From positions 9,342 to 73,341 of the forward strand of contig CAWFAZ010000046.1 in the NCBI GenBank assembly GCA_963813995.1: a stretch of DNA of 64,000 bases, in the 5' to 3' direction. This DNA is from an uncultured Verrucomicrobiae bacterium (GTDB taxonomy: Bacteria; Verrucomicrobiota; Verrucomicrobiia; Limisphaerales; Palsa-1400). The position numbers and the translations under genes were made by a program. Under the pieces are notes generated by a model. The model searched no databases. It worked only from the letters and a program-made list of their open reading frames with translations, and was not told the DNA's origin. Position 1 is the stretch's first letter. The number at the start of each line of letters is the position of its first letter. Positions 1 to 64,000 of the stretch are shown here, piece by piece.

Positions 1-2
1 TA

Positions 3-122
3 CTGGAAGGCAGGAGTTGTGCAGAAGGGGATTCGGTGGACGGCATGCGTGTTCTGAAAATCGCGCCTGACAAAGTGACGGTGGAGTGGAACGGGAAAGC
101 CAGGGAATTAAGAATGAATTAG
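3..122 (+). CDS. 3' end of a gene entering the window; GspB/T2SS-B-like C-terminal domain
   Basis: Frame 3 reads LEGRSCAEGDSVDGMRVLKIAPDKVTVEWNGKARELRMN*, resembling the EGD-V-G-V-I-V pattern of GspB-like C-termini. Confidence 0.4.
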   Translation: MEGRSCAEGDSVDGMRVLKIAPDKVTVEWNGKARELRMN

Positions 123-312
123 CCGGCATTCCCCTGGAGATGGCCGCCGGTGTCTTATTGGCCCATCAACTGATTTCAATCACAAGCCACCGCCTTTTGC
201 GGCCTCATTGCGGTGGTTATATTTCTTGGTGGACAGAGCGGGCGGGGCGCGGCAAAATACCTTGGATTATGACAATAATGGAGGATCCACAAGGCGCCTA
301 AACTGAACTCTG

Positions 313-1443
313 ATGAAAAAACATCTCATCTTCAACCCGGCTATTTGTGCCATGCTGTTGGGACTTCCCATCACGGGCCTGCTGACCATGACTGGTTGCA
401 CCACAGTTCCCAAAGGGCCGCCGACGCTCAAAGGCGTTTACCAGAAGGATTTTCTCATCGGCGTTGCCGTCAATCAAAATCAGTTTTCCGGGGAGGACGC
501 CCGCGGAAATCCGATCATCAAAGCCAATTTCAACTCGATTGCGCCGGAAAATGTTTTGAAGTGGCAATCGGTCCATCCACGGCCGGATGCCTACGCTTTT
601 GAGGGGCCGGATCAGTATGTCAAGTTCGGCGAGGCCAACCACATGCTCATCGTGGGCCACACACTGGTTTGGCACAGTCAGACGCCGCGCTGGGTTTTCC
701 AGGATACCAACGGCCAGCCTGTGGACCGCGAGACCCTGCTCCGGCGGATGCACGACCACATCCAGACTGTCGTCGGCCGTTACAAGGGCCGCATCAAAGT
801 CTGGGATGTCGTCAACGAGGCCCTGAACAGCAACGGCACCCTGCGCCAATCGCCCTGGCTGAAGATCATCGGCGAGGACTACATCGCCAAAGCCTTCCAG
901 TACGCCCATGAAGCCGATCCCAAAGCAGTGCTGCGTTACAATGATTATGCCCTGGAAAGCGAACCCAAACGCAAAGGCGCAATTGCGCTGCTCAAGAAAC
1001 TCCAGGCCCAAGGCGTGCCGGTCACGGCCATAGGGTTGCAGGGACACTGTAATTTGAGCTCTCCGACCGTGGGGCAGGAGGACGCCGCCATCGCCGCCTT
1101 CGCCGGGCTAAAGCTGCAAGTGATGGTGACCGAACTGGACATTGACTGCTCCCGCGGCGGCCAGCGAACCACCAGCGCGGACGTTGCCGACAACGCCCGG
1201 ACGCAAGGCGGCGGAAATTCATCCGCCGACGGTCTTTCCGACGACCTCCAGCAACAATTAGCCAAGCGTTACTCCGATCTCTTCGGCGTATTCCTCAAGC
1301 ATAAGGATGTGGTCAAGCTGGTGACCTTTTGGGGTGTGACCGACGCCGATTCCTGGCGGGCGCGCGGCAACCCGCTGTTGTTCGACAGGAATGGCCAGCC
1401 AAAACCCGCGTTTGACGCCGTGATTAAAGCGGCGGGACAGTAG
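313..1443 (+). CDS. Endo-1,4-beta-xylanase, GH10, probably a lipoprotein
   Basis: GH10 motifs PENVLKW, GHTLVWHSQ, WDVVNEA (acid/base Glu), IGLQGH, VTELDI (nucleophile), TFWGVTD; hydrophobic N-terminus ending LTMTGC. Confidence 0.93.
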   Translation: MKKHLIFNPAICAMLLGLPITGLLTMTGCTTVPKGPPTLKGVYQKDFLIGVAVNQNQFSGEDARGNPIIKANFNSIAPENVLKWQSVHPRPDAYAFEGPDQYVKFGEANHMLIVGHTLVWHSQTPRWVFQDTNGQPVDRETLLRRMHDHIQTVVGRYKGRIKVWDVVNEALNSNGTLRQSPWLKIIGEDYIAKAFQYAHEADPKAVLRYNDYALESEPKRKGAIALLKKLQAQGVPVTAIGLQGHCNLSSPTVGQEDAAIAAFAGLKLQVMVTELDIDCSRGGQRTTSADVADNARTQGGGNSSADGLSDDLQQQLAKRYSDLFGVFLKHKDVVKLVTFWGVTDADSWRARGNPLLFDRNGQPKPAFDAVIKAAGQ

Positions 1444-1479
1444 TTAAAGCAGCGGCGTGGATAAAGAATCAGACGGAAA

Positions 1480-1860
1480 TCAAGCGCTTTCCAAAATGGC
1501 GACGGCGGCGGCTAGTTTGGCGGTGTGACTGAGGCTGAGATGAACGATGCGTCCGCCCCGTTCGCGCAGGAGGGTTTGGCCTTTGCCGTGCAGGACCACA
1601 TAAGGTTCCCCGGAATCCTTGCGGCATATTTCCATGTCCTGCCAGCCCAATTGCCGTCCGATCCCGGTGCCGAAGGCCTTCGAGATGGCTTCTTTTCCGG
1701 CAAAACGCGCCGCCAAAAATGGGCCGGGGGATTTGTGAGAGAGGCAGTAGGCCAGCTCGGAGGGGCGGAGAATTCGTTGCAGAAACCGATCGCCGAATTT
1801 TTCACAGGCAGCTTCAACGCGCTGCACTTCGATGATGTCAATGCCGGAACCGAGTATCAA
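1480..1860 (-). CDS. acpS: Holo-[acyl-carrier-protein] synthase
   Basis: GSGIDIIEV, AARFAGKEAISKAFGTGIG, HLSLSHT; lies downstream of pdxJ, a common arrangement. Confidence 0.95.
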   Translation of the reverse strand: MILGSGIDIIEVQRVEAACEKFGDRFLQRILRPSELAYCLSHKSPGPFLAARFAGKEAISKAFGTGIGRQLGWQDMEICRKDSGEPYVVLHGKGQTLLRERGGRIVHLSLSHTAKLAAAVAILESA

Positions 1861-1876
1861 AGTGGCTGGGTAAGGT

Positions 1877-2620
1877 TCAAGGTTGGCCGGTTTCTTCCAT
1901 GACGAGCAGCATCTCGCGCACGGCCGTGGACAGGCCGGCGACGATGGCGCGGCTGATAATGCTGTGCCCTATGTTTAGCTCGACTAAATGAGGCACCTGG
2001 CGAAGGGCGGGGACGTTTCGATAATTCAACCCATGACCGGCGTTGACTTGCAGGCCCAATTGATGGGCTTGCGTGGCCGCCGCGATCAGGCGCTCGAGTT
2101 CCCCGGCCCGCTCGCGCTTGCGATGAAAGTTTTCCGCAAAAGCGCCGGTGTGCAATTCGACGAATTGGCCGCCCACGCGCGCGGCGGCTTCTATTTGCGC
2201 CGGGTCGGGCGTAATGAAAAGACTGACTTGAATGCCGGCGTCATTGAATTTCTTGCGCACATCAGAGAGGGCCAGCCATTGGCTGGCCGCGTCCAGCCCG
2301 CCTTCCGTCGTCACTTCGGCGCGCCGCTCCGGCACCAGGCAAACGATGTCGGGTTTCAGCTGCAGGGCGATGGACAGGATCTCCGGTGTGTTGGCCATTT
2401 CGAGATTGAGCCGGGTTTTGAGGACTTGCCGGAGTTTTCGAATATCGCGATCCTGCATGTGCCTGCGGTCTTCGCGCAAGTGGGCGGTGATGCCGTGCGC
2501 GCCGGCGGATTCGCAGATGAGGGCCGCTCCAATCGGGTCCGGTTCGCCGCCTTCGCGCCCGCGATAGCGCACCTCGCGCAAGGTGGCCACATGATCAATG
2601 TTCACTCCCAATTTGAGCAT
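1877..2620 (-). CDS. pdxJ: Pyridoxine 5'-phosphate synthase
   Basis: [52 protein letters not shown]. Confidence 0.97.
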
Positions 2621-2627
2621 AAGCCTG

Positions 2628-4289
2628 CTAATGCGAAGGCGAAGGCGGTCCCGACCTGGACATCTTCGCTTGCGGCAGCAAACTCAAGTCGAGCGGGCCG
2701 GCCGGCGTGTCGCTCAGCCAGTGGGAGAGCAGAACCAACTCCAGGCTCGAGAAAACAAAGGGTGAATTGCGAAGGACGGTCAATTCGTTCGGGCCGGTCT
2801 TGGTCACTTCTGTGACCGTGTTGCCCAGGAAGGGGGCCAAACCGAGCAGCCATTGCTTTTGGGCGTTCAGGCGGGATTGAACACCAGGGGCGGCAAGAGT
2901 ATTGGTGCCGGGCTTGGCGGGAGATGCCCCGGCAACCAATGGCTCGCGCGGCCCAACGCCAAGCACCTGAAGGATGGGCAGCACTTCCGTCACGGTCAGT
3001 AAGTGCCACACACGGGGACCGGTCAGTTCCCAATCGTAATAGACCAAATCGGTCCGGTCTTGGAATTGCGCCCATAAAGCCTTCGGCGCGGGGGCTTTCC
3101 CCGGAGTCAGCGGGAACAGGCCGGCGACAAGAAACTGGCCGTTGCTTGCCGGCGCAGGCAGCACGATGGGAGCGATTAATTGCAGCTTTGACCAAACGAG
3201 TCGCGATGCTTTGGGCTGCCAGGTGAGTTCTGTTCCGTTGAGCGCTTTCAACTTGGGATTCAGCGCGCCGATGGCTTGGGCGGATAATGTCGCCAGCGTG
3301 TTGCCGGGATCATTCACAGGCCACGCCACATAACTCTGGAATGCCATTTCGCCCATTGACCAAAAATAGAACTGGTCGCTCAATGGATTGGTGCAGAACC
3401 GCGAGAGGGTTTCATCCGATTTCAGGAATGGTTCCACATTCTGGCCCGTGGCAAAGCTGGACAGCGGTTCGCGCACCAGGTTGGTTGGGAGGCTCATTGG
3501 GTGAGGTTGCCATTGAATCGCCTCTGGATAAGTCACCTGGCTTGTCATGTGAAAATTCCCCTGCCCCGCGCTGATGGCCATTTGTGTGCGGGCCAGTTTT
3601 AAGGGGCAGGAAGACAATGGAAACCAGTTGGCCAGCCGGGGCCAATCCACATCCGCCTCGAACCAGTTGAAATCCAGGGCCGGGCCGGGCCGTCCGGTCT
3701 TTTGAATCTGTTGCAGATAGTCGGACCGCACCGATGCCAAATCCCCGCCTCTGCCCACCAACAACCAGTCCCGCGCCGGCACCATCCAAAATGAATCGCT
3801 TGCCCCTCTGTTCCATTGCCAGCCGGAGAACGTTTCTGCGCGGAGTTCCTCCCCCGGCCCGGGACTTGCGGTCTTCAAGTTTTGCTCCCAGACCTGCGCG
3901 CGTTGGCTGTCCAGGTGGACGGCGAGAACATAATTGATGGGCTTGCCGGAAGAACCGCCCAGGCTGGCGATGGATTCGGCCCGCAGCAGGTCGTCCAGCA
4001 AAGGCCGCAGCAATGAAACGGTCTGCTGGTTCGTTTGAAAATGAAGCGATGCCGCAAGATTCGTGGAAAGCCGGTTGAGAACCAAATCTTCAAAGCGGAG
4101 GGTCGATGGCAGGGCAAAGACTTTTCTGGCTGCGGCGGCGTTTGTGTCTTCGGCCAATGGCGCGGCCCCGAGAAAGTGGTATTGCAGCACGACATTTTCC
4201 GGCTTGTCGGCTCCAACGCAGAGGAAAGGCAGCGCCAGCGCAGCCGCGCCCGGGCAAAGCCATCTGAGAAAGGTGCTGAGAATTCGCAT
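2628..4289 (-). CDS. Hypothetical exported protein
   Basis: 553-aa ORF with signal-peptide-like N-terminus, 7 nt upstream of pdxJ on the same strand. Confidence 0.75.
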
Positions 4290-4376
4290 ATAGAGTGCCT
4301 TTGTTTGCCAGAAATCCCGCTGCCTGGCAAATTTTTTCGGTTGCTTTTAACTGGCCGCCATTGTTCCTTTGCACAG

Positions 4377-4826
4377 ATGTTGCGCCGCTTCATAACTCAC
4401 TGGCTCCCTCTATTGCTCTGGATGGGTCTCATCTTCGGCGCTTCCACCAAGCTGGGTTCACCCGAGAACACCTCCCGGTTTGTCGTGCCTTTTTTGCTGT
4501 GGTTAAATCCGCACATGTCCTGGGAAACCATTGAACGGGTGCATCTTTGCGTGCGGAAAACCGCCCATGCCGTTGAGTATGCCATGCTGGGTTTTCTCAT
4601 CTGGCGCGTCGTCCATTCCGCCGCTGCCCTGGCCTTGCATCGCCCTGCCTGGCACTTTCGCCTCGCTCTTTTGCTCGCGGCCTTGTACGCGGCGACCGAC
4701 GAAACGCATCAAATCTTCGTTCCCGGCCGTGAAGCGGCGGTCCGCGATGTGCTCCTGGATACATGCGGCGCGGGACTCGGACTGGCTGTGACGTGGTGCG
4801 CGGTTCGGATGCGAAAATCAGAATAG
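4377..4826 (+). CDS. VanZ family membrane protein
   Basis: WMGLIF, RKTAHAVEYA, YAATDETHQIFVPGR, DVLLD motifs; start placed at ATG 4377. Confidence 0.88.
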   Translation: MLRRFITHWLPLLLWMGLIFGASTKLGSPENTSRFVVPFLLWLNPHMSWETIERVHLCVRKTAHAVEYAMLGFLIWRVVHSAAALALHRPAWHFRLALLLAALYAATDETHQIFVPGREAAVRDVLLDTCGAGLGLAVTWCAVRMRKSE

Positions 4827-4828
4827 GT

Positions 4829-7243
4829 ATGAAGCGGCCGCTTTGCTCAGTGGCATTGCTTTATATTGGCGGCATTCTTTTGGGTCAATGGTTCCATCCT
4901 CCGCTCACCGCCTTGTTTGCGTTTTCCTTCCTGGGCGCCTTTGCGGCGCTGCTCTGGAATCGGGGGCGGCTTTTTTTGTTGAGGTTGCTCCTGGTGCTGG
5001 CCGGCTGGACCAATCTAAGCTGGCACACCGCGATCATTTCACCCAACGATTTGCGCTTGTTGGCTGGCCCCGGGCCGGAGGCCGTCATCGTGCGGGGCGC
5101 TCTCCGCGCTTCGCCCATGCCGCGAATTTTCGAGCGGCAAGGCAGGGAGCTTTGGCATTCCTCCGTTGTCATTGACGCCGGACAAATTCGCCTCTCGCGC
5201 GGATGGCAGCCCGCGTTTGGCAAAATCATTGCCTATGCGCCGGCCATTCTGTCGTCGAACTTCTTCAGCGGCCAATCCGTGGAGGTCGCCGGCGTGCTTG
5301 GCCCGCCGCCGGGTCCGCGGGCTGATGGATTATTCGATGCCCGCTCCTACTATCAGCACGACGCCATTTATTACCAGTTGCGCACCGATTCGGCGAAAGC
5401 GTGGAGCATCGGTCCGGCAACCCCTCCCCGCACAATGCCGCTCTCGGACCGCTTCTCCCACTGGGCCACAAACACTCTGGCCCTGGGTTTGGGGCAGGAA
5501 GACACGCCGCTGCGCTTGATTTGGACATTGGCGCTGGATTGGAAAGCGCCGCTGACCGCAACAGTCGAGGAGCCGTTCATGCGCGCGGGAACGTATCACA
5601 TCTTCGCGGTGGATGGATTGCGCATCGGGCTTTTGGCCGGCATTGGGGTCGGGCTTTTGCGCGCCCTGCGATTGCCCCGCGCGCTGTGCGGATTTTTGGT
5701 GATTCCTGTCATTTGGTTTTACGCGGGCGTCACAGGCTGGCCGGCCTCGGCGGTTCGGGCAACCATTATGATGAGCATTGTCATTGGCGGCTGGGCCAGC
5801 CATCGCCCGGCCAATCTTGTCAATTCACTTTTCGCGGCGGCGTTCATTATTTTGCTCTGGGACCCCTGGCAGCTTTTTCAGCCCGGCTTTCAACTTTCGT
5901 TCATGGTCGTCCTTTGCATTGCCGTGCTTCTGCCGCTCGTCCGAAGCCGGTTTAAATCCTGGGTTTTTCAAAAGGACCCGTTCCTGCCCGAAGATTTGAA
6001 ACCGCGCTGGCCGCCGCCTTTGCATGCGGCGGCTCGCTACGCCATTGATACATGCGCCCTGTCTCTGGCGGCGTGGCTCGGCTCCATTCCGCTGGCGGCG
6101 GCTTACTTTCACCTCTTCACGCCCGTCAGCGTTCCCGCCAATTGCCTGGTCGTGCCAGTCACGGCGCTGGCTTTGATGAGCAGCATCGGCAGCCTTTTGA
6201 CAGGAGCATGGCTGCCCGGACTGGCGGTCCTGTTCAATCACTCGAGCTGGTTTTTCATGAACTGCATCATCGAGTTGAGCCATTGGGCCGCGCAATGCCC
6301 GTCCGGCGCATTCAACATCTCAACACCGGCGCCCGTCACGTATGTCTTATACTATCTCGTCCTATTCTCGGTCTTAACCGGCTGGATCTTTCGTTCCAGA
6401 TTCAAATGGGCGGTTGCCGTGGCGATCCTTGGCCTGGGCGTCTGCGGGCTGGCGCAGCGGGCCGCCGAAAATAAAACAGCCCTCCTCCACTTTCTCCCTC
6501 TCAACGGCGGTTCGGCCATCTTTGCGGACAACGCCGGTTCCGGGAAAAGTTCGTTGTTCGATTGCGGCAACGCGGCAGCGGCGGAGTCCGTCGTCAAACC
6601 GTTTCTGCGCGCCCAGGGCGTTAATAGTCTTGACTCATTCGCCCTGACCGTCGGCCATGTGCAGGACAATGGCGGGGCGATGGTGGTCTTGACTAATTTT
6701 TCGGCGGGCCGCGTCTTTATCAACCCCGTCCGCGACCGCTCCCCCGCTTACCGCGATGTCATCGATGAAATCAAACAAACCGCGCGCTGGCAGGCATTGC
6801 AGGCGGGCGACGACGCCGGAGGCTGGTCGGTGCTGCACCCGGAGGCCGGAACCCGATTCGACGATGCCGATGACAACGCGCTGGTTTTTTGGCGGGAAAT
6901 CAACGGCCATTCGATCTTACTGCTCTCCTCTCTCGGCCGAAGCGGCCAGGACTCGTTGGTGGAGAACCATCCAAATTTGCGCGCGGACATTGTCGTGGCC
7001 GGCCTGCCGGCGACGGACGAGCCACTCTCCGAACCGCTCCTGCATCTGATTCAACCGAAGCTGATTATCATCATTGATTCGGAACTACCCGCCACGCGGC
7101 GGGCGTCGGCCAAGCTGCGCCAGCGCCTGGCCAGCCACGGGGCGCCAGTCGTCTATTGCCGCGATGCCGGTGCGCTGAAGCTGACTCTTTGGCGCGGCGG
7201 CTGGGGCTTGAAAAACGCCAGCGGCGAGGTCGTGCGCCCGTAG
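4829..7243 (+). CDS. comEC: ComEC/Rec2 competence (DNA uptake) protein
   Basis: OB-like N-region, multi-TM competence domain (AGTYHIFAVDGL, SAVRATIM, PGFQLSF), C-terminal beta-lactamase-like domain (LFDCG, PFLRAQGVNSLD). Confidence 0.88.
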   Translation: MKRPLCSVALLYIGGILLGQWFHPPLTALFAFSFLGAFAALLWNRGRLFLLRLLLVLAGWTNLSWHTAIISPNDLRLLAGPGPEAVIVRGALRASPMPRIFERQGRELWHSSVVIDAGQIRLSRGWQPAFGKIIAYAPAILSSNFFSGQSVEVAGVLGPPPGPRADGLFDARSYYQHDAIYYQLRTDSAKAWSIGPATPPRTMPLSDRFSHWATNTLALGLGQEDTPLRLIWTLALDWKAPLTATVEEPFMRAGTYHIFAVDGLRIGLLAGIGVGLLRALRLPRALCGFLVIPVIWFYAGVTGWPASAVRATIMMSIVIGGWASHRPANLVNSLFAAAFIILLWDPWQLFQPGFQLSFMVVLCIAVLLPLVRSRFKSWVFQKDPFLPEDLKPRWPPPLHAAARYAIDTCALSLAAWLGSIPLAAAYFHLFTPVSVPANCLVVPVTALALMSSIGSLLTGAWLPGLAVLFNHSSWFFMNCIIELSHWAAQCPSGAFNISTPAPVTYVLYYLVLFSVLTGWIFRSRFKWAVAVAILGLGVCGLAQRAAENKTALLHFLPLNGGSAIFADNAGSGKSSLFDCGNAAAAESVVKPFLRAQGVNSLDSFALTVGHVQDNGGAMVVLTNFSAGRVFINPVRDRSPAYRDVIDEIKQTARWQALQAGDDAGGWSVLHPEAGTRFDDADDNALVFWREINGHSILLLSSLGRSGQDSLVENHPNLRADIVVAGLPATDEPLSEPLLHLIQPKLIIIIDSELPATRRASAKLRQRLASHGAPVVYCRDAGALKLTLWRGGWGLKNASGEVVRP

Positions 7244-7313
7244 GAGCGTTCTCAATATGACTTCTCAAAGACACAGACTCATGCTACTTTGAATGCGATG
7301 AAGACAATTCCGC
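7221..7313 (+). repeat. 93-bp direct repeat, copy 1 (comEC 3' end, intergenic region, first codons of the MNT gene)
   Basis: About 84/93 identical to 7633-7725 by manual alignment. Confidence 0.9.
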
Positions 7314-7618
7314 AAGGTCTGCTGGATAAAGCCATTGATCGGCTGAAAGCCGAATTTCAGCCCGATGAGATTTTTTTGTATGGCTCTCATGCCTGGGGCA
7401 CGCCGCATGATAACAGCGATGTTGACTTGCTCGTGATTGTTCCCGACAGCGAGGAGCCGCCCATCCGCCGCGCGCAACGCGCGCACCGTTGTCTGCGGGG
7501 ACTCCGTTTGCCCAAAGACGTGCTCGTTGAAACGCGGCAGGAAATTAATCGGGTCAAGCACCTGCGCGCGTCGCTGGAAAACGCCATTCTCAATCGCGGG
7601 CGCAGGCTCTATGGCTGA
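7298..7618 (+). CDS. Minimal nucleotidyltransferase (MNT, MntA-type antitoxin)
   Basis: IFLYGSHAWGTPHDNSDVDLLVIV (GS...DxD) in a ~106-aa ORF. Confidence 0.88.
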   Translation: MKTIPQGLLDKAIDRLKAEFQPDEIFLYGSHAWGTPHDNSDVDLLVIVPDSEEPPIRRAQRAHRCLRGLRLPKDVLVETRQEINRVKHLRASLENAILNRGRRLYG

Positions 7619-7632
7619 CGCACCATTACCCG

Positions 7633-7725
7633 GCGGCGAGGTCGTGCGCCCATAGGAGCGTTCTCAATATGGCTTTTCAAAAACATGGACTCATGCTTCT
7701 TTGAAAGCGATGAAGACAATCCCGC
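7633..7725 (+). repeat. 93-bp direct repeat, copy 2
   Basis: GCGGCGAGGTCGTGCGCCC.TAGGAGCGTTCTCAATATG...GCGATGAAGACAAT, repeating 7221-7313. Confidence 0.9.
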
Positions 7726-7732
7726 TTGACAC

Positions 7733-8029
7733 ATGAACATCGCACCAGAGCCGATTCTCCGAGCAGGTAATGACACGGTTTCGTTTGCCTGCATCTTCTG
7801 CCGGAATCAGACGCTACGAGAGGGACAGCCAACGAAGATGATCAACGATGCAATGGAAGCTATCCACGAAGTGCCACGGATGTTGATTGATTGGGAGCAT
7901 CACGATTTGGCGGAGGTGAGGATGCACCTTGCTTGCTTTCAGGCGTCTCGCTGGCCAGGTGCGCCGGATTTGGTCAGGTATTTTGACCAGAGATTGAGAG
8001 AGTTTGGCTATGACGAGAACGCGGTCTAA
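7733..8029 (+). CDS. Small hypothetical protein or gene remnant
   Basis: 98-aa ORF of lower GC; no recognisable motif. Confidence 0.35.
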   Translation: MNIAPEPILRAGNDTVSFACIFCRNQTLREGQPTKMINDAMEAIHEVPRMLIDWEHHDLAEVRMHLACFQASRWPGAPDLVRYFDQRLREFGYDENAV

Positions 8030-8080
8030 CAAATGCGCTCGATCGCACCGCGTCTCCCGGCCTCGATCAACGGCGAAATG

Positions 8081-8157
8081 GTCAGGGGAATGATTGTCAG
8101 GGGAATGGAACTCAAAGTTCTTTTCATTCTTATTCCTCTGACAATCATTCCCCTGAC
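8081..8157. repeat. REP-like hairpin built from tandem 15-mers
   Basis: GTCAGGGGAATGATTGTCAGGGGAAT (8081-8106) pairs with ATTCCTCTGACAATCATTCCCCTGAC (8132-8157), one mismatch. Confidence 0.75.
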
Positions 8158-8313
8158 AATCGTTCTTCCGACTTCTCAAGCTGTGTCATCGGAATACTTG
8201 ATTTCCACATGAACTCTGCTGCCATCGCGCGTCTTTGCCGGCATTGAGATTATCAATAGTGGCGGCAGTTTTATCAATTTGGCGTTATGGAGTTCAACAG
8301 GCATAGTTCATCC

Positions 8314-9558
8314 ATGAATAACAGGCGCAATTATCCGCTGTTGCTGGCCAGCCAGTTTTTGAGCGCCTTCGGCGATAACCTCATTCTCATGCTCATCCTC
8401 GGGCCGTTCCTGAACCAGTTCAAGGCCGGCACAATCACGGGGGAAGCGCAAAGCGTCGCCAATATCTATTACACCAGCCTGTTGTTCATGCCTTATGTTC
8501 TGCTCGCGCCGCTGGCCGGTTATCTGAACGACCGCTTTTCCAAAAATCGCTGGCTGCTCGGCGGAAACTTCATCAAATTGGCCGGCACCGGCCTGGTCTC
8601 CCTTGGCCTGGTTTTCGGCTCCGCCTGGCAGGGGATTGGCTATTTCACGGTCGGAATCGGGGCCTGTGTTTATTCGCCGGCCAAGTATGGCATCCTGCCG
8701 GAAATTCTCCCGGCGGAGCGGCTGGTCAAAGCCAACGGGTTGATGGAATTGCTGACGCTTATTGCCATTTTGACGGGCAACATCGGCGGCTCGGCCGCGT
8801 TTGGCGGATATCCGCTGCCCCTTTGTTATCTGCTGGTCATTGGCGTCTATGGGTTGTCGCTTGTCCTCAACCTTCTGATGTCCCGAACACCCTCCTACCG
8901 GGAAGTGCGGCTGCGGGGCAGCATCCGGCAGTTTTTCTCCAACCTGGCCGCGTTGTTTTCGCAAAAGAGACTGGCGCGCATCCTGATCGGCACGGCGCTG
9001 TTTTGGATTTGCGGGGCGATCCTCAAAATGAATTTTCAGCCCTGGGGCCAGCAAGTTTTGCAGTTGACAACCATGTTGCAGATCAGCCTGCTGGGTCTCT
9101 GGCTGAGCGTCGGCGTCATGATGGGCAGCGTGCTGGCGGGACAGCTTTATGCCGTGGGCGATTTGCACGCGACGCGGCGTTATGGGTGGCTGTTGGCCGC
9201 CGGCATCGCGCTTCTCGGAAGCATCGGAGGGCTTCTGGTTCATGGATTGAATTATCCCAATATTTTGGCGCCGGCCGTTCTGATTCTTACGGGCCTGATT
9301 GCCGGTCTGTTTCTTATTCCGCTCAACGCCGCGCTGCAAGCCGAGTCGCGCAAGGACAAACTGGGCAAAACCATCGCCACGCAGAACGGTTTTGAAAACC
9401 TGGCCATGCTGGGTGGCAGCCTTTTGGCCTTCATCGACGTCAAAGTGGGATTTAACCCGTCGGAACTTTTTCTTGCGCTGGCCGCGTTTGCCGCCATCGT
9501 CGTTATCTGGCTAAAGATTCCGCCAAAACTCCAAATGAACAATGCAACCCCGGAATAA
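8314..9558 (+). CDS. lplT: MFS lysophospholipid transporter, LplT-like
   Basis: SQFLSAFGDN, YSPAKYGILPE, LVKANGLME, IPLNAALQ, IATQNGFEN match LplT-family motifs; linked to aas. Confidence 0.85.
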   Translation: MNNRRNYPLLLASQFLSAFGDNLILMLILGPFLNQFKAGTITGEAQSVANIYYTSLLFMPYVLLAPLAGYLNDRFSKNRWLLGGNFIKLAGTGLVSLGLVFGSAWQGIGYFTVGIGACVYSPAKYGILPEILPAERLVKANGLMELLTLIAILTGNIGGSAAFGGYPLPLCYLLVIGVYGLSLVLNLLMSRTPSYREVRLRGSIRQFFSNLAALFSQKRLARILIGTALFWICGAILKMNFQPWGQQVLQLTTMLQISLLGLWLSVGVMMGSVLAGQLYAVGDLHATRRYGWLLAAGIALLGSIGGLLVHGLNYPNILAPAVLILTGLIAGLFLIPLNAALQAESRKDKLGKTIATQNGFENLAMLGGSLLAFIDVKVGFNPSELFLALAAFAAIVVIWLKIPPKLQMNNATPE

Positions 9559-10945
9559 AAATCTGAGCGCATGGTCCACGCTGTGGTTTGCCCTGGCGGC
9601 GATTCTTTCATTTCATCTGGCTTATACGATTGCGAACTGCCAGATATTGCTCGCTGTCTTTCTCTATTGTCTCTTCCGGCTGGCAAATGTCCGAACCAGC
9701 CGCCGGGCTTTTTATATTGGTTTGGGAATTGGTTTGGCCATCTACGCTCCTCAACTCAGTTATTTTTGGACGATTTTCCAAATCGCGGCGATTCCTCTTT
9801 GGCTGATTTTGTCATCCTGGCTCGGCTTGTTCCTCCTGTTGGGCAGAGCTTGTCTGGCGCGGTTCGGCCTCGTCGGTTGGGCCTGCGCGGCGCCTTTTGT
9901 GTGGACCGGCTTGGAATATTTTCGCAGCGAGCTTAATTATCTCAGGTTTTCCTGGCTCAACGCCGGCTATGCGTTCTCTGATTCGGGCAGCCTGCATTAT
10001 TGGGCCTGCTACGGCGTCTATGGGATCGGTTTCGTGCTAATGACCATGGCGGTTTTTGGGGGAGTTGTCCGGCACCTCGGCTGGTCCGGGAGAATCCTCG
10101 CCGGAACCGTGGCGACCCTCCTTCTATTGTATCCGGCCCTGGCTCCAGCCCTGCAAAACTCCTCCCAACAGAGTTTTCGTGTAACCGGCGTGCAACTCGA
10201 ATTCCCGGCTCCGTCTGAAGCAGTATTGGCCTTGAATCAGGCCATCAACAAGTTTCCGGAGACTGATCTGCTGGTCCTGAGCGAATACACTTTCAACGGC
10301 CCTGTTCCGGAACTCATCAAGAAGTGGTGCCGCAAACATCGGAAATACCTCGTGGCCGGCGGAGAGGAACCCGTCTCAGGCTCGCAGTATTACAACACAG
10401 CATTCGTGGTCAGCCCCGAGGGCGAAATTGTTTTTCGGCAGGCCAAATGCGTCCCCATCCAATTTTTCAAGGATGGATTGCCCGCTCCCGGTCAGGCGCT
10501 GTGGAACTCGCCGTGGGGCAGGTTGGGTCTCGGCATCTGCTACGATGCCAGCTATACACGAGTGACCGACGAATTAATCCGCCAGGGCGCGCAAGGATTG
10601 ATCTTCCCGACAATGGACGTGGCGGACTGGGGAATCCACCAACACCAACTCCACGCCCGGATTGCCCCCATGCGCGCGGCGGAATATGCTGTGCCGGTGT
10701 TTCGATTGTGCAGTTCGGGCATTTCGCAATTTATCGGCCCATCCGGGCGGGTGCTTGATTCAGCCCCTTTTCCGGGACAAGGCGCGATCATGAGCGCTCA
10801 AATGCAATTGACAGCACACGGGCGGATGCCGCCGGATCGGTGGCTGGCTCTATTATCGGTCAGTATCACAGTTGCGCTCGGCGCATGGTTGGCCATCGAC
10901 TGCATTCGGCATCGGTTCGCAGTTTCAATTGTTCCGGCAAAATGA
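9542..10945 (+). CDS. lnt: Apolipoprotein N-acyltransferase-like protein (nitrilase fold)
   Basis: Multi-TM N-half with WTGLEYFRS and FSWLNAGY; catalytic E-K-C triad in LSEY / AKCVP / ICYD; MRAAE; SSGISQFI. Confidence 0.8.
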   Translation: MQPRNKNLSAWSTLWFALAAILSFHLAYTIANCQILLAVFLYCLFRLANVRTSRRAFYIGLGIGLAIYAPQLSYFWTIFQIAAIPLWLILSSWLGLFLLLGRACLARFGLVGWACAAPFVWTGLEYFRSELNYLRFSWLNAGYAFSDSGSLHYWACYGVYGIGFVLMTMAVFGGVVRHLGWSGRILAGTVATLLLLYPALAPALQNSSQQSFRVTGVQLEFPAPSEAVLALNQAINKFPETDLLVLSEYTFNGPVPELIKKWCRKHRKYLVAGGEEPVSGSQYYNTAFVVSPEGEIVFRQAKCVPIQFFKDGLPAPGQALWNSPWGRLGLGICYDASYTRVTDELIRQGAQGLIFPTMDVADWGIHQHQLHARIAPMRAAEYAVPVFRLCSSGISQFIGPSGRVLDSAPFPGQGAIMSAQMQLTAHGRMPPDRWLALLSVSITVALGAWLAIDCIRHRFAVSIVPAK

Positions 10946-13086
10946 AAACAATTCTTCGCTTGCTCTTGCGGTTATTGTTCGGGTTCCGCGCGCATAACAC
11001 GGCGGCGCTGGCCGCGCCGGGTCCAGTCATGCTCCTGCCCAATCACGTCTCCTGGCTCGATTGGCTGTTCCTGACCGCCTGCCTCGACTCTCAATGGCGC
11101 ATTGTCACCTCCAGGCAGGGCGCGGAGGTCAGTTGGGTGCATCGGCTCCTGATGATCAACCGATTTACGTTTCCCGTGGACACCGATTCGCCTTACGCCG
11201 TCAAACGTGTGGCGGAATATCTCCAGACGGGCGGAAAATTGGTGCTTTTCCCGGAGGGCCGCCTTTCGCGCACCGGCGCGCTGATGAAGCTCTACGATGG
11301 CACGGGCTTTCTGCTTTTCAAAACCCACGCCAAAGTTGTCACCTGTTATTTGCGGGGCGCCAACCGGCTCCCCTTCTCCCCCAATCCGAACCGGAAAAAA
11401 TGGTTCCCGCGTGTCACCGCCCATTTCAGCGGGGTCCTGACGCCGCCGGCATTGACGGGCATGAGCACGATGCGCGCGCGGCAAAAGCTTACCCGCTGGC
11501 TCTACGATGCGATGGTCAGGCAACAATTTGACATCGAGCTGGACGCCACGCCAAAAAATGTCCTCGCCGCCATCCTGCAAACGGCGCGGCAATCCCCCAA
11601 TGTCGTCGTGCTGGAAGATGTGACGCACCGGAAGCTGACTTACCGGCGCTTGCTGGCCGGGGCCGATGCGATGGCGCAGCAGTGGCGCCGCCACTGGCCC
11701 GACGACAACAACGCGCGCATTGGAGTGCTGCTGCCCGCTTCGCTGGCCATGCCGGTGACCATCCTCAGCCTGTGGGCGGCGGAGAAGGTTCCGACGATTT
11801 TCAACTTTTCCACCGGCATTCCCACCATGCTGGCCTGCGCCCAACTGGCATCTGTCAAACATATTATTACCTCCAAAACATTCCTGGAACGGGCAAAATT
11901 AAACGTGCAGGCGATGCGGGATGCGGGCATTGAGTTCATTTATTTGGAGGACGTGCGCGCCAACATCCCGCGCTGGCGGCAATGGCGCTCCCTCCTGCAC
12001 GTCTCCTTGAATCCGCAATGCCTTGTCCCCAAGCCGCAATCAGACGTGGCGGTGGTCCTTTTCACCAGCGGATCGGAAGCCATGCCCAAGGGAGTGGAAC
12101 TGACCCACACGAACCTGCTGGCCAACATCCGCCAATTGCTGGCCGTGTATGATTTGAATGACGCGGACCGTCTCTTCAACGCCATGCCGTTGTTTCACAG
12201 CTTTGGCGTCATCGGCATGGCCCTGCCATTGATTCATGGCTGTTATGTTTTCCTGTATCCTTCGCCGCTCCATTACCGCGCGATTCCGACGCTGGTCTAT
12301 GATTTGGATTGCACCGTGTTTTTCGGCACCAACACGTTCCTGAACGGTTATGCGCGCAAGGCCAATCCGTTTGATTTCCGCGCTCTGCGCCTGCTTGTCG
12401 CCGGCGCGGAAAAATTGCAGGAAACAACCGCCCAAACGTGGGCGCGGCAATTTGGCGCGCGCATTTTGGAAGCTTACGGCGCGACCGAATGCAGCCCGTG
12501 CATCACAGTCAATACTCCGATAAATCCGCGCTTCGGCTCCGCTGGAAGATTCATGCCCGGAATGGAATACAAATTCGAGCCGGTGGAAGGCGTTGCCGAA
12601 GGCGGGCGGTTGTGGGTGCGCGGCCCCAACATCATGCGCGGCTATCTGAACGCGGAGGCGAATGAAAAGTTCCTGGCCTGCGGCGGCTGGTACGACACCG
12701 GCGACATTGCGCGCGTGGACGAAGACGGTTTTCTCTACTTGCTTGGCCGTCTCAAGCGTTTTGCCAAGGTCAGCGGTGAAATGGTCAGCCTGGCCGCCGC
12801 GGAAGAAGCTCTGGACGGCGCGTTCCCGCAGTATGGCTTGCGCTTTCGAATCGCCGTCCTGGCCCGCCCCGACCCCGACCGGGGCGAAGTACTGATCGCA
12901 GTCTGCAACGAGCCAAAACTGCAACTGGACGAAATCCGCGCCGCGATCAAGTCCAAAGGCTTAAGCAACCTCTACTTCCCAAAGGAACTCAAATACATGC
13001 GGGACATTCCGAAACTCGGCACCGGCAAAGTGGACCACCGCGAATTGCAGAAAACCATTTCAGAAGGCGGACTTGTCGCGCCGTAG
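10942..13086 (+). CDS. aas: Bifunctional 2-acyl-GPE acyltransferase / acyl-ACP synthetase
   Basis: PlsC motifs PNHVSWLD and FPEGRL plus AMP-binding FTSGSEAMPKGV, YGATE, WYDTGD; ATGA overlap with the lnt stop. Confidence 0.92.
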   Translation: MKTILRLLLRLLFGFRAHNTAALAAPGPVMLLPNHVSWLDWLFLTACLDSQWRIVTSRQGAEVSWVHRLLMINRFTFPVDTDSPYAVKRVAEYLQTGGKLVLFPEGRLSRTGALMKLYDGTGFLLFKTHAKVVTCYLRGANRLPFSPNPNRKKWFPRVTAHFSGVLTPPALTGMSTMRARQKLTRWLYDAMVRQQFDIELDATPKNVLAAILQTARQSPNVVVLEDVTHRKLTYRRLLAGADAMAQQWRRHWPDDNNARIGVLLPASLAMPVTILSLWAAEKVPTIFNFSTGIPTMLACAQLASVKHIITSKTFLERAKLNVQAMRDAGIEFIYLEDVRANIPRWRQWRSLLHVSLNPQCLVPKPQSDVAVVLFTSGSEAMPKGVELTHTNLLANIRQLLAVYDLNDADRLFNAMPLFHSFGVIGMALPLIHGCYVFLYPSPLHYRAIPTLVYDLDCTVFFGTNTFLNGYARKANPFDFRALRLLVAGAEKLQETTAQTWARQFGARILEAYGATECSPCITVNTPINPRFGSAGRFMPGMEYKFEPVEGVAEGGRLWVRGPNIMRGYLNAEANEKFLACGGWYDTGDIARVDEDGFLYLLGRLKRFAKVSGEMVSLAAAEEALDGAFPQYGLRFRIAVLARPDPDRGEVLIAVCNEPKLQLDEIRAAIKSKGLSNLYFPKELKYMRDIPKLGTGKVDHRELQKTISEGGLVAP

Positions 13087-13109
13087 TTCCACTTGGCGGA
13101 GCGAAGGCG

Positions 13110-13264
13110 GAAGCCTGAAGCATATCTCGTAAACGTTCGAAGGCGGCTCGGTGGGTGTTGAAATTCTGGATCAGCTTGGCTTCCTTGGGCGGCACACGGG
13201 TGTACACCGTAAAACCTATCAATAACACAGCGCAGGACAGAAGAATGATTGCCGCTCGTTTCAC
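13110..13264 (-). pseudogene. 5' remnant of a small exported/membrane protein
   Basis: MKRAAIILLSCAVLLIGF...LIQNFNTHRAAFERLRDML looks protein-like, then runs into antisense aas. Confidence 0.3.
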
Positions 13265-13460
13265 TGTAACGATGGGATCAAGCCACGCCGAGCCGGGGAT
13301 GTCAACCGCGCAAACGGAACTGCAGCGGCCATCCGTATCCGACCAACGAGACGGTTTGACCAGCAGGCAGTGAAAGGGTCACCCATTAGCAGGGCGTTGT
13401 GTTAACAGGCAAAACGGTTTTGTCCCCCAATTCTTTTCTTAATCGAGTCAGAGCAATCAG

Positions 13461-14066
13461 CTAATTGTATGCACGAGGTGGCCTTCCTTGATCGCCAACG
13501 GTTGCATTCCCGCCGATGGCGGCGCTTTCCTTTACTCTTGGAAGAAGCAGGGCGGTGAGAATCACGGCAAATCCGAGCAGCCCATGGCCAAAGCAGGAGG
13601 TCGTAATTGCGCCAACGATCAAAGCTGCCCAAAGGAGTGCCTGGAATCTTGGTGCCAAAACGGTTGGCTCTGGTTCCTGGAGCATTGTTCTGAAGGCTTT
13701 GATCGCTGCGGCAATTCGCCAAATTCCGAACATCAGCGCGCTTATGATTACAAGATAAACGAACGTTGGGACGCTCCCACCCGCTTTAACTGGAAACCCC
13801 TTTTCGGGTTGGACGCTCAGCAGCCAAAGAATAGCGGCTTCTCCAAGCATCGGCGCATCACTTAAATTGGAAAGAATACGAGGCATCGCCAGCGTCCCAT
13901 TGGGCATTTCCCACACCGTCGCCAACATTTCAGCGGATAAAGGGTATGCCAGGTCGAATCGGCCATTTTTGCGGGCGGCTCCAACTCCAAAGGCGTTGGC
14001 AGCCACGCCGAAACCTGCGATAACCGGGCCTGCGTCCACGTCGATCGTCCAATCCGTTTTCGGCAC
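13461..14066 (-). CDS. Hypothetical membrane protein, possibly 5'-truncated
   Basis: 201-aa ORF with 3-4 hydrophobic segments, lower GC. Confidence 0.45.
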   Translation of the reverse strand: MPKTDWTIDVDAGPVIAGFGVAANAFGVGAARKNGRFDLAYPLSAEMLATVWEMPNGTLAMPRILSNLSDAPMLGEAAILWLLSVQPEKGFPVKAGGSVPTFVYLVIISALMFGIWRIAAAIKAFRTMLQEPEPTVLAPRFQALLWAALIVGAITTSCFGHGLLGFAVILTALLLPRVKESAAIGGNATVGDQGRPPRAYN

Positions 14067-14265
14067 GTCGTTCGGGAATTCACGAAAACCGGAAAAACCA
14101 AGGCGATGTTACAGCTCAAATAAGGGTCGGCTGGCAGGCCATCAGTCGCATTCGCCCCATCAGTCCCAAGGTATGTGATCATTGTGCTTTGTGGTTAAAT
14201 ATTTTCGCTGTTGACCCGGTTTTCTATAATCTATCCGGGCATCCGTGAAATCCTGAAATCCGTGG

Positions 14266-14424
14266 TCAAATTCTTCAAAGACATTTCTACTTTCCCAATT
14301 TCAGGGTTGTTGTAAATACTAGTTTCAGGGGTCTTTTGTAAACACTTTACTGACAACATGTTGTGAATATGCAAAATGCTGAAAATTTCACGGTTTTTTT
14401 CAGGGCCGATTCTCTTGAGAAATT
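14266..14424. repeat. AT-rich ~158-bp dispersed intergenic repeat, copy 1
   Basis: Colinear with 62440-62597; shared blocks TCAAATTCTTCAAAGACATTT, TTGTAAATACTAGTTTCAG, CAAAATGC.GAAAATTTCAC, GATTCTCTTGAGAAATT. Confidence 0.85.
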
Positions 14425-14439
14425 ATCTCTCAGATTTTG

Positions 14440-14470
14440 AATCCGTGTCCATCCGTGTCCATCCGTGGTT
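14440..14470. repeat. ATCCGTG-type short tandem REP-like repeat
   Basis: ATCCGTGTCC ATCCGTGTCC ATCCGTGGTT; related ATCCGTGAAATCCTGAAATCCGTGGTC at 14241-14267. Confidence 0.6.
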
Positions 14471-14481
14471 AAGATCGGAAC

Positions 14482-16746
14482 TCACGGGCCGCCGATCCGC
14501 AACGGAAGTTTCGCCCGAATATCATCCGACGCCGCGCCCACCAAAATCTCGTAGTCTCCCTGCTCCACCACATATTGCTTCCGGGTCGTGTCCCAATAGC
14601 GAAGTCCCGTGACCGGCACCTGGATGTCAACGCGCGCCGACTGCTGATGCGGCACCGGCACGCGCTGAAATCCGCACAACGCCTCCAGAGGTTGCGGCAC
14701 GGCCGATTTGACATGCCGAAAATAAACCTGCACCACTTCGTCGCCGTCGCGCGCGCCGGTGTTGGTCACGTCCAATTTCACATGGATCGTGTCATCCATG
14801 CCGGCTTGCGTCCGGTCCAGTTGCGCGGGGCCGTATTTGAATTGCGTGTAGCTCAGGCCGTGTCCAAAGGCGAACAAGGGTTTGCCCTTGAAGTAACGAT
14901 AGGTGCGGTTGGACAAGGCATAATCGGTAAACGGCGGCAAATCCGCCGTGGCGCGGTAAAAGGTGATCGGGAGCCGTCCCGCCGGGTTGACGTCTCCGAA
15001 CAAAACTTCCGCCAGCGCCCGTCCGCCCTCCTGGCCGGGATACCAAGCCTGCACAATGGCTGGCAGATTCTCCGCTTCCCACGGCATGGCAATCGCGCTT
15101 CCGCTGCAATTGACAAAGACCAGGGGCTTGCCCGTGGCGCGCAACGCTTTCAGGAACTCCGTTTGCACCGGCGGCAATTCAATGCGCGTGCGGTCCCCGT
15201 AGAAAAACCCCTCGAACGGCACTCCCATATACTCCCGTTCAAGGTCCGCGCAAATGCCGCCGAAGTAAACGATGGCATCCACCTTTTGGGCCAGATCCAG
15301 CGCCTTGGCGCGGGCGTCGTCATAAGCGGCCTGGTTGGTGTCGCCCACCCGCAGGGCCAGCGGGCAGCCTGGCGCGTAATAGACCTGCGCGTTCGTGCCG
15401 AGAAAATCCAGGATGCCTCGCGCAAACGTCACCGGATGGGACGGCTCGCCGTTGTAGTTGCCCAGCAGCGTCGCCACATAATGGGCGTTGATGCCAAACA
15501 CCCCAATCTTGTGAATCCTGGCGCGGTCCAGCGGCAGCAATCCGTCATTCTTCAGCAGCACAACGGACTCGCGCGCCATCCGCAAGGCCAGTGCGTCATG
15601 CTCCGGCGTGTCGTAGTCCGTCGCCGGAATTCTCGCGTAAGGCACGAGGGCGGGCGGATCGAACATGCCGAGGCGGAAGCGCGCCTGGAGCAAGCGCCCC
15701 ACCGCCGTGTCAACTTCCTGCTCCGTCAGCAATCCATCATGCACCGCCTCCGTCAACGCGCGATACTCCATCCCGCAACAAAGATCGCACCCGGCCTTGA
15801 CGGCGGCGGCCGCGGCCATCTCAAGGGTTGGCGAATAATTGTGCCCCATAAAAATGTCGTAAATGGCACCGCAGTCCGACACCACCTGACCTTTGAACCC
15901 CCATTGTCCGCGCAACAAATTGCTCAGCAAGAGAGGACTTGCGCAAGAGGGCGTGCCATAAAGCCGGTTGTAAGCGCCCATCACCGCGCCGACGCGGCCT
16001 TCCCGCACCGCCGCTTCGAACTGCGGCAGATAGACCTCGTAAAAATCCCGCTCCGCCGGCTCCGCATCGAAAGAATGCCGCTCCGCTTCCGGCCCGCTAT
16101 GGACCGCGAAATGTTTGGCGCAAGCCAGGGCCTTGAAGTACTTCGGATCATCACCCTGCAAACCCTGAATAAACGCCACCGCCATTCGCCCCGTCAAAAA
16201 AGGGTCTTCCCCGTAGGTCTCCTGCCCGCGGCCCCAGCGCGGGTCGCGAAATATATTGATGTTCGGCGTCCAAAACGACAGCCCCGTGTAAAGCGTGCTG
16301 TCGCCATTGTGCGCCTCGGTGTATTCGCGGTTCATGGCCCGCGCCTCCGTGGCAATCGCATCGGCCACCGTGTGCAACAACGGCGGATCAAAGCTCGCCG
16401 CCATGCCGATGGCCTGCGGGAAAACCGTGGCGATGCCGTTGCGCCCAATGCCGTGCAGGCATTCGTTCCAATAATTGTAAGCCGGCAGACCGAGACGCGG
16501 AATGGCCGGCGCCTCATTGCAAACCTGCAGCGCCTTTTCCTCCAGCGTCATGCGGCCCACCAAATCGCCCACGCGCAACTCCAGCGGTTGGGCCGGGTCC
16601 TTCCAGAGAGGGGGCTTCGTTTCGGCGGGTTGATCCGCGGCGGCGGCGGCCCGCGGCAGCAGCCACGAAATGGCAAGGAGCAGCGCGAAAACAGACGGAC
16701 GCAAACGAAGCGCCACCTTCATTTGGCCGGGGCCGGATTGTTTCAT
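14482..16746 (-). CDS. GH3 beta-xylosidase/beta-glucosidase with C-terminal Fn3-like domain
   Basis: WNECLHG, TPNINIFRDPRWGRGQETYGEDP, KHFAVHSGPE, VVSDCGA (nucleophile Asp), WYPGQEGG, FGHGLSYT; signal peptide. Confidence 0.93.
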   Translation of the reverse strand: MKQSGPGQMKVALRLRPSVFALLLAISWLLPRAAAAADQPAETKPPLWKDPAQPLELRVGDLVGRMTLEEKALQVCNEAPAIPRLGLPAYNYWNECLHGIGRNGIATVFPQAIGMAASFDPPLLHTVADAIATEARAMNREYTEAHNGDSTLYTGLSFWTPNINIFRDPRWGRGQETYGEDPFLTGRMAVAFIQGLQGDDPKYFKALACAKHFAVHSGPEAERHSFDAEPAERDFYEVYLPQFEAAVREGRVGAVMGAYNRLYGTPSCASPLLLSNLLRGQWGFKGQVVSDCGAIYDIFMGHNYSPTLEMAAAAAVKAGCDLCCGMEYRALTEAVHDGLLTEQEVDTAVGRLLQARFRLGMFDPPALVPYARIPATDYDTPEHDALALRMARESVVLLKNDGLLPLDRARIHKIGVFGINAHYVATLLGNYNGEPSHPVTFARGILDFLGTNAQVYYAPGCPLALRVGDTNQAAYDDARAKALDLAQKVDAIVYFGGICADLEREYMGVPFEGFFYGDRTRIELPPVQTEFLKALRATGKPLVFVNCSGSAIAMPWEAENLPAIVQAWYPGQEGGRALAEVLFGDVNPAGRLPITFYRATADLPPFTDYALSNRTYRYFKGKPLFAFGHGLSYTQFKYGPAQLDRTQAGMDDTIHVKLDVTNTGARDGDEVVQVYFRHVKSAVPQPLEALCGFQRVPVPHQQSARVDIQVPVTGLRYWDTTRKQYVVEQGDYEILVGAASDDIRAKLPLRIGGP

Positions 16747-16915
16747 GGACAATCGCACTTCCCGAAGCTTGTCCCCTCCCCGCCGCAGAGTCAACCCCTG
16801 GCTCCGCGCCGGAGGCGAAAAGCCCGGGCGACGAAATTGCTTGCCGCCTTTTTTGACGGGGGCATATTATTCTCCTGATGAGTCGAGGCGATGAAAGCAC
16901 TCGATTTTGGTTTTT

Positions 16916-16990
16916 GCGCGCTTAGCTCAGCGGTAGAGCATTACCTTCACACGGTAGGGGTCGCAGGTTCAAAACCTGCAGCGCGCACCA
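16916..16990 (+). tRNA. tRNA-Val(CAC)
   Basis: GCGCGC acceptor stem, D-arm AGCTCAGCGGTAGAGC, anticodon arm TTACC-TTCACAC-GGTAG, T-loop GGTTCAAA, encoded CCA. Confidence 0.93.
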
Positions 16991-17051
16991 TTCCCCGGAA
17001 AAAGCCCTGTATTTTCGCGCCAAAAAATCCGGTGTTGATATGAAAAACAAA

Positions 17052-17136
17052 TGGTGCCCGCGACAGGACTTGAACCTGTACGATGTTACTCACTAGAACC
17101 TGAATCTAGCGCGTCTGCCAATTCCGCCACGCGGGC
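17052..17136 (-). tRNA. tRNA-Leu(CAG)
   Basis: Reverse complement GCCCGCGTGGCGGAATTGGCAGACGCG-CTAGA TTCAGGT TCTAG-long variable arm-GGTTCAAGTCC...GCGGGCACCA. Confidence 0.95.
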
Positions 17137-17185
17137 ATCAATGATTATCAACCACTTACGCAAGATGATTCACTTCTAATTTTTC

Positions 17186-17209
17186 CATTGCACCCCACCG
17201 TTGCACCCC
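17186..17209 (+). promoter_or_regulatory. Putative integrase arm-type sites, left (TTGCACCCC x2), with IHF-like site at 17146-17158
   Basis: CATTGCACCCCACCGTTGCACCCC; same pair at 27261-27283; TATCAACCACTTA fits WATCAANNNNTTR. Confidence 0.65.
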
Positions 17210-17222
17210 GTAACTTCTAATT

Positions 17223-18365
17223 ATGCAAACATTACGAGATAAACGACCCGGTCCCCGGAAGCGGGAAGACCATCTTTCCAAAGATGGAAAGTGGCGCTCG
17301 TTTCCGAAAGTGCCGCATCTGCTGCAATACGTTATCAGTGGGACCTACTTTGGCAAAGTAAAAATTAACGGGAAGAAAATCCGCCAGAGCCTGCGAACGG
17401 ATGTGTGGTCAACCGCGCAATTGCGGTTGAATGATTTTCTCAAGGAGCATCGGGAAAACCGCGACAGGGTGGCCCCCCCGAAATTCAGCGAGGCGGTGGA
17501 ACTGTTTAAAAAAGAGCTTGAACATGACACGACGCTCAAGCCGCAAAGCAAACAATACCGCCTCTATTGCCTGACGAAACTTCAAAGAACCTGGCCGGAC
17601 CTTTGGAATTTGCGGATCAATGAAATCACGCCCGATGCCTGCAAGGAATGGGCGGCGAAATTGGTCAGCGAAATAGCCTGCCACTATTACAACAACATGC
17701 TTGGCACGCTCAAACAGGTGCTTCAAACGGGCATCAAGGCGCATAAGGCAAATGGCGGCGGGATATTGGAAAGCCCGGCAGCGGAGTTGAAGAAAACGCG
17801 GATTAAGCAAAAGGAACTGCGGCTGCCGGAGCCGTCGCAATTCAAGGATTTGGTCAGGAACGTCCGCATGCGAAGTGGCGGCTGGGGGCCGCGTGACGGT
17901 GATTTAGTGGAATTCCTGGCGTATAGCGGTCTGCGTATCCAATCAGAGGCGGTTTGGGTGACAGGAGATGACATTGACTGGCCGCGTGAGGAAATCATCG
18001 TGCGCGGCGATCCGGTCACGGCGACAAAAAACAGCGAAACGCGCCGTGTGCCGATTCTGCCGGACATGGAGAATTTGTTGAGCCGGATGCAAGAGCGGCT
18101 TGGGTCGTTTGGCAAGGAGCCGATTCTTCAAGTGGGTAGATGCAATGAGGCCCTGGCGCGAGCGTGCAAGGAAATTGGCATTTCCAAAATCACCCACCAT
18201 GACCTGCGGCATTTGTTCGCAACGCGGTGCATCGAATCCGGCGTGGATATTCCAACGGTGTCGCGCTGGCTCGGCCACAAGGATGGCGGGGCGCTGGCCA
18301 TGAAGACCTACGGCCACTTGCGCAATGAGCACAGCCAGGCGATGGCGCAAAAGGTGAAGTTCTGA
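17223..18365 (+). CDS. Tyrosine recombinase/integrase
   Basis: AYSGLR (R), TKN (K), HDLRH (HxxR), WLGH, TYGH (Y); 380 aa with N-terminal arm-binding-like region. Confidence 0.95.
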   Translation: MQTLRDKRPGPRKREDHLSKDGKWRSFPKVPHLLQYVISGTYFGKVKINGKKIRQSLRTDVWSTAQLRLNDFLKEHRENRDRVAPPKFSEAVELFKKELEHDTTLKPQSKQYRLYCLTKLQRTWPDLWNLRINEITPDACKEWAAKLVSEIACHYYNNMLGTLKQVLQTGIKAHKANGGGILESPAAELKKTRIKQKELRLPEPSQFKDLVRNVRMRSGGWGPRDGDLVEFLAYSGLRIQSEAVWVTGDDIDWPREEIIVRGDPVTATKNSETRRVPILPDMENLLSRMQERLGSFGKEPILQVGRCNEALARACKEIGISKITHHDLRHLFATRCIESGVDIPTVSRWLGHKDGGALAMKTYGHLRNEHSQAMAQKVKF

Positions 18366-18419
18366 TTTCGAGCGGCTCCTCCCTCCCCTCGCGTGTTGAA
18401 CGATTGATGCTGCCTCCTG

Positions 18420-19291
18420 CTAATTCGCCTTAATATTAAGGAATGGGATCACTGTCCTCTTGGGGGCGTTTGAAATGTCGGTGTCCAGATCATTCAATGC
18501 GGTAGTGAATTTCTGGCGGGTGTCCTCTATCGCCGCAATATAGTTCGTCATCTGGTCGCCGAATTGCCGTGGGTCTGATTGCGGGTCTGAGGAAAGCGAC
18601 GGCAATAATCCCTGGAAGTGATTCAGCATGTTTTCCTGCTCTTGAAGAGCCTTCGGAAAGTTTGCGCGGGCGGTGTCATTGAACTGATTCAAGGTTTTCC
18701 TGGCAGAGCGGGCAACTCCGGCAATCTTGTTTGTATTGTTGTCGAGCCTGGTTTGGCATTGGGCTTTGAATTTGGATACCTGTGCCGCTTCAGCGGCCAG
18801 CGTCGTCTTGATCTGTTCGTAAATTCGTTGGTTTTCCTCAAGTTTTTGTTGTTCCAAGGCTGCCTGTTTCTGCTGCTCCTCCCGGCGCTTCTGCGCTTCC
18901 AAGGCCGCTTGTGCTTTCGCCTTTTCCTCGTCCTGACGGCGCTGCGCCTCCAAAGCTGCTTGCGCGAGGGCGGCGGAATTGTCGGTTTTGACGGCAGGCG
19001 CAACAACCGGTGGGGATTGCTGGGTTTGATTCTGGACTTTGGAAGAAGGTTGGGCCGGGGCGGCGGAATTTGCGCTCGGTGGCTGCGCTGCCACGGGAGC
19101 AACGGCGGATTGCTTGATCTGGGATTGAATCAATCGGAAAACAGGGATGCCGACAGCAACACAGGCTACGAGAACCAGCGCAACAACGGCAGAAAGGATG
19201 ATACGTTTTGATCGTAAAATGGTGGAGAGGGTCTCTTTCGCTGTGCCCGTGGCATCTTGGAATGCGGCTTTCAGGTCAGCCTGTTGGGTAT
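18420..19291 (-). pseudogene. 3' part of a TM-anchored coiled-coil protein, interrupted at TAT 19289-19291
   Basis: [15 protein letters not shown] segment [24 protein letters not shown] linker, long coiled coil; ORF sequence above 19291 is antisense recombinase. Confidence 0.7.
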
Positions 19292-19618
19292 TGGCGAGTG
19301 GTTCGCCCGGCCGTTTGGCTGTTTCCCTCCGCCCGACGACCGGACGCGCCTCTGACGACCGAAAGCGCCCAGAAAGCGTTTGAGCGAGCCGTCGCTCTGG
19401 CCCACTTGCCTGATCGCCAGGGCATTCATTCCTTGCGGCATAGCTTTGCCACCCATCTGCTGGAAGCGGGGGTAACCCTGCCTGTGTTGCAGCGTCTTTT
19501 GGGCCACAGCAATCTGGGCACGACGGCGAAGTATCTGCATGTGCGACAAGAATGCGTGGCCCTGACAAAAAGCCCGCTGGACTTGATTGAGTTCACCGCC
19601 CTGACACCCTCAACCTGA
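19289..19618 (+). pseudogene. C-terminal fragment of an IS91-associated tyrosine recombinase
   Basis: [13 protein letters not shown]...[15 protein letters not shown]...[16 protein letters not shown]; N-terminal two-thirds missing. Confidence 0.85.
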
Positions 19619-19627
19619 TCCGGGGAT

Positions 19628-20824
19628 ATGCAGTCTCCTCGCGTTGAGGCGGCTGCGGCTGGCTTGACGTTGGCGCGGGTGTTGCGGGCCGGATTGCCAC
19701 CGCATACGCGGGAACACCGTTTGCCCCTCCACCATTGGAAAGTCTTGCGAGCCATCATGGCCTGCCGCACGTCCGCCCTGGGCGGACATCTCTATCAGTG
19801 CCGCCATTGCGGCAAGGAACATTTTGTCCCGCACTCCTGCCGCAACCGCCATTGCCCCTCCTGTCAGGGAGCCAACGGTTTTGACTGGCTGGACAAACAG
19901 GCCGAAGCGCTCCTGCCCATTCCTTATTTCCACCTGGTGTTCACGCTGCCCCATGACCTCAATCCCCTGATCCAGCAGAACCGCGCCCGGCTCTATGACC
20001 TGCTGTTTGACACAGTGTCGGCCACGCTGCTGGAGTTCGGGCGCAACAACCTTCACGCGCAAATCGGCGTCACCGCCGTCCTCCACACCTGGAGCCAGAC
20101 TCTGCTCGACCATTACCACCTGCATTGCATCGTCACTGGCGGCGGCTTGCGACTCAACGCACCGGGCTGGCAGGGCACGTCGCGTTACTGGCTCTTTCCC
20201 GTCAAGGCCCTGTCAAAAGTGTTCCGTGGCAAGTTCCGCGATGGCTTGCGCCAACTTTACGCCAGCGGGAAACTGGAGTTCCACGGCCAGCTTCAATTAC
20301 TGGCATCACCCGGCCTGTTTGAAAATTTGCCGCGGCAAGCCAGCGCGAAAAATTGGGTGGTCTATGCCAAGCGCCCATTCGCCGGCCCGGACGCGGTGCT
20401 GGCCTATTTGTCCCGCTACACCCATCGCGTCGGCATCACCAATCGCCGTTTGCTGGCGCTTGATCCCGTCGCGCAAACGGTTTCCTTCGCCTATAAGGAT
20501 TATGCCGACGACTCGCGAAAAAAAGTGATGACACTCGCGCTGGCGGAGTTCATCCGGCGGTTTCGACTCCATATCCTGCCGGAACGTTTCGTTAAAATCC
20601 GGCACTATGGCCTGCTGGCCAACCGCCACCGCCATGCCCGCATTGCCCAAGCCCGTGATGCCTTGCATCACCGGGCACGAAAAATCAAACCTACCACCAA
20701 AACTGCGGCGGCGGTATCCGCCACTCTACCGGTCTGTCCCAACTGCCGCCAGCCCGGCCTTGTCCTCTTGCATGTGACTCATCCCATCAAACACTACATC
20801 CCCGGTTACGCCGATTCGTCATGA
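19628..20824 (+). CDS. IS91-family (Y2/HUH) transposase
   Basis: Zn-binding CRT...CRHC...HSCRNRHCPSC, YFHLVFTLPH, HYHLHCIVTGGG (HUH), YLSRY, RHYGLL. Confidence 0.95.
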   Translation: MQSPRVEAAAAGLTLARVLRAGLPPHTREHRLPLHHWKVLRAIMACRTSALGGHLYQCRHCGKEHFVPHSCRNRHCPSCQGANGFDWLDKQAEALLPIPYFHLVFTLPHDLNPLIQQNRARLYDLLFDTVSATLLEFGRNNLHAQIGVTAVLHTWSQTLLDHYHLHCIVTGGGLRLNAPGWQGTSRYWLFPVKALSKVFRGKFRDGLRQLYASGKLEFHGQLQLLASPGLFENLPRQASAKNWVVYAKRPFAGPDAVLAYLSRYTHRVGITNRRLLALDPVAQTVSFAYKDYADDSRKKVMTLALAEFIRRFRLHILPERFVKIRHYGLLANRHRHARIAQARDALHHRARKIKPTTKTAAAVSATLPVCPNCRQPGLVLLHVTHPIKHYIPGYADSS

Positions 20825-21089
20825 AATCCTCCAAGACAGACATTGCCATTGCGACCGCGCCGAAAGCCTCGCCGCCATTTCGGCCCCGCCGGGTTATTGC
20901 CGCCCGGTGCAAAAACACGCGTCAGGCGGGTTTGATTCCCGCAAATCCGCCGCAAAACGATTCGCCCGCCTTGACAAAACAACGGTTTCCGACTGGCGCA
21001 GGACAATTCCAACCCAAAGAAGACATCCGTCCCGCCATACTTTCCCCTCTGCGAAGGTCGGCCCGCCGTCTCAGCGGCTTAGTTCAATT

Positions 21090-21167
21090 GTAGTGTATCC
21101 GCAGTGGTTCGGAGAAAGTCCAACTGTCAAACTATCTTCACTGGCCGAACCACTGCGGATACACTAC
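21090..21167. repeat. Perfect 23-bp inverted repeat at the 3' end of the IS91-like element
   Basis: GTAGTGTATCCGCAGTGGTTCGG (21090-21112) and CCGAACCACTGCGGATACACTAC (21145-21167), 32-nt loop, just after GGCTTAGTTCAA. Confidence 0.85.
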
Positions 21168-21293
21168 TTAGCATTGTGCGGAATTGTCTGGTATCCGTTG
21201 CGTGGCACGTTTTGGCATGTATTTGCACGTAATTACATGTTTTTTACCGTTTTTTTCTTTGACATAATAAAATCAGCCTCCATATTTGCTTGC

Positions 21294-21464
21294 ATGAGCC
21301 GGTGGAAATCATGGGAAAAGCGTCGAGTCGGATTGGGGTTGCGGAAAACGGAACTTGCCAAAAAGGCTGGAGTTTCGATCAGAACTATTTACCGCCTTGA
21401 GGCGGGCGAAACCTCAATCAGCGAAGAAACGAAAAATAAAATCAAACTCGCCCTGAAAAATTAG
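21294..21464 (+). CDS. Small XRE/Cro helix-turn-helix regulator
   Basis: RRVGLGLRKTELAKKAGVSIRTIYRLEAG; TTGACA at 21259-21264 upstream. Confidence 0.8.
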   Translation: MSRWKSWEKRRVGLGLRKTELAKKAGVSIRTIYRLEAGETSISEETKNKIKLALKN

Positions 21465-21468
21465 TCTT

Positions 21469-23484
21469 ATGACAAAAAACAAAGCAAAGTTTCGTCGCCG
21501 AACCGTGTGTTTCGTCGGGATTTCAGGCAAGCCTGGTATCGCGGGGCCTATTCAGGCCCTTTCGGAGGAAACCCTCTCAGGGAAGATCATTTCGAGGGTA
21601 GAAGCCAAGTTGCGGCTGGTTAGGGAATGTTCACATTTCGTCAGGGACAATCTGGTTGAAAAACCGCCATTGAGTCGCGGCAAACTGGACGGCAATGGCA
21701 ATAGTTTGGACCGCTCCACTTCATTGAATACCTTGCCGACCTGTTGCCGGGTCGTGCCGTGGATGCGGGTGTCGGCCACGCCGCTTTCCCAATCCAAAAG
21801 GAAAAGGTTTTGCGCTGTCAGACTTTCAAAGCAGCGGCCTTTGAGCGCGTTGTTCTGGGCAAACTTCACTCCCGCCTCAATCTTGCCCTTGTGCTGCGGC
21901 ATGGCGGGGCGCGTCGGCAACATCACCGTGCCGTAATGGCGGCAGAACTCTTCCACTTTCGGGTTCAGTTCGGGATCAAACCAGTCGGCCCGTGTCACTG
22001 CGGCACGCAGGTTTCATACCGGCGCATGATCACTTCAAAAAGATGTTCGCCGGAGTTCTTCGGCAGTTGCTTGAGGCCAAAATCGTCAATTATTAAAAGC
22101 TCCGGCTTGAGGTAGCAACGCAGGGTTCTGTCCTGCTGGTTGAAGGCTTCGTCTTTCATGAAGTCGCGCACCAGGTCGAAGATGGAACGATAAAGCACCT
22201 GAAAGTTCATTTTGATGGCTTCATAACCCACCGCCTGGGCCAAATGCGTTTTTCCCACGCCGGGCGGCCCAAGAAAAAGGACATCCTTGGCCTGGCGGAT
22301 GAAGTTGCCAGTGGCCAGATCATAAATGTCTTTGCGATGGATGGCCGGATTAAAGCTCCAGTCGAAGTCTTCCAGCGTTTTCAGGCCGCGAAAATCAGCG
22401 GCCTTGGTGCGGCGTTCCATCAGTCGCTGTTGGCGGACATTGATTTCGTCCTGGCAGATCAGTTCGAGGAACTCGGCATGGCCAAGCCGATTGGCGACCG
22501 CTTCTTGCAGGCGCACGTCCAGGGTTTGCAGCAGACCGGAGAGGCGGAGTTGTTTCAGTGTGTTTTCAAGTGTGCTCATATACAGATTTGGGTTGAGGGT
22601 TAAAACAATCCGGCGTCAATGCCTCATAAGCATCCAACGACCGGATCAAGGGGTGGGTCTCCAGAAAGTCCAGTTGCGGCGATGGCCCGGCTCGTTCCAG
22701 CAATGTGCGCAAATCCTTTAAACGCCATGTGCCGTGATGCAGGGCCTTCTCGGCAGCGGCTTCCAGCGCGACCACGGGATGTTTGCCGGCCAGGGACAAC
22801 AGGCCATGCAACACTCGTATGCCAATGGGACCGCGTTGTTGAACCATCGCTTCAGCCCAAGTGCCGGTGTGTTTGCCAATCAGCCTGGCCCGATCCAACA
22901 GGTAATCCAGATTGTGTTGAATGACGCGCCGATACGGTGAATGGAGGTGCTGCGGGTCCGTGGTAAATTTGCCCGGTTCGGCCAATGCGTGCAGTGCGAT
23001 TTGTTCCCGGCGCTGATTGAAGACGCGGATCAATCGGGACTCCCAGCGCACCCAAACCTGTCGTCCCACATACTCCGGGGGCACCGAATAATACGCCCGC
23101 TGGAACTCAACGTAACCATCCCGGTGGACACTGCGTGGCGCTTCTTCAAAGACGGGAAACAAGCTGCGGTACCCGACTTTGCGCGAGTTGCGATCCGAGT
23201 GGAAGATGTTTGAAGGCAGGCTCGTCAAAATGAAATCGAACATCGTGATATTGCTTGGCGCAATTGTGGCGGACTTTTTCAGAAGTCGGAGAGAAATTCA
23301 AATGATTTGCTGCCCTCCTGCTGATGGCAGACTTCTAAAATGGGCCGGCATAGACGAAGGTGGCCTCATAGTACTGGCGGTGGCGCATCCTTCATATGTG
23401 GGAGTTTACGCTCGCAAGCGTGTAGAGGAATACGCCGATCTAATTGCTCAAGCCGTTCGTTCGGCAACACAGGCAACTATCTGA
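21469..23484 (+). pseudogene. Uracil-DNA-glycosylase-superfamily protein split by an inverted IS21 internal segment (pieces 21469-21683 and 23160-23484)
   Basis: Joining at the shared CAA gives a 178-aa in-frame protein with FVGISGKP, TLSGK, NLVEKPPL..GKLRYPT, IVILLG and HPSY. Confidence 0.65.
21681..23162 (-). mobile_element. Permuted, inverted internal fragment of IS21 (istA C-term, istB N-term, istA middle)
   Basis: FPVFEEAPRSVHRDGYVEF..YYSVP (IstA C-term); GPPGVGKT and LLIIDD (IstB); KGKIEAGV (IstA core). Confidence 0.9.
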
Positions 23485-23587
23485 CAGGCTTTTGGGAGAA
23501 TCGTTTTTTGGCCCTATGTAGCTTCCGAGTGACGTTTGACAGACGTTTCGGACTTGATTTGGCTTGGGGAATGTGGTTTTTTACGGC

Positions 23588-24644
23588 GTGATTGTCGGCC
23601 ATGAGCCAATTAAGATTCTTGATGCGGTTTTTATAAACTCACCGCTCAAGGATTACGATCACACCCCAAAGCGGAACGAATTTACACTGCCTGTTCTCGG
23701 CCTGGGTTATATTGCGACTTGCGCTCTGAAGTCGGGATTTAACGTCGGCGTTTTGGATACAGAAGCGTTGGGTCTGGGGGTCACTAAGATCGCCCGGATG
23801 GTGAATCAGGCCAAACCGCGATGGGTAGGACTTAACCTTTTGGCTCCCACCTACCGGAACAGCGTTCAAATTCTGAGGCGCATAAGCCCCGAGATTCAAG
23901 TGATGGTCGGCGGCCATCAGGCGAAGGCGATGCCGAGAGAAATCATTGCTGACCAGCAAATCCCGCGAATTGACGCAATGGTTCTTGGTGAAGGTGAAGT
24001 GCGAGTCGAGCGACTGCTTGAAAGTGTCGAGGAACGCGCACATTTGACAAATGTGTTGTGGCGGTCGAGTAACGGCGAATTGCGGCAGGGCGAAGCGCCC
24101 TCGCAGAGGGAAAAGGCGCAGCAATTATCGCCAAGCATTGATGACATCCCTGTCATCAATCGAAAGTTTCTTATCCAAGACCCATTCAAGGCTGAAGATG
24201 GCAGGACAGAGGCCAATTTGATCGGTTCGCGTGGCTGCCCGTACAACTGTTCATTTTGTGGTGCCGCCAAAAGTGTTAATCCGAATGTTTCAATTCGGAC
24301 GCGCAGTCCAGACAATATCCTTTTGGAAATGGAGGCCCTGTCTTCCGGCTTTGGTGTAAACGCATTCCGGTTTGTTGATGATTTATTCCTTGCTCAACCG
24401 GGCTTCATGCGGCGATGCCTTAGCCGCTTCGTCACTGGCAAAGTTGGTGAAAAATGGGTTTGGGATGCTACTGGCCGTATTAATGTTCTCGCCAATGCTG
24501 ATAATTCTCAGTTGACGCTGATTAAAACCGCCGGCTGTCGTGAGATCGCATTGGGTATTGAATCAGGGAGTAGCAGGATTTTGGAATACGTTGACAAACA
24601 CATTACGCCAGAAATGACGGTCAAAGCGGTCAAAGCACTAACGA
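23588..24644 (+). pseudogene. Cobalamin-binding radical SAM protein, 3'-truncated by IS21
   Basis: PVLGLGYIA, VMVGGHQA, GEGE, SRGCPYNCSFC (CxxxCxxC), FVDDLF, GIESGS; frame runs into the IS21 left end. Confidence 0.85.
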
Positions 24645-25502
24645 TGTCAGCGGTCACTCAAAACCAGCCACGAAGGGTCGAATGAAAACCAGCCACTTTG
24701 AGGGAAGCATTGCGTATTGGGCAGCCAGGGCTGCTCTTGTGCGCAATGAACGAACTCAACGTGAACTTGCAGCATTCGATATTAACTTTGGCGGGCAATG
24801 GCTGGTCCAACCGGCGGATTGCGCGTGAACTGAGCGTCAACCGGGAGACGGTGGGCAAGTATCTGTTGCTGGCGCGTTCAAAACCGGCCATTTCGACCCC
24901 CGGCTCCGATTCTGACCCAGGACCAAAACCAGCCATTTCGACCCTCGGCTCAACAGCGGGTCGCCAGAGTCTATGCCAGCCGCATTCGCCTCAGATTGAA
25001 GCGGCGGTGGCCGTGGGGTTGAGTGCCCAACGCATTTATCAGGACTTGGTTTGCGACCACGGATTCGTTGGCAGTTATCAGGCAGTAAAGCGATTCGTGC
25101 GGCATTTGCGTGAGACCCAGCCGATCCCTTTTGTGCGGATGGAGGTGGAGCCAGGAGCCGAGGCGCAGGTGGATTTTGGCCAGGGTGCGTGGGTCATGGT
25201 GGATGGCAAACGGAAGCGGCCCCATCTGTTTCGGATTGTTTTGAGCCATTCGCGCAAAGGATACAGTGAAGTGGTGTGGCGGCAGACGACCGAGAGCTTC
25301 ATCCGGTGTCTGGAAAATGCGTTCCGTTACTTTGGGGGTGTTCCCCGCACTCTGGTCATCGACAAACCGCTCCACCATCATGACCAGCAACCGGCCACTG
25401 GAGGAATGGGGCAAACTTCTGGGCGACGTGCCCACGGCTGGGGCGATCCTGGATCGTTTTCTGCACCACGCCCAGACCATTGCCATTACCGGGCGGAGTT
25501 AT
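24645..25502 (+). mobile_element. IS21 left end with istA N-terminus fused to the istB C-terminus
   Basis: TGTCAGCGG terminus with AAAACCAGCCAC x2; istA from ATG 24746 (HTH, EAQVDFG, GVPRTLVID), then istB NRSTIMTSNRP..AILDRFLHH..GRSY. Confidence 0.9.
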
Positions 25503-25842
25503 CTACCCAACTTGAACCGGCAAGTGCGTCATCAAAAGCCTGTTTAAGAGTTTCCGTTGAAGTTTCCACGGACCAGTTGCCCATCCAATATTGACGGAAT
25601 AGCCAGAATTTCGGAATCGTGCCCCATGCCTTGTTTCCGCCGATTTCCACATCCCAACCAACAAATGACGAAGGCCGCCTCCCGCCAGTATTATTAGTGC
25701 TTGCCGGATGTGTTTTTGCAAAAAGACGCTGTGGAGGAGTTCCGTGAAAGACCTTCGCCACTCCATGTTGGAATTGCGCACACGAAAGGAATAATTTAAG
25801 GAAGGACAATTGCGCGCTACGCATTTGTTGGCAAAAGAGCAC
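25500..25842 (-). pseudogene. Probable 5' part of the interrupted coiled-coil protein gene
   Basis: ETLKQAFDDALAGSSWVD joins in frame to [13 protein letters not shown] of 18420-19291 through a shared TAT; start uncertain. Confidence 0.55.
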
Positions 25843-26030
25843 TTTATTTTGTGATGAATTTTACCAGAGTTTAAGACAAGTTTACTCACCTTCTGCGAGG
25901 CCTTTCAGTGGATTCCTGAGAATTTGTGCATGAAAAGCTGGTCAAGACCGGGCTGGAAATTGCTCAAACCCTCAGATTTTTAACTGACATTTTAACTGAC
26001 ATTATCAGACATGCCGTTATAATGGATGGC

Positions 26031-27110
26031 ATGTTCGCGCCAGTTTACAACATCACCCCGGCAATCGCCAAAGCGCTTATGTCCATTGAGGCTGACAGGC
26101 AGGCGGTGGCCGATTTGCCGATTGACGTGACGATGCTTGCCAAGCTCCGCGAAACGGCGAAGTTGGTCTCGACGCATTATTCCACCCAGATTGAGGGCAA
26201 TCGCCTCACGCAACGCCAAGTGAAAGAGGCGGTGGCCGGCGCACGTTTCCCCGGCAAGGAGCGTGATGAGTTGGAGGTTCGCCACCATTATCGTGCGCTT
26301 GAAGAGGTTGAAAAACTGGCGGCGGAAGGAAAACCCCTGACGGAAAAGCAAATTCAACGCATCCACGGCCTGGTGATGACAGGCCGGCCAAAGCCGACGC
26401 CATACCGCGACGCCCAGAACGTGATCCGCGACAGCCGCACGCGGGGAATTGTTTATATGCCGCCTGAGGCCAAGGCAGTGCCGGGCCTGATGGCGGATTT
26501 GGTAAGTTGGATCAACAAACAGCTTTATGAGGGCGATTTGCCGGTGCCGATCATCGCGGCCCTGGCGCATTATCAGTTCGCCACAATCCACCCGTATTAT
26601 GACGGCAATGGCCGCACGGCAAGGCTGCTGGCGAATTTCATTCTGCACAAGGCTGGCTACGGACTGAAAGGCATCTATTCCCTGGACGAATATTACGCCC
26701 GGAATCTGGAAGGGTATTATGCCGGACTGAACGTCGGACCTTCACACAATTATCACCTCGGGCGGGCGGGAGCCGACGTGACGGGCTTTTTGGTTTATTT
26801 CTGTGTCGGAATGGCGGATGCGTTTGCGGCTGTCAAGATGCAGGCGGCGGAAGCCGCGAAACGGGGCGGCAAGGATCTCAGCGGCGCTTTGAAAAAAGTC
26901 GATCCCCGGCAAAGACGGCTCTTGGAATTATTCAAAAAGCAGGAAGTGGCAACCGCAGAGGAGATTGCCGCTCATTTGCGGCTCAGTCATCGCACGATCG
27001 TGGGCCTGTGCCGGGGCTGGCTGAAATCGGGGTTTCTTGAACCGCATGACCCGTCCCGGAAGCGTCGTTCGTATCAGTTGGGGCGGGCGTTCAAGCCGCT
27101 CGTGGCATGA
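26031..27110 (+). CDS. Fic family protein (class II-like) with C-terminal winged HTH
   Basis: HPYYDGNGRTAR Fic motif; N-terminal inhibitory STQIEG; tandem TTAACTGACAT repeat upstream (~25980-26003). Confidence 0.92.
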   Translation: MFAPVYNITPAIAKALMSIEADRQAVADLPIDVTMLAKLRETAKLVSTHYSTQIEGNRLTQRQVKEAVAGARFPGKERDELEVRHHYRALEEVEKLAAEGKPLTEKQIQRIHGLVMTGRPKPTPYRDAQNVIRDSRTRGIVYMPPEAKAVPGLMADLVSWINKQLYEGDLPVPIIAALAHYQFATIHPYYDGNGRTARLLANFILHKAGYGLKGIYSLDEYYARNLEGYYAGLNVGPSHNYHLGRAGADVTGFLVYFCVGMADAFAAVKMQAAEAAKRGGKDLSGALKKVDPRQRRLLELFKKQEVATAEEIAAHLRLSHRTIVGLCRGWLKSGFLEPHDPSRKRRSYQLGRAFKPLVA

Positions 27111-27260
27111 CCCCATTGTAAGAAATTCGTATGCAAATTTCTTACAAACGAGATTGCCCCAGATTGATTGATTTGCGGCGAACAAGATAAAGCCATGCTT
27201 GAACTATTCGTCCTGGATCAATCCAGAGGTAAACGCAAATAGATCAGAATCTAGTACGAC

Positions 27261-27283
27261 CATTGCACCCCGCATTGCACCCC
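27261..27283 (+). promoter_or_regulatory. Putative integrase arm-type sites, right
   Basis: CATTGCACCCCGCATTGCACCCC, same orientation as 17186-17209. Confidence 0.65.
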
Positions 27284-27397
27284 TCGCGCTCGAAAAGGGG
27301 GCTAAAAGAGGCCAAAGCCGTCCTTTTCAGAAGTTTCGTTTTGAACACAAGTCCCTTCCTGTCCATGTGTTACCACTTGAGTATAAGGCACTTAGGA

Positions 27398-27441
27398 AGA
27401 ACCTGAATCTAGCGCGTCTGCCAATTCCGCCACGCGGGCAT
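27398..27441 (-). repeat. att site: displaced 5' half of tRNA-Leu
   Basis: AGAACCTGAATCTAGCGCGTCTGCCAATTCCGCCACGCGGGCAT identical to 17095-17138. Confidence 0.93.
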
Positions 27442-27495
27442 TGTTGATTACCAGGGACTTACAGCAGATGCAACCATGCCGATTTTTTCCTTTGT

Positions 27496-27524
27496 ATACT
27501 ACGTTTGCATCTCTCAGGGTGCAA
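27496..27524 (-). promoter_or_regulatory. Putative original sigma70 promoter of tRNA-Leu
   Basis: Minus strand TTGCAC-17 nt-TAGTAT, ~55 nt upstream of the displaced tRNA 5' half. Confidence 0.5.
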
Positions 27525-28112
27525 AGAGGGCGACATCATCACCAAAAACACCCAACTGTTTGTCACAGTTCTTCAACAGACAAGAAAATAGGCTCAACCA
27601 GGTCTCATCGCAAGCAAATTCGTAACTGCTTATTCACGAGGGGCTTGCGACGGCCACGAACCCGGCGGTCCTCGCCATTGCTTTTCCCATTCTCCGGATC
27701 GACCGGTGATCGCGCTGGCAGACGCAATAGATCAAAAATCTATTGCTTTGGGTGTAACCAAGCGCATGAGGACTTTCCCAGCTTGTGACCGAAACACAAG
27801 CAACGGAGTGGTTCGGCATCGTGCCGCCGAAAGACTGGAAAAACGTCCTGCCTGTGCCCGCCGAATCCGCTCCGAGCCAGCAATCCGAAGTGCCAGGGTC
27901 CGCCGCGTCCGCGCCAGTGCTAAATGCTTTTTTGAACTCCGAGCCCGTGGCTTGATTGACCAGCCCACTCATGAAGTCATTAAACCAACCCGACACTCAT
28001 CATCTATCCGCCGCAATCGGCTGGCTTGGCCCTGGCAACTGGAGGGAGGCGAACGAGGAATTAGAAAAGGCCGCCCCGGCTGGGTTTTGAAGCGACCGGG
28101 GACAAATATATC

Positions 28113-28847
28113 TCACCGCTTCATAAGAACACCGTAAGCAAACTGCAAATCATTGACGAACATTCCATCTACGCCGAGCTTGCACATTCTCTCTATTTCA
28201 TCGGCTTCTTTCAACGTCCAACAAAATACTTTGATGCCTCGGCGATGAGCGTCGTCTACGATCTCTTTATTGGTAAATTCAACTGACAGGTTAATGGAAT
28301 AAGCCTTGATCCCTTGGGCGTATTCGGCGTAGCCGAGCGGTATGCCGACGAAGATGACGCAGACTGGTATCTCGGGCAATAGTTGCTTGAACTTCCTCAA
28401 TTCTTCATGATTGAACGACGAGACCAGGAAGTCATCATGCTTCCATCCTTTCGCAAAATACGCTTCGACGACCTTCTTGACAGGTTCGGCCGTATTCTCC
28501 CCTTTCAACTCGATGTTCACCTTGACTTTTCTGTCTATCAGATCGAGAACCTCGTTGAGGGTGGGGATTTTTTCGTGCTTTCTGCTGCTTTTGCCCTTGC
28601 CACTACCGCTGCCCGCATCAAGCGACCGAAGATACTCGAACGAACTTTCCATGACGTATCCTTTGCCGTTGGTCGTCCTATCCACCTTGTTGTCATGGAT
28701 GACCATAAGCTCGCCTGAAGGAATGGCATAAACGTCCAGTTCGATCATTTTTATGAAAGGAAATTCCAAAGCTTTCTTGAAGGAAGCTAGAGTATTTTCT
28801 GGTTCCATTTCCGATGCACCGCGGTGCGCAATAAGAATGGGCTTCAT
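28113..28847 (-). CDS. Glycerophosphodiester phosphodiesterase (GDPD, UgpQ/GlpQ-like)
   Basis: IAHRGAS..PENTLASF, IELDV, VIHD, IPTLNEVL, NIELK, SSFNH; lower GC than the flanks. Confidence 0.93.
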   Translation of the reverse strand: MKPILIAHRGASEMEPENTLASFKKALEFPFIKMIELDVYAIPSGELMVIHDNKVDRTTNGKGYVMESSFEYLRSLDAGSGSGKGKSSRKHEKIPTLNEVLDLIDRKVKVNIELKGENTAEPVKKVVEAYFAKGWKHDDFLVSSFNHEELRKFKQLLPEIPVCVIFVGIPLGYAEYAQGIKAYSINLSVEFTNKEIVDDAHRRGIKVFCWTLKEADEIERMCKLGVDGMFVNDLQFAYGVLMKR

Positions 28848-28934
28848 GGTTTCATATTACTCATACTGCAAGGCCTCGACGGGATTTTTGCGCGAAGCCT
28901 GGCGGGATAAATGCCGAAGACGAGGCCGGCAACA

Positions 28935-29061
28935 GCGGAAAGTCGGCATGGCTGAGGTCGGCACCGCTCAGGTCGGGATACAGGAGGATCGTTTCCTGCC
29001 GCCATTTGTACCATGCGGCAACCCCTCCTTTCAAAATCCTCGAGTGTTCTGCAATCGCCAT
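28935..29061 (-). pseudogene. 5' fragment of a pentapeptide-repeat protein
   Basis: MAIAEHSRILKGGVAAWYKWRQ..PDLSGADLSHADF is a typical N-cap of pentapeptide-repeat proteins; similarity then stops. Confidence 0.6.
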
Positions 29062-54187: not shown

Positions 54188-56179
54188 TCAAATTGTCTCT
54201 GCTCCGGCGAAAGAGAGGGCTTCGTCCAGCAGCACGTCCGAGCGCAGAACATTCCGCCGCTGTTTGAAGGCCAGAGTCTGCGCTTTGCCCTGGGCAAGCG
54301 CCAGAGCGGCCCGCGCCAGTCGGTCCTTTCCCGGCAAGTCGCTCCGCAAAACCCAATGCAACGCCTCACGGATCGTTTTGGACAGATACTTTTGGATCAA
54401 TTCATCCTCGAGGCTGACAAATGCCTGGGCGCTGCCCGGGTCTCCCTGCCGCGCGCTGCGGCCAAACAACTGCCGATCCACCCGTCCCGATTCGTGCCGT
54501 TCCGATGCGATGACATGCAACCCGCCCAAGGCAGTCACCCCGCGCCCGAGTTTGATGTCCGTTCCGCGTCCAGCCATGTTGGTGGCAATGGTAATTCTGC
54601 CCGGCTCGCCAGCCATGGCGACGACGGCGGCTTCCTCTTTAAGGCGCGCGGCATTGAGGATTTTGGCTTCCAAACCGCGTTCGGCCAGCATTTGCCCAAG
54701 CTTCTCGCTGGTCTGCACGCTTCGGGTGCCCACCAAAAGCGGCTGGCCGGTGGCGTGCAGGCGCTGAACCTCGGCCACGATCGCCTGAAATTTCACTTCC
54801 TCGTTCAGGAACAGGCGATCCGGCATCTGTTGGCGGATGCATGGCTTGTTGCGAGGAACAGTCACGACAGGAAGTCCGTAAACCTGCCAAAGCTCCCCGA
54901 CCGACTCCCGGGCCGTGCCGGTCATGCCGGACAACTTGTAGAAGCACCTGAAAAAACGCTGGAAGCTCAACCGGGCCACGGTTTCCGCAGGGTCTGATAC
55001 TGGCAAACCCTCCTTGGCCTCGACGGCTTGGTGCAGTCCTTCCCGCCAGGTCCGCTGTGGCATGGGCCGGCCGGTGAATTCGTCCACAATCACGGCCTTG
55101 TCTCCTTCCACAATGTATTGTTTGTCGCGGTGGAAGAATTCGCGGGCACCCAGCGCCTGAATCACCAGTTCCAACCGCCGGTCGTGGCCCCGCCAAATTC
55201 CTGGCAAGTGGGCGGCCTGATCCACCAATTTGCCCAAGCCGGATTTGGTCAATTCGATCTCCTTGTAACGGGGATTGGTCCGATAATCGGCTTGCGGCTC
55301 CAGTATCGCGATCATCTCCTGCGCTTGCCGGACGACTGCGCAGAGAGACTCGTTTTTATGGGAGGCGGAGATTATCAGGGGCGTGACCGCTTCATCAATC
55401 AATATGCTGTCGGCCTCATCTACAATGGCCGCGTGCAATCCGCGCAAGGCCAACCCGTCTTGGGCCTCCTGTTGCGGTGCAAGCATTCGGCGAATCAAAC
55501 GCCGGGTTGGGTTCTGCAGCCGGCCCAGCCGCAACCGATCCCGCAAAAAATCCGCCAAAAGCTCCTTGCTCGTCACGTATGTCACGTCGCAGCCATAGCC
55601 CTTGACCCGTTCCGGCCCCTGTGCCGCGGCCGTCACGAAACCGACCCGCACGCCGCAGTAGTGATAAAGCGGCGCCAGCCATTCTGCATCGCGCTGGACC
55701 AAATAATCGTTCACGGTCACGATATGGCACGGAAACCTCGACCACCCGGCAAGAATGGCCGTCAAACCGGCGGTCAGCGTTTTTCCTTCGCCAGTTGCCA
55801 TTTCGGCCAGATAACCACGATACAGCGCCAGCGCGCCAATGATCTGGACGCCGAACGGACGCATTCCAAGCTGCCGATCAGCCGCCTCACGAATGGCTGC
55901 CAGGGCCGGCGCCACCGCGTCCTTGACAGCGGCTCCGCCCCGGCGAAATTGCTCCCGGAATTCCATCAATCGGGTATGCAGCACATGGTCTGGCATCTCC
56001 GTCCAGTCGCGTTCCTGTCGCAAGATGGCATCGGCATCGGCTCTGAGGCGCGCCAGGACGCCGGCACGACGCCGGTAACCGCCGATGAAACCGTTGACCA
56101 ATGCGTCCAGTCCGGTCAACGAACCGGGCCGCGCGCGGTAATCGCTGCGGCGGTAGTCCTGGGTGGGAACCGTCAGCAT
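54188..56179 (-). CDS. Secondary, C-terminally truncated SecA-family ATPase (SecA_DEAD)
   Basis: EMATGEGKT, IVDEADSILIDEAVTPLIIS, IVDEFTGR, LSGMTGTA, TNMAGRGTDI, QLFGRSARQGDPG; only 663 aa. Confidence 0.93.
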   Translation of the reverse strand: MLTVPTQDYRRSDYRARPGSLTGLDALVNGFIGGYRRRAGVLARLRADADAILRQERDWTEMPDHVLHTRLMEFREQFRRGGAAVKDAVAPALAAIREAADRQLGMRPFGVQIIGALALYRGYLAEMATGEGKTLTAGLTAILAGWSRFPCHIVTVNDYLVQRDAEWLAPLYHYCGVRVGFVTAAAQGPERVKGYGCDVTYVTSKELLADFLRDRLRLGRLQNPTRRLIRRMLAPQQEAQDGLALRGLHAAIVDEADSILIDEAVTPLIISASHKNESLCAVVRQAQEMIAILEPQADYRTNPRYKEIELTKSGLGKLVDQAAHLPGIWRGHDRRLELVIQALGAREFFHRDKQYIVEGDKAVIVDEFTGRPMPQRTWREGLHQAVEAKEGLPVSDPAETVARLSFQRFFRCFYKLSGMTGTARESVGELWQVYGLPVVTVPRNKPCIRQQMPDRLFLNEEVKFQAIVAEVQRLHATGQPLLVGTRSVQTSEKLGQMLAERGLEAKILNAARLKEEAAVVAMAGEPGRITIATNMAGRGTDIKLGRGVTALGGLHVIASERHESGRVDRQLFGRSARQGDPGSAQAFVSLEDELIQKYLSKTIREALHWVLRSDLPGKDRLARAALALAQGKAQTLAFKQRRNVLRSDVLLDEALSFAGAETI

Positions 56180-56182
56180 AGG

Positions 56183-58342
56183 CTAGATTTGGTAGCGTTT
56201 CTGGAAGAGCTGCCACAAGCTGCGGATCCAGCGCGGCAAGAGCGGCTCGGGCGCGAGCTTAAACCGGATTTCCCCGGAACGGCCATCCAGCAGCGCGACA
56301 TCGTCGCGCCTTTCCAAATGGCCGCGCACTTCAAAAAACGGCTCCACGGTTCGGGTGCCGGTGGTGTCGTTCTCGGTCGCCACCGGAACGATGCCGCCAG
56401 CCGCCCAGCCCAGCGCGGCCGAAGGCAGGGTTTTCTGCCCGCCTGGGACAATTTGCCAGTTAGTCACTGTCAGAGTCCTGCCCGCTTCTCCGTAAAGCCT
56501 TGCCTGGGCGCCGCGAATGACCCGGTCAAACAGGGCGTTGACGTCCTCCTCCATCACGGTGGCGACAAAGTTGAAGCGGGCCGGATCAACCATCAGTCCG
56601 AGATTGCTGCCGCGCCGGAGCCAGCTTCCCCGTTCATCTTCCATTTCCGGCGCCACCCAGATGCCGTCGTGAGGCGCCCTGACCGTCAGGTTTTGATAAT
56701 CGCGGCTCAGTTTTGCCACCTGGTCGCGAATGGAATCGCGCAGGTTGGTCAGCGGAGCAATGTCCGCCGGCTCTTCCTCCATCGCCTGCAAGAGCCGGGC
56801 GGTGACTCCGTCCAGACGGGCCTTTGTGTCCGCCAACTCCAGTTCCAGCTCGGGGTTTCTCAACTGCGCCAAGGGCTGACCCGCTTTGACCCGGCTTCCC
56901 GGCTTGACCCGCAGTTCCGCAACAACACCAGCCGTTTCATTGGCCAGCATGGACCGTTGCGATGCCAGGACGATGCCGGGAGCACGAAACGAACAGGGAA
57001 ACGGAATCACGGCCAGCAGAACAACAACAACCATAACCAGGCTGGCGGTCACACAGACGGCGCGCGTTCGCACGCGGTCTAGGCGCGGACTGGCGGCGAG
57101 ATACCGTGTGAACCGGACCACCGGGACTGCCATCCATGAAATCAAACAGATGGCCGCCATCACAATCCCGATGATTAAGAACCGGTCGGCGACCACCAGC
57201 AAAATGCTGGAAAAAACAATCACCCGGTAAATGCCGGAGGCCGATCCGAAAAACGTCAGCCACGCCGCCTCGCGCCGCGATCCCGCCGGGCTTTCCGAGT
57301 TTTTTACCCCAAACAAATGGGCTTCGGCCAGGTGCCGCAGGTGCGTCGAGGCCCGCTGGTTGAGATTGGGAATCTCCAGCAGGTCCGACAGGATGTAGTA
57401 CCCGTCAAACCGCATCAATGGGTTGATGTTGAAAATCACCGTCGAAACCGACGCCACAAACATGATGTTGTAGGCCAGGCTGTGAATGATGCCCGGCCCG
57501 GTCTTTGCCCAGAAAAAGACCGCAATCGCCGCAATGAACAGTTCCACGATCATTCCGGCCGCCCCGACCAGCACCCGCTTCCATCGCTCGCGAAAACTCC
57601 AGCTTGAGGTCGTGTCCACAAAGGGCATTGGCGTGAATATCATCAGCATCACGCCCATGACATGGACTTCGCCGCCGAACCGCCGGCAAAAATAGGCGTG
57701 GCCGAACTCGTGGAACGTCTTGACGATGACCAACCCGATGTAGAGAAGAAACAGGTTGTTCGCAGCCAGAAGACCTTCCCCCTGCGCCTTGAGCGCGCCG
57801 ACATTGGCCGCCACAACGCTCAAGCCCAAGCCGACCACCAGCAACCAAAGCGCCGCGCCAAACGGGCTGATCAGCGCGCCCACCACCGGCAGCGTGCGGC
57901 GCAGAAAGCGGTCCGGGTCCAGCAACGGAAAGCGCATGAACATGATGTTCAGGAATTGGAAGCGCATCTCGCGCTGGCGGCGTTTTTTGTAGCGCTCGAA
58001 CAACTGCGCGCTGTCGGCCGCCAGGTCGTATTGCAGCAGGTTGGCAAAATAAAGTTGGGCCAGCAGTTGAATGACCGCCTCCTGGCTTGGCGCGCCGTCT
58101 GGAAACCGGCGCAGGCACTCCTGCCAGACCTCCTCCACCGTGCGGTCCGGACGCAGCCGCGCCACCAACTCGTAGGCGGCCGGCCGCAGGCGGAAATACT
58201 GGTTGCTGAACGGGTTCTCGAGAACGATCCAGCGCTCGCCGCGAAAATTCTGCCGATGCACCCGCACCACCGGGCGCAGGCAAATCCGTTGTCCGGCCAC
58301 GCGGTACCACGATTCACTGAATGTGCGGGAAGCGCCGGTCAT
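56183..58342 (-). CDS. PqqD/RRE-like + site-2 (M50) peptidase + HlyD/membrane-fusion domain protein
   Basis: HEFGH (HExxH) and NINPLMRFDG (NxxPxxxxDG); biotinyl/lipoyl-like VKPGSRVKAGQPL, coiled coil and LTVRAPHDG. Confidence 0.88.
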   Translation of the reverse strand: MTGASRTFSESWYRVAGQRICLRPVVRVHRQNFRGERWIVLENPFSNQYFRLRPAAYELVARLRPDRTVEEVWQECLRRFPDGAPSQEAVIQLLAQLYFANLLQYDLAADSAQLFERYKKRRQREMRFQFLNIMFMRFPLLDPDRFLRRTLPVVGALISPFGAALWLLVVGLGLSVVAANVGALKAQGEGLLAANNLFLLYIGLVIVKTFHEFGHAYFCRRFGGEVHVMGVMLMIFTPMPFVDTTSSWSFRERWKRVLVGAAGMIVELFIAAIAVFFWAKTGPGIIHSLAYNIMFVASVSTVIFNINPLMRFDGYYILSDLLEIPNLNQRASTHLRHLAEAHLFGVKNSESPAGSRREAAWLTFFGSASGIYRVIVFSSILLVVADRFLIIGIVMAAICLISWMAVPVVRFTRYLAASPRLDRVRTRAVCVTASLVMVVVVLLAVIPFPCSFRAPGIVLASQRSMLANETAGVVAELRVKPGSRVKAGQPLAQLRNPELELELADTKARLDGVTARLLQAMEEEPADIAPLTNLRDSIRDQVAKLSRDYQNLTVRAPHDGIWVAPEMEDERGSWLRRGSNLGLMVDPARFNFVATVMEEDVNALFDRVIRGAQARLYGEAGRTLTVTNWQIVPGGQKTLPSAALGWAAGGIVPVATENDTTGTRTVEPFFEVRGHLERRDDVALLDGRSGEIRFKLAPEPLLPRWIRSLWQLFQKRYQI

Positions 58343-58516
58343 TTACTTTTGTCTTACGTGATTCACCGAGCCTCTGGTTGACCGATTCTATTTCGCGCCA
58401 TGCCAGGAAAATGCCGCGATCCTCCCATTGAGTCAATGAGTGACCCTGCCAAAAACCGTGAAAATTTCCGCTTTTTATCCGGTAAATGAAAGGGTCACCC
58501 TCGGAATCGAGTATTT

Positions 58517-58573
58517 TGTCATTAGACATTTTCGATCATTGATTGGTCATTAGGATTTCGTCATTAGTCATTT
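58517..58573. repeat. Short GTCATT(A) heptamer-type intergenic repeats
   Basis: GTCATTAGACATT, GATCATTGATTGGTCATTAG, CGTCATTAGTCATT. Confidence 0.5.
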
Positions 58574-59737
58574 TCCCTGGCAGATCGCCTCGCGCTGTTG
58601 CAATTCGTGGATGGCGTCCACCATTTTGGGCGGAATAATTTCATGAACTTCCACCCCCTGTCCGATGCCTTTGAGCAGGGTCAGCGTCAATGGCCCGCCC
58701 AGATGCTCGCGGAATTCCTCCAAGCCCTGCAAAACAACCGGCTGATGATCGGCGTCAAGATGAAGCAATTCGCCGGCAGAAAGCTTGAAGCCCAGTCGGC
58801 GCAACAGGGCCAGAACACGGTCGGCCGAGGCGCCGTCCAGCAACCCGATGTTCCGCGAATAAATCACGTCCAAAGCCATGCCGATGGCCACTGCTTCGCC
58901 ATGCCGGATTTGAAAGTGGGAAAGTTGTTCCAGCTTGTGGGCCGCCCAATGCCCGAAATCCAGCGGCCGGATCGAACCAAACTCAAACGGGTCCCCGCTG
59001 CCGGCTATGTGCTCGATGTGCAATTCCGCGCAACGCTCGATCAGCAGCCGCATCCGCTCAGGCTCCAGGCGCGCCAGCGCCGCCGCGTCCCGCTCCAGAC
59101 TCTCGAAAAACTCCCGGTCCCGGATCAACGCCACCTTGACCGCTTCGGCGTAGCCGGCCCGTTTGTCGCGATCTGGCAGCGAAGCCAGCAGATCGAAATC
59201 ATTAATGACCGCGTAAGGCGGGGCGAAAGCGCCGATGAAATTCTTTTTGCCGAAGGCGTTGATGCCGTTTTTGACGCCCACCCCCGAATCGTTCTGGCTC
59301 AGGACAGTCGTGGGAATGCGCACATGACGCACCCCGCGATGGGCGGTGGCCGCGGCCAAACCGGCCACATCCAGAAGGGCGCCGCCTCCGACCCCCACCA
59401 GATACGAATGACGGTCCACATGGTGGCGATCGACGTGGGAATGGATTTCCGAGACGTGAAAGTAAGAAGTCTTGACACGTTCGCCGCCCTCGATGATCAG
59501 CGGCGGACCCGCCAACTCCAGCCGGTCGGCGTAGGCCGCAAAGTAACTTTCGATGGATTTGGCCAGATGCGGCTGGGCCGCGGCGAGCGATTCGTCCAGC
59601 ACCACCAGAACCTTCGGAACACGGGGCGGCTCGGCCAAAACGGATTGAAGCAGGGAATTGGAAACGCCGAACACTCCGCGTGTGAAATAGACGCGATGTT
59701 CAAAACTGACCGAGATGGTGCGTTTGATGGACGTCAT
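58568..59737 (-). CDS. 3-dehydroquinate synthase-like sugar-phosphate cyclase (EboD-like)
   Basis: GGGALLD, IPTTVLSQNDSGVGVKNGIN, RPLDFGHWAAHKLE, HGEAVAIG. Confidence 0.85.
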   Translation of the reverse strand: MTSIKRTISVSFEHRVYFTRGVFGVSNSLLQSVLAEPPRVPKVLVVLDESLAAAQPHLAKSIESYFAAYADRLELAGPPLIIEGGERVKTSYFHVSEIHSHVDRHHVDRHSYLVGVGGGALLDVAGLAAATAHRGVRHVRIPTTVLSQNDSGVGVKNGINAFGKKNFIGAFAPPYAVINDFDLLASLPDRDKRAGYAEAVKVALIRDREFFESLERDAAALARLEPERMRLLIERCAELHIEHIAGSGDPFEFGSIRPLDFGHWAAHKLEQLSHFQIRHGEAVAIGMALDVIYSRNIGLLDGASADRVLALLRRLGFKLSAGELLHLDADHQPVVLQGLEEFREHLGGPLTLTLLKGIGQGVEVHEIIPPKMVDAIHELQQREAICQGK

Positions 59738-59844
59738 GTTTATCCAACCCTAGCATTTGGACGGGCCAATTTGAAGGCTTAATTAATTTCAGACAGTTTC
59801 ACCTTGCGAGCGCGGGATTGGATTTGTTAATGATGAACGCACCT

Positions 59845-60600
59845 ATGGCAGCCATTGGCCGCTTTCAAAAGGGCGATGAAATATTTTACGCGAAAGTAGT
59901 GGACGGCGATCTTTACCGGCTGCGCGGGGACGTTTTTGGCGCGCCTTCCTTTGCCAAAAGACCGATGTCCTTCAAGGGCTTGAAAACATTGGCGCCGGCA
60001 GACCCTTCCAAAATCGTCGCCATCGGCCTCAATTACGCCGACCATGTCCGGGAACAAGGCAAGGCGCCGCCCAAGGAGCCGCTTTTTTGGTTCAAGGCCC
60101 CCACTTCGCTCCTCGCCGACGGGGGCAGGATCGAAATTCCGTTTCCGGGTCATCGCACGGATTACGAGGCGGAACTGGCCATTGTCATTGGCCGGCGCGT
60201 GCGCAACATCCCGCCCGCCGCCGCCGCGCGCCACATTTTTGGCTGCACCGCGGCGCAGGACATCAGCGACCGCACGATTCAGAATTCGGAAAGCCAATGG
60301 GCGCGCTGCAAGTCCTTCGACACCTTCACTCCGCTGGGGCCTTATGTGGAAACGCTGCTGGACCCGCACGATTTGACCATCCAACTGTTTCAAAACGGCC
60401 AGCTCCGGCAAAATTCCAACACCAGCCAGCTCCTCTTCAACTGCTTTGAGCTGGTCAGCTTCGTTTCCACCCATTTGACCCTGCTGCCCGGCGATGTCAT
60501 CCTCACCGGGACGCCCGGCGGGGTGGGGCCGATCCAATCCGGCGACCGGCTGGAAGTGCGCATCCAAGGCCTGGCCCCGCTGGTCAATACTGTCAAATAA
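59845..60600 (+). CDS. Fumarylacetoacetate hydrolase family protein
   Basis: KIVAIGLNYADH, DYEAELAIVIG, KSFDTFTPLGP, LLPGDVILTGTPGGVG. Confidence 0.92.
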   Translation: MAAIGRFQKGDEIFYAKVVDGDLYRLRGDVFGAPSFAKRPMSFKGLKTLAPADPSKIVAIGLNYADHVREQGKAPPKEPLFWFKAPTSLLADGGRIEIPFPGHRTDYEAELAIVIGRRVRNIPPAAAARHIFGCTAAQDISDRTIQNSESQWARCKSFDTFTPLGPYVETLLDPHDLTIQLFQNGQLRQNSNTSQLLFNCFELVSFVSTHLTLLPGDVILTGTPGGVGPIQSGDRLEVRIQGLAPLVNTVK

Positions 60601-60608
60601 ATCATTTT

Positions 60609-62342
60609 ATGCGTTGGACACAGGGATTTATTCCCACTTTGAAAGAAACTCCGGCGGAGGCTGAAATCCTCTCGCACAAACTGCTCCTGCGCGCCGGTTT
60701 GATCCGCAAGCTCACCGCCGGCCTTTACACCTTCCTGCCGCTGGGCTTGCGCGCCTTGCGCAAAGTGGAACTCATCGTGCGCGAGGAAATGGACCGCGCC
60801 GGCGCCCTGGAGGTTTTGATGCCCGCCCTGCAACCGCCCGAAATCTGGCAGCAGAGCGGACGCTACGAAACGGCCCAGGGGGTCTTTTTCAAGGCCCGCG
60901 ACCGGGCCAAGAAGGAATGGATTCTCGGCCCCACCCATGAAGAGGTCATCACGACTTTGGTCGCCGGGGAACTGAGTTCCTACCGCCAGTTGCCCAAGAA
61001 TTTTTACCAGATCCAAACCAAGTTCCGTGATGAAATCCGCCCGCGCTTCGGCCTGATGCGCGCCAAGGAATTCATCATGAAGGACGCTTACAGCTTCGAC
61101 GCCACCGACGCAGCCGCGCAGGCGAGTTACAAAAAAATGTACGACGCCTACACGCGGATTTTTCAGCGGTGCGGATTGAAAGTCATGGCCGTCGAGGCCG
61201 ATACGGGGGTGATGGGCGGAAAATTTTCCCATGAATTCATGGTCCCGGCGGAAACGGGGGAAAACGAAGTGGTCTATTGCGAGTCCTGCCCTTACGCGGC
61301 GAACATCGATAAAGCCTCCAGCCGCGCCCGCCAGCCGGAACCCGTTCCGCCCGCCGCGGCCGGACCCGAAAAATTTGCCACGCCGGGCATCGTCACCATA
61401 GAAGCTCTGACGAAACCGCCCTTCGGTGTTCCAGCCACGAGCCAAATCAAGACCCTGGTTTACATCGTCAAGGACAAGCCGGCGCTGATTTTGCTGCGGG
61501 GCGACCACCAATTGAACGAAGCGAAACTGACCGGCGCGCTCGGCACCGCGACCTTCCGGCCGGCGGAAGCGGAGGAGATTGTTGCCGCGTTGCGCGCCCA
61601 TCCCGGAAGCCTGGGCGCGGTGAACGTGAAGGATTTGCCTGTGTACGCCGACGAGACCCTGCGCAACGCCGCCGACATGACGACAGGCGCCAACGAAGAC
61701 GGCTTTCATTTTCGTCAAGTCGAAATAAGCCGCGATATTCAAGTGGCCAAATGGAGCGATTTGCGCCTGGCGCAGGCGGGCGAGGCTTGCGCAGGTTGCG
61801 GCCAGCCGCTGAAAATCCGCCGGGCCATCGAAGTGGGCCATGTTTTCAAACTGGGCACAAAATACAGCGAAGCCCTGAAGGCCCTTTTTCTGGACGAGGC
61901 CGGCAAACAACAGCCCGCCATCATGGGCTGTTACGGCATTGGCGTCACCCGCACCATGCAGGCCGTCATAGAGCAATGCAACGACAAGGATGGGATCATC
62001 TGGCCGCTCAGCGTCGCGCCCTACACGGTATGCCTGACGCCATTGAGCGTCGCGCCGGAGAGCGCGGTCATGAAGCTGGCCGAAAAGATTTACGCCGAAC
62101 TGGCCGGGCGCGGGGTCGAAGTGATTCTGGACGACCGCGATGAACGGCCCGGCGTCAAATTCAAGGACTCCGAATTGATAGGTTTTCCGCTGCGCATCGG
62201 CCTGGGCGAAAAGTCACTGGCCAAAGGCGAAGTCGAATTCAAGCCGCGCGGCGGCCAACTGGTTTTGGTCAAAGCCGAAGACGCCGTGAGCAAAGTCCTG
62301 GAGCACTTGCAGTTCGCCAGTCCGCCATCCCGTCCACCGTAA
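60609..62342 (+). CDS. proS: Proline--tRNA ligase
   Basis: SHKLLLRAG, LGPTHEE, QIQTKFRDEIRPRFGLMRAKEF, INS editing domain, EVGHVFKLG, MGCYGIG, DDRDERPGVKF. Confidence 0.98.
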   Translation: MRWTQGFIPTLKETPAEAEILSHKLLLRAGLIRKLTAGLYTFLPLGLRALRKVELIVREEMDRAGALEVLMPALQPPEIWQQSGRYETAQGVFFKARDRAKKEWILGPTHEEVITTLVAGELSSYRQLPKNFYQIQTKFRDEIRPRFGLMRAKEFIMKDAYSFDATDAAAQASYKKMYDAYTRIFQRCGLKVMAVEADTGVMGGKFSHEFMVPAETGENEVVYCESCPYAANIDKASSRARQPEPVPPAAAGPEKFATPGIVTIEALTKPPFGVPATSQIKTLVYIVKDKPALILLRGDHQLNEAKLTGALGTATFRPAEAEEIVAALRAHPGSLGAVNVKDLPVYADETLRNAADMTTGANEDGFHFRQVEISRDIQVAKWSDLRLAQAGEACAGCGQPLKIRRAIEVGHVFKLGTKYSEALKALFLDEAGKQQPAIMGCYGIGVTRTMQAVIEQCNDKDGIIWPLSVAPYTVCLTPLSVAPESAVMKLAEKIYAELAGRGVEVILDDRDERPGVKFKDSELIGFPLRIGLGEKSLAKGEVEFKPRGGQLVLVKAEDAVSKVLEHLQFASPPSRPP

Positions 62343-62439
62343 CCGTTGGGGCGAAGCTGAAGCCTCTCTCGCGAAGGAGGAAGCCTTCAGCCTTTGTTTT
62401 GTGACGAGTCTGGTTACGGTTTCTTGCTTTCGGGGGCGA

Positions 62440-62597
62440 TCAAATTCTTCAAAGACATTTTCACTGTCCCCCATTTCAGCGTTTTTGTAAATACTAGTTT
62501 CAGCCATGTTTTGTAACTGCCTTGCCAACAGCATGTTATGATTATTCAAAATGCCGAAAATTTCACTGTTTTTTTGGGCAGATTCTCTTGAGAAATT
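62440..62597. repeat. AT-rich ~158-bp dispersed intergenic repeat, copy 2
   Basis: Colinear with 14266-14424, same orientation. Confidence 0.85.
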
Positions 62598-62628
62598 CAA
62601 ATCTGCGTTACAATTGCCAAGGTCAGGG

Positions 62629-63108
62629 CTATCGGGCCGGGACTCCCGACCACAGGAAGGATTCCTGTTCGGACAATTGCCGGTCGCCTTCCCAAAGTGT
62701 GACGCGCCAGGCAACCAACTCGCCAAATTTCTTAAACTCATCCCCGGTGATGTTGAATTCGGCCCAACGGCCAAAGAAGCCGCTCTTCTTGACCGGTTCC
62801 TCCAAAGTGACGGTCTGGAGGGAATTGGTCAGGAGACCGCGCAGTTCGGCGCGCAATTTGGTTTTCTCCCAATCGACACCCCTGGCTTTCCACAGCACTT
62901 CCACGCGAAGGCTCGCGCGTTGCAGAGGGTGTTTGCGAAGCCAGGCTTGATAAGCGTCCCTTTCATACAAACTGGGCGCAAGGGATTGGCGGCCCTTTTT
63001 ATCCAGGAACTGCGGGAGGACCTTGCAGACCCTGCCTTCGGCCGCCAGGACCGCGGCGGTTGACAGCAGAAAACCGAGCAGGGCGAAACTGGCGGCAAAG
63101 CGACGCAT
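62629..63108 (-). CDS. Hypothetical exported protein
   Basis: 159 aa with signal peptide; KVLPQFLD..SLYERDAYQA..AWRVTLW..SFLW. Confidence 0.75.
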   Translation of the reverse strand: MRRFAASFALLGFLLSTAAVLAAEGRVCKVLPQFLDKKGRQSLAPSLYERDAYQAWLRKHPLQRASLRVEVLWKARGVDWEKTKLRAELRGLLTNSLQTVTLEEPVKKSGFFGRWAEFNITGDEFKKFGELVAWRVTLWEGDRQLSEQESFLWSGVPAR

Positions 63109-63164
63109 GGCCGAAAACTATCAATCCTTTCTGAAAAGTAAACAGGGATCAGGAACCATGCTTC

Positions 63165-64000
63165 TCATCCCCCTGACTTCGGCGCGGCCGGGAGCAAGGC
63201 CAGGATTTCCTGCTGCTCCTGATACCACTCCTCCAAAGGACGGGACAACGCCGATGGCTTGAAATCCTTGTAATGGTCCAGGCCCAGGGCGGAATCAATT
63301 TCCTTCTTCAGCGCCTCGTTTATTTCGGACTTGGCTTCGTCGGCCCACCCTTTGTAGGAGCCGGTCGTCGGGCCTAACATGCGGGCGGCGTCCAGGCGCG
63401 TGGCTTGATCGTATTTAAAGTGAGGCACCGAAACGATTTGTTTGTCCTCCTTGCCTTCGATTTTGTTGGTTTCGTCCTGGGCCGTGATAACCAGCTTGGC
63501 GAGGTCGATAATGCGTTGGTCCAATTTGGCCAGGGCGTCGTCGTCGCTGACGTGGCCGTTGGCCTCGAAATCCAGGTCGCGCGTGGCGTTGGTCAGGCGC
63601 TGGCAGATCTGGCGGATGACTTCCTTCTCGAGTTCCTCGAAACATTTCTGGGCGCGTTTGACGATCAGTTCCCGCTCCTCCTTGGTGAAACTGTATTTCT
63701 TGTCGTCCAAGCCGACGAAGGTGGAGTAGTTGGCGTTGGTGAGAAGCCTTTGGAGCTTGGCGGTGAGATTGGTGGCGCTGAGGCGCTCAACCACCAGCGC
63801 GTTGGTGGGTTTGTCGTTGGTGGATTTGTCTTTGAGGTCCAATTTCAAGTCCACCGGCATGAAAGAGAAAGCCGCGCGATCCATGCCGCCGAGATGGTCG
63901 ATCTGGTTGGTCAGGTAATCCCAATGAGCCTGGAGACGTTCCTTGCGATTCAGGTCGCCGATGAACTCGAATTTATTCTCGACGCGCAACGAGCGGGTCC
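63165..64000 (-). CDS. Hypothetical protein, 3' part (start beyond the window)
   Basis: Open frame reaching the window edge, strong GC3 bias, helical/charged composition. Confidence 0.7.
   Translation of the reverse strand, partial: TRSLRVENKFEFIGDLNRKERLQAHWDYLTNQIDHLGGMDRAAFSFMPVDLKLDLKDKSTNDKPTNALVVERLSATNLTAKLQRLLTNANYSTFVGLDDKKYSFTKEERELIVKRAQKCFEELEKEVIRQICQRLTNATRDLDFEANGHVSDDDALAKLDQRIIDLAKLVITAQDETNKIEGKEDKQIVSVPHFKYDQATRLDAARMLGPTTGSYKGWADEAKSEINEALKKEIDSALGLDHYKDFKPSALSRPLEEWYQEQQEILALLPAAPKSGG

Follow-up and report, generated by a model that had tools for sequence, protein, structure and literature searches.

Organization of the locus

Positions 21469–25502 of the window (the whole 64-kb stretch of DNA that was analysed) contain a UDG-like gene, a B12-binding radical-SAM gene and an IS21-family insertion sequence (IS), all of them interrupted (Table 1). 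The first-pass annotation had placed four junctions here (J1–J4), and each of its positions proved correct. Each of the UDG-like gene, istA and istB lies in separate pieces, and loss of function is the predicted outcome. The anatomy of the scramble, the reciprocity of its joins and the ancestral order of the pieces can be read directly from the alignments described below.

Table 1. Features of the rearranged locus in window coordinates; IS positions refer to the intact copy of the element
Feature	Position	Strand	Remarks
Segment A, UDG-like gene, N-terminal 72 codons	21469..21683	+	Ends in CAA core 21681-21683 (J1)
Segment B, istA middle	21684..22011	-	With cores, IS 1052..720; inverted relative to IS left end
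J2, core TT (AA on the IS strand)	22012..22013		IS 720-721 joined to IS 2198-2199; 2-bp overlap of pieces on intact copy
Segment C, istA C-terminal part and istB N-terminal part	22014..23159	-	IS 2197..1053
istA C-terminal part (segment C)	23159..22566	-
istB N-terminal 194 codons (segment C)	22579..21995	-
J3, core CAA	23160..23162		3-bp overlap on intact copy
Segment D, UDG-like gene, C-terminal 106 codons	23163..23484	+	Pfam UDG, E 6e-4
B12-binding radical-SAM gene, first ~360 codons	23564..24644	+	Pfam PF02310 and PF04055; interrupted by IS left end
Segment E, IS left end and istA N-terminal part	24645..25365	+	IS 1-721; ends in AA core 25364-25365 (J4)
Segment F, istB C-terminal fragment	25366..25501	+	IS 2200-2335; Pfam IstB profile 185-230
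J5, non-reciprocal IS truncation	25501..25502		Last ~830 bp and right inverted repeat absent

Of 35 candidates, 27 proved to be homologs of the UDG-like gene, most of them 177–182 aa long. When the two halves were aligned with eight full-length homologs, the N-terminal piece (21469–21684) stopped at column 72 and the C-terminal piece (23164–23481) started at column 73, so that they meet without gap or overlap between GK and LRYPT, where columns G71, K72, L73, R74, Y75 and P76 are nearly invariant. The proposal that the CAA junction pair rebuilds the UDG-like gene (GKLRYPT) is thereby confirmed. The radical-SAM fragment is 71% identical to residues 7–362 of relatives of 490–507 aa. In both of the long metagenome loci examined (L011 and L018, drawn from ten fetched loci that are all only 61–70% identical), a UDG-like gene and a B12 radical-SAM gene of 490–507 aa occur in one cluster, which supports an ancestral neighbourhood of the two genes. 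In a search for an un-rearranged allele, DNA queries covering 21200–21683 and 23160–24660 gave no match in any of 40 related genomes in either case.

The inserted element is a bona fide member of the IS21 family. Its intact copy on contig C41 encodes a 529-aa IstA DDE transposase (NF033546, 264 bits; cut-off 160), and the istA pieces in the window match rve and Mu-transpos_C_2. The istB gene, for the AAA+ helper ATPase, lies downstream of istA and matches PF01695 (IstB_IS21) in two pieces, over profile positions 2–185 (minus strand, E 2e-47) and 185–230 (segment F, E 6e-13); NF038214 gave 178 bits on the truncated IstB piece, below its cut-off of 200. The left end at 24645 (TGTCAGCGG...; TGTCAGCGGTCAC) has two AAAACCAGCCAC repeats, and the right end, found on contig C28, closes with ...GTGACCGGTGACA and has matching repeats, with 83% identity over about 60 bp. 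The element therefore has terminal inverted repeats (TGT...ACA) with internal repeated motifs. Four copies, including that in the window, have four different left flanks, and both element ends were never present on one contig for any copy, which bears on the 4–8-bp target duplication. The copies are near-identical, so the element was recently active.

Canonical IS21 transposition, by the IstA DDE transposase and the IstB ATPase, would account for the element family and its near-identical copies but not for the junctions, since none of the five breakpoints lies at an element end and no target duplication of 4–8 bp surrounds the inserted piece. DDE chemistry yields no reciprocal products. The earlier statement that no breakpoint is an IS end thus holds, the left end lying at 24645 and the right inverted repeat at C28:~907–966. 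An IstA-binding repeat at the breakpoints was also considered and rejected: the IS 2198 site alone among them overlaps a match of at least 8/12 to AAAACCAGCCAC, and with 23 such positions in 4,648 this was taken as chance.

Base-exact tiling on an intact copy

As reference we took the intact copy that the assembly carries elsewhere (C41:2613..279, reverse strand). By BLAST, window positions 24645–25365 correspond to IS 1–721, 22013..21681 to IS 720–1052, 23162..22012 to IS 1050–2199 and 25364–25501 to IS 2198–2335. The four pieces hence tile the reference, neighbours overlapping by exactly 2, 3 and 2 bp and nothing being missing, and alignment of the rebuilt element to the intact copy revealed neither extra nor lost bases at the joins, in agreement with the first-pass annotation, which had seen no gain or loss from the window alone. 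The IstB profile is continuous across the two istB pieces at position 185, and the AA/TT junction pair restores the istB reading as had been suggested. Chance is excluded as an explanation because the two junction pairs have breakpoints that are identical to the base.

The pieces differ little from the other copies. Segment B is 100% identical over 333 bp to C41, C51 and C32; segment E is 100% identical over 721 bp to C41 and C51 and 99.9% identical to C32; and segment F is 99–100% identical to C41, C40, C27, C28 and C11. The sole internal difference from C41 is a run of five A/T pairs at 22274–22278 in segment C, against T4 in C41, C40 and C32; this variant is private to segment C, and the longer run keeps istB in frame. 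Contigs C32, C27, C28 and C11 end at IS 2195–2205, at the J2/J4 breakpoint, as expected if the assembly graph branches there.

A fifth breakpoint, absent from the earlier annotation, lies between 25501 and 25502 (J5). It is non-reciprocal and is not an IS end, as five other copies continue with shared sequence past IS 2335 and reach the right inverted repeat ~830 bp further on. No partner junction of J5 is present in the assembly, which also lacks the ~145 codons that would complete the radical-SAM gene. A separate deletion removed the right end of the IS and probably the remainder of the radical-SAM gene with it.

Support from independent contigs

Given the source of the sequence, a 90-contig, 90%-complete, 4.89-Mb assembly from a soil metagenome, the contig could be a chimera of strains, a product of library chimeras or a mis-traversal of repeats, with the arrangement present in no single genome. 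We consider this unlikely. It was assessed with Logan contigs of four metagenome runs (X1–X4; k=31 for the X1 contigs) as independent assemblies. One X1 contig, spanning 23133–24473, crosses J3 at a depth of 7.47, against 6.8–8.8 in the flanks and ~44–63 in the IS parts; it starts 30 nt inside the IS-derived side, of which it holds only 27–30 letters (below the 31-letter rule), and runs 1.3 kb into unique DNA. No branch to an intact UDG allele was seen at J3 in X1. Bridging by independent contigs was therefore obtained at one of the four junctions, at single-copy depth, which speaks against an artefact.

At J1 and J2 such contigs are missing, which leaves room for an artefact: 21625–21680 and J1 are uncovered in X1 and X2, J2 is crossed by no X1 contig (by depth bookkeeping), and a hole at 23160–23245 in X2 means that J3 is not spanned there. 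These holes in X1 and X2 may have been made by graph cleaning, but they lend the junctions no support. X3 and X4 contain the IS with almost no unique DNA, and neither they nor the holes were weighed as evidence for or against the arrangement. Nextera adapter tails in X1 identify it as an ordinary short-read library, and since X1 may be the source of the metagenome-assembled genome itself, its contigs would be independent of the assembler and not of the sample.

Further points on the side of an artefact come from the repeats. The element is present in 6–7 copies, at ~44–63× against ~8× for unique DNA, many contigs break inside it, and the depth of segment B in the X1 contigs (62.8) is somewhat above that of segments E (48.4) and C (49–57). 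At 721 bp and 1,151 bp, the repeat segments E and C exceed typical inserts, so that the long-range order of the contig could be wrong even if all of its junctions are real. However, mis-traversal of repeats may move junctions between loci and cannot make them, and we accept the argument of the first-pass annotation that misassembly needs long overlaps, as a de Bruijn assembler cannot produce joins at 2–3 bp. Chimeric reads, moreover, are non-reciprocal singletons, unlike the two junction pairs seen here with their shared, base-exact breakpoints.

Proposed origin of the rearrangement

We propose that the locus records a real, one-off and balanced (conservative) illegitimate rearrangement, which we hold to be probable on the evidence above. 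In the ancestral order, the UDG-like gene was followed by the B12 radical-SAM gene, into which an IS21-family element had inserted normally. Breaks would then have fallen at four points spread over about 3.7 kb, three of them in the IS (720–721, 1050–1052 and 2198–2199) and the other in the UDG-like gene, and the ends would have been rejoined crosswise without processing, each exchange taking place at 2–3 bp of identity (CAA with CAA, AA with AA). An internal stretch of 1,478 bp would thereby have left its IS copy, giving J4, and would now lie within the UDG-like gene in inverted and circularly permuted form, bounded and traversed by J1, J2 and J3. Two routes proposed earlier each reproduced the observed order in a symbolic check: an inversion with its ends at the UDG site and IS 1052 and then a second, overlapping one, or excision of a 1,478-bp circle at AA/AA followed by its re-entry at CAA. 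Since each exchange has left both of its products complete to the last base, a conservative cut-and-rejoin reaction with protein-linked or cohesive ends is suggested, the candidates being type II topoisomerase cleavage complexes that swap subunits and a site-specific recombinase acting off-site. We infer the chemistry, the single occurrence and the order of the steps. If joins were blind to homology, junction identities of at least 2 bp and at least 3 bp would arise with p of about 0.16 and about 0.05, respectively, and both together with p of about 0.02; a short pairing requirement is therefore likely.

The one-off reading has a weakness of its own, in that it calls for two rare events, or one event with four breaks, at unrelated sequences.

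Breakage and repair without any recombinase, either by end joining of several double-strand breaks or by microhomology template switching (MMBIR-like), has little probability. Five breakpoints do fall within ~3.8 kb, one of them (J5) with loss of DNA, and the 2–3-bp identities are within the established range of microhomology-mediated joining. However, no bases were lost at the eight fragment ends, unlike in end joining, and Ku was not found in the genome, which is 90% complete. Replication, for its part, would have needed to halt and resume at an identical base on three occasions, base-exact coincidences that cut-and-rejoin would supply at no cost.

The first-pass annotation inferred a dedicated enzyme, a low-specificity conservative recombinase of the serine type, with a 2-bp core, by which island cargo would be shuffled and inactivated again and again. 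The reciprocal and conservative nature of the exchanges stands. An ongoing process is not supported, as split-alignment detection and a scan for breakpoint pairs in the 36 repeat groups of the whole assembly revealed internal complementary breakpoints only at this locus, all other pairs lying at element ends or in tandem copies; the scan is blind to events with unassembled products or between two unique sequences. Such a repeatedly acting recombinase is accordingly quite improbable. In its favour, J5 adds a third member to the breakpoint cluster, and four of the six right-hand contexts of the IS are truncated, at differing points, but no reciprocal partners of the truncated copies (C40, C11, C27 and C43) were found in the assembly. 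One of these, the fragment at C40:61172–62146 (IS 1719–2693), has a relaxase gene on one side and unrelated DNA on the other; it was considered as a second example and rejected, since its insertion is not seamless: the relaxase is truncated after about residue 212, relative to its full-length homolog P0030 of 365 aa, and the rest is absent from the assembly.

The junction sites themselves allow a similar balance. Partner sites have identical central dinucleotides without gain or loss (AA lies within the 3-bp as well as the 2-bp overlap), and AA, C at +2 and G at +4 are present at four of the four sites, with C-AA-N-CTG read at three, a sharing for which we estimate, post hoc, a p of about 0.01–0.02. 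Beyond these positions no convincing consensus emerged: the four junctions have no dyad-symmetric or otherwise conserved crossover site, and partner pairs agree at 9 of 24 flanking positions, where about 6 would be expected. Three serine recombinases are encoded in the genome (PF00239 matches on C42 and C38), one of them by a frame of 240 aa, which matches small resolvases and invertases in size, but none of the 48 ORFs scanned in the window matches PF00239. The island encodes a tyrosine recombinase at 17223–18362. The 2-bp core, taken earlier as a mark of serine recombinases, is compatible with them and equally so with other cut-and-rejoin chemistries. Serine invertases and resolvases acting at quasi-sites (Hin/Gin/Cin type) are known to carry out conservative exchange at a matching 2-bp core, with inversion or excision as the outcome. 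In every such case known to us, one or both of the sites are genuine, with 26 bp and dyad symmetry, and a recombinase gene lies close by; the present locus has neither.

It is likewise doubtful, and about as improbable, that the four sites, with their shared AA, C and G, were left by a conservative recombinase of an uncharacterised kind, which would use a 2-nt core within a degenerate and very short site and would, in one episode, have excised an internal IS segment as a circle and re-inserted it 2.2 kb away. Candidates would be the small serine recombinase on C42 or a mis-targeted IS110-family RNA-guided recombinase, of which the genome has eight copies. The usual IS110-family target was rejected as an explanation of the sites, as its copies lie in a TGACCCC-type repeat, unlike the four junction sites.

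To turn back to a one-off, balanced rearrangement, most work on reciprocal illegitimate recombination has used extracts, quinolones or engineered substrates. We know of few natural cases in which both products survive side by side, because one product is usually lost. A close parallel to the locus is subunit exchange by DNA gyrase, a published model of illegitimate recombination (Ikeda model; PMC11164529). As outlined in that account, subunit or interface exchange by this type IIA topoisomerase is, as here, a reciprocal and homology-independent exchange of two duplexes, in which covalent protein–DNA intermediates ensure that nothing is lost and neither a specific site nor element ends are needed (PMC11164529). 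The combination associated with topoisomerase II, both reciprocal products with little or no homology, is found at the locus. Gyrase is a candidate here; the expected 4-bp stagger leaves no trace in the products. The gyrase motif is described as a degenerate 130-bp pattern, against which four sites are too few to judge (PMC6379681). The published gyrase cases known to us arose in extracts or under quinolones, in contrast to the natural genome considered here.

With an intact copy for reference in this genome, both products of the exchange can be followed base by base. Should raw reads bear the junctions out, the locus would be a clean natural record that conservative cut-and-rejoin at 2–3 bp can reshape bacterial DNA, with a transposon and a cargo gene disabled in one stroke. 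As it stands, this single event in one metagenome-assembled genome, without recurrence, is a curiosity and a good test locus and not a new system. Balanced rearrangements in eukaryotes (chromoplexy- or chromothripsis-like) also rejoin clustered breaks in new order and orientation with little loss; they arise by end joining and show small losses or insertions at their joins, whereas the joins described here are base-perfect, on a 4-kb scale and in a bacterium.

Tiling of the scrambled pieces

The region was split at four scramble junctions, J1 to J4 (cores CAA at 21681-21683, TT at 22012-22013, CAA at 23160-23162 and AA at 25364-25365), with the cores retained on both sides, and the six resulting pieces were searched by BLAST against the whole assembly holding the window (C46:9342-73341; 4.89 Mb, 90 contigs, 90% complete). 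An undamaged IS21-family copy was found on contig C41 (2613..279), and the four IS pieces correspond to its positions 1-721, 720-1052, 1050-2199 and 2198-2335 (IS numbering), neighbouring pieces sharing 2, 3 and 2 bp. The rebuilt element therefore tiles the intact copy with no base gained or lost, which is the comparison that the first-pass annotation had called for. At the 3-bp core the likeness extends slightly (CAGTTTG versus CAGCTTG, 6/7). One piece matches positions 2-185 of the IstB Pfam profile and another positions 185-230. Homologs of the UDG-like gene made up 27 of 35 candidates, mostly of 177-182 aa, and in an alignment with eight homologs its halves abut between columns 72 and 73, within the nearly invariant GKLRYPT motif. 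Tiling, profile and alignment thus bear out the coordinates, cores and in-frame rejoining originally reported.

The sole internal difference from the intact copy is a T5 run (A5 on the plus strand, 22274-22278) that is T4 in the C41, C40 and C32 copies; istB is in frame with T5, and with T4 the frame shifts just ahead of the Walker A motif. These are all three of the other assembled copies spanning the site, and a high-depth contig from X1, a public sequencing run, has T5. Either istB is defective in most assembled copies or the T4 call reflects a consensus problem.

Clustering of the UDG-like gene with a B12 radical-SAM gene in both long metagenome loci examined (10 fetched) is consistent with the proposed ancestral neighbourhood. 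The conserved cluster in these loci (L011, 3960-8740; L018, 459-4532) comprises the UDG-like gene, the B12-binding radical-SAM enzyme and an IrrE-like M78 peptidase, with a thymidylate-kinase-like gene additionally in L011, and may represent a DNA-modification or defence island.

Read-level support for the junctions

X1, a soil metagenome, had the best share of words (0.90) among public runs, and its Nextera adapter tails indicate an ordinary short-read library, with or without pre-amplification of the DNA. Depths of 6.8-8.8 for unique DNA and ∼44-63 for the IS correspond to six to seven IS copies. In k=31 contigs built independently, the three normal IS junctions show up as joints, which the other copies would lead one to expect. 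A contig at 23133-24473, with a depth of 7.47, starts 30 nt into the IS-derived side and traverses J3 to unique DNA; 30 nt is the maximum that a unitig can display beside a repeat, and falls below the 31-letter rule. Summed X1 contigs reproduce the bin depths exactly (23102-23255, 5,997/154 = 38.9; 21562-21715, 2,597/154 = 16.9), and by this bookkeeping 21625-21680 and J1 are covered by no contig from X1 or a second run, X2, and J2 is crossed by no X1 contig. Since graph cleaning strips low-depth links joining high-depth repeat nodes, these holes are uninformative and do not count as support for the junctions.

An artefact is improbable. Several points favour real junctions: 2-3-bp joins are beyond what k-mer assemblers can produce, reciprocity is foreign to chimeric reads, segment C carries a private variant, and four contigs end at IS 2195-2205, coinciding with the J2/J4 breakpoint. 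These points concern the junctions, and the long-range order across the 721-bp and 1,151-bp repeat segments could still be wrong.

Order of exchanges and candidate agents

The ancestral order is A D E b c F, where A and D are the N- and C-terminal pieces of the UDG-like gene, the other letters are IS21 pieces and lower case denotes IS orientation. By two inversions, flipping D E b would give A B e d c F with J1 and J3, and flipping e d c would then give A B C D E F with J2 and J4. Alternatively, b-c would leave as a 1,478-bp circle at direct AA sites, creating J4 and the circle junction J2, and the circle, opened at IS 1050-1052, would join the CAA of the UDG-like gene to create J1 and J3. The first exchange would necessarily be UDG/IS 1052 in the inversion path and AA/AA in the circle path. 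The four breakpoints and a fifth, J5 (25501|25502), all lie inside ∼3.8 kb of the ancestral map.

Each exchange preserved both products to the base. Template switching would require three base-exact coincidences and end joining eight unprocessed ends, and Ku was not found in the genome (assembly 90% complete), so that break repair or template switching is very doubtful. With both products kept, conservative cut-and-rejoin is the best reading, and a one-off conservative illegitimate exchange, its agents being candidates only, is the probable explanation. The 3-bp and 2-bp junction identities jointly exceed the expectation for homology-blind joining (p ∼0.02, our own arithmetic) and suggest that a short overhang has to pair at the exchange. 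Outside the cores, partner sites match at 9/24 flanking positions. Beyond AA, the four sites have nothing in common except C at +2 and G at +4, and three share C-AA-N-CTG, a post hoc and suggestive likeness.

The first-pass annotation had proposed that a recombinase is shuffling the island. Its conservative exchange with both products kept stands; the ongoing shuffling is not supported, since neither split-alignment detection nor a scan for breakpoint pairs across 36 repeat groups (253 kb of repeats) turned up internal complementary breakpoints anywhere but at this locus, and an IS21 fragment on C40 proved to be a plain truncation rather than a second scramble. A dedicated promiscuous recombinase is very unlikely; serine recombinases are absent from the window, with three in the genome on C42 and C38. 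The C40 locus (L003, 4487-6211) holds a MobC-like gene, a relaxase gene ending after ∼residue 212 and an inverted IS21 fragment (IS 1719-2693), and the same junction is a loose end in X2.

Eight IS110-family RNA-guided recombinase copies exceed the cut-off in the genome, but their targets look different from the four sites; the breakpoints resemble the IstA-binding repeat no more than chance would predict. Gyrase interface swapping, described in PMC11164529 as a route to reciprocal illegitimate recombination, is a candidate here, four sites being too few to test against the degenerate gyrase motif of PMC6379681. Two 1.5-kb IS110-family copies lie head to tail on C41 (L004, 2899-5927), adjoining the intact IS21 copy; the insertion site of the eight copies is a TGACCCC-type repeat.

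The fifth breakpoint and the island-like setting

The position 25501/25502 is a breakpoint that the first-pass annotation had missed and not the end of the element; five other copies (C41, C40, C27, C28 and C11) run on identically past IS 2335. The true right inverted repeat, at C28:∼907-966, is 83% like the left one and ends ...GTGACCGGTGACA, giving a full element of ∼3.17 kb, and the window copy is thus truncated too, at J5. No partner junction for J5 was found in the assembly. The interrupted B12 radical-SAM gene has relatives of 490-507 aa and retains residues 7-362 only in the window, its final ∼145 codons being absent from the whole assembly. Other copies are truncated at ∼IS 2619 (C11), IS 1719 and ∼2693 (C40) and ∼3041 (C27), C43 carries a solo right end, and none of these has a reciprocal partner. 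At IS 2336-3166 (C28:136-966, C27 and C40:61172-61529), after istB and before the right inverted repeat, the element carries ∼830 bp of additional sequence with a small membrane-protein-like ORF; of six right-hand contexts, four break off within this stretch, at differing positions.

The content of 17-28 kb of the window is island-like.

Features of the island-like stretch of the window
Feature	Position	Score
tRNA-Val and tRNA-Leu	16916-17136	
Tyrosine recombinase	17223-18362	
IS91-family transposase	19628-20824	402 bits (cut-off 125)
HTH gene	within 17-28 kb	
IS21/UDG-like scramble	within 17-28 kb	
Fic-domain gene	25926-27110	

Some 270 bp 3′ of the IS91-family transposase gene, at 21090-21167, is a perfect 23-nt inverted repeat whose arms (21090-21112 and 21145-21167) enclose a 32-nt loop, a possible end structure for the IS91-family element. 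Elsewhere in the window, the minus strand carries two adjoining, very long ORFs of 3,597 and 3,261 aa (33583-54047).
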